Both the position numbers and the translations under genes were made by a program. From assembly GCA_031835245.2 (NCBI GenBank), contig JAVKOQ020000116.1, forward strand, positions 62,001 through 126,000: a stretch of DNA of 64,000 nt, read 5' to 3'. Origin of the DNA: Balamuthia mandrillaris. Its lineage: Eukaryota. This document shows, piece after piece, positions 1-64,000 of this stretch (position 1 is the first letter of the stretch; the number at the start of each line of letters is the position of its first letter). The notes beneath the pieces were generated by a model. It had not been told where the DNA came from. It made no database searches and worked only from the letters and a program-made list of their open reading frames with translations.

Positions 1-1
1 C

Positions 2-1465
2 GCCAAACTGTGGGAAGGGCTTTGCCCTTACGTCAAGGTATTCTGCAGCAGCGCTGGCAATTGTTTGCGCAGCGCTGACCGCCTCTGCATCGGCTCCGAG
101 GAGCCTAATGTAACCGCCCTGAAGCGTGCCACCGAGGCAATGGCCAACCTCATGCGAGAGATGGATCCCAAGGCAACCCCTGCTGGACCAGGAGCACCTC
201 TGATGGCTGCAGCTGCCCCGCCGCCACCGATGGGAGGAGCGCCACCACCACCGATGGGAGCACCCCCACCACCCCCCAGCGGTGGAGGTGCTCCTCCCCC
301 TCCTCCAGGGGCTGGTCCTCCACCACCCCCACCAACAGGCGGAGCTCCTCTGAAGATCGCTGGTGGTTTGGCTGCACTAAAACGTCCCTCCTCTGGCAGC
401 GCTCCACCCAAGCCGGCCCCTGCTGCAGCACCGCCTTCCTTAGGAAACCTGCTGGCAGGATTGGGCAACGTGCAGCTGAAGAAGACCACTCCCAACACCA
501 ACAATACCAACAACAACAATGGCACCTCCACCAGCGACTCTGGCCCTGGATTCTCGGCGGTGTTGGCTGCCTTGAGCTCCGTCAAGCTGAAGAAAGTCTC
601 CACAGGACCACCCCCGGAGGAAAAGAAGAACCAACCCGAGGAAAAAGGAGTGCTTTCCTTCCCCAAGTTGAGAGCCACCAGAGCAGAACATGACCAACAA
701 GCAGACAGCTCCTCCTCCCCGTCCACTTCCTCCTCTGCCCGTGAGTCAGGCAGCGGCAACAGCTTTGGTGTTCACTTGTTGAAGAGGCATGGCACAGGGT
801 CGGGTTCTCTGCAGGCATCTCACCTACGGCGGCGAGCGACCGCGCCTGACAAAGGCGAGGTGCAGGGTGGTTCGCCTCCTCCCATGAACGAGGTCGAACA
901 GAAGTTGCAGGAGAGGCTGAGGAGAATCACTCTGGCCGAAAAGACGCAGTCCGCGTCCAAATTGGGCGAGGAGGAAGAAGCGAAGAAGCAGGAAGAAGAG
1001 ATAGTCAAGACAGAAGAAGAAACAAGTAAACAGGAAGAGGAAGAAAGCACCGCCAACAAAGCCGAAGAACCCAGCAATGATGAAGGTAAAGGCAAAGAAG
1101 ACGGAGAAGGAGAAGAAGTAAATAAAGAAAGCGACGACGAAAGTAGCAGCGAAGAAGAGGAAGAGGGAGAAGGAGAAAACCAGCACTCTTCCTCAACTGT
1201 TGAGAGCAGCAGTAGCAGCGAGGAGGAGGAAGAGAGAGAAGACGAAAAGGAAGAGAGAGAAGACGAGAATGAGGAACAGAAGGAGAAAGAGCCGGAACAA
1301 GAAGCCAAGGCTCAAGAGGAGGATGACAGCGAAAACAGTAGCAGCAGCAGCGAATCCGAAGAAGAGGAGGAGGAGGAGGAGGAGGAGGAAGAGGAGGATA
1401 GCCAAGCCTCAACCAAAGACGAAGAGGAAGAAAGCTCCTCCTCTTCGTCTTCCGACAGCGACTGA
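2..1465 (+). CDS. 3' part of a proline-rich, tandem WH2-motif actin-binding protein with a long acidic tail (5' end outside window)
   Basis: Frame open from position 2. Poly-Pro runs followed by WH2-like segments LGNLLAGLGNVQLKKT and FSAVLAALSSVKLKKV (helix + LKK). E/S/D-rich C-terminus, TGA at 1463-1465. Confidence 0.7.
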   Translation, partial: AKLWEGLCPYVKVFCSSAGNCLRSADRLCIGSEEPNVTALKRATEAMANLMREMDPKATPAGPGAPLMAAAAPPPPMGGAPPPPMGAPPPPPSGGGAPPPPPGAGPPPPPPTGGAPLKIAGGLAALKRPSSGSAPPKPAPAAAPPSLGNLLAGLGNVQLKKTTPNTNNTNNNNGTSTSDSGPGFSAVLAALSSVKLKKVSTGPPPEEKKNQPEEKGVLSFPKLRATRAEHDQQADSSSSPSTSSSARESGSGNSFGVHLLKRHGTGSGSLQASHLRRRATAPDKGEVQGGSPPPMNEVEQKLQERLRRITLAEKTQSASKLGEEEEAKKQEEEIVKTEEETSKQEEEESTANKAEEPSNDEGKGKEDGEGEEVNKESDDESSSEEEEEGEGENQHSSSTVESSSSSEEEEEREDEKEEREDENEEQKEKEPEQEAKAQEEDDSENSSSSSESEEEEEEEEEEEEEDSQASTKDEEEESSSSSSSDSD

Positions 1466-1680
1466 AACGCAGAGTCCAACATTATGCCTCCTCAGAGGTT
1501 TCGTAAAACATAATAAAAATATGCGAGGGTCCCTTGAAAAATGTCGGCACAAATTATTAAAATTTAGATTTCCAAGAAAAAATATTATTTATTGGAGCGC
1601 CAGTGTAGAGTGTGTCTCTGCCGGTACGCGAGGGCAAGATCAAGCAACACGCACTGCGACAACACACAGTCTCTCTGGGC

Positions 1681-4600
1681 ATGGATAGCCTGTACACCAA
1701 ACCGCCCAGAGAAGTGGCGCCTTGTTCCCTCTTTCTGGAAGAGGGGGATCAGCAAATTATGGACGACGAGCGGTTGGAAAAAGACCCAGTGTCGTGGGTG
1801 AACCGCAAGGTGGCGGTCTTGCCTCGGTCGGAAGTGGAGGTGTTGGTCCATCGCCAGTTCCCTATGCATCGCTGGTATGGTGAAACCGAATGGGGTTTCG
1901 TTTGCGCTTTTCAAGGCAGAGCAGTGGGTAAGAAACGTGTTCGATCGAAGAAGCCCGAAGCGCTACCCACCGCCGAGCCGCTACCTGGAACCACCGTCTA
2001 CGTTATGGCTTTCAACGCTGCTGCCATCCAGCTGGACAAATACCTTTCTACCCCTGAAGGATCACGTAAGGCTATTGGCATAACCGGGCGCCGCCTTCCG
2101 CTCTTGGCGAAACCGCTGTATGCCCACCGCACGTACTATTGGGAAAAGCTATTTCCTCCGCTTGATGAACACGATTCATCAAACCTCTTTTCTTCTTCTT
2201 CTTCTTCTTCTTCTTCTTCTTCTTCAAGCAAACAACATGAAGCAGCAGTCCTTTTGCTTTTAGAAGACGACGTACCAGCACTTCGCCGATCTCCTGTTTC
2301 CAACGACCGGCTAAAGGACACACAAGCAAACCTGTGTCCCAGCAAAACCCTGTTAGTCTGCGGCAAGTCGGCATCGTACAAGTTATGGGGACCTCCAATG
2401 CTCGCTTTGTGGCACGGATATCTGCTTCGCCACGTTTTCTTTCAGGAACATCTTCTCAGCCAGTTACGCCTCAATGACTGTATTCGTGGCTTTCGAGACT
2501 TGGATGCCCTCGTTCTGCACAGTCGCCTTTGGAATAGTGTGGAGAAGACGAATAGGACAGGTGGCACCAAGAAGGAAGGAAAGAAGAAGATGGTTCTGGA
2601 AGATGAAGAAGACGGCCTCTCATTGTTGGAGCGTCAACTTGTTATTCCATTCTTTGGTGGTCGTCGTGATGGCAAACAACGAGAGAAGGAGATAGCTAAG
2701 GAGAAGGAAAAGGAGAATGACGTGACCAGCTTAACATCCCCCTCGAGTTCTGGGCAAATCCCGTGGTATAGAGTGCCTCGTCTGAAAGAAACTGGATCCT
2801 CTTCACTTGATTCCATCATCCGTGACAACAGGAAGCTGGTGGTGCTGTGCGATCCGACCGGAAAGAGAACATTGGGCGAGAGAGATGATTTTCTGGCGCA
2901 ACAGCAGCCAAACTGGCTGAAAGAGTGGCAACAGAAGGAAATGGCTGCTTGCACTCCCTCCACTAAGCAACAAAAACGTAACGCCTTTGCTTTGGTTCAT
3001 CACGATGCCGAAGCTGGCATCTTCCATTTCGCTGGGGCACTTACATCACCACCATCAACAGCGAATGCGGAACAACTGAATCTGGACGATGACGCGGCTG
3101 GTGCAGAAGATGAAGAGGGGAATGTGACGGTAGACGAAGAAAAACAGAAGGAAGAGGAGGAACCTCAATTGGAGATTTGCTTCTCTTTTGACACTACGGG
3201 TTCCATGTTTTGCTACCTCGCTCAAGTTCGCAAAAGCCTTAAGTTCTTGGTGCAATCTCTGCTGCTGGACCTCCCTTCTCTTCGCATTGCCATCATCGCT
3301 CATGGAGACTATTGCGATCGCGAACAGTACGTGCTGAAGCGATTGGACTTCTCTAACGATCCCGACCGCCTTTGCGACTTTGTTCAAGGTGTAGGCTCTA
3401 CTGGCGGAGGGGATTCAGCAGAATGTTACGAGCTTGCTTTGAAAGATGCCCGTACTCTGAGCTGGACTCCATCGGCAATGAAAGCCCTGGTGGTTATAGG
3501 AGATGACATTCCACACGAGAAAGGCAACGAGTCCGGAGGAAAAGAGGTGGAGTTGGACTGGCGTGAAGAGCTTAACCAATTGACGGCTCTGGGCATCCAT
3601 GTCTACGGTGTGCAATGTGGCCAACACCGCTACGCGGATTCGTTTTATGCAGCTTTGGGGAAGGAGAGTCAAGGAGCTCATCTACGCCTGGCACAAGTTA
3701 TGGACATCGAACGCCTGATCAAAGGATTGTGCTACCTTCAAGCAACGGACTACCTTGCAAAGAAGTCCAGCGGTGGAGCTTCCTCAGCGGGACTGATGGA
3801 GGGAGAAGACGCCATGCAGGTCAGTGATGGTGCAGTGGGCGAACGGCCACGCAGAGGAGAACCTCTTTCTCAGGATTCCTTTCTGGAAACCATCCACAAA
3901 GCCATTCACGACACACAACAGACGCACGTTACGATTGAGGGACAAAAATACGAGTTATCCACTAGTGAGAAGGCAGGATGTCGTTTTGTTCAGGTGGCAG
4001 AGGTGACGTACATCGAGCAAAACAAGAACAAGACCGATTCCGTTTATGCCGAGCTGGCCAACGCTGGTCATCGCATAACTTGGATGATTGGCAGAGGCAA
4101 GCATTGGGGCCTCATCGTGGATGATCGAATCCTTCGCCCTTCTCCTGCTGCTGTACAAGCCAACAAACGGCAAGAGCAAACGATGACAAAAGAAAGACAG
4201 CAAAAGGAAGAGGAACTACGACAGCAATGCTACGTTAGATCGAAGCAACAGTTTCTTAACAATTGGAAGCAAATGACACACGGCGTGTTGGACGACGTTT
4301 TGGAACCGGGCAAGGTATGCGTGGCAGGCGGTTCTGTGCTTCGCTGCATGATGCCACTCCATAGGCGATGGCCCCTGTGGAACCGTGCCAAGGGCAAGTC
4401 GCAGAGCGATATCGATGTATTCATCTGCAGCACCGACTCCCAGGAAGCTGCCCTCAAAATGGAGCAAGTATTGAACAAGGTTACGACTCGCCTTAATGAA
4501 CAGGGTGTGGCCTACGATTGGAAGTGTAGAAGCCATACCGTCACGCTACTTCCACGAAGCAATGAGACACAACAATTCTCATCCCAGAAAGAGACAGCGG

Positions 4601-5102
4601 AGAAGATGAACAAGGAATGGACGTGCAGTGTGTGCACCTTCCGCCACGAGCAGAAACGAAAGAGATGCGAGATGTGCGACACGCCCTATTCTCCTGTGAA
4701 AGGCTTGAAGGTGATTGATGTTCGAACCAACTCCGATGTTTCTTCCAGCTCTGCTATCGCTACGAAACCTGTGGCCATTCCGCCCATCCAAATCGTGTTG
4801 TACTTGATGAACAGTGTGACGGAGCTGCTGTCTGGATTTGACTTAGATTGCTGTGCTGTGGCCTACGACGGTTGCCATGTCTGGACTCATTATCGTGCCC
4901 TCATCGCTTCGGCCATGAGCATTAATGTTGTGGATCCTTTCAGATTGAGCCCAAGCTACGCACGACGGTTGTTGAAGTATGCAAAGCGAGGCTTCGCAAT
5001 TGTGGTTCCAGGTCTTACCCCAACCACCGCTGTTGAAGCGAAGAAGTATGCTCGAAAGCTGCGTCGACAGGAAAAGGCTACTGAGGACGGCACCAGTAGC
5101 TC

Positions 5103-5134
<32 letters not shown>

Positions 5135-8100
5135 CTTCTTCTTCCGCTTCGTTCGTAAGCAGAGAGAGTTCCATTCAGTCAGCCAACGGTTTACTTTGGC
5201 TGTTGGCGAAAGAGGGAAGCATCGATGGAGAAGAGTTGGAAGAATATGAGGTAGAGAGTGAACAATTTGAAGAAGATTCGGATCGTAGCGACGATGAGTA
5301 TGAAGAGAAGGCCAGTGATGAGGAAGAGGATAGCGATGATGAGTACAGCGAACAAAGGGACGAGAAAACAGGATTGTTGTTGAAGAAAAGTGAAGTACGC
5401 AGACGAGAACAGTCTGGCGTAAAGCGAAGCAAGAAAAGAAGAAAAGAATCATCCAGTGAGGAGGAGGATGGTGATGATGAGTACAGTGAACAGCGGGACG
5501 AGAAAACAGGCCTGTTGTTGAAGAAAAGCGAAGTGAAACGAAGAGCAAGAATGAAGGGTGGCAAACACAAAAAATCGAAGAAGGCTTCTGCCTTCAGTGA
5601 AGAGGAAGAGGAGGACAGTGACGACGAGTATAGCGAACAACGGGACGAGAAAACAGGCCTGTTGTTGAAGAAAAGCGAAGTGAAGCGTAGAGCAAGAAAA
5701 CGGGATGTTAAACGCAGAAAATTGAAGGAGGCTTCCTCATCGAGCGAGAGTGAAGGCGGTGATGACGAATACGGAGAAGAACGTGACCCTCGGACGGGTT
5801 TGCTTATGAAGAAAAAAGAGGCTCGCAAGATGAGAAGAAGAAAAGAAAGAGCACATCGCATGGAACTCCTTCATCGCTCATCTGGAGCAGCTCCCTCTTC
5901 TCCCACCACATCATCTTCAGAAGAGGACGCGATGGCAGAAGAGGAAAGTGCAAGCAAAGAAAAAGCACAGAAAGGGAAAAGCAAAGTGTCGATTGTGAAA
6001 CACTCGCACGCTACTCCGTTGAAGGTTATCACGGACGGAGCAACTTGGCATCATCGCCGGTCTCGCTTCGAACTGTCCGCCACTCATTTGCCTGATTGGT
6101 ATCATCTGGCATCTAATGGGTCGGTGATGCCTCTGGTGCGTGGGTTCTATCGATGGCTGTCGAACTGTGATACCTTCGCCATTCCCCATTTGGAGAGGAA
6201 ACTTGTGGAGACCACTGGGCGAGATCATGCGATGCTGGTGAATGGCCTACTGAGCACGTCATCTCGCTTCTTTCTTCCTCATCACTTTCATCAACACTTC
6301 ACGAAAGTGGCGGAGCGGCTGATGAACGGATGTGTGTTACATGTTGGCCCCAACGATGAGCTCTACCGACTGCGAGAAGTGGAGTTTTATTTCTTCTCCT
6401 CTAGGCACGAGGACATCTTCACTCACAAGAATCCCATGCAACGCTTGGCTGGTCGTTGGTACTTCCATCAACAACCGGATGGCAAGTATCGAGATGGCAA
6501 CTTCAAGGGCTTGGACATTACTTTTGGCTCAATCTTGAAGGATAAGATCAAGGAAGAAGGAAGCGTTTATCAACAGACCAAAACCAAGAAACAAGAAGAA
6601 GAGGAAGAAGAACAAGAACAGGAAGAAGAAAAGGGGAGAGAGGTTTACGGCGGGGTGCTCATTCGAGCAGTGGAACGCGTACGGGATGGAGCGTTCTTCG
6701 AAGGACCCTGCGTGGTGGTCAATCAACTGCTGGAAGAGACGGGCTGCGCCAGTATCGACGCTTTAGTCGCTCATCCCCGCTTTGACTTTGCTGTGGGCAA
6801 CACTGGGTCTTGGCTCTTCGCTCAACGTATGCTTTACCTCTCTTATAATTTTCATGAAAATGAAGAAAAGGAGGAAAGGCAAAAGAACGAGCCGGAGAAG
6901 CAGAAGGAGAAGGGCAAAGCAAACGAAAGTGAGATTCAACCACCACAACGACAAGGCCTTTTCAAAAGGAGAAAGATCTTCTGTTGCCCTCGTGTGGGTC
7001 TCAGCATGAGAGCTATGAATGGCAGCCAACCCACCGCCGAACAATTCTACCATTCGTTCTATCGCTTTATGGCAGGAGAGGAAGACAAGAACGTCAGCCA
7101 ATGGCAAAAAGGACGCGTCTACTCCGCGTTGGCCTTGCTGTCCCCAAACACGCTAGCAGAACAACCTTGCACACCTGCTCACGTGGCGGAGAAGACAGGC
7201 CTAACTCTGGTAGAAGTGGATCAGATCAAACATTGGATGGAGGAAGGACAACAACAAGCTCGCTTGCCTGGAAAAACTCTGGAAGCCATCCGCGAGTACT
7301 TTGCTGGTCGTAACTTTAGTCAGGACCTCCGCACCATTTCTCGCTTCTTTGGATGGTGTCAAGCCCGCGAATTCGATGCAGACGAGTGGTGGGTCTGCCC
7401 CGAAGGTTGGAAAGGAACTGCCATCCAAGGCGACATAGAAGGTAAAGATGAGGAGGACGACTATTTCGATGACATGCTTGCATTCATAATACGAGAGGAA
7501 CGAGGCAACAACAAACGCATCTTCCCGGCCAACAAAGCCGATGTTCTGGCTGCCTTCAAACTGACTCCTTTCGAACAAGTCAAATGCGTGATCCTTGGAC
7601 AGGATCCCTATCACACTCCCGGCTTGGCCCATGGCCTTTGCTTCAGCATCCGCAAACGGATCCAATCGCTGGAGAAGGACCTGCCTCCCAGTCTAAAGAA
7701 CATCTTTGAGGAGCTGAAGGAAGATGTGGAGGGATTCGAGGCACCCAAAGATCACGCCAACTTGGAGAGTTGGGCCTTAAATGGCGTGCTGATGCTCAAT
7801 TGTGTGTTGACCGTGGAGGCACATAAACCCAACAGCCACCGTGAAATAGGATGGACTCGCTTCACTGATACTGTTATTCGGTATTTCTCTTTCTCTTTCC
7901 TTTCGTTGCTTCTCTCCTTTTGTTTTCTTCTTGCTCTTCCTCCTTTTCTTCTTCGTGCTTCCTTGTTCTTGTTTTTGTTCTTCTTCTTTTTCTTCTTCCT
8001 CTTCCCTCTTTGCTAACGGATAACGTTATTTTGCAGCGAGCTAAGCGAGAAGAAAGAGGGATTGGTGTTTTTGTTGTGGGGCGAAGAGGCCCAAGCCAAA

Positions 8101-8259
8101 GCGAAGCTCATCGACCAGAGCAAGCATCACATTCTCAAAGCGGGTCATCCAAGTCCTCGCTCGTCCGTTCCGTTTCGTGGATGCAAGCACTTTTCGGAGG
8201 CCAACCGCTTGTTGGTGGCTTCTGGTAAGACTCCCATCGACTGGCGGCTTCCTCTTTGA
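1681..8259 (+). CDS. Large multidomain protein: unknown N-terminus, vWA, nucleotidyltransferase with inserted RanBP2 zinc finger, 4x acidic/basic repeat, AAG/MPG-like domain, family-1 uracil-DNA glycosylase. Exons 1681-7880 and 8037-8259.
   Basis: vWA: FSFDTTGSM...GGGDSAECYE...GDDIPH. NTase: VAGGSVL...SDIDVF...FDLDCC. ZnF: WTCSVCTF...CEMCDTP. MPG-like: YRLREVEFY...GGVLIRA...EGPC...PRVGL. UNG: GQDPYH, PPSL, VLMLN, LLWG, HPSP. Intron 7881-8036 (GTATTT...CTAAC...TTGCAG) joins TVIR/ELSEKKEGLVFLLWG in frame. First ATG at 1681 (ORF track starts at a GTG, 1612). Confidence 0.85.
5329..5850 (+). repeat. Four in-frame tandem coding repeats (~46-49 aa), consensus DDEYSEQRDEKTGLLLKKSEVKRR
   Basis: Near-identical DNA units start at about 5329, 5467 and 5614; a more diverged fourth copy (DDEYGEERDPRTGLLMKKKE) starts near 5755. 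Confidence 0.9.
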
Positions 8260-8677
8260 AACGTTTTTACAACACGAAGAAGAACGCTCCTCTCTAAGTT
8301 TGTATTTGCATTGTTTTTAAAACAAAAAAGGCTTTGGTGTGTCCATGAATGCAGCTTTGAAAGAAAGCGAACAGACCAAAGCTATTTTTCTTCGCAAGTG
8401 AATGGAAATGTTCCGCCCAATTAATTCCTTCAGAGGAGGGAAAGAGTTCCTGTGTGCCGGCAGGAGCAGGAAGCAGGAGCTTTGTGCTCTTCATTCGTTC
8501 TCTCTCTTTGGTGGAACACCCCTTTTTTTTTCCATTGAACAATGCGCAATGGTATGCTCTGATAGCTATCCTTTGTGGACGCGCCGAAAGTAGCAGGGAA
8601 CCACAGGGACATTTTACCAGCCAATTATTCCCTCGACGTTTCTCTTCGATACCGTTACTTTCCCTTATCGAGTCGTC

Positions 8678-9539
8678 ATGATAGTCGACAAAAATTACGC
8701 AGCCAAGGAAAAGAAAGTAGCAGAACAACCTCTCGAGATGGAGTTTGTAACGAAAGGACAAGCGGACAAAGGCAGGCAGAGCGGCCCTGACAAGCCGCTG
8801 GTTCATTCTCTTTACATCATCAACAAGTCGGGAGGTCTCATTTACCAAAAGGTACTTCTTGGTTTTTTTTTTTAAAAAAAATCTTTTATCGTTTGTTAGC
8901 AGCTACCCTTTTTTTTTTTGTTTGCTGGTAACACTTTTTTTTTATTCTTATTTGATTAGAATTTTGTGGAAGGAGTATCTATTGCTGAGGATCCTGTTCG
9001 TCTTGGTGGTCTACTTTATGGGTTTGTTTTTTCTCTTTATGTACCATTTTCATCTTTTTTCAAGATTTTTTTGCCTCTAACCTTCGGTCAACAAAAATAG
9101 CATGCACACATTTACCAGCAAGTTGTCCCCTGTTCCTGATTGTACTGGACTAGAAGTGTTGGAGACAGACACCTTCCGGCTGCATTGCTTCCAGACTCTC
9201 ACTGGTTTGTTCGAGCCTTCTCGTTCCTCTCTTGCTTCTTGCTTGCTATGTTCACTTCTCTTGTTCTCTCTTCTCTCTTCTCTCTTCTCTTCTCTTCGTC
9301 ATTCTCTCTTCTCTCTTCTCTCTTGCTAAACTTACTCATTTCAACAAAAAGGGACCAAGTTTTTCATGACGGCAGACGCAAAGCGGACAAACGTGGACAA
9401 GGTCCTCCAAAGCATCTACGTGTTATACACGGACTACGTGCTGAAGAACCCTTTCTACGAGTTCAAGAGGGAACAACCCATCCGCTGCGCCAAGTTCGAT
9501 TATCATTTGGATGAGCTTATTCGAACTCAAAACGCTTAA
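8678..9539 (+). CDS. TRAPPC4: TRAPP complex subunit 4 (Trs23/sybindin family), spliced
   Basis: SLYIINKSGGLIYQK, LEVLETDTFRLHCFQTLTG and IYVLYTDYVLKNPFYE...PIRC motifs over 4 exons; TAA 9537-9539. Confidence 0.9.
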
Positions 9540-9578
9540 CGAAAGAGAGAGAGAGAGAGAAAAAGAGCGAGAGAGAGC

Positions 9579-9609
<31 letters not shown>

Positions 9610-9987
9610 ATAAAAATAGTGCAATGGAGCAGAATGTGGTCACAATAACAGCATTCATCGTGCAGCATTAACGTCGGCAAAAAATAAAAGTGCAGAAGTA
9701 GTCGTTCACCATTTCTGCACAAGCTGTGCAATTTCGGATGTGTTTAACAGAATGCAGCGAACCGTTTCCTCTCTTTTTCCTTCTTCTTCTTCTCACTCCA
9801 TCTTCTTCTTCACACTCTTGGGTAACCCAAACCTTTTAGCATCCTACCACCCCCCTTTTTTTTAAAATTATTCTTGTATATACGAAAAGCAAGCCAACAG
9901 CTTTATCAAACATAAAAGATGGAGGCACCGAAACAGAAAACCAACAACGTCGAATTCGTCAAACTGAGACGCAACCTTTCGCAAAAG

Positions 9988-10709
9988 ATGGATGTGATCT
10001 TCGACATGGAAACGAATGACCCGGATGACTATTTGACTTTGTACGCCTCTCGTTTTTTTTTTGTTTGTTCCCTTCGTGCGGAAATGAAACTTACTTTTTG
10101 CTTTTGTTAGATGTCTTCTTGCCAGTCATCCTAGTGTGTGTCTTCGTGCCGTTACCATTACTCCTGGTTTGTTGTTTGTTTCTTGTCGCTTCTGTGTTTG
10201 CTTCCTTTTCTTTCGTCTCTAACCATCGTTCTCATCTTGTCCTAACCTGAAAGGAACAAGAGAACAAGTCGGGCTGGTGAAATACACACTCCGTCGCTAT
10301 AAAGACTCTCGCCTTCACTCTATTCCCGTCGGGACTCGTTCCTTCTCTTCCTCTGCTTCTTCTTCTTCTTCTTCACGCAGCGTCTCTGCTTTTCACTGGC
10401 GTGCTTTAGGGCTCTCCAGTCCGCTCGTGGCCGAATCCGATGGCAGAGGCTGCGATGTGCTCTACAAGACGTTACAGAGCTATCCAGAGGCTACCATAGT
10501 GACGGGCGCTCCGCTGAGCAACCTTGGGCAGCTGTTGGAGGCCTATCCGGACGTTCGGATTCGGCGGTGGGTGGCGCAAGGTGGCTTCGCTGGGGATAAC
10601 ATTGTTCCTCCTGGTTTGTTTGTTTGTTTTTTGTTTGGCGTTTTTTGCTCTTCGTGTTTTGTTCTTGTTTATCTACTTAGTCTTCTTGTCTTCTTCTTCT
10701 TCCTCTTCT

Positions 10710-10754
<45 letters not shown>

Positions 10755-11346
10755 TTCTTCTTCTGCTTCTTCTCCTCTTCTTCTTCTTGGTCTTCTCTTC
10801 TTCTGCTTCTTCTTCTTCTTCTTCTTCTTCCTCCTTTCATTATTTGTTATTGTTTTTCCTTCGTTACTTCTTTTTTCTGACATTCATTCTCTTCTTTTAC
10901 TAACAGAACACCGCTTGGAAAAGTTCAACGGAAAGACTGTTTGTCCAACCTTTAATTTTGGAGGAGACCGGAGAAGCGCAATGGCGCTGCTCACCTCGGA
11001 GCGAGTGCAGCAGCGAGTGTTGGTCTCCAAGAACGTTTGTCACGGCGTGCTCTACGATGCCGACTTTCACCGTTTTCTTAAACCATATATCAAAGATAGT
11101 GAAGGTTTCTCTCTCCCTCCTCTCTTCTCGTTCCTCCTCTTTTTCTTTTCGTTCTTTGTATTGACTTGTTCTTTTCTTCTGTGTAAAGGTTTGCAATTTA
11201 TTTATGAAGCAATGGAATGCTACTTTGAGCGGAAGGGTGAGAAGGCGTTGCACGACCCGTTGGCAGCCTGCATTGCCATCGATCCTTCAATAGCTACCTT
11301 TGCTGAAGGTTTCCTTTTCTGCTCTCACTCTCTCTCTCTCTCTCCC

Positions 11347-11386
<40 letters not shown>

Positions 11387-11573
11387 TCTTTCAGAAGAAA
11401 GAAGCTAACACAAAACAAAAAACAAATATACAGTGGAGATGTATGAAACCAAAGAAGGAAAAGGAAGAGGATGGGGCTGCAATGCATCACCTGGGTCCAA
11501 CACGTTCATCACGGTAAGCGTCGACCAGGATGCTTTTCGTGAGGTTTTTGCCATGACGCAACCTCTCAAGTAA
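9988..11573 (+). CDS. Inosine/uridine-preferring nucleoside hydrolase family protein, spliced (alternative start 9919)
   Basis: N-terminal Asp cluster DMETNDPDD, TGAPLSNL, QGGFAG, TFNFGGD, LHDPLAA; last exon ends ...FREVFAMTQPLK TAA. Confidence 0.8.
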
Positions 11574-11661
11574 TCCGCAAACAAAAAACTGTACAAAAAT
11601 GAAGACATTTTGTTGATGACAGAAAAAGAAGGGAGAAAGGAGGATGAGAGAGATAAGAGGG

Positions 11662-12353
11662 CTATGAGTGGTTCAACAAAGATCTCCGTTCCTCGTTTTG
11701 CATGCTCCTTATCTCGTAACGCTTGACAGCGATGAGGCTGCCCACTCCACACATGAACAACAGGATGATACCAGTCAATACGGATGCCACTATGATGAAC
11801 ACCTGTAATGCTTCTATACCACAGTTAATTCCCAAACATTACACTGAGAAAGAAGAAGAAGAAGAATAGGAAGAAGAAGGAGGAGGAAAAGAAGAACAAG
11901 AAGAAGAAGAGCAAGAAGAAAGCAAACCAGGTAAGGCATTCCACCCCCGTTGAGCATCACTGCCAGCCGGCCCTTCCACGCAGTCGTAGGTCTGCCACGT
12001 CAGATAGCAGTTATCACGAAAGTAGGTCTCCTCGAGGTGGCAGGCCTTCACCATTTCTAAACAGGTCTTCTGACAGGGTCCCACAAAGGCATGCTCGTGG
12101 TGCTCTTGGCAGTCAGGAAAGGAGCTGAAGCAGGACATTCGTTTGATGGTGTCCAAACAGTCGTCGGGAAGCGGAGCTTGTTTCACTGGAAACACAAATA
12201 AGGAGAGAGGAGACGAGGAGAGAAACAGAGAAGCGAGCGAGACAGAGAGAAGCGAGAGAGACAGAGAGAAGAGAGAAGAGAGATGACACTAAAGAAGAGA
12301 AGAACAGAGAAGCGGAGAAAGAGAGAAATAGAGCAGAGAGAAAGAGAGAGAGG

Positions 12354-12394
<41 letters not shown>

Positions 12395-12702
12395 AGACCG
12401 ACTTTCTCTACGTCACCAACGTACTGCTGGTAGATCTTGAGCGCCCTGTCATCAGACACAGTGGTGTTCGCACAATCAGGCAGCGAGGGGTCGATCTCGT
12501 GGGAAGAGCAAGAGATGCAGTGGGAGTAGTTGACATAGTTGGAGCAAAACACGGGCGGCGATACCTTGACGCTCTGACACTGCCGACAGGAGGACATCTG
12601 TGTAAGACGGTATGCCTCGCAGCTGCTGAGCGCCAGAAGGAGTCCATTGAGCAGAAGAAGAAGCCAACCACCACGGTGGCACAGCCGTTCTGCTCCGCTC
12701 AT
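11662..12702 (-). CDS. Single-pass membrane protein with signal peptide and Cys-rich (Frizzled-CRD-like) ectodomain, spliced
   Basis: Signal WLLLLLNGLLLALSSCEA; CLDTIKRMSCFSSFPDC...PCQKTCLEMVKAC pattern; TM VFIIVASVLTGIILLFMCGVGSLIAV; short tail, TAG at 11662-11664. Confidence 0.65.
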
Positions 12703-12934
12703 TCTTTTTCTTTCTTTTGTCAATCTACTTTTCCACGACGACACGATGAACTCCACGTCGTCCCGAGTAGTAACGACTGGGACGACGTGATAACTTAGTT
12801 TCGTGTCGTCCTGAATCTGCTGTGCTCTCTCCTGTACGCTCTCAAGTCTATCGCAAAAGAGAATTTTTTGGGCATCAAAAAAACAAAACAAAATAAACAA
12901 GGAGGTGGTGATATAAAGGCCGGAAGACAACCGC

Positions 12935-13625
12935 TCATCCAGCACCAGCCTCATCCCCACCGCCTCGTTGTTTGTATTCTGGTTTCAGTTCCCATTTGTT
13001 CTTGTTAGGACCTTTCTTGTTGATGGTGCATAACTCTGTCAATATTTGCTTCAACCACACCTTTTTTGTTTGTTGTTTTGTGTTGCGTTGTTAGCGTTAT
13101 CTCCAACGAAAGAAAAAGAACAGAAAAGAAAATAAAACGATAAAAGAAAACGAAAAGCGAAAAAGATTACGAGAGAGGTAAAAGGAAATAGGGAATAGAA
13201 AAATGAAAAGAAATCAAATGCGAAAAGTTACTCAGAATAGTAAGGTCGAAAAGAATGAAAGTACAAACCGTTGGCTGCTTAGTAACGTGCAACAAATCCT
13301 TGAGCGTCCAATAAGGCTTCTGTTCAAAGTGCAAGAACAGCAGATTGATGAGGTCTGGTCTATCGAGGCGCGTCTTCTTGTCGGGCGCTTCGGCTTTCTT
13401 TGGCGCCTGTCGAGTAAAAGGTTTTGGCTGAGAGGCCGGCTCACTATCGTCGTAGGGCCGTAGGAACATCGTCACTTGTTCGGAGGCCTCCTGGCGGTTC
13501 TTGACAAGGGTGCGGTAGGTCTTGGTGTCGTGTGGCTCGCATATCATTCGCGCTCCTACAGTGCCTTGCATCTTGACTCTTTTCTTTTGTCGCTCTGCAA
13601 AAAATAAAAGTTTGATTGAAAAGTT

Positions 13626-13658
<33 letters not shown>

Positions 13659-13670
13659 AAGAAGAAGAAG

Positions 13671-13702
<32 letters not shown>

Positions 13703-14289
13703 GAACAAGAAGAACAAGAACAAGAAGAAGAACAACAACATAAGGCAACAACATCAACAAGAAGAAGAGGAATAACAAGAAGAGGAAGCACAAAACAAAG
13801 TGAGCTAAGAGAGAAGAGCAAATTTGAACCTTCAATAAAACAGTAAGAAGGGTTCGGCACGGATTGGATCTTTAGCGTGTGTCTATCAGGATAAGTGCCC
13901 TGCTGCAAAATTTCAGGGGCGGTGATCTGAAGCTCCGCCCCAGAGAGCTTCCTCAAGTTTTCAGCCTCCTCTGCGACCTTCCTCTTGCGCACCTCCCCCG
14001 TCTGGCTCTTGGCACTGGGGCTCATCTCACGCCCGACGGCCTCCGTGATGGCGAAGAACTCCTCTGGCATGGTTACGCGCCCCAATTCAGCGCCTGGCGG
14101 GAGGTTGTGCCAGTGCTTGGCCACAAAGACGGGCATCTTGACGAGAAAGATGGGGCGGTTCACGCTCTCGAGCTCCACTTTGGAGACGTCCTCCGATTTG
14201 GCGAGCGACTCTGGCGCTGTCGCTGCCGCCGCCGCCGCCGACGAAGCGGAGGAGGAGGAGCTGCTGTCTCCCTCTTTTTTTGTCGACAT
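12935..14289 (-). CDS. GTF2F2: General transcription factor IIF subunit 2 (RAP30), spliced
   Basis: IFLVKMPVFVAKHW N-domain; winged-helix LFLHFEQKPYWTLKDLLHVTKQP...WLKQILTELC...WELKPEYK. Confidence 0.9.
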
Positions 14290-14533
14290 AGAGGAACCTG
14301 TGCTCACCACTCTTCTCAGTGTTTGGTTTGGAAGAAATAAAAGCCGAACGTTAAAATAGTGGTGGAGTTTGAGACAAAGGAAGGCAACCAACCGTTGGAC
14401 TTGGTAGAAGCAAGCCAACAACCTGGACAACAACAAAAAAAAAACAAAACAAAAGGGGGAAGAACGGGTTTTCTTTCTTTCTTCGTCTTTATACTTTACT
14501 TTGTGGCGAAGTTTCTGCCGTGAGGGGTCATAA

Positions 14534-14690
14534 TCAGATCAAAAACTTGATCTGAATTGAAATTTCGAAATAACCAGGAAGTTTCCTCGTAATATTTGAT
14601 CGGAATTGCGATGAACTTTCATCATAAATGACGAATTACGGAATTTTTGAACGTGGGAAGGCCGTTGGCCCAATGGCAATGCAACACGTG
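14534..14690 (+). promoter_or_regulatory. Divergent GTF2F2/Hsp101 promoter with HSE-like nGAAnnTTCn dyads and an ERSE-like CCAAT-N10-CACG element
   Basis: GAAatTTC 14559-14566, GAAgtTTC 14578-14585, GAActTTC 14613-14620; CCAAT 14670-14674 + 10 nt + CACG 14685-14688; 9-bp inverted repeat TCAGATCAA/TTGATCTGA at 14534-14555. Confidence 0.5.
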
Positions 14691-14889
14691 GGCAGGCCCA
14701 CTCCACGTAGAATCAGAGGCAGATAAAACAAAGTCTTGAGCCATCCACAGGCCACTATCGACGCACAAAAACCAAACGGGGATCACATCGTGGAGGAAGA
14801 CCACACATAACAAGATACACGCACAAGTCAGCCTCTGCACTCCGCTCCCCATTCTTCCTGTTCGCTCACTTTTCTGTTCGTGAAACAGC

Positions 14890-17800
14890 ATGACTTCATT
14901 TCGAACGATCCCGGCCATCCTTTTCGTCCTCTTTTGTGCGGTCGGGTTCCTGCCCCACCGCTCCATGGTGGCGGCCCAATGGGGCGTCGACCCCAACACC
15001 TTCACGCAGAAGACGGTCGAGATGTTGAACAACGCGGTCGCCTTGGCGCAGAGCCAGGGCAACGCCCGCCTGATGCCGGTCCATCTGGCCACCGCCTTGT
15101 TTGCCGACAACGACGGCCTCGCCAGAAGAGTTTGTGAGAGGGCCGGCATCTCAGTGAAAGCCATCAAAAATGTAAACTCTCTTCTCTCTCTCTCTCTCTC
15201 TCTCTCTCCGTTGCTTCTACTGCGTATGTTTCTCATTTCGTTTCTCTCTCTCTCTCTCTCTCTCTTTTGGTGTCGGCATTCATTGTGATTACTCTCTAGT
15301 GCATTTCTTTTCTCTTTCCGTTATGTGTTTCTTTTGCTTTCTTGTCGTTCCTTCCTTCCTTCTTACCTTCTGTTCTTTCTGTCTTTTTTGGTCGACGGAA
15401 ACTCACAATGCAACAAAACAACAGGGACTGAAGGACAAGCTAAACGGATTAGCCCAACAGAGTCCTCCCCCAGAACAAATCAGCACGTCGGCCGCCATCA
15501 CCAACGTCATATCCACGGCCGACACCGCACGCCGCAACAAGGGTGACCAGTTCTTGGCGGTCGATCATCTCTTAATGGGGCTTATGGGGGACGCACACGT
15601 GGGAGAGGTCTTTAACTCGGCTGGCTTCACACGCAGCCGCTTGGAGAGCGTCATCAACGAGATTAGAGGAGGGAGAAAAGTGGAGAGCCACAGCGCAGAG
15701 GCGGCCTACGAGGCGCTGAACAAGTACGGCACTGACCTGGTGGCTCTGGCGGAGGAGGGCAAGTTGGATCCGGTCATTGGCAGAGATGACGAGATAAGGA
15801 GGGTGGTAAGAGTGTTGTCAAGGAGGACCAAGAATAATCCGGTTCTTATCGGAGAACCTGGCGTAGGCAAGACTGCCATCGTGGAAGGATTAGCACAGGT
15901 TCGGCTCCCTTATTCTTCCTTTCCATCTTTGCTTCTGGTTATAATTCATTCATCTTATCTATTGCAGAGAATCGTAAGAGGAGATGTACCAGAGAACTTG
16001 AAGTATTGCCGAGTGGTAAGCTTGGACATGGGACGACTGGTAGCTGGTGCCAAGTATCGTGGCGAATTCGAGGAACGCCTCAAAGCAGTTCTCTCCGAGG
16101 TCTCCGACTCCGCAGGCTCCGTCATCCTCTTCATAGACGAGATGCACAACGTGCTTGGGGCGGGGAAGGCCGAGGGCTCTCCTATGGATGCTGCCAACCT
16201 CCTGAAGCCTATGTTGGCAAGAGGAGAGCTGCGATGCATCGGAGCAACCACCCTCGATGAGTACAGGAAGTACGTGGAGAAGGATGCTGCCTTTGAGAGA
16301 AGATTCCAACAGGTGTTTGTTGCCGAGCCCTCAGTGGAGGATACGGTAAGCATTCTCAGAGGGTTGAAGGATAGGTACGAGTCGCATCATGGAGTTCGGA
16401 TCTCGGACAGTGCTCTTGTGGCTGCTGCTCAACTTTCAGATAGGTAAGGACCACCTGGTTTTTGTTTATGTTTTGACACATACAATGACCCAAATTTCCG
16501 TCATTATATAGGTATATCATGGGTCGTTTTCTTCCAGACAAAGCGATCGATTTGGTGGATGAAGCTTGCGCCAACACGAGAGTCGAACTAGACAGCCAGC
16601 CTGAAGTCATCGATCAGCTGGAGCGCACCATTCTTCGTTTGGAGATCGAAGCAACAGCTTTAGAGAAGGAAGTAGAGACGGAGAAGAGAGACAGCCACCA
16701 TCTAGCCGTTCGCTTGGCGACCGTTCAAAGAGAGCTGGCAGAAGCCAACGAACGACTGGATGTCATCAAAGCCAAGTATCAGCAGGAGAAATCAAAACTA
16801 GATCGTCTGGCGGAGCTGAGAAAGGAGATAGAAGACACTGAATGGGCCATCGAACAGAACGAACGAAGATACAACCTTAACAAAGCTGCCGAACTACGGT
16901 ATGAGACTCTTCCTCAGTTAGAAAAAGAGCTTGAGCTGTTGGAAGCTTCTCATAAGCACGACGGCGAAGATGAAGAAGACTCAAGGCTGTTGGTGGAAAC
17001 GGTTGGACCTCAACAGATTGCTGAGGTGGTCAGTCGTTGGACTGGTATTCCAGTCTCCAAGCTCAGCCAGAGTGAGAGGGATAGGCTACTCTCCCTCTCT
17101 CAACGGCTACGTTCCAGAGTGATCGGACAGGATGCAGCTGTGACCGCCGTCGCCAACGCCGTTCTTCGCAGCAGAGCTGGACTGAGCCCTCGCGGGAAGC
17201 CACAAGGCACTTTCCTTTTTCTCGGTCCAACAGGAGTGGGCAAAACTGCTCTGGCTAAAGCCTTGGCGGAGGAACTCTTCGAAGATGCCGGCAACATCGT
17301 TCGCATCGACATGTCAGAGTACATGGAAGCCCATTCCGTAAGCAGGATGATTGGAGCTCCTCCTGGTTACATTGGTTACGACCAAGGAGGACAGCTGACG
17401 GAGAGCGTGAGGAGGAGGCCTTACACCGTGGTACTTTTGGATGAGATAGAGAAGGCCCACCCACTTGTCTGGAACGTTCTGTTGCAGGTGTTGGATGACG
17501 GACGCATGACCGATGGACAAGGACGGACCGTTGATTTCAGCAACACGGTCATCATCATGACCTCGAATCTTGGCTCTGAAGTGCTGCTTCAAGCTTTGGA
17601 TAGCAAAGCCAACGGAGGCAGCACCGGAGAAAACGTGAAAGAGCAAGTGATGGCTATAGTGCGGAGAAACTTCAAGCCAGAGTTTCTCAACCGGTTGGAT
17701 GATATCGTGGTCTTCAACCCGCTCACCCGCGCCGATCTTTTGTCCATCGTTCGACTGCAAATGAACTCGCTGGTAAAACCTCTTGCTGAGAGGCAGATCG

Positions 17801-18105
17801 AGCTGCAAGTATCGGACCGTGCGTTGGAGTTCGTCTTGGAGAAGGCATATCAGCCCGCCTACGGCGCTCGTCCCATTCGGCGTTTCGTGGAGAACGTCAT
17901 CGGAACAAAGCTCTCCGAGATGATACTCGGCGGAGAGCTCGCCGACCGCACCGCCCTGCGCATTGACCACGAAGCCGGAACGGACTCGCTTCGGTACCTA
18001 CCTAACCCCCGTGCAGCGGACTCTGCCACACCGAACACCACCTCGAACGAGGCCACCCTTGGGGGTCCCGCGCAGTTGCGCTCCGACGCTAGCATCCTCC
18101 TTTAG
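14890..18105 (+). CDS. clpB: Hsp101/Hsp104/ClpB AAA+ disaggregase with N-terminal signal-peptide-like extension, 4 exons
   Basis: Clp N-domain [12 protein letters not shown]1 [15 protein letters not shown]; coiled-coil M-domain (AAELRY); NBD2 [30 protein letters not shown]. Confidence 0.95.
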
Positions 18106-18276
18106 TTCTTCGAAGGGACACTTTTGTACATAACCTCTATACAAATTGTACAGTAAAATTGGTCCACTTGTGCACCAAATGTCCCCACATGTCGACAAAT
18201 AGAAATATAATGTCGACATATAGAAAAACGAAGAAAAGAAAAGAAGAAAAAGAGTCCTTCTGAGCTGCTCCCCTGT

Positions 18277-21210
18277 ATGTCGCTTTCACAGCAGGCCTCA
18301 GTAGCGCTGCGCAGGGCCGCGGCTACCTGTCGTCATCTCCATGGCGAAAGATCTCCAACAACCATGTACGTATGTTTGTATTTACTTAAGGGGGTTGTCA
18401 TGCGAAGCTGATCGCGCTTTTCGTTTCGGTGGTTTTTGTTTGTTTTTTCTGGTGGAGCAGAGAGGAAGGGCAGGAGCAGCTGCTGGGCTGTGCTAGCACG
18501 TCCGCTGTTGGTGAGCTTGCGTTTGATCCTGCGGCCATGTCGCTGCTGATGCTGCCGCGCAATCGAGAGGACCTGCACAAGGTGTGGCAGCTTGCCGAGG
18601 AGCCGCTCTTTGCAGAGTACCAGCCGGACCTCTCCCTCTCTGAGCAACGTGACCTTTGCTTCCGGTACCATCCTCTTCTCTGCTTCTCTCTTCGCTTTCT
18701 TCTGTTTCTTCTCTGCTTCTCTGCTTCTCTATTTCTCTTCTCTATGTGTGTCACTCATGCTCCTCACTCGTTCTCTTAAAAGACGCATGAAACGAGTGGT
18801 GGAGGCGAAAATATTCTCGGTTCGAGACCTGGAAACGGATCCTCATAGGTTTTGCAACGTGATGGCAGCCCTGTCGTTGCTGGACATGTCGGTGGTCGTC
18901 AAGTTTGCTGCCCAATACAGCTTGATGGGAGGTGGTCTGCTCAGCCTTGGCAGCCAGCGTCATCAACATCTTGTTGACGCTGTAACTAGCCTCGATCTAC
19001 TGGGCTGCTTCGCTATGAGCGGTTTGTGTTATTTTAGTTTTTTGTTTCTTCTTATTCTTGTTCTTGTTCTCGTTTTCTGCTTTCTCATGATGCTTGTACA
19101 GAATTGGGACATGGATCAGATGTGAGAGGACTAGAAACAACAGCAACATATGATCCTCAAACCAAAGAGTTTATCATCCACACTCCAACAACGCTCGCCC
19201 AAAAGTACTGGATCGGCGGCGCACTCACTGCCGAAAAAGGCATCGTCTTTGCTCAACTCGTAATGCCGGATGGCACCAATCATGGCATCCACACTTTTAT
19301 CTGTCCCATTCACCGTCCTTTGTCTGCGGAAGCAAGAAGTACAGCGAGCCTGGAGATGGTGCCGGGAGTAACAGTTACTGATGTTGGCGTTAAACTGGGT
19401 CTTAATGGAGTGGACAATGGGTGCATCCGCTTCGACCGGGTTCGTGTACCACGAGAGAACCTCCTCGACCGTTTTGGCAATGTAGATAAGAATGGGGTGT
19501 ACAGCAGTCCTATTTCTGATCCTGTTCGACGGTTTGCTGCGCATCTGGGTGCGTAATTAAGGCTGTCTGATATCCTCTCTTCTTTGTCTTCTCGTTGTTT
19601 CCCATCTCTTTTTGTTGCTCTCCTTTCTTCTCCATTTTCCTTCTTTTCAGTTGATTCTGACACCTCCACAATTACAGGAGAACTTGTTGGTGGAAGAGTG
19701 TTGCTTCAAGCAGCAGGCACCACTGTGGCCAAACAAGGTCTCATTATTGCCACTAGATATGCTCTCTCTCGTACTCAGTTTGGCGTTCGGTTGATGGATT
19801 ATTTGTCCCACCAACGTCGGCTACTTCCACTCATTGCTGAGGCTTATGCCCATACATTTATAAACAACTTTGTTATTCACAGGTACATTGCCTTCCTTCT
19901 CATTGTTATTGCGTTCTAGAAGTTTGTGTGCTTTTTCACTTTCTCTTTTTTTTTTCTTCTTATTCTTCTTCCTCTTCTTGTTCTTCTGCTTCATCTTCTT
20001 CTTCTTCTCGCATCTCGTCTCTGCCATTCTTAACAAATAACAAAATGAAAAACAACTATTAGTTTTGCAACAAAGAAACGCACTGGCATGGGGGTGGCAA
20101 AGGAAGTACACATCCTAGCCTCTGCTATGAAGCCACACAGCACCTGGTTCATGTCAAGGACGCTACAAATGGCTCGAGAGTGTTGTGGCGGATTGGGCTA
20201 TAGAGCCGATAGCCAGTTCAGTCTTCTCAAAGCAGATTCAGATGCGTTTCTTACATTTGAAGGCGACAACACAGTACATTCTATCTTCTGTTAACTATCA
20301 TCCATTATCATTCATTTGACCTCTCTCGTCAACATGAAAAGGTATTATATCAACAAGTGGCGAGAGAGCTGTTGACTCAGTACGTCAAGGGCTGTCGCAA
20401 CGGCATGCAGTTTAAGGACACATGGATGAGCTACATAAACGATATACAACCTCTTTTCCAACGGACAACCTCTTCTTCGAACCTGGACAGTTTTCAAGCG
20501 GAGCAGCTGCTCTGCCCGCACTTTCAGCTGAAAGCGTTCCAATTCCATGAAGGTATTCTTCACTATAGTCATCATGACTTCTTTTTTTCATGTTCTTGCT
20601 TGTTACATTCTTCTTATGACATCGAATTCCGTTCCACACAAATTAGGATATTTGGTGAGAGAACTGGCAGAGAGAATTAAAGCCCAAAGACAGAAGTCCC
20701 AAGCGGAAGCATGGAATGATAACCTAGACATTGCTCTACAAGCTGCCGATGCGTTTGCTGAGCGCTTGGTTCTAGTACGAAATCTTTTGTCTCCATCTCC
20801 TCCAGCAAAAGACAATTACACGTGCTCACCTATGTTACACCCAAAACAGCAACACTTTTTGGATGGTATCGCCCGTGCAGATAAATCATTGCAGCCGATG
20901 CTTCGCAAGTTATATTGTCTCTACGCTCTAGGACGTTTAGAGAAGCATCTCGTACGTCTTCTATTTACTCTCTTCTTTTGTTTTTTGTTCTCTTCTTTAA
21001 TTTCTTTAAAAATAGGGATTCTTCCTCAGTACCAGCTTTATGCCAAGCAGCACCAACAACAGAGACACCGGAGCACCGCTTCATTGCATCATCAGCAACC
21101 ACATCAACGAGCATTGCGTGGGTCTACGGCCTCACGTTTGCTCCCTGCTGGCGGGGTGGGGCTTTCCCGATGCGGTCGGAAGTGCTCCCATCGCTCATCG
21201 CGGATACTAA
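18277..21210 (+). CDS. ACOX: Peroxisomal acyl-CoA oxidase with N-terminal PTS2, spliced
   Basis: GCFAMSELGHGSDV, AQKYWIGG, GLNGVDNG, RECCGGLGY, TFEGDNT. Exon 1 MSLSQQASVALRRAAATCRHL splices in phase (18366-18460) to EEGQEQLLGCA; ends APIAHRGY TAA. Confidence 0.9.
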
Positions 21211-21498
21211 TAGCCTATTAGAATATCGACATTTTCGCATTATACCTATCAACTAATATGTTGATGCTGAAATCCTTATCGCATCACATGCAATGGATTG
21301 GTAATATGTATGCAAATAAGTCTAATAGACTATTAGATATTGAAAGATATAATAGGTTGATGTGCTGGTTATTACAATCAATTAATATAAATATCCGAAA
21401 CTACCGGAACCCTCGCCTTGTACTTCATTAAACAATTAGGTAACGCCAAACTTTAAACCCTAACACTTAGGACCAGAAGACAAAACAGAAAGAGGAAG

Positions 21499-22933
21499 AT
21501 GAGGACAGTTGTGTTGGCGGTGCTGCTTGTTGTCGGGTTCTTCGGTTTGTGGACACTCTTTTTTCTTTTCTTTTTTTTTTTGCCGTTGGTCTGGACCAGC
21601 GCCAAAAAAACGTTTGAACTCATACTTTATTGTTATTCCGAAAAAAAAAAGGAGCTGCTGAAGGAGCTACCAATAGTTATGTCCTTACCGAGCCTACTCT
21701 CCATTTCGAATGGCTAAACCTTACAGACATCGGTCAGGAGTTTCAGCTTTCTGCGGGTTGCGAAGACTTTTCTCTGGGCTTTGACTTTCCGTTCTTCAAC
21801 CAAACGTTCGCCTCTTTTTATTTTAGTTTTTGTGTGTTTTGGTCCTTTTTGTTTTAGTGGGGAAAAAGAGTCTTACAATACCCCGTGTAAAACCAGTTAT
21901 AACTCGATGAAAGCGCATTATGATGGCGTCCTCACGTTTGACGCTGCATGCCCTTCTTTGGGCAGTACCCTGAGCTGTTGGCCAACAGTTGCCTTCAGCC
22001 ATGCTATCGCTTGGTTCTACGGCTCTTTGGCGTCCTGCACGGACAACTTTCCGGGACAGTGCAGCTATCACTATGCCAGCCAACAGAACTGCAGTTATTC
22101 CCTCCTGAGCGACCACGCTTGCTTCGTCTTGGAGTTCAGAGACGTCTCTTGGGCTATTGGTACGTCCGTTAAACTGGTTCGCTCGTCATAAACAATACTA
22201 ACAAAAACCTTTCAAAACAAAACCAATTAAACTAAACAGCGGGCTTCGTTTACACGAAGGCAGTTACCGTTCAAACCATCTTGGTGGACAACGGTGTCAT
22301 CATCTTCCAATACAAGGATAAAGGAGAAGTGACCACGTGGAAGGGCGCCTTTGCTGGCATCCAAGACGCCAGCGCATCATTTACAGAGTTCGCTCTGATT
22401 CCTGAGGATTGCCCTGCCGCTCAACCTCGTTATCAGGAGGGAGGTCGTCCCTTCTTTGAGGATGGTACTGCCATGGCCTTCATCCCTGACGGCGAGAACA
22501 TCCCTTGCCCTCCCGACCGTCCTCTCCCCCTTTCGAGCAACAAGGAATGTACCTGTATAGACGAGGATGAAGTAAGTATACTTGTTCATGGCTTACCTTT
22601 TAGTTGAATTATTAACCTCCTCCTTCTACTTAGGATGGTTATCATTGTGATGACTTGTGTCCCGAAGATCCCAACAAGTCAGAGCCAGGCTTTTGTGGAT
22701 GCGGAGAGCCCGAAACCGACAGCGATGGAGACGGCACTCCCGACTGCGTGGATCTCTGCCCAGAGGATCCCCTAAAGTCCACGCCTGGCTTCTGTGGATG
22801 CAACGTGGAGGACATCGCGGAACCGGGACAGGGCATCAAGTGTCCTCCTGGCACTTTCAACAACGGAGATGGCAGCACTGCTGCTGCTTCTCTCTCTTCT
22901 CCTCTTCAAACTATCTCTGCTATTTTCATGTGA
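21499..22933 (+). CDS. Secreted/surface protein with NIDO-like domain and thrombospondin type-3-like Ca-binding repeats, spliced
   Basis: Signal MRTVVLAVLLVVGFFG; LGFDFPFFNQTYNSMKAHYDGVLTF; CPEDPNKSEPGFCGCGEPETDSDGDGTPDCVDLCPEDPLKSTPGFCGC. Confidence 0.7.
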
Positions 22934-23008
22934 AGCAAAATAATGTGAAGCAAAAGTTTTTTGGTGCTTATTTTTCTTATCTTTGCACTCTAAGAGGCAT
23001 TTTACAAG

Positions 23009-26596
<3,588 letters not shown>

Positions 26597-27257
26597 CTCC
26601 CGCCTACGGACGCTAGAGATATGGGGGAGATGGAAGGCGTGAAACAAGTTGGCAGGTTGGGCTTGGGGGCGAACTTGTCAAAAAAAGGAGCATGATCTCG
26701 GAAAGGAGGGCAGATCCGCAGCAAGTTTGGGAGTACAACTCTTCTGACAAGTCGTCCTGCATGTCGATGAACACGTTCCAAACCGTTTTCGCGGTTCGTC
26801 CGTCGAAAACGACTCTTGAGGTGTCCAAATTATTTGTGCGGCGGGTCCGTTTCTTCCTTTCAAGACAAACTAGCGTTCCGTCGGTAATTTTCGGTGCGCA
26901 AGCCAGTATCGTTCATCTAGCGTCACCGTGGCGATAAACTCGGTCCGAGCTATCTCATTTTTTTTTCCTGCTCGTAACTTTCTTTTGGGGGAAGTAGCAG
27001 ATGTCTGAAATTCGGTTGGGCAGCTCAGTTGAAAAACTTCCAATGGGGGTGGGCCGCCTGAAAACAAAAGAATCAAAACTTTGATTTCCATTGGGCAAGT
27101 CGTGATCTGTTCCCTCCTTTGTTTTCTATTGGTCATTCCCGCGACTCTTCAGGTCGCGAATTCCCCGCCGCCTGCCCTCTCGTCGCAGCCAACAACGGTA
27201 CTCCGCTTCGAAAGCCCCAAAGGGGTTGTGAGCAAGGTTGGCGTTTTCCAAGCAACA

Positions 27258-28299
27258 ATGAGGTGTGGTCATGCGGCGAAGGAGAAGGGCGGCCTGGCCG
27301 CTCGCTGCTCTTCAAACAAACGAAAGAGGGAGGGGCCTTGCCAATGTTGGCTTCAGCTTCAAGAACAACAGCGGAGTAACGGAGGGGGGCTCAGCGCACA
27401 AGACGAGAATGCTCCTTTTGCTATGGCATTAAAGAGTGCGTGGAGCAAAGATGAGGCGGCATACAAAGACGCGACGAGCCCTCAGAAAAACTGCCTGCTG
27501 ATGAACGGCCCAAGCAAAAAGAAGGCCAGGAAACTTACTCTGGCAGAGAAACAAGAGGAGCTATGCAAAGAAACGCAGCAAAGAGTAGAGGCGGTATCTC
27601 GGTAGGTTGTCTTACTCCATGCAAAGAAAAAGTCTTGCTGACTTGTTTCTTTGAACATCAGCCCTATAACTTCATGCTCTTTTAGTCTACTTGCTTCTTC
27701 ATCCTTTTCTTCATCATCCACTTCAGCATCTTCTTCTTGTTCTTCTTCATCTTCTTGTTGTTCTTCTACTTCTGCTTCTTCTTCTTGTTCTTGTTCTTCT
27801 TCTTCTTCTTCTTCTTCTTCTTCTTCTTCTTCTTCTTCTTCTTCTTCTTCTTCTTCTTCTTCTTCTTCTTCTTCTTGTTCTACATCTGCTTCTGCTTCTT
27901 TGTCTTTTTGTTCTGCTGCTTCCTCTTCTTCTCGTTGGTCTGGCTGTTGCGGTGTAAGTAGAAACGGGCGGGGTCTCTCCAGAGCCAACAAAAGAAAATT
28001 ACAAGACAAGAAGAAAGAGGAGGACTCGCCAATCCACAAGCTGAACGACTCGCTGCTGTTGAACGTGTTCAGCAAGCTACCGCGGCGCAGCGACCTCAAC
28101 GCTGTCAACCAGGTGTGCCAGCGATGGCGGATGGTCGTGACCAGCCCTTCTCTGTGGCGTTGTCAACGATGCAAAGGACCCATCGTGCGTGGTCTGCGTC
28201 GATGCTTCAACTACGTTGCCGAGGATGGCAGGCATGAGATCGATGTCTTCCATGATAGAACGGTATTGCCTTCCTCCTTTGCTAGAAAATAGAGCAGAG

Positions 28300-28334
<35 letters not shown>

Positions 28335-28632
28335 AAGAGAAAGATAGCGAGAAATAATGACTAATAAGAATTACATACAGTTGGAATGTGGATGGGTATG
28401 TCCTAGCTGCTCGGAGGTATGCTGGCGGTGTGGGCGGTGCTACTGCATTCCATGCAGTAACGCACAGAAGAACAACAACCACGAGATGGAGAAGCAGGGC
28501 TGCACGACGGAGTCTCAGACCGAATGCCGAAAGCATACATGCCAACAATGCATCTTGGACTGCTCCTCTTCCTCTTCCTCTTCCTCTGCTTCTTCCTTTG
28601 GTTCTTGTTCATTCTCATCGTCGTCATCATAA
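27258..28632 (+). CDS. F-box protein with C-terminal Cys-rich zinc-binding region, spliced
   Basis: F-box IHKLNDSLLLNVFSKLPRRSDLNAVNQVCQRWRMVVTSPSLW; CQRC, CPSC..CWRC..CYCIPC, CQQC clusters. The (CTT)n tract 27700-27930 lies in an intron. Confidence 0.7.
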
Positions 28633-28747
28633 CGAGAACATGTTTACTGAAGGTGTTGTCGGTTTCTAGTTACAGTCTTATCATCAAGAGGCCTCTCTTC
28701 TCAACGACGACAGGAGAGAAGAGGGCAGAAGGGACGAGAGAGGGAGG

Positions 28748-29489
28748 TTAGGAGGAGAGGTGGCGAGCGGCCCAGAGCAGCCGCTGAAGCACAGTGAGAG
28801 CGACAAGCCCCCCAAAGAGCGTGAACAGAGGAAGCGCGTGCTGATGGAACTGGATGAAGAGGGTGTAGAAGGCGAGCGTCTCTGTGCCTTCGATCAAGCC
28901 CACTGGCATTGTCACTGTGGTTAGCTCGCCTTTGTTTTTTTGTGAGTGAGAAGATGAGGAAGAGAGAGAAAAAAGAGAGGGACACGAAAAGATTAAAATC
29001 TTTACCGGCATGCTTAGCGCCCAAAGCACGCTTCTCCAGGATGGAAGCCAACAGAAAGAGGGAAGCGGCGTTGACGAAATAGATGCCCTCCAACAAGGCC
29101 ACCGCCAGCAGCTCCCAAGTGGTCACGCTCCACCCCAACTCAACACCGCACGCCTGCTGCCCCCCTCCCTCCCTCAGATGGCTCCACACCAAAGCCACAG
29201 GGATCAGCGCATAGACCACAAAGTCAAAGATGATGTCCAGGTAACCCCCCAGATCCGACTGCTTGCGGTAGAGCCGAGCCACCACCCCGTCCAGCCCATC
29301 CAGCGCCCTGTTCAGCAGCCAGAGCAGCTGGGCGGGCGCGTAGAGGCCCTGGCAGAGGCACCACGCGCTGGCCAGCCCTGCCGCCAGGCTGAGGCCGCTC
29401 AGCTGGTTGGGGCTCAGGTATTTGCCGAGGAAGAGGGCTGTCCCTATCAACACCGTCTCCTTCACCCGCCGAAGGTACTGGTCCAACAT
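28748..29489 (-). CDS. CDP-alcohol phosphatidyltransferase family protein (YnjF-like), 2 exons
   Basis: Signature LDGLDGVVAR...SDLGGYLD...D; C-terminal GLIEGTET motif. Confidence 0.85.
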
Positions 29490-29591
29490 GCTTTTGTGTT
29501 TGTCTGTTTTTTTTTGCTTCCTCTCCTTCCTTTCCCTTCCGGTCTCTCTTGTTGTTGTTGCGTTGGTAATGCTTTGTTATAGTGCCTTTTT

Positions 29592-29638
<47 letters not shown>

Positions 29639-29707
29639 TATCTTGAGGACTTGTCCACAGATAAGAGAACCGCTAAGGTATCCACGAGTGCTAAGCAGGC
29701 ATCAGGC

Positions 29708-29752
<45 letters not shown>

Positions 29753-29803
29753 CATAATACATAGTGCTTGGCGTTCTTGCGTTCTGTTGTGGGCTTTGAG
29801 GGT

Positions 29804-31124
29804 ATGAAAGCGCAAAGGCGAAGGCGAGTCGAGCCTTTCGTCAGGGAGGCAGGCTCCTCTGCATTGCCAACTTCTACGGCAGGGCCGACCGCCGCCACAG
29901 CGTTCATCGCCGGCTGCGTTGGTCTTATTTGTGGCATCATCGCCACGACCTTTCACCACCAGACATGGTCATCTCAAGGCGCTAATGCAAAGGTCGAGAA
30001 GAGAACCGAGGATCCAGCAGAGAAAGAACAACTGGAGGAACAAAAACAACAGTTGGCCCAACAGCAGCGGGCCTTTCGAGACGCGGAAGCCTGGCGGCAG
30101 CAACTCGTGAACGAGCTCTACAAAGACGTGACGGACGATGAGTTGGACGAGGCCACGCGCTGGAAGCTACGCTCAACCTTTCTCTCCTTCGCGCTCCTGC
30201 TCGCGGGTGTCATCTCTGCCGGAGCAGGTTATTGCCTCCCTGAAGCCACGAGCCGCTCGCCTGGCAAAGGAGCTCGGCGCTGACCAGGCCTGGTCGGAGA
30301 AGAAGCAGGACGCTTTCCTCTCTTGTTACATCTACCACAGCGCCGGCATCGAGGGCAACAGCCTCAGCCTGGAGGATACCTCATTCTTTGTGGAACAGAA
30401 GAAGCTATTCGGTAGTCATGAGTACGTTCTCGGTGAGCAGAACATCATCGAAGTTCGCAACCTTTATCAAGCAATGGAGACCCTGCAACTTGTGGACCTC
30501 CTGGGTATCCTTATGACCAATGGCTCTGCCTCCTCCCTGCCATGGATGAACATCACTCCCGAGTTGCTGCTCGATAGTGTTTGGACTATCACCAGAGACA
30601 CTGGTGCACCAAGCAGGAGCCTCAGACGACACCCAGTTGCAGTGGGTGCTCAGAAAGTGGTGCTGCCAATGCCCGATGAACTCCCCATTCTCTTTACCGA
30701 GTACGTGGTCTGGATTCAAGACAGCCTCTCCGAACTTAAGCAGAAGAACAGAGCACCAACGCGCAGCATCGACATCCACGACGACCACATCGACGGCATC
30801 AGACGTGCACTTGACCTAGCCTGCGATGCTCACACTCGCTTTGTACACAGCCATCCTTTTGCTGATGGAAATGGACGTATGGCACGCTTGCTGGATGCTC
30901 TTGTCTTGCAGCGAGTGAGCTTGCCACCGCCCATGTTCTCACGACACCACCGCCAGGAGTACATGAATGCTGTCTCCGCCGCCACAATTCATGGCAACTA
31001 CGAGCCCCTGTGTCAGATGCATCTAGCGGCTGTGGTTGCATCTCTTTATGCTGTCGAGCAGCTAGTCGCTGAAGGAGACCCCTTCGCGAGTTGCAATCAC
31101 AGCCGCCAGTTGTTCGTTAATTAA
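29804..31124 (+). CDS. Membrane-anchored Fic-domain AMPylase (FICD/HYPE-like)
   Basis: N-terminal TM AFIAGCVGLICGIIATTF; autoinhibitory YHSAGIEGN; catalytic HPFADGNGRMAR. The two frames are joined by a putative intron ~30128-30227, or by a frameshift. Confidence 0.8.
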
Positions 31125-31137
31125 AGTACTGGTTTTA

Positions 31138-32659
31138 TTAGTCTACCTGCCATCCTCCTCCCCGAGATGAAGGAGAGGAAGGCGAAGTACTGTGTTCCAT
31201 CGACAAGTAATGCTGTTGTTGCGTGCTGTGTTGTTTTTGTTGCGGATGTTGCTGCTGCTGAGATCGTGAAGTCGGCGGAGATGGTGCCAAGGGATAGATA
31301 AGACCAGAAAAATGAGATGAAGAGTTGGGATGAGGCAGCAAGGGGACGCTCGGTGCATGCGGAGGCCAAGGCGAAACAGAAGAAGAAGAGGTAGCTGGCG
31401 ATGAAGAGGAGGACGGTGGATAAGGGGAGTATCTCCCACTTTCGCCTCCATCAGTCATGTACATGCTCCTCCCCCTGAAGCTCTCCCGCTCTTCCAAGTG
31501 ATCGTGCCGCCGCTCATGTGTCTCGTGCTGTGATTGTGGATGATGTTGGAATTGTTGATCGAGATGAGGTCTATCTCTGTCCCGTTCTTCCATTATGTGA
31601 CCTCTGCTATAACCTTCGTTGCTACTATTGTGATTGTACATGTGAGAGTGGGAGTGAGGATGAGAGTGAGCAGGCGGGTGGCCGTAGTAGTGGTGATGTC
31701 CACTATCAACACCAGCAGAGAAAGAAGAAGAGGGAGGTAGTCCTGAATAACCTGACAACGAAGGAAGGTACTCATGCAGTTCTATATTACGTGCACTCGC
31801 CATTCCTAAGACCTGCCCTTCTCTTCCTTCTGCCTCTTCCAAAGATGCTCTTCGATAATAGTCAGCCTTGTTGTTGCTAACATACCGTTCCGTCATGCTT
31901 CCATCTCCCCCTAAAATGTGATGGTGGTCGTTGTTTTTGTTGTTGTTATTGGAAGATGGGGATGTAGAAGGAGAAGTGATAGAGGCATGAAACGGTTGCA
32001 ACAAAGACTGCAACTGGCTGCTATCCAACGCAGCAGTAAAGGAGGAGCCTCCCGCCCCAGAAGCGTTCCTCCTGTTCCTAGTGATGGCAACAACTTGGTT
32101 GACGAAGTCTCTGAGATAAGCGAGCTGCTCCTTTATGAGTCTGTTCTCAATTAGCAACAGTCTCTCCTGCGAGAGGAACTGCGCATTGTGGCTTTTCAGT
32201 TCCTCCACCCTCTTTTCCAAGTCCTTGATGTACTGCTTCTGTCTGCGTCGGAACAGCTGCGCTGCCTTTCTGTTCCTTTGCAACCTAGGTTGAACAAAAA
32301 AACCAATGAATCCAACAACACCCAACAACCGTTCAACAGCAACCATGTGGTAATAATAACAAAAATAGAGTCTTTAAAGATGAAAAAAGAAAAAAAAAGA
32401 AACGCTCACGTACCTCTTTTCAACCCTCTCGTCAGGTTCGCTGCGTTCATGCACATCTCTTGTTTCCTGCATTTTAAAAAAAATCCATGGAGGAAACAAT
32501 AAAGATGACCAATGCAAATCAGATCTCATTTTTTTGGGCTTCCATATGGAAGAGATTTGACGAAAAGTTGAACTTACTTACGTTTGCTTCATCTTCAATG
32601 GAGGGAGGCGTTGATGCAGCAACGGCAGCGGTAACGCCTTGTCTGGGGCGCTTTGACAT
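31138..32659 (-). CDS. bZIP transcription factor, spliced
   Basis: Basic region RLQRNRKAAQLFRRRQK followed by leucine zipper LEKRVEELKSHNAQFLSQERLLLIENRLIKEQLAYL; low-complexity His/Ser/Gln tail. Confidence 0.85.
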
Positions 32660-33483
32660 GATGTAGCAGCGTGCGGCAGGATCGGTTTGAGGGGGGAATG
32701 GGGGGGGGCCACCTCCACCACCACTCCCAAAGGTTAGCAGCGGTCGTGCTGGCAATTTTTTTTTTTGTGTTCTGTAACTTGCGAGGTTGTTTGGCCGTTT
32801 CGCTGCAGCGCCCCGCCAGAGGGGATGTCCTTGGCGAAGAGGTGAGGGTGAGAGTGAGGGGTGAGGAAGGAGAGAGAGGAGAGAGGAGAGAGGAGAGAGA
32901 GGGAGAGGACGTGGTCTGTGCACCTTCTGCTTGCTATTTTGTGTTCCTTTTTTTGTTCTTCTGGTTCAAAAGCGTAGTCATGTGATCACCCTGACGGAAA
33001 GGTTACGTCGCTTGTGCGAGAATTTACTTGTCCGGAATCATTAAAACCGCTTTTATGGAAATACCTGTAGTAACGTGTTTCCTTTTGCGAACATAGCAAC
33101 CAATAGCGAAATACTAGACATTTCTATTATAGGAAAAAAGCGCAAGAAAAATGTCAGAAAAAAAGCTACAACTGCCACCGATTGTTTTCAAGTCAAAAAC
33201 AATCGGCCCCTCACCCCAAAAACAAAGATGCAGAGAAGAAAAGGAAACTCTCAGATGGCTCTTTTAGACAAGGAGCCGTCAAGGACCTCTTCCATGCACC
33301 GACAAGGAGCGCCTTACTGTGATGCTTGTCCTTGATTCATCGAGTCCAAAATGTCGGTTTTGTCCATCCGGTTTCGCTCAAAAAATAATTATAAATTGAA
33401 CTGTCACAATGCTAAACGTGTTTTTATTTAATAAACTTTGTTCTATGTTGTCCAGACAGTGTTGTTTTCCATCTCGGGCTAGT

Positions 33484-34600
33484 TTACAGCGGCAACTCAA
33501 AGCTGACGTTGAGTTTGGCTTCCTCCGCCATGTCCATGATCTTGGCCACCTTGACGGCTTTCTTGGCGGCGTCGTCCAAATCGCTGGCGGCAATGATCCT
33601 CAAGCCGCTGTTCTCCAGAATGTCAACGGCCTCTTTGACGTTGGTGCCTGCCAAGCGGACCACCAACGGGATCTTCAGGTCCAACAACTTGACGGCGTTC
33701 AAGATGCCGTAGGCTATGATATCACAACGCATTATACCACCAAAGATGTTTACAAGGATGGCTTTCACCTGTATCAAATTATAATTGCAACAAACTCATA
33801 TTAGATCTTACAAAGACGGACGGAGAGAGGAGAGGAGGCAGAAAAGAGAAGAGAAAAAAGAGCGAGAGAGATTGATCTGTACATTTTTATCGGAGTTGAA
33901 AATCTTGAAAGCCTCTGTGACCTGCTTTTCAGTGGCACCACCACCAACATCCAAAAAGTTGGCAGGCTCTCCACCCGAAAGCTTAATCATGTCCATAGTG
34001 GCCATGGCGAGACCAGCTCCGTTTACTAAACAACCAATGTTACCATCCAATTGAATGTAGTTGAGGCCAAACTCCGAGGCGTGCACCTACATGGTGTCAT
34101 TGGTGTGTGTGTGAGAGAGAGAGAGAGAGAGAAGAGTGAAGAGAGGAAGAGAAGAGGGGGTTCAGAACGACAACACGCGAAAGAGGGGAGGGAGAAAGAG
34201 GTAGAGATCATAATACCTCTCTCCAATCCTCCTGGGTTTTATCTCTCATAGCTTCAATCTTGGGTTGTCGGTAAAGAGCATTGGCATCAAAATTGATCTT
34301 TGCATCAAGGGCGACCACTGCAAATGTTGTGGTTGCACGTTTCGTTAGAAAAGCACAACATTTAAAAAGAGATTTGTCAGTTGAAGTACTTGCCATCTCC
34401 TACATGGCTTTCAACCAAGGGATTGACTTCCACTAATGTACAGTCGTATTTGATGAAGAGATCATACAAGCGACGAGTAACATCTGCTGCCTGTGTTCTC
34501 ATTTTCGAGCTGTTGAAGCCCAATTTAACAGCTATCTCGTCGCATTGAGCGTCCGTAATGCCAGTAGTTATGTTGATGGGCACCTACCGAGAGAGAAAGA

Positions 34601-34632
<32 letters not shown>

Positions 34633-35645
34633 TGTCGGAGGAGCATTAGCGATTACTCTGAATAAAAGGTGAGAGCAAGAGAGAAACCTTAAAGATGCTG
34701 TTAGGATGCTCTTTCGAGAGAGTCTCAATATCAGAGCCTCCTTTTGCGCTACCTACAACTACAGGGCCATTAGCGGCTCTGTCCATAAGCAATCCGAAGT
34801 AAGTCTCCCTTCTTATGAACATCCTTTCTGCGATGTAGACCTTGGGGCAGATCTTGCCCTCAGGGCCTGTCTGCTTGGTGAATATCTTGTGTCCGATCAT
34901 CTTGCCGGCAATCTCTTGTGCTTCCTCCGGCCTTTGGAATGTTAGAAATGAAAATCTTACTCCGGGAGCAAAGAAGAAGCATAACGGCAGAGAAAAACGA
35001 AAACACGAAAAGAGAGAAAGAGTGCGAAAGAGACGAGGAGAGAACGACGAAGAGAACATGCGAACGAGAGCGAGAACGAGACAATTAGAGACTAAAGGGG
35101 AAAAAAGCAACGTACGTGGAACAAATGTGGACTCCTCCTTTGAGACCACTGTCAAAGAAACCCAAGCCGCGTCCACCAGCCAGCACTTGCGCCTTTACAA
35201 TTACATCCGTTGGGCCTGAACACACTCAGAAAAGAAAGTGAAGTAAAAAGTTAGTTGGGCTGCCCAACCCAGAAACATTCCTGAGCTTATTCTCCCTTGG
35301 TTCTACCTTCTGGTTGTTTTGCAAAGAACGAGGAGGCAACGTCGCGAGCCTCCTCCGCAGAAGAGGCAGGCTTTCCGTTGGGCACGCGGATCCCCATTTC
35401 TCTCATCAACTCTTGGCCTTGGTACTCATGAATGCTCAGCTGTCTTCTCTGCTGTTGAGGGTTGAACTCGAACCGACCGGCGCTGTTCGTCACGCGAGTG
35501 CTCTGTAAAGAGGACACAAACAAGTTTGTGAGTGTGCTTTTGTTTTTTTTTTTGAAAAATCGAGTTTGACAGAACCCAATATGAAACTTGGAGGAGATCC
35601 CGAAAAAAAAAAACAAGAGGAATGCGCACAAGAGAAAGAAGCAAA

Positions 35646-35676
<31 letters not shown>

Positions 35677-35859
35677 GAGCGAGAGAGAGAGAGAGCGAGA
35701 GAGAGAGAGAAAGAGAAAGAGAAAGGAGAATGAGGGAGAAGAGAAATAAATAACCTGCTGAAGGAGGAGCGAAGAGCGCGACAACGGCGAGCTCATGGTT
35801 CGCATCCCTCCCCAAAGAAGAGACGGTCCGTTGGACAAGACGTGTCGGGGCAGTGCCAT
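33484..35859 (-). CDS. sucC: Mitochondrial succinyl-CoA ligase beta subunit, spliced
   Basis: Presequence then [54 protein letters not shown]. Confidence 0.95.
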
Positions 35860-36170
35860 GTTGCGAGGGAAGGGGAAATAAGTTTTGCTGGGAGAGAGAC
35901 GACGAAAGGGGCTTTTTTTTGTTTTCCTCTCTTTTGTTGCAATGAAAAAAAATTGGCCTGCGCGAGGGCTCATTGCCGAAGATTACAAAAAAAAAACTTC
36001 AGCCCGGTGGGGATCGAACCGCTTCCTGATTTTTCTGTTCGATAATCGTCGAAACTTATTCGGAACGCGATATATTATCGACAAACCGCGATCAAAAATC
36101 GAACAAACACATAAGTTTCCTTTTGTGCGGCATAGCAGACGTTTCGAGAGAAAGAAACGAGGGGAAGAGG

Positions 36171-37594
36171 ATGGAGCGCCATGGCCCGGACATTGGCAAA
36201 GGGAACGGTTGCAAGCCTGCCCCTTCGGTGCCTCCGGTGGAGCTGGACATCAGCACGAGGGAGGATACATCCTCTAAAGAGGAGTTGCTGGAGGCGTCTC
36301 CTCCACTCAGACAAAAGGTCAGCCGAAGAAAGAAGTTTGGCAAGAAAAAGACCAAACGAACTCAGGAAGGAGCTTCTATTCCCGAGAGATGCCAAGCGGA
36401 TAAGGAAGAAAAAGAGGAAAGCGAGGACGGAGAAGACCTTTTGTCCCTGATGGACTTTTTGAGGACCACAAGCCCTACATCAGCGCGTCGTCGAGACCAG
36501 GATTCAGCACCAACTCGAGCTGCAAGAAGCAACAGCACCACACATGCGGGTAAAAAGATTTTCTCCGTCTTTGGAAGATCAAAAAGCGAAGCTATGAACG
36601 GGCAACATTTGGAGGCTTTTCCCTACCGTGGCAAATGGAGACGGAAAGAGCGAGCAAAGGTGAACAAGGCGGCGGCAACGAGAGAACGGTCCAACACCAT
36701 GATAACACCAAGCCTTTCCAGCCCAAGCCTTGGAGAAGTTATCACCAGGGGTCGCAGCACGTCCTGTATGTATCTCTCTTCGATGTTACCTTCTCTGTTG
36801 GCTCTATAAGGGCTTACCTGTGTTCACACGAAGCTGCTGATGGAATGTCATACGATATTGCCAAGCTGTGCCTATCTGATAGCAGGCTTACCGCCGTTCA
36901 CAAGGACTTTCCGGAGAGTCCTCCCGCTGGAGAGGTCCTCTCTCCAACCGTCGTGCGGTCTCACATCTCCAAGGAAGCCTTTGACCGCGCCAACAGCAGC
37001 AATAACAATGACAACACCATCAATTTGCGAGAAGAAAGCTTGGCTCGAGTCTTTCACTCTGCACCCATTCTGACTGGTCTATCTCCTAGAAAGAGGAAGA
37101 AACCCAAGAAAACGTTGAGCAGAACAAAACAAAAACACAACAAGCAACAACGAGACAAGGAGAACAATCCCAACTCTCCACCCAGAAAGGTCGACAGTAA
37201 GGTACAGCTGTTGAAGGGTCTGAGACTGCGTGAAGAAAAAGGAGGTGGCGCAGTCGAGTATCCTGCTGATGAGTTGAGCCTGTTGGAGTTTGTGTATCTG
37301 TTGGAGCAGGAGATAATTGCAGAGGAGGAGCTTGAAGAAACGTGCAAAGACCACGAGGAACTGCAGCGGCAAAGGCAACAGCTTCGAGATCGTGGCATAT
37401 GGGAAAGGAGCCCCTCCGCCAACTCTTTGACAACAACCAGACAGTACGACGACAACGGATATGGTGGCGATGATGGCACGGAGGAGGAGAATGCTGTCCA
37501 TTCATTGGAGGAATGCACGACTGTTGGCCAAGCCCCCGTTGCTATCTGCATGGACAGCATGCTGCTGGTCTCAACGCCTCTTCAAAGAGTTTAA
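36171..37594 (+). CDS. Hypothetical low-complexity protein, probably 2 exons
   Basis: Two long overlapping-frame ORFs (36123-36809, 36635-37594) joinable by a short GT-AG intron near 36766-36810; no recognisable domain. Confidence 0.5.
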
Positions 37595-37660
37595 ATATTT
37601 CTGCTATTGTGTGTTTGTTTTTGCAGCTGTACATTAGTTTCAAGTGTAGATACACCGTTT

Positions 37661-37701
<41 letters not shown>

Positions 37702-37706
<5 letters not shown>

Positions 37707-38356
37707 ATCCTCGCTTGCGTTTGCTGCCAGCCAAAGATGGTCCCACACTAGAAGAAGGAACAGAGGCAGTGATCTTCTCCTCTCCTCTGTTCTTCCAGTG
37801 ATTATGTTGAGCAGCCGTTCTATATGCACGGTAGTAGAGATCCTTTTCAAACTTGACGAGGGTGGAGAGGAAGGCCGGGTCTTCCTTGCTCCAGTGAACT
37901 GCTTTGTCGATGATCGGCAGGAAACGTGCGCCAAATGTCTCAACCATAGCTTCACAAACTTCCGAAGGATTTCTTCCTTCCACTCTTGCAAGTCTTAGTT
38001 TTGTAGATGGAGATTAGTTTTTTTAGAAGAAGAAATGGAGCACCGAGAAAAAGAAAAAAGAGAAAATATAGAAAAAAAAACAATAACAAAGCAACCACTT
38101 ACAAGCTTGCAACCTTCAGGCCGAGTTCATAGTAGTGCGGACTGATGCGTTGCAATTGTGTGGAGCTATTATGGGCGACCTTGAGCGCCTTTGGCAGCTC
38201 CATTTGAACGTAACCTTCCGTCATGAGCTCCTCCACCAGCCAAAAGGGCATGTCCTGCACGTCCCCCTCCTCCGCAACCCCCATGTCGCACAGCAGCTTC
38301 ACGGCCACGCGCTCTTCCTCCGCCAGTATGGCCTCCAGAGAAAAATAGTCCGACAT
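37702..38356 (-). CDS. GINS3: GINS complex subunit 3 (Psf3), 2 exons
   Basis: MSDYFSLEAILAEEERV...MPFWLVEEL...SPHYYELG; second exon ETFGARFLPIIDKA...FEKDLY. Confidence 0.85.
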
Positions 38357-38555
38357 GTGCTTCTTCTGCTTCCTCCTCCTCCTTCCCTCCTCCTCCTCTA
38401 TATCCTTCTTTTCGCCTTTCTTTCTGGCCTCCACCGAGGCGAGTCTCTCCCTCCTATATTTTCCTCTCTTTTTCGGTTGAGAATTTTGGCGGGAAAAACC
38501 TGTCTACAAAAATTCCCACAGCACTTTTTTCCTCCCTAACGCATCGTCACAATAA

Positions 38556-41533
38556 TCATTGCGGAACAAGAAGAAGGAGAGAGTAAGGGCCTACGGACAA
38601 GACGCCCATGTTGCAGTGGTGGGTGGGGTCCCAAGCGGCGTGCACTTCAGTGCCGCCGATGTTCCCAAAATCGTGGCAGTAGCCCTTCCAGTCGCTGTTG
38701 AAGAGGACGGCCCAAGCGCCCGCTGTCGGCATGCGCACGTTGTACTGGTCCCATTCTCCGTCTCCAAAGTTAGCCACAACTACCACGTCGTTTGCATCGC
38801 CCTTGTTAGTCTTGTCGTCGTAGCGATGGTACACCATCACCCTAGGTTCCATTAGAGTAAGAGAAAACGGGAGAAGCGGGAGAGGTATTAGAGAAGAGGA
38901 ACTACAAACCTGTTCTTGTCATCCCTTTGCAAAACGCGGATGCCAAGTCCCTTTAAAGCCGGCAATGATGTTCTCCAGCGTATTAAATCCCGATAGAGGC
39001 GTAGTATACCCCTTCTCATCGTTAATTCCATATGGCCTCGTTTGTTGGAATTGGTTTGGCTATGGGTCACTTGCCTTTTCCATTCGGCATCCTCTTGTTC
39101 GTCACCTTCCTGACGGTAACATGCTTCTATTTCTGACCAACAAAAAGTGCGGCCGTTGCCTTGTGGATAATAGAAAGAGGTGCACTCGAACCATTCCTGG
39201 CCCATGAAGAGCATCGGAATGGAAGGAGTGGTCAGCAGCACGCACGAAGCCAACAGAGTCTTCTTTCTTGCCAACCAGCCAGTTGGTTGTGCTCGAGAAA
39301 TGCGCACAGGAAAGCGTTCATAAGTAACCTTTGATAAAAAAAACCAATAAGTAAGGATGAGGCCTGCACCCAATAAAGAAGTTGGGCTCGCACCTTGTCA
39401 TGATTCTCAATGTAGATAATGCGCTGAAAGGAGGGACTGCAATCAGTGAACCGATGTTTGATCGTTTCCTCGACAACGTGTATAGGATACAAGAAACAAA
39501 GTGCATCTCGAATGGAGTTGTAAAATACTTCTTCCCACTGTGCGTCAAATCCCAGGCAACGCGCAGATCCATCCCGCACCACCTTGCTGTCATTCTGTAA
39601 GTCCTCCACCATTGAGAAGGCTCCCAACGAGGCTGCTGTCGCTGTTATCTTCTGTAGCAAAGTCCATCCATCCTCAATGTCGAACCCAGTTTTCTCCCAA
39701 TGTGTGCGACGGATAGTTACGCTACCATCCACCCGTATGCCATCCACCTAAATTCCAATAAAAACAAATGTCAAAAGGCTGAGAACTAGACAGGAATTCA
39801 AACTTGCCTTGTACTCGCTAATCCAATGGCTAACGTTGTCGAGAATCATTCGCCGGACGCCAGACAAACCAAAGTGTGGGCGAGGACCCCAAGGTGTGTG
39901 CCGAATGTCTCCTATAACGTCCGGTTTAGCCTCTTGTTCTTCTCCATCAGTGGAGGCGTCTCCCACTGCCCCCTTCAATTCCTGATTCTGGTCCATGTCT
40001 TCTTCTGAGGATTGCTGGTTGTGATCGTAGTAAAAGTAAGAAGCCGGGAGTAGATGACCAGCACTCAAGTGGTTATAGACGACATCTAGGATGACGCCCA
40101 ATCCAAGCTGATGTGCAGTCTCCACGAAATCTGCAAAGTCTTCCGGTGTGCCATAGATTGGGCTCACCGCGAAGAGATGGCAAGGACCATAACCCCATTG
40201 CATCTCGATGCCATGTTCCTCGTTCACATAGCTTTCGTTCTCTTCCTCTTTGGTCGAATCCTCCCATTTACTCTTGTCGAAGGATGCCCGTTTAGTCCAA
40301 AGGTGAATAGGCATTAGCTCGATCATGTTGACTCCCAACGAACGGATCTTTGGCAAGAAGCGTTTTGCTCCTGCAAATGTTCCCTCCCTGGACAGGCTTC
40401 CAACATGAAGCTCATAGATCACCATCTCATTCAAAGGTGGTCGCACGAAAGAGGAATGCTGTAGGTGATGGTGGTAGTGGGAACGCGGTGGTGGGGTCAA
40501 GACTGCGTTGAACACTCGAGAGCGAATGCGGCGGGCGTATGGGTCGGTCACCATTTCTCTCTGGTTGATGCGATACTTGTATTCATCCCCAGGTTTTGCG
40601 TAGGACAGATACACGCTCCATAGTTCTCTATTATCGTCATCCGTATGGCTATGCATTCGGTTGATAGGATGGTCAGTAATGATGGTAGCCTCAAAAGAAC
40701 AAACAAATAGCAATAACAGAGAGAGAGAGAGAGGGAGAGGAGGGAATAAGAAGAGAGAAGTCATCTTACAAGTATCTCCGGGCTGAAAAAAACGTATTCC
40801 AATACCCAAAGCTGCCCACAAGCTCCACAGTATCAACTGGACGGCCTAACCACAACCTGAAGACAGCTCCTCCATGCTTGCTTCTTTCCTGTTTGACTCG
40901 AAACTAAGCACCAGGAATAAAGAACGGAGAGAAAAGACAAGCGAAGAAGAGAGGCTGGAGAAAAGAGAAGCGTACGCCAAGAGGAGCCTCCTCAGTGCAA
41001 AGTGTGGCGCCTCTATGGAAACGCGCGTGGCTCAATGCGCTACCAACAAGGTTGATGAGTTCAAAGCTACTTTTGCTGCGCGACCACTGACCAGTGGGAA
41101 GAGAAAGGGAGCAACGTACTCAGTACAAGAAGCAGGTCGAGGAAGGGCGGCAAAGGAATAGTCACGAGTGCCTCCAAAGCGCAAACGCTTGTCCTCGTAA
41201 AACATGAACTCGACCGAAGTAGCCTCGGAGGGCACCGCATACTCCACCGTCCACAGCTGTCCTCTTTCCTTTCGATAAACCAGCGGCAAGTCTTCCACCT
41301 GCACGCCTCCTTGGTGAGCGCAAGTGGAAAAGACAACAACAAGGGGAGAGGGGACCACCAACGTTTGTCCAGTGGTTGAACCCAATGCGCAGCACGAGCC
41401 CACGTTTGGGGGCTTCCTCCTCGAGTGACCACGCCAGCGGCACAAAAGTGATTTGGCAGGTTTCGCCCGCCTGCAAGGGATAGGGCGCTATGGCCACCGC
41501 CGAATTGGCAAAGAACGCTGCGTGCTTGGACAT
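38556..41533 (-). CDS. GH13 alpha-glucan enzyme (branching enzyme/trehalohydrolase-like) with N-terminal starch-binding module and CBM48-like domain, spliced
   Basis: N-terminal LRIGFNHWTN; YKYRI...DPYAR; IYELHVG; WGYGP; DVVYNH; catalytic DGIRVDG, MVED, ENHD; PMLFMGQE. Confidence 0.85.
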
Positions 41534-42128
41534 GTTTTCTCCTCTCCGCTCACGATACACAAAGAAAACAAGAAGAAAACAACAAGAAGGAGACCAGGCT
41601 ACACTTGCACCACAACAACCTGCAGCAAGCCCCTTCTCCTCCTCTTCCTGCTGCCTGCTTGCCCCGCGCTCTCTCCCGCTTCATTTTGCTTTCTTGGGAA
41701 TTTCCGCGGAGTTGCCGTTTTGGGGAATGACTCCTCATTGATGGGGTATATTCACGACGACATGAAAAAATACGCTATCATTATCATTATATTTTCCTGT
41801 GTCGACGTGATCAGCAGGCCACCCGGAAGGAAGGGAAGAACCGGGAGAAAGCACGTTGCGATTAGAGGGAGAACGCGAAGGAAGGCCCCCTTCCCCCCCT
41901 CCCCTCTGCTGCTCTGCTTTTTGCCGCACAACTCATCACCATCGCCATCCACCCAAGGTAAGGAGCAGCAAACAACAAGTCAGGTTGGCCGCTTAAGCGG
42001 ACGGCCTCCTTCTTCTGAGAAAAAGCTCTTCCTAATTGTTCTGCGAACAGTATATACCACGCATGCGCGCACACACTGAAGGCAGAACCCAACAAAAGCC
42101 ATTCCTTTGTTAAACTAAAAACGGTTCC

Positions 42129-42587
42129 ATGCAAGCGCCTTCACTAAGCATGGAAGAGGAGCGTGCTCTGCCGCTCCACAAGCACAAGTTGGTGGCGGAG
42201 GAGGACGCGAGGGTGGAAGAAGAGGAAGAAACAGGAGCGTCAGCGGACCCCGCCAGTCCCTTTCGCAGCCTCCCATTTGATAACTTGGCCATACGTTCCT
42301 TGCCCATCGATCCGGTTTTCAAGAACCACACGCGACAGGTTTCTCTCTTCTCTACCTCCTCCTTTCTTACACTAACAGCAAGGCACGCTTAGGTGCCGAA
42401 TGCATGCTTTTCGTTGGTGAGGCCAACCCGAGTGGAACAACCGAGGCTGGTCGTGGCATCCACCTCCGCTCTTGCCCTCATAGGCTTTCCTGCAGAAGCC
42501 ATAGAAGAGTATCCCGAGGAGATGGCAACCTATTTTTCTGGCAACAGGTAACTTGCTTCTCCAAAGTCGTGTTCAAAACGAGGGGAA

Positions 42588-42633
<46 letters not shown>

Positions 42634-44074
42634 GAAGAGAGAATAAGCCGAAAAAACATGTCAGTGCCGCCTATTGCTAACACCAAGCTTCTCAACAGAG
42701 TCTTGAAGGGAGCGAGGCCAGCAGCACACTGTTATTGTGGCCACCAATTTGGATACTTTTCAGGTCAGTTGGGAGATGGGGCGACCATGTATCTCGGCGA
42801 GATAGTCAATCACAAGGGAGAGCGATGGGAGATCCAGTTTAAAGGGGCTGGTAAGACTCCTTACTCTCGCACTGCTGATGGTAGAAAAGTCCTTCGCTCC
42901 TCTTTGCGAGAATTCTTATGCAGTGAGGTTTGGATCTTCTCCCTCTCTCTTCTCCCTAGCCCATCTCTTCTCACTCTTTTCTCTCCTCTTATTTTTGTTT
43001 GTAGATATAAGCTAACACCTACAATGAAACAGGCAATCCATCACTTGGGCATCCCAACAACAAGAGCTGGCACCTGTGTCACCTCGTCCTCTTGGGTCAA
43101 ACGGGACATTTTTTATAATGGCAACCCGAAAGACGAGCGCTGCACAATCATCCTTCGGATAGCCCCCACTTTTCTGCGCTTCGGCAGCTTTGAGATCTTC
43201 AAGGGCACCGACGAGTATACTGGAAGAACCGGACCAAGCGAAGGTAATAAGGCTATCCTGTTGCAACTCCTGCATTACACCATACGTACCTTCTACCCCG
43301 AAATATGGAGTAAGTACCACGCTCCTCCCGACCAAGACAAGGTCAACATGGAGAGAGAGCATGATGCAGATGTGGAAAATACTTTTATCAACGAGGAGAT
43401 GTATCTTGAATTCTACCAGGAGGTGGTACTGCGCACAGCTCGACTGGTAGCGGCGTGGCAGTGCGTTGGTTGGTGCCATGGAGTGCTTAATACCGACAAC
43501 ATGAGCATTTTGGGACTTACCATCGATTATGGTCCATTTGGTTTCATGGAAAGCTTTGACCCTCATTACATTTGCAATGGCTCTGATAATGAAGGCCGGT
43601 ACTCTTATGAGGTTTGTTTTCTAGTCTTGTTTTTTTTTTGTTCGTTTTGAGGGTTGTTATCCTAATGATTCTTCCATCTTCCCTTGAACAGAACCAACCA
43701 GAAATGTGTCACTGGAATTGTTTAAAACTGGCAGAGGCATTGGAAATGGTTCTTCCTCTCGCGAAGTCTAAACCCCTTCTGGAGAACACTTTTATGACTG
43801 AATTCCGTCGTGCATACCATGAAAAGATGAGACAAAAAGTATATTTTTTTCTAAGATTTATGCAGTACATGGTCACCTTTTGTAATGACTCTCTCTCTCT
43901 CCCTCTCAGCTTGGATTGTTAAACAAGGATTGGCCAGGGGATACCGAGTTGATCAAGTCCTTGCTCGACACAATGCACGAGACAGGCGCGGATTGGACCA
44001 ACACCCTCCGGTCTCTGGCTCGTATTTCTATTCCCAAGCCTTCACAAGCCACAAAATATACCCCTAAGGTTTGC

Positions 44075-44116
<42 letters not shown>

Positions 44117-44868
44117 ACTTGTTTCATGTTTTAAAGGTTTTTCAATTCACTCACTGCAGGAACCACAAGAGGAAAAGGAGAAAGAAGCAGAGGAGGTCGA
44201 AGGAGAGGAGGAAGACCAAGAAATAGAAGACCTGATACAATATCTCTACACCCAAATGCTCAGTGCCTCCCAATTGAAAAAGAGAGAGGCTCCCTCTATC
44301 CCGATCGACAAATTGAAAGGCCTGCTGCGGATCGCTCAACAAGACCCTCGCATGTTAGCTCTATTCGGGCTTCAGAATCCCGCTATGTTGCTCACTGAAT
44401 GGGAGAAATGGAAGAAAGCCAAACTGCTTGAAGACTTGACTCCTGAAAAGAAGAGAAAGCGTGACGCTCATCTTTGGCGGAAATGGTTGCGCTCTTACAA
44501 ACATCGTCTGTCCATGGAAGCACAGAGCGATGATGGTACGTCTTTTCGCTCTATTATCATGGGTTTGTATTCTCTGATGCTACCCTCATTTTTTTGTTTT
44601 TACTTTAGAAGTTGAAGAGCTGAATAAGAAACGCGTATCCGTAATGAACCTGAGTAATCCAAAGTACATCCTGCGAAACTGGATAGCCCAACGAGCTATC
44701 GAAGCAGCTGAAGAGGGCAATTATGACGAAGCTAAACACCTGCTTCGTATATTGGAAGATCCTTACGCTCAACAACCCATTACAGACGAATTGGCTGAGC
44801 AGGATGGCCGACACTACGGTCGTTCTGCGCCAGAAGAGCTTGACATTTGTGTTACCTGATCTTCATAA
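42129..44868 (+). CDS. SELENOO: Selenoprotein O (pseudokinase-fold protein adenylyltransferase), spliced; TGA 44857-44859 = Sec
   Basis: YCGHQFGYFSGQLGDG, KGAGKTPYSR.ADGRKVLRSS.REFLCSE, HGVLNTDNMS, DYGPFGF, NPKYILRNW; ends TGT GTT ACC TGA TCT TCA TAA = CVTUSS. Confidence 0.93.
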
Positions 44869-44920
44869 GCACCTCCTTTTTCCATTTAACTTGGCCTCTG
44901 CTCTTTGTTCTACGTGCGTT

Positions 44921-44953
<33 letters not shown>

Positions 44954-44983
44954 AACCTCTCTCTCTCTCTCTCTCTCTAACCT

Positions 44984-45042
<59 letters not shown>

Positions 45043-45105
45043 CACAATAACAGAAGATAAAGGGCAGAGAAGGAGGTGCTGATGGATAATTCTTCCGGAC
45101 AATAG

Positions 45106-45280
45106 TGGAAGGATGGAAGCCTGCATGAAGAGCCAACCCCAAAGCTCCTAATTGCTGGAGACGGGTTGTGTCTCTTTGTCGCCTTTTTTGTTTTTTCTTT
45201 GCATTGCAGAGAAAAGCACAACAGCTGACAACAGAGAGAGGCTCTGACAGCTCTATTTTGGAGTTGCTTCCTTCCATCCA
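45106..45280 (+). promoter_or_regulatory. SECIS element (type II-like) in SelO 3' UTR, interrupted by a 72-nt insertion
   Basis: ATGAA 45125-45129, AAA 45141-45143 (12 nt after ATGA), apical mini-stem CTCC/GGAG; helix GAGCCAACCC pairs with GGGTTG (45163-68) + GCTC (45241-44); TGAC 45245-48; lower helix GGAAGC/GCTTCC. Confidence 0.7.
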
Positions 45281-45397
45281 TTCATCCACTTTTAGCTGTT
45301 GCTAAGCGGATGAATGGGATTTCACTAACATCTGCAGAAAGAGCAAGAAGACGTATGTAAATAAATAGACTTTATGTTCATAACGTCAAACATGAAA

Positions 45398-45650
45398 CTA
45401 GGCCCAATAGTTATAAGCGAAGCCTTCGTAGTCCAGCTCATCCAAGTTAGTGAGCGGCTTGCCACTACCAAAGACCTTTGCTTCGTAGGCGAGCAGCTGC
45501 TGCATGAATCCGTGGTTGGGGCAAATGACTTGCCGCCTCGTCTTCACGTGCTGATAGGCTTCCTTCAGAGTCCATCGGTGTGCTCTCATCAAGTAGGCCA
45601 GTGTGATTGTGGTGGACCTGCTCACTCCTTTGTCCTTCCCTCATCAGCAC

Positions 45651-45698
<48 letters not shown>

Positions 45699-45834
45699 GG
45701 TTGTACCAGCGTGGCAGTGAATGAGCACCCGATGAGACTGTTTACGAGCGTCCTCTGCTTCAACAATTTAGGAGAGCTAAGCGAGAAGAGATAGAGATAG
45801 AGAGAGAGAGAGAGAGAGATACAGAGAGAGAGAG

Positions 45835-45893
<59 letters not shown>

Positions 45894-47140
45894 GAGAGAC
45901 AGAGACAGACAGAGAGAGACAGAGAGAGAGACAGAGAGAGACAGAGAGAGACAGAGAGACAGAGAGACAGAGAGACAGAGAGAGACAGAGAGAAGAGGAG
46001 ACGTCAAACCAATGAACTGGAAGGAAGTATCAAAGTGACTGGCAATATCCACCATTGGGATGTCTTCCACTCGGACATGTAGGTGCCTTAGCTTCTTACG
46101 GTATGCAGCAACAGAGTCAGCAGCGTCCTCCTCTTCTTGTTGAAAGAGAGAACCACCAGTACAGTTGACCACACAACGAATATCCCAGTGAGCAAGAGCG
46201 ACAATATTATGGGCACTATCCCAGTCTCCCAAGAACAGAAAGTCATCGTAAACCATGGATGGCCAACTTGAAGGAACGTTCCCGATGCTTGCATCTGCAT
46301 CACCATGTTGGGAAGAGGAGGAGGTGGTGGTGGTGGTGCACAGGAAAGGAAACTGTTTGGCGAATGCTGCCAAGCCCTCCTTCATGAGGTAGATCGTTTT
46401 GAGGTCGTGTTCATGCTTGTGCCGCTTCAGCACCTCCACAAAGCGACGCATTACACCTTCAGCCTCCGCCGTCTCGATCTCTTCTTCCTCTTCCTGCCCG
46501 ACCTTCTCGTTGCTCTGTTTTTCAAGATCTGATGTTGGAGGAAAGTCACTGACGAGGAGGACGCAGTCCATCGACCTCTCTCCGAACTTTGTGACAAAGG
46601 CTTGCCATAGCTGAACGTCCCAATCGTCTTCTTCTCCTTCTTCCTCTTGCTCTTGCTCTTCCTCTTCTTCCTGCTCCTTCCTTTCTTCTGTCTCCTCTTC
46701 CTCTTCGTCTTCTTCTTCTGTCTCCTGAACTGCTGTCGAGAGAGAAGAACTTGGAGTGCGGATGGGAGGAGGCAAGGCAAACGGCACTGAAGCAGTGAGG
46801 TGCAGCTCTGCAAAGGCACTCTGTGGTCGTACGTCTATCACACACAACCTGTTTGTTGTTGTCGTTGTTGCTGTTAACCGACAAGTGGGAGGGGACGGCA
46901 GAGGCCTGCATACCCAAACAAGCTACAGCTCAACAGGTTATAGGTCTGCAAGGCGGAGAGCTCTTTCACTTCCAGGCCGCTTTCTGCAGCCTTTTGCTTC
47001 TTTGTGTAATAGGAGCTGTTGCCGCGCACCCCTCCTTTCCCTTTTCTTCTTCTTGCCTTGGCTTTGCTTGCCTTTTTGCCTGGCGGGGCCTCGCCTCCTC
47101 CTCCTCTTTTGTTGGCTGCTTTGCCCTCTCCTCTTTGCAT
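45398..47140 (-). CDS. Dual-specificity phosphatase with N-terminal rhodanese-like domain (MAP kinase phosphatase-like), spliced
   Basis: VIDVRPQSAFAELHL and LMKEGLAAFAKQFP (rhodanese); FLFLGD, VEDIP, HCHAG/VSRS active site; PNHGFMQQL. Confidence 0.88.
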
Positions 47141-47331
47141 TTTACTTTCTTTTTTATTTCGTTTGCTCGAAGATGGCACCTAGGCTCCCTCGTGAACCAA
47201 GTCTTGGTTGCACGCTGGGCCTGCGACTTGCACTCTTGTGATGAAGAAAAGCTGCACCACCACAAAAGTTTTATATTCAAAAAGTTGGGGTAACCTCAGG
47301 CAGAGCTCCCTGTGAGCCGTCAGCCTCCTCA

Positions 47332-49561
47332 TCACCGAGCTCCTTCATACTTAAACTGGCAGATGAGGATGCTGTTTCCTCAGATCCCAGCGTACTGCTG
47401 CTGCTATTCCCGAAGTGGTTGGCCTTGGAGCCTTCTGTTGCGAGCCATGGTTGTAAGCGAAATGGTGTGAGAGTAAATCTAAAGAGAGAGAGGAGTACGT
47501 TGGTCTCGGCGTGTCTTGGATAGAGTGCGCCGGCGGGTCCATTCTCGCTTTTGGGTGTGTGCCCTCAAGACGTTCCATCTCTCCTCATTCCCGTTGGCAT
47601 GAAGGAGCCCTCTAATGAGGCTTTGCCAATAGCGGAACGTCTTCTCGGAGCAACCAACAGCAAAGAAAACACAGAATCCTATGCTGCTCATGACGATAGA
47701 ATTGAACAGTGTCATGCCATAGCTTGGCTTCTCTTCTAACTCACACTCCGTCCCTGTGTAGGCGCTGCAGTATATCTGTTGAGATTGTCAGGATAATATC
47801 CTCATTTGCTAAAGCAATGAAAGCTACTTGCCTGGTCTTCAATGGAGTCCTGCACTTTCTCTTTGATGGCACTACCATAGAAGCGGTACACTATGATGGA
47901 AGCGCCCATCAACCAATAGATGCCAAGGAGAACGAGGATTCGAATGAATTGTTGCAGAGGCATGTTGCCTTGCAGGTTGAATTTATACGTGCGCTGGAGA
48001 ATGGAAGCAAATGTAAGAAGACAGAGGATTGGAGAGCGAACTTTAAACATGGAAGGGAAGAAGATACCAGGCAGATAGAAACAAGTACGATTACTAAGGA
48101 GACCGACCCTACAATCCAGGTTAAAATGACTAGTAAGGAAAGCTTAGTTGAGAATGTATTCATCAAATGAAATATAACTTCGAGGAGAGAGTGATTACAC
48201 AAAATATGAAAGCACCCATAGGTCCACCAGTCATTATCCTTGTCATAAACAAAACACCAAGGCAAGGTCGGAGAAGCAGAGATCTTGTTCGCAGCCAGAG
48301 GTATAATAGTCATTACAGTGGGAATACTCCAAAAAATCAAATGATACCTGCACCAGCGAAGCACACAACGAACAACAATTAACAGAAATTGTAGCCATAA
48401 AAAGGCGATAGTTTATACTTACAAATGTTTCAGTTTAGCCAAAGTCTCTTGTTTGATCTTCACCACAACCATCAACACTAAGTTAATGCCGACGATTGGC
48501 CACAAAGACCCGGCCCACAAGCCTCCAAATACGATCAGCATTCCTGGATGAGAGTGGAGAGGGTTAACTGTGGAATTCTTTGCTGCGCATCCTTAATCGG
48601 TTAAATAAATACCTTGTAATACACAAGCTAGCCCACCAGCATCTCCCTGACCTACAGCTTGATATTCTCCATCCTCTGAGCACAACACATTCCTCATGCC
48701 TCCAGCAAACAAACCGAGCATCATGCCCAACGTGACAGGTATAGAAGCAGCACAAAGCAGCGGAACCAGATTGGCTGGGAACTGTCTCGTATCAGGGTTG
48801 AGGGCAGCGGTCACCACGTAGAAAACAGACAGCACCAGAGAGATGCTGCTGAACACATTGATGACAATGAACATTGCGTCCCATTCTTCCTCGGTATAGA
48901 CGGGACCAGGGCAGGGATACATGCAGAGGGAGGTTGGATCCTCGGGATCCAGAGCTTCACTTTCGGAGGCATGAAACTCGGTGGGGTAGGGACAATCTGC
49001 TTGAGAGTACGCCACCTCTAGAGAACACCATATGAGCAATGCACACAGGGAAGATGGGATAGGATCAATTCTTACTTTCATCGCTGCCAATGTTACAACT
49101 GCTGTTGGGAAAAAGCGTGGTGACACAAGGAGGAATTGTTTTGCCGGAACCCTCCAAGTCCGCCCTACAAGAGTTGTGGGCAGCCACGCAGAGGGACAAG
49201 CAAGGTGAAATAGCTGTTGAAGCTAAGAGTGAGTGTCGTGAAGAAACTCAAGCAATCATTTGACAAACGCACGTTGGGAATCGTTGGAGCATGTCTTGTA
49301 GATAAAGTGGCATGCCAACTTTAATCCGGCTTGTCTACATTCTTCGGAGACCCAAACACCAAGAGCGCTGGTGTACGGATACACTTGGGCCTCTAGAGCT
49401 TCCCAACTCACGCCGGTAGGCAGATAGACTGCTTGTCCCTGACCCAGTAACAAAGGCAGACATTTTTGGTCCACTTGGTCCCACAGGGATTCTTCCAAAT
49501 ACACACATTCACCACCTGTCATCCAAAACCACAACTCAGCATTTCGAACAAAAGAAGCCGA

Positions 49562-49600
<39 letters not shown>

Positions 49601-49685
49601 TACCTACTCCACCACAACAGCAAAGCAACAGAAGAAGAAAAGAAAGCATACCAACGCACCGGAACGATCCCGAAACTACCTGCAT
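47332..49685 (-). CDS. Frizzled/Smoothened-like (class F) GPCR with CRD, spliced
   Basis: Signal peptide, CRD (ECRQAGLKLACHFIYKTC, PCLSLC), linker CMYPCPGPVYTEEEW, multiple TM segments, KTFRYW after the last TM. Confidence 0.8.
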
Positions 49686-50247
49686 GGCGTAGTTGCTGTA
49701 GTGTTGTTAGCTTGCAACGGTTGTGTTTCTAAAAGACTGACTTCCCGGAGTAACAACAGGTTTTTTTAACAACACGAGTCCATCCAGTTATAATTAACTG
49801 TTAATGTTTTATGAGAACAGAAGGGACCGGTTAGCGTTATCTGCAACCAATTGCTGCTCTGCTGGGGTCATATGCGTAGGAGTACAAGATAGTCAACGCC
49901 TCCTGAAAAAGGAGACCTTTTATTATCCATTTTTCCTTTTATTCGATTAATAAAAAAAGTGAGAGACAGAAAAAGAGAGAGAGAGAGAGACAGAGAGAGA
50001 GACAGAGAGAGACAGAGAGAGGAACTTACGTCAACGAGAACATTGCAGAGGGAAATGGAGCAGGTAATCCAGAACGTACGCCACGGCTTCACGCGGGGAA
50101 ACACAACAGGAGGTCATCGTAAACCATGGATGGCCAGCCTGAAGAAACGTCGGTCTCTTCTCAGTCTCCCTTCCTCTTCCTCCTTGCTGTTCTCTGTGAG
50201 TCTTGCTGTTACTGGATCTGTTGGAGAAGGACGCAGTCCATCGACCT

Positions 50248-51607
<1,360 letters not shown>

Positions 51608-52141
51608 GAGCGCCTATAATGCTCCGCTTGTTGGAATGGCTGGCCCTCCACTTCCGGGTGGCAGCTTCTTTCTCTCTCTTTGGTTTTTTTGTGGACAAAA
51701 TTCGGGTCGACCTGGGGTGTGGTCGACATTAAGGTGCTCCGAAGTAGCAGCTCTACTGCAGGGGTGGTGCACATGTGTCGACATCAATACAACGATATTG
51801 CAGCCATGTTATGTGGGCGGAGCGAGAAAGGGGGAAGAAAAAGCAAACAGCAAAAATAAGCTACAGGGCCACCGCCACCCCCAACCCACCAACCCCATTG
51901 ATCAACGACAACAGCCAACCCACCACCCCTCCAAGGCCTTTCCTTGCGTTGCTTTGCGGTGAGGCCCTCTTTAGAAATCATTTAAAACAAAACACCTCAC
52001 GCTCACTTTCAACAACGATATATTTTTTTTTTAAAAAAAAAAGAAAGGAGGAGCAGAGGGGGAGGGGAGGGGCGCGCCAGTCTCAACAACAAAACCACTG
52101 GTAACTGCTGTAAATAACAAAACGGAAGGAGGAAAACGAGG

Positions 52142-52348
52142 ATGCCCTTCGAGGTGAAGTTGGTTCCGACAAACGGGGGACCAACCCTCGAACTCCCCAA
52201 AGGAAGCACCATACTGGGCCGCAGCCCCAAGTTTGGCATCACGGACCGCCGCGTCAGTCGCAAGCACGCCCAAGTGTTGGTCTCTCAAGAAACCAGTTCG
52301 GTCACGTTGATGTCTGTATGTGCTCCTCTCCCCTCTTTAACTCTCTCC

Positions 52349-52392
<44 letters not shown>

Positions 52393-53293
52393 AACAAGTT
52401 GTTTGTGAGAAACTAAGTGGAGAGATGATGTCAAACAGTTGGGAGTGAACCCTTCGTTTCTGCAGCGGGGCGCCTCAAAGACTGTCATTCCGAAAGGGGA
52501 GCTCAAGATGTTGGAAAACAACGACGTGATCTCGTTGCTGGAAGGCGAAGTCAGTTTCCGGGTGCTCATCAGCCCGGACGAAGAGGAAGAGGAGGAGCAG
52601 GAACCCCAAACAGAGTTCGACCAGGATGCCACCCAACCCAACATGGACAACTATGACTATTTATTGCTGCAGACGGCGGAGGACCCGGCAGCTGGTGGCG
52701 CACCTCTTCCTGTGTCTCCTGTCAAACGACAGAGGGAGCACTCCTCCCCAAGACCAAAGGTTTTTCTTCTTTCTCCTTGCAAGAATAAGAAAAATTGCTA
52801 AATAGTGTGCTATATTGCAGAAAGGAGGAGCAAATAAGAGAGCTAGAATAGCTCCCAAGCGGCTTGCTTTGGAGGACTCTCAGGACTCCCAAAACTCTGA
52901 GAACTCCTCGGAAAACTTTTCAGGACTTAAAGGTTTGAAGTTTGCTTATCTCATCTCTCTCTCTCTCTCTCTCTCTCTCTTGCTCTCTTTCTCTTTCTCG
53001 CTCTCTTGTTACTTCTATTCTCTCGGCTGTGCTGCTCTTTTTGTTGTTATTCTTAGAGTGAGGTTGCTTTAGGAATGGAAATTGATCCAGGCGAGTTAAA
53101 GATTATGAACAAAGTTGGTGTCGGTAGCTGCGGCGAAGTTTACGAGGCCCTATGGAAGGGCACACGTGTGGCCGTAAAGAAGATCTTCCGAACCCTTATT
53201 CACTCTGATTCTTTCAACGAGTTCAAGGCGGAGGCCCTAATACTTCGAAATCTTAGGCACCCCAATGTTGGTTGGTTGATGTACCACGCTCTG

Positions 53294-53324
<31 letters not shown>

Positions 53325-55467
53325 CCTTTTCTCTCTCTTCTACTGAGCGTAACTGATGATGCTGGAATTCTCAAGTTCTGTTCATGGGAACTTGCACTCG
53401 ACGTGACGAGATGAGCATCATCACTGAGTTCATGTCAAGGGGCAACTTGCGTGATGTTCTTAACGACGAAAGCGTAGACCTGAGCTGGGAGCTTATCCTA
53501 AAAATCGTATACCCCCCCCCCTCTCCTTTTTTTTCTCTAAGAGAAACCAATCTCCAACTTCTTCAAAATGAACAATTACGGATATCAGGCGTCTGATGCT
53601 GCTCAAGGCATGAACTATCTGCATACCTATCAACCACCCATCATACACAGGGACTTAAAGTCACACAATTTATTGGTGGACGAGAACTACAACGTGAAAG
53701 TAACTGATTTTGGGCTGGCCAAAAGCATGACCAACGACAAAGCAATGACATTCTGTGGGACCATGCCTTGGACGGCGCCCGAAATTTTTTCCAACGCAGG
53801 CTACACCACCAAAGCTGATGTATATAGCTACGGTATTGTCCTCTGGGAGCTGTTCACTCGTGAGGAACCCTACAAGGACATGCACAAACCGCAGATCATT
53901 ATCGGAGTGAGCAAAGATGGGCTGCGGCCTGTCATACCGACGGCTTGTCCTCCACAGTTAGCGGAGCTAATGCGGGACTGCTGGAAGGAAGATCCAGCAC
54001 AACGGCCCTCCTTCTCTGAGATCCTAGAACGGCTTCGCACGATGCAGCCGCCTCCTCCTGCCTTCAAGCACACCTTTTCTACTTCTGATCTAAACCCTCT
54101 TACACTTACCGAAAGCTTCAAGCATGCTACCACGCGCGAGGTTGCTCTAATGCATACTTGGCAAATTGAAGGGTCAGAGTTGGAGTTTGGAGTGGAAGTG
54201 GGACAAGGAGCCTCTTCCCACGTATTTAAAGGAAAGTATAGAGGACAGGATGTAGCCATCAAGGTCCTCAAGGAGCGAGTTGATGGGAAGCACCTCGAGG
54301 AGTTCAAGAAGGAATTTGCAATCATGAGGTGCTCACACCCTTTTTGCTCAAAAACACTCTCCTTCCTTTTTTCCCGATGGCTAATTTTTTATTACCGTCT
54401 CAGTGATATGCGTAGTCCACGTGTTGTGTTCTTTTATGGAGCTGTTACACACCCGCATCTCGCCATTGTGACAGAATTCTTCTCTAAAGGCAGCCTTTAC
54501 GATGTAATGTGCAATTCTAACCTCAACTTTGACTGGCGTTTGCTGCTTCGGTTAAGTATAGAAGCGGCCAAGTCCTTGAATGCTCTCCACTGTTGGAGAC
54601 CGCAAATTCTCCACCGAGACTTGAAGGTAAATCTCTCTCTATGGTTTATCGTCTCTTCTTCTTCTGTGCATGAAATAACACGTTAAAACTTGACTTGCCT
54701 TGCGTTTTTCTGTCTCTTTCTCAGAGTCCCAATTTGCTGGTGGACAGCAATTGGAACGTGAAGATAGCTGACTTTGGTCTCTCTCGTTTCAAAACGCAAG
54801 CCAACGAGGCATCGTTGGCACAGCTCAAAGGTACTTATGCTTACACCGCACCGGAAACCTACTTAGGAGCAACCTACACTCCTAAGAGTGATGTATACAG
54901 TTTTGGCAAGTATTCCTTGCTCTCTCTCTCTCTCTCTCTCTCCTGACTTGTTCGCAAGAATGACCAAATGTCGTTTCTATAGGCATCGTCTTATGGGAGT
55001 TGGTAATGAGGAAGTTAACAGGGAATTATCAACGCCCTTTTTCTGAGTACAAGAACCTCAAGTTCGACTTCCAGATCATTGTACAGACAGCAAAGAAGGG
55101 TCTTCGGCCCACCCTCCCTTCTTCTTGCCCTCCACACTGGGCCGAACTTATCCAACGTTGTTGGGATGTACAGGAAGATAAACGGCCAACAATGGCAGAA
55201 GTAGTGGAGAACCTAAAGGCTATAAAGAAATTGTACAAGCCACAAGATGAAGAACAACTGCAAGACATTAAAACAAAGCTACACGAAGACCACTCCTCTA
55301 CCACAACATCAAGTGAAGAAGGGCCGAGCACCACTACTGCCACCAGTTCAAAAAAGCAAAAAGAAAAAGAAACAGAAATAGAAACAGAAACGGAGACAAG
55401 CGCCCTTTCTTCCACTCCAACTGCGATGCAAGAACCAAACTCGCAAGAAGTACTAGTCAAAGAATGA
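52142..55467 (+). CDS. FHA domain (PNKP/aprataxin-type) fused to two tandem TKL-group protein kinase domains, spliced
   Basis: LGRSPKFGITDRRVSRKHA...LGVNPSF. Kinase 1: GVGSCG, VAVK, HRDLKSHN, DFG, TAPE. Kinase 2: GQGASS, VAIK, HRDLKSPN, DFG, TAPE. Confidence 0.85.
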
Positions 55468-55562
55468 TACCATGAAGCAAAACACAAATGGGCGAATCCT
55501 CTCAAATAATTTTATTTATTTTGTAGTTGCAGAGCTCAACGTTTGTGCAATCTTTGTGTTTC

Positions 55563-55749
55563 TCAGTCGGAAGACGCCTCCCCTTCTTCCTCCAGCATGG
55601 AAACTACCTCTTCCATGGTGGGGCGGTCCTTGGCATCAAACTGCCAACAAGCTTCCATGATGTCACGCAGCACTTCTGGAATGTTTTCTGGTATCTTAGG
55701 CGTCGCTGTTGTTCAGATGCAAAAAAAAAAAATGAGAAAACTCTAAATG

Positions 55750-55782
<33 letters not shown>

Positions 55783-58232
55783 CAAACGAACATCCTTTGG
55801 TGACTTGGAGAGCGACTTGAACAGGAGTGAGGCCAGGATAAGGTTCCTCTCCAAAGTTGGCAATCTCCCACAACACCACCCCATAACTCCACACATCCGA
55901 CTTGTGGGAATACGTTCGACTGGAAATGCTTTCTGGTGCCATCCTGTTCGTTCCAACACCCCCACCAACGCAGTCAGTTCTTCATGCCCGTGAATACAAT
56001 ACCATCCATGAAGGAGGGAGATGGGAGGCAAATAACAACAACATCACCATTTCAACGGTCCAACTTCAGAGGCAGTGGTTTGTTCTTCCGCTTGTGGATC
56101 TTTCTTCAGGCGAGACAATCCAAAGTCTGCCACAACATGCATGCATGGAAAAAAACACATTTCTGATGAGAAAGGAATGGGAAGGGGAAGGATTGCACTC
56201 TCGCTCTTTACGTACCGCTGATTTTGAGGGTGAGATTGTTGGCCAACAACAAGTTGCGAGCGGAGAGATCGCGATGGGTGATGCCCTCCGAGTGGAGATG
56301 GGACAAGCCCACCGCAATCTCCTTGGCCATCTTGAGCATCATCTGGTGGTCCACCATGGATTGCCCTTCCGAGGACATCAGGAAGTGGCGCAGATCCCCA
56401 CGCCCCATGAACTCCGTGACCACGTAGTGATTGGCTGACTCGTCCTCACAAATGCCCAAGAGGAGCAGCACATTGCCATGGGGACGCAAGTTCCTGTTGG
56501 TTTTGCGGTTACAAATGATGAAGGTGTGGACATAAGAGCAACGTACTGCATGATTTCGATTTCGCTTCGCATTTGTTCCAGTTCCTCATTGTGCTCTGCC
56601 AAAATCTGAGAAAAGAATCCAATGAGAGGAACAAACTTTTAAATTAAAAAGAAGTAAGGTGATGAGAACCTGCTTGATGGCAACAGACGTTCCTCTCCAT
56701 TCACCTTTGCGCACCAAACCAAACGCTCTGCAAACCAAATTGGTGTCATCATCTTCTTGAAGTGCAATATAGAACAGAGAGAAACATGCAGACTCACCCT
56801 CTACCGATCTCCTCACCGAAGGTCAGCTCTGAAAACTCGATGTTCCAGTTGAACGCTCCTTTGCCTTTGCCACCTGCCTTGGAGGGCTTGGAATTCTTGC
56901 TTTTCACCGGGGAGGCCCCATACGTGTCTCTCGCCCCATCCTCCAGGTCCTCTTTGGTGGCTGCCAGCCTCTTTTTCTTCCCATTTCGCCACACCAGGAA
57001 GGCCACGATGAGCACGATGGCCAGCAGGAGCAGGATGCCCAGAGGAAGCCCGATCCCCAGCCCCAAAGCCAACGATTCCTGGCTGTCCTCGCCGCTGGCA
57101 TCGCGGGCCAGAGAGTCGCTGCCACTCAGCGGAGGAGCCACGGTGAAGGTGGTGGTGCATTGTTGCACAATCCCGGCTTCATCCTCCACTTGGAGAACCA
57201 CGGAGTGCTCTCCCGGTTCCATCATGGCGTCGCTGGCGGGGGTTTGAGTGACGAGGACGGAATAGCAGCCACCGGAGTACTGCAACGTGGAGGTGAAATC
57301 GGGCAAGGCCACATCTCCCTCGGATTCCATCGTCTGGGCAGGGCTGCATTGGGTGATTTCCAACCGGGCCGGGCCAAGGTAACCCAGGCAACCTGTTTGA
57401 TAGCAAGCCGTTAACACCAATCATTTGAGTTAGAAAGCAGCTTACCTGTCATAGAGTAAGTTAGAGCGTTTCCCATCAGCTCTGCTCCTTGTGTTGAACT
57501 ATTCCAGAAGAGAAAGGCCATAGCGGGCTCCAGGTCACTAGAGGTGGTCATGAAACCTAAATCCACTCGTTTTGCCTTGGCGGGGCCGAGGTCATCCCTG
57601 ACGGCCACCAGCACTGTGCCGTCGTCCCATTCAGCAGTGACGTAGGAGCCCTCTGCCATGGCTTCTGTGTTGTTTCTCGTAATGCTTGTCCTCCAGCTGA
57701 ATGGAAAGCCATCGAAGGAGGTGATGTTGGCAACCGTGGGATGGTCAGGCATGAGGATGTCGCCCAAATACGCCTGACCGGTTTTCTGGTCCGCAAAGTC
57801 GGGGAGGATAACAGCGTACTCGTCCATGAACGCAGGCCCAGGAACATACTCAGGCAGATAGGCGCACCATGTCATGACTACTCCACCTCCCTGTTCCACA
57901 AAATCTGCAAGCAGTAGCCCAAACTCTTCAGAAAAGGCTTCCTCCGGCGGTGGCGTTTCCAAAGGAGTGAAGGCCACCAAAATTGCATCGTAGGAGAAAA
58001 CGACCTCCCGAGGAGGCACCACAGCTGCCAACATGACTGCGTCCACTATCTCGAACTTGTTCAAACTTTCCAACTTTGGTTGGATATCTGGTTTGCATGG
58101 AAAACAATTCCACGTTACGATAAGCACTCTCTGGCCATTAGCACCGCTGCTGGCAATCAGCAGAAGAAAGAGCACTGTGCCCGAGAGCAAGAGAAACGTT
58201 CCAACGGGGCCTTTTGGAGAAGTAGCCATCAT
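55563..58232 (-). CDS. Receptor tyrosine-kinase-like protein: signal peptide, ectodomain, HYR-like module, TM, kinase; spliced
   Basis: Signal [95 protein letters not shown]; ends EEGEASSD. Confidence 0.88.
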
Positions 58233-58715
58233 GTTTGACAAGGTACCTATGGTTGACTCCAAGAGAAGAAGCAAAAACGCGTTAATAACTAAAGATTTTC
58301 TCGTGGCTGTTCGCTCCCCGCAACAAAAAACTGGCGATGAATCCAATTTGAAATTTGTTTGTTCAAATTACTGGTTTGTTAAGGTTAGCAGCAGGCGGAA
58401 CCGAAAAGAAAGTAAATGCACAGCTTCAAGTCAGAATTAAGAGGTGCACCATTGGTGCTGGCCAGCATTAAGCACTGCACGATTGGTGCAAGCTCTTAAT
58501 CCAGCTCCTACCCTGTTGACCGCAATTCATGTTAATGACGACAGAAGAGGACCCATTGGTGGTTTTTTTTGGGGAGCCCAATGAATGAATGAATGAACGC
58601 TTTTTAAAATTCTGGCGAAAACGAGGCCACTTGCTTGCATACACCCACCCTCTTTCTTCGTCTTACCTTTTCTCATTTTCCAGGCGTCACACGGGACATT
58701 AACAGAACTGACGCG

Positions 58716-63010
<4,295 letters not shown>

Positions 63011-63225
63011 AAGCTGGCTTCGGGCGTTTAGGTCTGCATGTTTTCTCGTCGAACGTTCGGGCCTGCATGTTTTCTTGCACACCACAAAACCTGTTAACAG
63101 AGCGGGACGCTAAAACAAATAATACCTTGCAAAACTCTATCAAAGAAAAACGAGCTACTGCCGTGCAGCAGCGGACAAAAAGGTTTTATGGGTTGAGTTT
63201 ATCGTTACAATCCGCCTTGTATTTC

Positions 63226-63411
63226 TCAGTCAGAAGATGCCTCCCCTTCTTCCTCCAGCATGGCCACCACTTCCTCCATGGTGGGGCGGTCCTTGGGATC
63301 AAACTGCCAACAAGCTTTCATTATGTCACGCAGCACTTCTGGAATGTTTTCTGGCATCTCTGGTGTGGCTGCACCCCGCAAAATGATTGGTGAGAAAAAT
63401 AAACGCTGCAA

Positions 63412-63461
<50 letters not shown>

Positions 63462-64000
63462 CAAACGAACATCCTTTGGTGACTTGGAGAGCGACTTGAA
63501 CAGGAGTGAGGCCAGGATAAGGTTCCTCTCCAAAGTTGGCAATCTCCCACAACACCACCCCATAACTCCACACATCCGACTTGTGGGAATACGTTCGACT
63601 GGAAATGCTTTCTGGTGCCATCCTGTTCGTTCCAACACCCCCACCAACGCAGTCAGTTCTTCATGCCCGTGAATACAATACCATCCATGAAGGAGGGAGA
63701 TGGGAGGCAAATAACAACAACATCACCATTTCAACGGTCCAACTTCAGAGGCAGTGGTTTGTTCTTCCGCTTGTGGATCTTTCTTCAGGCGAGACAATCC
63801 AAAGTCTGCCACAACATGCATGCATGGAAAAAACACATTTCTGATGAGAAAGGAATGGGAAGGGGAAGGATTGCACTCTCGCTCTTGACGTACCGCTGAT
63901 CTTGAGGGTGAGATTGTTGGCCAACAACAAGTTGCGAGCGGAGAGATCGCGATGGGTGATGCCCTCCGAGTGGAGATGGGACAAGCCCACCGCAATCTCC
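63226..64000 (-). CDS. 3' exons of another receptor tyrosine-kinase-like paralog (5' part outside window)
   Basis: [30 protein letters not shown], ends EEGEASSD; nearly identical to 55780-56322 including introns. Confidence 0.85.

Follow-up and report, generated by a model that had tools for sequence, protein, structure and literature searches.

A predicted Balamuthia mandrillaris fusion protein joins two DNA glycosylase folds, a Gad2-type nucleotidyltransferase, a zinc finger and a vWA domain

The window analyzed here, i.e., the 64,000-nt stretch from position 62,001 to 126,000 of Balamuthia mandrillaris contig JAVKOQ020000116.1 (assembly GCA_031835245.2), contains a very long gene on the plus strand (Table 1), the predicted product of which carries, in this order, an N-terminus with no detected relatives, a vWA domain, a nucleotidyltransferase (NTase) containing an NZF-type zinc finger, four charged repeats, an alkyladenine glycosylase (AAG) fold and a family-1 uracil-DNA glycosylase (UNG). 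The reading frame has no stop codon from 1609 to 8013 (2,135 codons; the runner-up in the whole window has 538), with no stops in 21/21 bins of 300 nt, and coding-type composition extends along this entire frame. The product obtained by joining exons 1 and 2 is predicted to be 2,140 aa long and requires the 156-nt intron (7881-8036). Thus, of the single ~2140-aa reading frame proposed in the preliminary description, the long stop-free frame stands, but the full product is reached only through the intron. A viral insertion was rejected, as the neighboring genes are spliced housekeeping genes.

Table 1. Features of the predicted fusion gene (positions in the window)
Feature	Position	Strand	Evidence or remark
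Exon 1	1681..7880	+	starts with the first ATG (1681); codons 1-2067; free of in-frame stops
Intron, single GT-AG, 156 nt, 57% T	7881..8036	+	splits UNG domain; predicted from sequence
Exon 2	8037..8259	+	UNG C-terminal part: motif B HPSPRS, R2108 at 8158-8160 (Leu272 position), stop
N-terminal 480 aa including poly-Ser tract	1681..3120	+	relatives not found
vWA domain	3169..3750	+	DTTGS, STGGGD, VIGDD motifs; phage and amoebozoan relatives
~80-aa segment between vWA and NTase	3883..4125	+	no significant match
Gad2/PF26128-type NTase core	4231..5019	+	AGGS 4324, SDID 4405, FDLD 4837, KYAKRG 4975; GL..LL downstream at 5188
RanBP2/NZF-type zinc finger inside NTase	4612..4686	+	aa 978-1002; Pfam and PDB NZF matches
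Four acidic/basic repeats (DDEYxExRDxxTGL..KK) containing basic runs that resemble an NLS	5335..5865	+	sequence pattern
AAG/MPG-fold domain	6241..7380	+	E1568, Y1570, H1582, H1596, D1612, R1662, R1771-V-G
Helical, HTH-like C-terminal appendage of AAG-fold domain	about 7108-7380	+	within 6241..7380
Family-1 UNG, N-terminal part	7447..7880	+	GQDPYH 7597, GLCFS, PPSL, LN

Besides the UNG intron, there are three other T-rich intron-like candidates, all starting at 5096. One of them, the possible in-frame intron 5096-5182, preserves the fusion; the other two (5096-5162 and 5096-5178) shift the frame, delete the NTase GL..LL motif and would end the upstream protein near aa 1165, with in-frame ATGs present further downstream. 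These two candidates, together with the absence of the unspliced ORF from a collection of 15 billion proteins, are the grounds for reading the locus as two genes, or as an assembly join, that merely share a frame. We consider this very improbable, because the two splices would remove a motif that is present in 15/17 NTase relatives and would use an atypical GTAGCT donor (nearby donors are GTATTT, GTACTT and GTTTGT), and because the frame of the fusion remains free of stops where the other two plus frames have stops in every bin.

The first 480 aa had no match in Pfam, PHROGs, PADLOC, the protein collection (searched at shorter lengths only), the Atlas, PDB or the viral contigs, and only two NCBIfam rows with E~0.15; the sole candidate for a PIP box in the protein (aa 59) fits the pattern poorly and was not accepted. 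The vWA domain proposed previously is borne out by the MIDAS-type motifs DxSxS (here the Thr variant DTTGS), T and D, by a match to Pfam VWA slightly under the cut-off (E 8.5e-5, 23.3 bits versus 23.8), and by relatives, i.e., an amoebozoan vWA-UBC protein with 40% identity and a phage protein with 44% identity over 97% of its length. Stand-alone phage vWA proteins (Rctr197k_275, RHph_I1_18 EVB91_149 and those of crAss-like phages) resemble the whole domain at 30-45% identity but have C-terminal tails of their own that are absent from the Balamuthia protein. In 3/4 annotated phage neighborhoods, the vWA gene is located near a thymidylate synthase gene. The stretch at aa 701-850 had no match in viral contigs or phages; its weak Cas6/CRISPR_assoc matches (E 0.003-0.004) are under the cut-off, and this identity was not accepted.

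The assignment of positions ~4260-5010 to an NTase is upheld by a profile built from 28 outside relatives, which matches aa 851-1113 with E 9e-47, and by the intact motifs of this fold (Pol-beta GS..DxD, FDxD and R..KY..RG). By its sequence, the domain probably belongs to the Gad2/PF26128 family: the three matches listed by the ESM Atlas are all PF26128 Gad2 clusters (score 0.88, lead level), and PF26128 appears in the precomputed annotation of three homologs, for which the local Pfam copy is itself silent. Sequence-based PDB searches retrieved no nucleotidyltransferase, and the viral contigs and phage records searched gave no confirmed match. The Balamuthia domain shares GGS..DxD, a conserved Gln, FDxD, R..KY..RG and GL..LL with phage SPbetaL7 Gad2, fungal NTase-ankyrin proteins and the BTB-NTases of pandoravirus "cluster 7"; the C-terminal SDY..PWG and NPG..GSFHP motifs of the eukaryotic members were not detected in it, and the finger within the core is a feature of the Balamuthia protein. 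This finger, also named in the preliminary description, is indeed present and lies inside the NTase, not next to it. It contains the pattern W-x-C-x2-C-x10-C-x2-C at aa 980-999, matches Pfam Zn_ribbon_RanBP under the cut-off (E 8.9e-5) and has as its best small-domain PDB matches the fingers of YAF2, TAB2/3, RYBP, NPL4 and HOIP, which bind ubiquitin; His occupies the position of the YAF2 Asn.

Known partners of the Gad2/PF26128 family are ankyrin, PARP, BTB and MYND domains, whereas those in Balamuthia are glycosylases and a vWA domain. A PARP with WGR and/or BRCT is fused to the NTase in 3/19 scanned relatives and in one further homolog, and these fusions, judged by their domains, are a DNA-damage context. 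It should be noted that a family so promiscuous in its fusions weakens any inference from the glycosylase partner. A preprint models the cluster 7 proteins as class II template-independent enzymes of the CCA/poly(A) type, unlike gap-filling polymerases, and describes them as having two Asp, DFD in place of RRD, and a Gln close to the site of the third carboxylate (bioRxiv 10.1101/2023.12.02.569716); by its motifs, the Balamuthia NTase fits this description. Another preprint presents Gad2, the source of the family name, as a phage anti-defense protein (bioRxiv 10.1101/2023.05.01.538930). The combination characteristic of family-X repair polymerases, i.e., a lyase and a template-directed core, was not found; the only match of this kind was a 38-residue one to DNA_pol_B_palm (E 0.028).

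All four of the charged repeats reported earlier were recovered, with DDEYxExRDxxTGL at aa 1219, 1265, 1314 and 1361; three of them are visible at the DNA level, and charged residues account for 54% of aa 1200-1435.

For the following domain, an AAG/MPG-like identity had been proposed at ~6295-7070 from motifs. An AlphaFold model built from an alignment (pLDDT 83.8; the single-sequence prediction has pLDDT 34) confirms the AAG fold: the nine best PDB matches in Foldseek are all human AAG, and VIA aligns 168 residues of the model to human AAG (Z 12.4, rmsd 2.9 A), whereas no row other than AAG exceeds Z 4.3. At the sequence level, PF02245 (27-bit cut-off) gave no match for this domain, and sequence-only PDB searches starting from its family did not reach AAG. 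The family is large (3,198 clusters, in giant-virus contigs, myxobacteria and protists), unnamed, and annotated as hypothetical or uncharacterized wherever its members carry a name; 63/142 members match PF02245 only at E<=0.01. Its members usually stand alone (median 284 aa, above 600 aa in 2/158), including those of two amoebozoans, and the ORF lists of 20 loci contain no neighbor in common.

Compared to human AAG/MPG (PF02245; PDB 1EWN, 1F6O, 3UBY, 1BNK), the Balamuthia domain has the same fold at 19-20% identity, retains the equivalents of E125, Y127, H136, R182 and R261-V262-G263, and adds a longer basic loop and the helical appendage. The equivalents of E125, Y127, H136 and R182 (E1568, Y1570, H1582 and R1662) are invariant in 142/142 aligned members of the family. 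Conversely, N169, Y159 and Y162 are replaced in the sequence register by Asp, His and a non-aromatic residue, respectively. This register comes from a weak hhalign profile alignment (probability 9%, E 0.004) chained via one canonical MPG; in it, the N169 position is Asp in 142/142 members of the larger alignment and in 10/11 of the smaller one, and the Y162 position is D1605 in Balamuthia, with G, S, N, E, A and D covering 137/142 members. One study places the catalytic water site of AAG at E125, Y127, R182 and V262 and describes N169 as strictly conserved across AAG-related glycosylases (PMC3075667), and another reports that loss of Y162 cripples base flipping and that AAG lacking N169 excises more normal guanine (PMC5363859); a literature search on N169D or Asn169 returned nothing. 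The family, as its residues indicate, is not canonical MPG. Because the specificity residue and the intercalator differ, activity on 3-methyladenine or hypoxanthine should not be assumed, and because the Y162 equivalent is missing, the domain may be inactive on duplex DNA.

The C-terminal domain of the chain agrees with the earlier assignment to family-1 UNG with GQDPYH and HPSP. It shares motif A, GLCFS, PPSL, LN and the motif B His with other family-1 enzymes (TIGR00628, NF003589); GQDPY, which contains the catalytic Asp, is at aa 1973, GLCFS is at aa 1985 and LMLN extends up to aa 2040, the Phe of GLCFS and the Asn of LLN presumably being uracil-pocket residues. The NF003589 profile is divided between the exons: exon 1 covers its positions 18-152 and exon 2 its positions 155-226, which places HPSP in exon 2. 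Scanned apart, exon 1 scores 164.7 bits and exon 2 scores 87.7 bits against a cut-off of 223; exon 1 alone is under every NCBIfam cut-off, whereas the scores of both exons add up to more than 223. In motif B, the His is kept and HPSPRS replaces the usual HPSPLS, i.e., Arg (R2108) stands in place of the intercalating Leu272. None of the 69 distinct UNG frames of the viral contigs has HPSPRS, which is present in the engineered human UNG L272R/D145N structure (4SKN). According to PMC1919486, Arg also occurs at this site in SMUG1 and in the UNGs of cytomegalovirus and vaccinia, so R2108 is compatible with activity. With its motifs intact, the domain would be expected to remove uracil.

No two of these domains were found together in 172 proteins or 186 loci, a search for proteins of near length returned four matches with a single domain each, and 80 viral UNG loci lack both AAG-like and NTase genes. 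The portions of the literature covered contain no natural chain that combines two unrelated glycosylase folds with a transferase. The novelty previously claimed for this combination thus holds: the fusion is a new architecture, so far a singleton, with a function predicted from its parts, and it is probably lineage-specific. With a single occurrence, any selection for joint function would be conjectural. Its singleton status, the long, low-complexity, charge-rich linkers between the halves and the usually stand-alone state of the AAG-like family, even in two amoebozoans, would suit a passenger merger of adjacent genes, in which the domains act independently or are cut apart and the UNG is an ordinary uracil glycosylase. 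We regard such a merger as unlikely, given that all catalytic motifs are intact, that the finger is located within the NTase and that the glycosylases lie side by side, each of which suggests shaping of the chain, although coupling is unproven.

An attack on foreign, e.g., viral, DNA was also raised as a possibility in the preliminary description. In a fuller version of this idea, the protein is an effector that would create many abasic sites in foreign DNA containing uracil or modified purines, with the NTase producing a signal or marking a target. The viral relatives of its domains support this proposal indirectly. Three modules have close ones, i.e., the AAG-like domain (its family occurs in 14 viral contigs, of which 8 carry names of giant-virus MAGs, and among the Hyperionvirus, Catovirus and mimivirus models), the vWA domain with its phage homolog, and the NTase, the family of which is named after Gad2; the greater excision of normal guanine by AAG without N169 (PMC5363859) would suit an aggressive enzyme. 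However, viral carriage of the same domains fits repair of viral DNA equally well, the neighbors are housekeeping genes, and among five segments of the protein PADLOC gave one weak match (Cas6, E 0.003, aa 701-850), with nothing for the glycosylase or NTase segments or for six family members. In a tree of 179 AAG-like domains, the Balamuthia domain is not grouped with the viral contigs; support around it is low, and no donor can be named. We consider the effector role itself unlikely.

The reading that we prefer, with a probability of about 0.5, is a nuclear gene of an intron-bearing eukaryote encoding a tethered initiator of base excision, in which the UNG and an AAG fold directed to an unusual purine are combined with an NTase that acts separately, with no gap filling. 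The basic repeats would probably direct the protein to the nucleus and to DNA, and the NZF finger and the vWA domain would probably anchor it to ubiquitylated proteins or to partners. The UNG would remove uracil, and the AAG-like domain would cleave an N-glycosidic bond via E1568 with a pocket altered relative to AAG, the substrate being, as a guess, a guanine-like or modified purine. The NTase, judging from its family, may attach an NMP, with no template involved, to a protein or to the end of a nucleic acid, and host AP endonuclease, polymerase and ligase would complete repair. The searches revealed neither an AP endonuclease nor a lyase domain in the protein, although aa 1-480 and 691-850 are without assignment. 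Because of this, and because the NTase family resembles CCA/poly(A)-adding enzymes, the coupled lesion-excision and nucleotide-transfer machine ("excise-and-fill") initially suggested is unsupported.

A bolder and rather improbable interpretation treats the fusion as a Rosetta stone, linking the re-wired AAG-fold family, uracil excision and Gad2-type NTases in a new excise-and-tag pathway for guanine-like or virus-modified bases, in which damaged nucleic acid or a partner would be nucleotidylated in repair or in defense against giant viruses. Of more general significance than the fusion is the AAG-like family, which is large, mostly below the Pfam cut-off and altered at the residue that excludes normal guanine. 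Assays of its stand-alone members, of about 280 aa, should be straightforward and could uncover a base-excision specificity not yet described; such a finding would also be of interest for glycosylase base editors (PMC10317176). Taken together, the Balamuthia fusion and the PARP fusions are a first, weak hint that Gad2-type NTases may participate in the handling of nucleic-acid damage.

Several lines of evidence, namely the frame, the distribution of stops, the continuity of the UNG profile and a scan for intron candidates, make a single gene, as read from sequence, by far the best reading of positions 1681-8259. The frame 1609-8013 contains no stops and is four times the length of any other frame in the window, and in 21 of 21 bins of 300 nt we found zero stops in the ORF frame and stops in both other forward frames. 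The preliminary description of one reading frame of about 2140 aa was borne out, with the refinement of one intron inside UNG; its removal yields a product of 2,140 aa ending at 8259, and the UNG profile runs uninterrupted over the junction, exon 1 covering model positions 18-152 and exon 2 positions 155-226. The sequence scan of exon 1 returned seven T-rich GT..AG candidates, four of which end at the UNG acceptor and three of which begin at 5096, across a poly-Ser tract. Two of the latter would shift the frame and remove GL..LL, a motif that 15 of the 17 relatives of the NTase share; the third preserves the frame, and its removal would make the GL..LL spacing (74 residues) approach the 35-41 of the family. 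Two genes or a mis-join are very improbable.

The window DNA is intron-rich and eukaryotic, and the neighbours are spliced, ordinary genes by Pfam. A Fic/DOC-family ORF (30132-31124, +; HPFADGNGR motif, Pfam E 7e-9) apparently lacks introns. The 3' part of the upstream gene (2-1465, +) is proline-rich, WH2-like and acidic, WASP/formin-like by eye, and Pfam gave no match for this gene. Directly downstream lies a small multi-intron gene (8790-9540, +), which presumably resembles a TRAPP subunit and served solely as a source of splice-donor contexts.

Features of the fusion gene, its protein and its neighbours
Feature	Position	Strand	Remark
Gene start	1681	+	first ATG
UNG-splitting intron	7881-8036	+	156 nt, T-rich, GT..AG
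vWA	aa 497-690		Pfam score just under cut-off
NTase	aa 851-1113		Gad2/PF26128-type
NZF finger	aa 978-1002		inserted within NTase core
AAG-like domain	aa ~1521-1900		
UNG	aa 1923-2140		family 1 (NCBIfam, PDB)
Neighbour products			ClpB-type ATPase, SelO, Fic protein, nucleoside hydrolase, alpha-amylase, CDP-alcohol phosphatidyltransferase (Pfam)

The segment at about 6295-7070 had been called AAG-like, and the predicted fold agrees. A structure model based on A2, the alignment of the window domain with 141 relatives (P0007-P0010 and 13 longer matches excluded), had pLDDT 83.8 and pTM 0.84; human AAG made up all top nine Foldseek matches in the PDB, and VIA versus AAG gave Z 12.4 and rmsd 2.9 A across 168 residues (best non-AAG row 4.3). 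In the Pfam scan of A2, PF02245 was found at E<=0.01 in 63 of 142 members and HTH_23 in nine; the window domain had no PF02245 match. The first homologue set comprised 10 shorter proteins, and their profile gave 3,198 matches at E<=0.001 (2,333 at 1e-10) among 1.84 billion 50%-identity representatives; the best 150 of these were examined, and some of the lower-scoring ones could be canonical MPGs.

Residues were mapped from human AAG to a canonical MPG (L021) and from there to A2, the L021-A2 alignment being weak (probability 9%). In this register, the equivalents of E125, Y127, H136, R182, R261 and G263 are invariant in 142/142 members, which owes partly to profile-based selection of members. 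The family differs from AAG, under the same weak alignment, in having Asp at N169 (142/142 in A2), His at Y159 (141) and mostly G, S or N at Y162; one sequence excluded from A2 has Gly at the N169 position. According to passages of PMC5363859, AAG E125Q is inactive, Y162A has a flipping defect and N169S shows increased excision of normal guanine, and a passage of PMC3075667 terms N169 strictly conserved. Separately, in a branch of the family represented in alignment A1 by three homologues (P0007, P0008, P0010), the strands equivalent to those of Y159 and N169 are joined with the entire loop missing (WYFHG-SGL), and hence without any hairpin for insertion into duplex DNA.

Members of the family, usually stand-alone (median 284 aa), occur in 14 viral contigs, in Hyperionvirus, Catovirus and mimivirus models, in six bacterial genomes (three of them myxobacteria), and in Pelomyxa, Mastigamoeba, Bigelowiella and one fungus; canonical MPG is also present in one of five genomes tested. 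The family tree names no donor for the window domain. Ten of the 14 viral members (L001-L004, L009-L014) lack the greater part of the helical appendage at the C-terminus, their profile matches ending at 161-214 of 285 and some being split by a stop, which suggests a putative minimal form of ~200 aa. Other arrangements include a Cloacimonadota protein of 1,235 aa (L018:3864-7571) with the domain N-terminal and CARDB further on, a gene directly 5' of an RNA ligase (PF09414) on a 1.47-Mb viral contig (L005:4001-5744), and a predicted protein of 1,404 aa joining the domain to an M16 peptidase (P0150), possibly a merged gene call.

The assignment of UNG to family 1 held; the HPSP motif continues as HPSPRS where HPSPLS is expected, a form found in 0 of 69 distinct UNG frames from viral contigs. 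Passages of PMC1919486 place Arg at this site in SMUG1, cytomegalovirus UNG and vaccinia UNG, and part of PMC3260424 describes an engineered human L272R/D145N UNG used for stabilising the enzyme-substrate complex. The vWA domain is 40% identical to an amoebozoan vWA-UBC protein (P0011) and has 39 matches in a set of 50,697 phage records, the closest being 44% identical across 97% of the domain; the phage proteins have tails, whereas the fusion protein lacks them. Near the phage relatives L182-L185, thymidylate synthase is present in three of four annotated neighbourhoods and RNA ligase in two, and the fourth lies near a tRNA array.

The nucleotidyltransferase core proposed earlier appears to be Gad2-type: a profile of 28 outside domain sequences matched it at E 9e-47 and PHROG 1614 'nucleotidyltransferase' at E 3e-5, Atlas returned Gad2 clusters (score 0.88), and the motifs GGS, DxD, FDxD and KY..RG are all intact. 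Three of four near-length homologues match the domain and carry PF26128 in precomputed annotation, and a metagenome scan yielded 118 confirmed relatives (80 retained). Among 19 long relatives, Pfam identified PARP in three, ankyrin repeats in five (one common to PARP), BTB in one and MYND in one, and no domain in 10. Fusions of PARP with a Gad2-type NTase (L025:223-5514, L051:933-3977, L054:4878-9884, P0014) recur in several metagenome contigs, with WGR in three and BRCT in addition in one; they may tell more on the role of the NTase than the Balamuthia gene does. According to bioRxiv 10.1101/2023.05.01.538930, the phage protein Gad2 counters Gabija and is predicted to have an NTase fold. Pandoravirus BTB-NTases, for which bioRxiv 10.1101/2023.12.02.569716 gives models of the class II CCA/poly(A) type, share a motif description with the fusion NTase, a likeness by motif.

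The architecture had been thought to lack a known counterpart, and a second window domain was indeed found in 0/172 fetched proteins and 0/186 fetched loci, the loci having been fetched by one domain each with flanks of <=8 kb, many on short contigs. In the whole-protein search, which covered lengths of 1,136-3,616 aa, the top 7,977 candidates were scored, and the literature excerpts searched yielded no natural fusion of this kind. The fusion is a real and new architecture, seen once; that it is a passenger fusion is possible but rather doubtful, and an antiviral effector is likewise an unlikely reading.

The protein carries folds or motifs of five domains in one frame, with catalytic residues intact. 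We favour, at a probability of about 0.5, a tethered repair starter with the NTase acting separately: basic repeats would provide nuclear targeting, NZF and vWA would serve recruitment, UNG would excise uracil, a non-canonical purine would also be excised, and NMP transfer would be template-independent. Glycosylases leave abasic sites. Because no AP-cleaving domain was detected in the fusion protein, whose 480-aa N-terminus has no assigned domain, and its transferase falls outside the family-X polymerases, the single-chain lesion-excision/nucleotide-transfer machine of the preliminary description is unlikely as a self-contained excise-and-fill device, with that N-terminus as the caveat. The fusion is most valuable for drawing attention to an AAG-fold family that is large, has an altered pocket and seems not to have been studied.

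What the first reader, a model, noticed from the sequence alone, without database searches (positions are those of the whole stretch)
14890..18105. Hsp101/ClpB disaggregase carrying an apparent cleavable signal peptide: candidate ER/secretory Hsp100
Seen: ahead of the Clp N-domain ([10 protein letters not shown], equivalent to the start of cytosolic Hsp101) is [31 protein letters not shown], with a basic n-region, hydrophobic core and V-x-A cleavage site; it does not resemble an Arg-rich mitochondrial presequence. Both NBDs and the M-domain are intact and the C-terminus (SDASILL) has no KDEL. Known: Hsp100 disaggregases are cytosolic, mitochondrial or plastid, the ER is thought to lack one, and the notable secreted exception is Plasmodium HSP101 of the PTEX translocon. 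An in-frame Met26 could give a cytosolic isoform. Inference: a lumenal/secreted disaggregase or unfoldase, possibly dual-targeted.
Basis: partly seen in the sequence, partly recalled or inferred. Interest (0 to 1): 0.82.

Follow-up and report, generated by a model that had tools for sequence, protein, structure and literature searches.

The report
Secretory-pathway Hsp104-type disaggregase in protists
An amoeba gene encodes an intact Hsp104/ClpB-type aggregate-dissolving motor with a transcribed, conserved signal-peptide-like leader, and relatives in distant protists carry similar leaders, some with an ER-retention-like tail, so this is likely an overlooked version that works inside the endoplasmic reticulum, where such motors have hardly been described.

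Summary
Observation confirmed. The gene (four exons, 941 aa) matches Balamuthia mandrillaris records and is an intact eukaryotic Hsp101/Hsp104-type protein. Its 29-residue leader has the three parts of a signal peptide. It is in spliced RNA that starts upstream of the ATG, and it is conserved between strains while the UTR drifts.

The main result lies outside the window. The closest relative found (63% identical, an unnamed eukaryote) also has such a leader and no second Met. So do a Picozoa protein and a Nannochloropsis group, and the latter end in xxEL. These group together in three trees (84/94 in the careful one). A local origin of the Nannochloropsis group is rejected (p 0.0095), but separate origins of the two subgroups are not (p 0.28).

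Best reading: a lumenal, probably BiP-partnered disaggregase paralogue. Not shown: no SignalP run, no localisation, no KDEL in the Balamuthia protein, no cytosolic paralogue identified. Ten literature searches found no such family (apart from Plasmodium HSP101); four look-ups in the scan's earlier notes found nothing relevant.

The parts
14500..14625 (.). Four GAAnTTTC dyads (two-unit heat-shock-element-like sites; the HSE motif is recalled) in the region shared with the divergent TFIIF-beta gene
   Evidence: 5 GAAnnTTC/TTCnnGAA sites in 14331-14890 against 0.27 expected from the window-wide rate, 0 of 5000 shuffles; function not tested
14780..14889 (+). 5' UTR (approximate lower bound of the transcribed part)
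   Evidence: RNA reads and spliced contigs run 27-105 nt upstream of 14882 in other strains
14890..14976 (+). Predicted cleavable signal peptide, residues 1-29 (n-region R5, 17-residue uncharged core, V-A-A cleavage site)
   Evidence: codons 8-29 invariant and free of indels in the four runs laid
14965..14967 (+). In-frame Met26, possible leaky-scanning start
   Evidence: -3 base T; no equivalent Met in other leaders
14890..15171 (+). Exon 1 (leader and first part of the Clp N-domain)
   Evidence: 15 reads and two contigs join 15172 to exon 2
15425..15898 (+). Exon 2 (rest of N-domain, start of NBD1 with Walker A)
15968..16443 (+). Exon 3 (NBD1 pore loop, Walker B, Arg finger)
16512..18105 (+). 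Exon 4 (M-domain with Y541 = E. coli ClpB 503, NBD2, C-terminal tail without KDEL)

Best explanation
The gene encodes a complete Hsp101/Hsp104-type two-ring AAA+ motor behind a transcribed, conserved leader that is predicted to be a cleavable signal peptide, so the protein likely enters the ER and likely works there as a hexameric disaggregase switched on by the ER Hsp70 BiP. Shown: gene structure, transcription of the leader, intact catalytic motifs, constraint on the leader, and leaders (some with xxEL tails) on related proteins of other protists. Inferred: SRP/Sec61 import and cleavage after A29; hexamer assembly in the lumen; binding of BiP to M-domain motif 2; threading of aggregated secretory proteins through the pore for refolding, probably under heat stress; retention without KDEL (for example through BiP or client binding). 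It most likely belongs to an old paralogue that arose from the cytosolic Hsp101 line and was kept patchily in protists.
For: Leader anatomy and chance controls. Spliced transcripts include the ATG and upstream UTR; a 2952-nt spliced contig begins 87 nt before 14882. In run X5 the leader has 1 silent change in 87 nt against 10 changes in the 100 nt before it (Fisher p 0.011); in X17/X11/X9 it has two n-region changes while the UTR no longer aligns. The closest relative (L001, 62.7%, next other-species hit 56.6%) has a classic leader and no Met between 1 and 60. Among 29 extended proteins, 1 of 9 with a hydrophobic extension keeps a Met at the usual start against 17 of 20 with a non-hydrophobic one. 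15 of 278 stored proteins, all of the Nannochloropsis group, combine this subfamily with a C-terminal xxEL. Leader-bearing full-length proteins group together with the leaders excluded. Y541 lines up with E. coli ClpB residue 503; Hsp70 binds motif 2 (PMC4428496, passages).
Against: No SignalP/TargetP run and no localisation data. The Balamuthia and L001 proteins have no KDEL-type tail. A single origin is not secured: AU p 0.28 for placing Balamuthia+L001 with the cytosolic proteins, bootstrap 84, and fragments P0054 and P0106 did not join the group. The trees hold no identified amoebozoan cytosolic Hsp101, Hsp78, plastid ClpB or Plasmodium HSP101. Shared unique residues number 6, against 0-5 for control pairs, and two of the three in motif 2 also occur in Thermus ClpB. 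A separate cytosolic paralogue in Balamuthia was not identified. RNA depth is low (about 7 at the ATG in X17).
Confidence: 0.6

Rival explanations
1. The protein enters the ER but travels on (phagolysosome, contractile vacuole, encystation vesicles or surface) and works as an unfoldase or translocase motor, in the way Plasmodium HSP101 serves PTEX.
For: No KDEL-type tail in either Balamuthia record or in L001. Plasmodium HSP101 is a precedent that sits in both ER and vacuole (PMC8896661, abstract).
Against: It needs ATP, which is best established for the ER lumen (own knowledge). Its Nannochloropsis-group relatives end in xxEL. It keeps a normal M-domain and scores far better against cytosolic Hsp101/Hsp104 (1026 and 954 bits) than against HSP101 of 6e10 (663 bits). 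No pore-like partner gene was seen among the 42 ORFs scanned.
Confidence: 0.17
2. The gene is dual-use or mainly cytosolic: ribosomes skip Met1 and start at Met26, giving an ordinary cytosolic Hsp101.
For: Met26 is in frame, seven residues before the N-domain, and kept in all strains laid. One public model omits the leader (P0001, starts at Met45). No separate cytosolic paralogue was identified. HSE-like dyads suggest cytosolic heat-shock control.
Against: Met1 has -3 A, Met26 -3 T; transcripts include Met1 and no pile of read starts lies downstream; the leader is constrained; no internal Met in 8 of 8 other leaders. 27 reads in run X17 come from a different Hsp100 transcript, which may be the cytosolic paralogue but was not identified.
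Confidence: 0.12
3. The leader is an uncleaved anchor that holds the motor on the cytosolic face of the ER, where it helps extract aggregation-prone ERAD substrates.
For: Yeast cytosolic Hsp104 aids ERAD (PMC6781448, passage). Charges on the two sides of the Balamuthia core are about equal (R5; H23, R24).
Against: Clear small-residue cleavage sites; basic n-regions in the relatives (net +2 to +6, Picozoa 0) predict a lumenal body; xxEL tails only make sense in the lumen; some cores are only 12-15 residues.
Confidence: 0.07
4. The leader is a mitochondrial or other organellar presequence.
For: No acidic residues, and R24 lies 2-3 residues before M26/V27 (sequence).
Against: A 17-residue uncharged, strongly hydrophobic core with only 2 basic residues; the protein falls in the eukaryotic cytosolic-type clade (100/100), whereas Hsp78 is a separate line without N-domain (recalled).
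Confidence: 0.04

Closest known systems
Cytosolic Hsp101/Hsp104 (PDB 9ip0 'ClpB1', 6d00 Calcarisporiella Hsp104, yeast Hsp104 5vjh)
   Same: Domain order, all catalytic motifs, long M-domain, best scores among solved structures; same eukaryotic clade.
   Different: N-terminal signal-peptide-like leader in place of the start Met; Asn at 527 where 23 of 23 cytosolic rows have Ala; no acidic C-terminal tail.
Plasmodium HSP101/ClpB2 of PTEX
   Same: A ClpB-type protein that passes through the secretory pathway and is partly in the ER (PMC8896661 abstract; PMC10433460 passages).
   Different: Much lower score (663 versus 1026 bits); it docks on EXP2-PTEX150 to export proteins; no orthologue identified even in Toxoplasma (PMC7355975 passage). 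Orthology was not tested on a tree.
Complex-plastid ClpB (Plasmodium ClpB1; P0157 type)
   Same: Starts with a signal peptide.
   Different: Those carry a transit peptide after it (ClpB1 residues 24-152, PMC10433460 passage); here the N-domain follows within 3 residues, and Balamuthia has no plastid (own knowledge).
BiP-based ER disaggregation (PMC9076838) and torsins
   Same: Would do the same job in the same compartment, probably with BiP.
   Different: In mammals the activity is ascribed to BiP without Hsp100; torsins are single-ring lumenal AAA+ proteins (recalled).

Membership tests
ClpB/Hsp104/Hsp101 | Clp N-domain, two AAA+ domains with intact Walker A/B, pore-loop Tyr, Arg fingers, sensor 2 | tested here: met
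ClpB/Hsp104/Hsp101 | Long M-domain with the Hsp70-contact Tyr; no ClpP-docking loop | tested here: met
   Y541 = E. coli ClpB 503 by gapless match (role of Y503 recalled); no [IL]GF motif
ClpB/Hsp104/Hsp101 | Hsp70-dependent disaggregase activity as hexamer | not testable with these tools
   needs biochemistry
Cytosolic eukaryotic Hsp101 | Falls in the eukaryotic Hsp101/Hsp104 clade | tested here: met
   100/100 against four bacterial rows; no Hsp78 or plastid rows included
Cytosolic eukaryotic Hsp101 | Starts at the N-domain with no targeting peptide | tested here: not met
Sec signal peptide | Basic n-region, hydrophobic core, small residues at -3/-1 | tested here: met
   heuristic rule; SignalP not available
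Soluble ER-resident protein | C-terminal KDEL-type signal | tested here: not met
   absent in window, P0002 and L001; xxEL present only in the Nannochloropsis group
PTEX HSP101/ClpB2 | Orthology and EXP2/PTEX150 partners | tested here: inconclusive
   low score; not on a tree; no whole genome held
Proposed secretory Hsp101 paralogue | Leader-bearing proteins form one clade | tested here: inconclusive
   SH-aLRT 96 and 91, careful 84/94; AU 0.0095 against a stramenopile-local origin, 0.28 for split origins

The most novel reading that the evidence does not exclude
Early eukaryotes duplicated cytosolic Hsp101 into an ER-lumenal, BiP-coupled disaggregase that survives in amoebozoans, eustigmatophytes, Picozoa and other protists and was lost or went unnoticed in animals, fungi and plants: the missing ER member of the Hsp100 family.
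Probability: 0.4. Interest if true: 0.88.

Novelty: new variant of a known kind. Interest (0 to 1): 0.76.

Why it matters
ER disaggregation has been ascribed to BiP alone in mammals (PMC9076838), and the only secretory-pathway Hsp100 met in my searches, apart from plastid-bound ones, is the specialised Plasmodium HSP101. A natural lumenal Hsp104-type motor would show that a BiP-Hsp100 pair can exist. It would revise the chaperone inventory of early eukaryotes, give context for the origin of HSP101, and offer a ready-made tool for clearing ER aggregates. It can be tested at once in Nannochloropsis or yeast. Animals lack this family (PMC13580251 passage), which also makes it of interest in a pathogenic amoeba.

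Tried and rejected
Whole genome not held, so no paralogue census. Leader as translated pyrimidine-rich UTR or intron: rejected by strain conservation, GC3 21 of 28 like the rest of exon 1 at 54 of 65, and shuffles. P0060's hydrophobic extension: set aside because it keeps the usual Met; P0054's HSEL end: set aside as the end of a fragment; P0157: plastid-type. Clade-signature count: not above controls. N-glycosylation sequons (none in the core of the window protein or L001; 0-4 in 24 cytosolic rows): uninformative. Atlas searches gave only generic ClpB/Clp_N clusters. Viral contigs gave two weak loci, not pursued. No synteny between L001/L002 and the window beyond the gene. No listed holder run is on record as RNA; RNA evidence comes from laid runs. 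Supplements of PMC8569187 and PMC10471605 (one text file each) held no Hsp100 terms; tables not held there could bear on paralogues. Earlier scan notes: 8 unrelated hits, none. No fold or complex job was sent: neither would settle location.

Full report
Gene and organism. The ATG at 14890 opens a four-exon gene whose spliced frame is 941 aa. Residues 45-941 are identical to an NCBI Balamuthia mandrillaris model that starts at Met45 (P0001). A second NCBI record of the species (P0002, 96.6% identical) includes the leader with two n-region changes. All three introns are seen spliced in RNA: introns 2 and 3 as joints, intron 1 as 15 reads and two contigs running from 15172 into exon 2. Walker A/B, pore loops, Arg fingers and sensor 2 of both rings are intact and no ClpP-loop motif was found. 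Y541 matches E. coli ClpB position 503 without gaps.

Is the leader real? SignalP was not available, so I used a three-part rule of my own. The leader passes, with one cleavage site, after A29. The rule passes 10 of 752 ATG-started open stretches in the window (4 at this hydrophobicity, this one included), 14 of 20000 base shuffles and 263 of 20000 residue shuffles. Met1 has A at -3; Met26 has T. In runs X16 and X17, 6 reads each extend upstream of 14882. Contigs of X11 and X9 extend 105 and 87 nt, and the X9 contig is a 2952-nt spliced record. No pile of read starts was found, but depth is low. In X5 the 87-nt leader has one silent change, against 8 substitutions and 2 indels in the preceding 100 nt (Fisher p 0.011). 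In X17, X11 and X9 the UTR does not align at 80%, while the leader differs only at codons 6 and 7. The core and cleavage site are unchanged in all four runs.

Relatives. A search with residues 1-196 against 1.84 billion representatives returned 150 best hits. Among 183 stored proteins with an intact N-domain start, 29 have an extension of 10 or more residues. Of these, 9 are strongly hydrophobic (7 clusters) and only 1 of the 9 keeps a Met at the usual start, against 17 of the 20 others (counted from its list). So the hydrophobic leaders replace the start rather than precede it. One is from a Picozoa record; most are unnamed. I fetched the locus of P0202 and spliced it in a script: 902 aa, a classic leader, no Met between 1 and 60, tail ...NKKLS, 62.7% identical to the window protein, and best hit in both directions among stored proteins. 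Its organism is unknown. A profile search brought full-length proteins of a group that includes Nannochloropsis gaditana EWM26312.1 and N. salina TFJ85916.1. Those with complete N-termini have leaders, and all end in GGEL, NEEL, KEEL, DDEL or EDEL. Of 278 stored proteins, 15 of this group end in xxEL; the only others ending in EL/EF are two fragments. Calling the unnamed members eustigmatophytes is my inference from the tree.

Trees. With 51 rows (quick), all 7 leader-group rows formed one branch, SH-aLRT 96. With leaders cut off and 7 short fragments added (33 rows), five did so at 91, while P0054 and P0106 stayed unresolved. With 20 rows (fragments, three bacterial rows, P0081 and P0119 left out), the careful tree gave 84/94 for the five and 98/94 for window+L001. 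Forcing the Nannochloropsis pair with oomycete and diatom cytosolic proteins was rejected (p 0.0095). Forcing window+L001 with the leaderless eukaryotic proteins was not (p 0.28). The trees lack identified amoebozoan cytosolic Hsp101, Hsp78, plastid ClpB and Plasmodium HSP101, so one origin is favoured, not shown. Six columns are shared by the group and rare in 24 cytosolic rows, against 0-5 for 8 control pairs. Three lie in M-domain motif 2, but two of those also occur in Thermus ClpB.

Mechanism. The simplest reading is import by the signal peptide, cleavage before Gln30, and work as a hexameric disaggregase with BiP, since Hsp70 activates this family through motif 2 (PMC4428496, passages). 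The xxEL tails argue for ER residence in one subgroup. The Balamuthia protein and L001 lack them, so a later compartment stays possible. Four GAAnTTTC dyads upstream hint at heat-shock control; untested. In X17, 27 reads match up to 16297 and then continue as another Hsp100 sequence; this may be a Balamuthia paralogue or another organism.

What is known. Ten full-text searches (listings and abstract starts) showed no report of an ER Hsp104/ClpB family in free-living protists; the library lacks most subscription papers. I read passages of PMC6781448, PMC5447177, PMC10433460, PMC12732369, PMC4131146, PMC12781119, PMC9076838, PMC13580251, PMC8016102, PMC4428496 and PMC7355975, and the abstract of PMC8896661; for PMC8569187 and PMC10471605 I searched one supplement each. 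One review (PMC12781119) states in passing that the ER has analogues of Hsp100 without naming them in that passage, so 'the ER has none' is not universal wording. PMC9076838 ascribes mammalian ER disaggregation to BiP. Plasmodium HSP101 is in ER and vacuole (PMC8896661) but scores 663 bits against 1026 for 9ip0.

Verdict. Entry into the secretory pathway about 0.8; ER-lumenal BiP-coupled disaggregase 0.6; single ancient paralogue with that role 0.4. New variant of a known kind, interest 0.76.

Noticed in passing
window 13167-14290 (-): TFIIF beta subunit gene, divergent from the Hsp101 gene, with an intron joint at 13830 in RNA; it shares the short region with the HSE-like dyads.
   Followed up: partly
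window 1681-8016 (+) and 140-1465 (+): A 2111-aa uninterrupted ORF in an intron-rich genome, with only sub-threshold UDG and RanBP zinc-finger hits, preceded by a 441-aa ORF with no Pfam hit.
   Followed up: no
window 16297, run X17: 27 reads continue as a different Hsp100 coding sequence (reads as RRFQPVYVGE), not listed for X16 or X18; unidentified paralogue or other organism.
   Followed up: partly
window 15022: One public gene model (P0001) starts at Met45 and so drops the leader and the first N-domain residues; such models may hide this subfamily in databases.
   Followed up: yes
window 30138-31124 (+), 42658-43650 (+): A Fic-domain ORF and a SelO-type adenylyltransferase gene, both AMP-transferase families.
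   Followed up: no
window 48593-49081 (-), 23731-24937 (-): Frizzled/Smoothened-like membrane region; PAS plus histidine-kinase pieces.
   Followed up: no
window 32698 (+), 58232 (-), 28536 (-): Other ATG starts with signal-peptide-like N-termini.
   Followed up: no
L003 1-510: A Clp N-domain match (31%) at the end of a viral-collection contig.
   Followed up: no

Follow-up and report, generated by a model that had tools for sequence, protein, structure and literature searches.

The SelO gene, its terminal UGA and its 3′ UTR

The window, that is, the whole 64,000-nt stretch of Balamuthia mandrillaris DNA analyzed here, carries a selenoprotein O (SelO) gene on its plus strand (42129–44868). The gene has eight coding exons (42129–42338, 42393–42547, 42699–42927, 43033–43611, 43692–43838, 43910–44068, 44160–44535, and 44609–44868) with matches to Pfam PF02696. 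Exon 4 was 100% identical to the public protein P0001 ("Selenoprotein O [Balamuthia mandrillaris]"), and the exon model equaled P0001 up to an in-frame UGA (44857–44859), which directly follows the final residue of that protein. This predicted selenocysteine codon lies in the context C-V-T-[UGA]-S-S-UAA. The public models P0001 and P0121 are 701 aa long, stopping at the UGA without the predicted Sec-Ser-Ser end; P0122 and P0123 are SelO models with retained introns, and P0124 and P0125, unrelated peptides of 53–56 aa, share the 90% cluster of SelO, probably through a clustering artefact.

Among the 120 homologues listed, 100 (P0001 included) had V-T or V-S as their last residues, as though truncated at the SelO UGA, 7 ended in CSS, and 13 had other ends. 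Scanning metagenomes with the last SelO exon yielded 14 loci, none from a close relative (best segments 40–58% identical). Five of these read VT-UGA-SS-stop and seven S-C-S-S; one reached the contig edge at CVT, and one was not resolved. Both SelO loci found in viral contigs were of the Cys type: L015 (2401–4002) and L016, from a viral collection (28% GC, one giant-virus bin), encode an intronless SelO of at least 533 aa with 51% identity over the best segment. Since homologues end in either UGA-SS or Cys-SS, the Balamuthia UGA sits at the Sec/Cys position of a known selenoprotein family, and a SECIS is therefore expected in the SelO 3′ UTR. The C-terminal Sec regulates the redox state of SelO. 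No tRNA gene was found within the 64-kb window. Acanthamoeba has selenocysteine machinery, according to the available part of the source (PMC8038987); the literature searched, excluding subscription papers and supplements, contained nothing on Balamuthia selenoproteins.

To characterize the transcript, we compared 8 of the 24 listed sequencing runs with 45045–45640, reading only 3–5% of the three large RNA runs; a joint was listed only if it had at least three reads from two starts, or a contig. A spliced 3′ UTR intron (44914–45053, plus strand; GT..CAG, 140 nt, mostly CT repeat) starts 45 nt beyond the stop codon. Overhanging ends that match the exon upstream lay before 45054 in X14 and before 45055 in X21 and X12; the junction was exact in X14 and differed from the window by one letter in X21 and X12. 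Because this intron was spliced in X12 and X14, these two runs are RNA, while X17 could be DNA. Once the intron is removed, the distance from the UGA to the SECIS core is 125 nt (265 nt in the genome), beyond the minimum of 51–111 nt. RNA depth extended to about 45340–45385 (X21, X22, and X14), near a likely poly(A) signal (AATAAA, 45360–45365, plus strand). With depth reaching 45345–45385 beside this signal, the mRNA holds the whole element described below; an mRNA end before 45248, which a preliminary description of this DNA had suggested checking for, does not apply, as RNA depth passes that position. A dual-specificity phosphatase gene with PF00782 in its last exon converges on SelO from the minus strand (about 45398–46922), its stop codon lying about 35 nt from the SelO AATAAA.

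A probable SECIS with a split helix II

The feature behind SelO is real: a SECIS-like element, on the plus strand in the transcribed 3′ UTR, whose helix II is split in its 3′ strand by a 72-nt hairpin. By direct sequence reading, each part claimed in the preliminary description was found where it had been placed. The 5′ half is canonical, as had been said. The 5′ side of the kink-turn core (45121–45129) reads CUG-CAU-GA-A, with UGCA before the core (UGUA in a second allele). AUGA (45125–45128) is followed by A45129, the continuous 5′ strand of helix II, GAGCCAACCC (45130–45139, GAGC plus CAACCC, from the sequence and fold predictions), C45140, and an unpaired AAA (45141–45143). The AAA starts 12 nt after AUGA, so that AA stands at 12–13 nt, within the 10–13 nt typical of SECIS elements, and it is accompanied by a type II apical mini-stem, CUCC/GGAG (45145–45148/45157–45160), with an 8-nt loop; the whole apical part spans 45141–45162 (pair probability 0.99).

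On the 3′ side, helix II's upper portion, GGGUUG (45163–45168, pair probabilities 0.48–0.97), is separated by the insert from a lower part at 45241–45250. The latter comprises GCUC (45241–45244), the UGAC core (45245–45248), and an AG that can pair with CU at 45121–45122. GCUC-UGAC thus completes the helix II pairing and supplies the GA, as proposed: once the intervening 72 nt are looped out, helix II has 10 Watson-Crick pairs. The core-to-core span is 124 nt, versus 52 in type II SECIS. Compared letter by letter with the UGAN/KGAW core, UGAA/UGAC has the tandem GA but ends in C rather than W; KGAW is the 3′ core consensus given in the available part of PMC3753652. Another UGAC, inside the insert (45226–45229), was rejected as 3′ core since it has no 4-bp helix above it, and only 45245 fits.

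Below the internal loop, a helix I is predicted between 45103–45120 and 45266–45290, in a register that is ambiguous and varies with context; 45278–45287 alternatively pairs with 45309–45318. A strong hairpin at 45278–45318 (z −6.35) shares sequence with helix I's 3′ strand and might compete with that helix. A closed kink-turn stem (CUG/CAG) is also possible and, together with the remaining features, occurred in 0 of 5000 shuffles. We did not count it towards activity, because its fold-model probability is at most 0.07 and closing the internal loop is reported, in the portion of PMC1874613 available, to lower SBP2 affinity.

The insert (45169–45240) had been described as self-folding, and it is: alone, it folds as a single rod with its ends together (−25.8 kcal/mol, z −3.97, with 0 of 200 shuffles as stable). 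The second small hairpin that had been noted before the lower helix is likewise present, at 45250–45264 on the 3′ side of the internal loop (z −4.43, pair probabilities 0.6–1.0). The minimum free energy (MFE) fold of 45090–45300 was the branched form (z −4.58). No second copy of the insert occurs within the window, where the best other matches are 14–18 nt long.

Pattern searches and chance expectation

We re-implemented the loose SECISearch pattern, whose criteria, as given in the available text of PMC1802603, include a continuous helix II with at most one insertion. Neither the UTR, in its genomic or spliced form, nor the last exon contained a match, but the element was matched once the insert was left out in silico. 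The SECISearch filter also discards Y-shaped candidates, as described in the part of PMC3753652 available, and with its 72-nt insertion the element does not have the continuous, unbranched helix II that such criteria demand. An Rfam search of 10 kb at E up to 1 was empty; at E up to 10 there were only weak unrelated matches and no SECIS. The suspicion that standard finders would miss this element thus held for Rfam and for the re-implemented loose pattern, the two finders concerned. No other match to a SECIS pattern was present in the UTR; another canonical SECIS serving SelO, which the preliminary description had named as grounds for refutation, was thus not seen. A split pattern, written after the element had been seen, matched, across both strands of the 64 kb, this site alone. 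Seventeen viral matches to a 16-letter core pattern were rejected as chance, only 6–14 of the next 33 letters matching.

To estimate the chance level, we fixed the 5′ half and shuffled the next 217 nt in 5000 trials. A 4-bp Watson-Crick partner followed by GA arose in 235 of these; partner, GA, and a rod-like insert arose together in 5 (32 when G-U pairs were allowed). These tests were designed after the element was seen, so their rarity is somewhat overstated. The split arrangement is well beyond chance.

Predicted folding and the second allele

How could a branched element work? The ends of the insert are predicted to adjoin, so that GAGC/GCUC and CAACCC/GGGUUG could stack as a pseudo-continuous 10-bp helix II. 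On the 5′ strand GAGC runs straight into CAACCC, which would let the two halves stack end to end while the arm projects outward. Such stacking would keep the 12-nt core-to-AAA distance, which is treated as fixed in the text available from PMC2761289. From established SECIS biology, the SECIS-binding protein would then bind the G.A/A.G core and the four Watson-Crick pairs above it, and the AAA would be presented as usual. According to the available part of PMC1874613, SBP2 requires the tandem G.A with a Pu-Py pair on top of it and no fewer than two Watson-Crick pairs. The four pairs below the branch supply the pairs required, and the first of them is G-C, the Pu-Py type that SBP2 is described there as preferring.

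There is, however, a rival fold in which AGAG (45129–45132) pairs with the 5′ CUCU of the arm and no GA core forms. With coaxial stacking allowed, the competent fold was the MFE structure for the window allele (−73.1 versus −72.5 kcal/mol), and the second allele gave a tie (−66.2 for the competent and −66.3 for the rival fold). Sampling in the spliced UTR returned the competent fold in 1238 of 3000 structures and the rival in 1099 of 3000 for the window allele, against 967 and 1338 of 3000 for the second. If 2 kcal/mol of binding energy is assumed, the competent fold would make up more than 90%. Sheared pairs and protein are outside the energy model, and this balance is a prediction. With a rival fold predicted to be about as stable, it would fall to protein binding to pick out the active form, and the branched SECIS probably has low activity. 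Other features point the same way. In the accessible portion of PMC2761289, helix 2 is named among the main factors setting how strongly an element recodes, even mismatches in it being associated with weak activity; weak recoding is reported there to be predicted by the combination of a G-C pair in that helix and a U shortly before AUGA. In the window, a U stands three letters ahead of AUGA and the first pair is G-C, although the exact pair position meant in that paper may differ. With these two features, and human SelO also being weak, we would expect low activity.

The contigs of X12 revealed a second allele, with 14 differences to the window over 256 sites (roughly 5% divergence here). None of them falls in the 54-nt core; the 72-nt insert has 6, and the remaining 130 nt have 8 (P 0.033). 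This statistic depends on the core limits, since adding 45121–45124 gives 1 in 58 and P 0.13. The change concerned, C45124T, creates UGUA before the core, a motif reported for all Dictyostelium SECIS (PMC2375036, available part). The second-allele insert refolds as a rod (z −2.99) with its basal stem kept and one G.U turned into A-U. Of the six differences within the insert, three disrupt pairing in the window fold, all of them higher in the arm, whose upper part is not conserved. No compensatory double change was seen between the alleles, and no divergent relative carrying the element was found in the runs, the metagenome scan, or the viral contigs. The pattern is consistent with the arm being a tolerated passenger with a preserved base, and it speaks against the sequence of the arm mattering.

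On this evidence, we favor, with a probability of about 0.6, the reading that this sole SECIS-like element of the SelO 3′ UTR acts as an unspliced three-way junction and recodes the UGA of C-V-T-U-S-S as selenocysteine. Its most serious rival, which we consider unlikely, is that a recent 72-nt insertion damaged a SECIS that had been canonical, leaving it with poor recoding or none, so that most SelO protein would end at the UGA. The stability of the rival fold, equal to that of the competent one, fits such damage, as does the insert differing at 6 of 72 sites between alleles, much like its flanks (8 of 130), with three of the changes breaking pairs; the public models do end at the UGA, though gene finders do so by default. 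However, both halves of helix II are intact, the core itself holds 0 of the 14 allele differences, UGA-SS-stop is intact, and the ends of the arm are still paired in both alleles. The insert is also present in both and is hence older than their roughly 5% divergence. Distinctly less probable is a stronger version of the branched reading, in which the side arm would be a conformational switch whose two equal-energy folds, with and without the kink-turn, set the frequency of Sec-Ser-Ser ends, and in which branched SECIS would form an overlooked protist class discarded by finders.

Retention of the insert in RNA

The preliminary description had offered two readings of the insert: a non-canonical three-way-junction SECIS, or a SECIS assembled by splicing and acting as a switch. 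The insert was covered by five of the eight runs, from four studies (X21, X22, X12, X14, and X17); X23 covers only 45440–45610, and X18 and X16 have no contig on the stretch, so these three give no evidence either way. In the raw RNA of X21 and X22, 10 and 11 reads gave a depth of 4–6 with no dip over the insert. Gap-free records crossed it in X12 (records 2 and 3, 45139–45252), X14 (record 2, 45125–45352), and X17 (record 3, 45147–45308). No joint removing the insert was found in any of the five covering runs, at low depth. With 0 of ~9 spliced, the upper bound for a minor spliced form is ~28–30%, and mates may overlap. None of the 10 X21 reads fitted only partly, as against 6 of the 11 in X22; word depth in X12 was 44.9 over the insert versus 68.4 and 84.4 alongside.

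The reading in which splicing assembles the SECIS is thus not supported, the insert being retained in all covering runs, whereas the three-way-junction alternative is supported. We regard it as very unlikely that the insert is an alternatively spliced intron, running from GT at 45168 to AG at 45240 or CAG at 45234, such that a minor spliced mRNA alone carries a working compact SECIS and splicing switches Sec insertion. A form below about 28% would escape the present depth (0 of ~9), and the lower X12 word depth and the partly fitting X22 reads leave it some room. The 73-nt GT..AG stretch (45168–45240) lies within the size range of the eight introns of the SelO gene (54–151 nt), whose donors are loose, and the spliced product passes the loose SECIS pattern. 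Yet the five runs from four studies lack any joint, in libraries where the neighboring UTR intron is spliced, X21 has no partly fitting read, and records 2 and 4 of X12 are whole where a spliced path would branch or rejoin (inferred from the graph; contigs drop rare forms).

The signals themselves also argue against an intron. The GT noted near the start of the insert is present at 45168, but the 72-nt insert itself begins with TG, and removing the 73-nt stretch would strip G45168 from helix II and leave a bulge. The donor is GC in the second allele (C at 45169). The acceptor at 45240 is GAG, as against YAG in all eight SelO introns, and the putative branch A lies 12 nt from the end (6 nt for CAG 45234), compared with 17–18 nt in the three introns with a near CTAAC. 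Both CTGAC (45225–45229) and the AG are buried inside the hairpin stem, and the stretch folds at −0.35 kcal/nt versus 0 to −0.12 in the eight introns. It therefore lacks the combination of GT, branch point, and YAG seen in the SelO introns and was not found skipped in mature RNA, the low depth leaving room for a minor form.

Equally improbable is that the hairpins serve 3′-end processing or stability of the SelO or the convergent phosphatase mRNA, or form a small-RNA precursor, the SECIS likeness being incidental or SelO using another signal: the phosphatase gene does stop at about 45400 on the minus strand, the stretch has several strong hairpins, and there are weak Rfam matches to miRNA precursor models, far below cut-offs, but exact SECIS motifs stand at the right spacing behind a Sec-position UGA with no other candidate, RNA depth has a gap at 45385–45440 between the two genes, and the arm is polymorphic.

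Comparison with known SECIS elements

Comparisons here refer to the available parts of the papers cited. The Balamuthia element resembles type II (form 2) SECIS (PMC3753652, PMC2761289) in its 3′ UTR site, AUGA..GA core, AAA bulge at 12 nt, apical mini-stem, and lower closing helix. It differs in the 72-nt hairpin in the 3′ strand of helix II, in the second hairpin in the internal loop, and in having UGAC rather than KGAW. As it lacks a continuous helix II, it is not filed as a canonical type II SECIS. Oversized SECIS are known from protists, in Dictyostelium and Ostreococcus, where the extra RNA lengthens the mini-stem above the AAA (PMC2375036); in Balamuthia, by contrast, it forms a branch on helix II between the core and the AAA. 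Mammalian SelO SECIS, with CC for AA (PMC3316567) and weak in reporters (PMC2761289), offer a deviant, weak signal in the same family, but there the deviation is in the loop sequence (PMC3316567), not a branch.

For splicing, the 3′ UTR of SelS (SELENOS) is a precedent in which splicing and neighboring stem-loops govern Sec insertion (PMC3628699). In the text available, however, SelS splicing removes a whole SECIS and assembles none from two exons, and the Balamuthia insert was not seen spliced. Each vertebrate SECIS examined in the accessible part of PMC3316567 lies within one exon. The literature searched, which left aside subscription papers and supplements where similar elements could stand, described no SECIS whose helix II contains an inserted hairpin.

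Two of the eukaryotic metagenome loci deserve mention. At L005 (2262–2378; also L006 and L007), a SelO ending LKVT-UGA-SS-stop is followed by an oversized SECIS-like element: helix II has 14 bp, AA stands at 17 nt, and the two cores are about 110 nt apart (z −5.55); Rfam matched no SECIS there. Its very long apical stem is as in known oversized protist SECIS. L013 (1894–2886; also L014), ending VT-UGA-SS-stop, had no clear SECIS within the 0.9–1 kb that follow it; the only candidate, weak and of long span (core 2208/2357), is absent from L014, and an AUGA-N12-AAA half lacks an adjacent GA.

Implications

At a minimum, the annotation is corrected, in that the public protein models stop at the UGA without the predicted U-S-S end. 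In the prevailing view, helix II is a compact ruler from the kink-turn to the AAA, and finders demand a continuous stem and drop Y-shaped candidates. A SECIS with a side arm on helix II, as suggested here from one species and two alleles, would surprise a SECIS specialist. If the element is active, only the 5′-strand distance and the stacked geometry would count, and the 72-nt arm would mark a side of the SECIS on which bulk is tolerated at the ribosome. Protist selenoproteomes would then be under-called.
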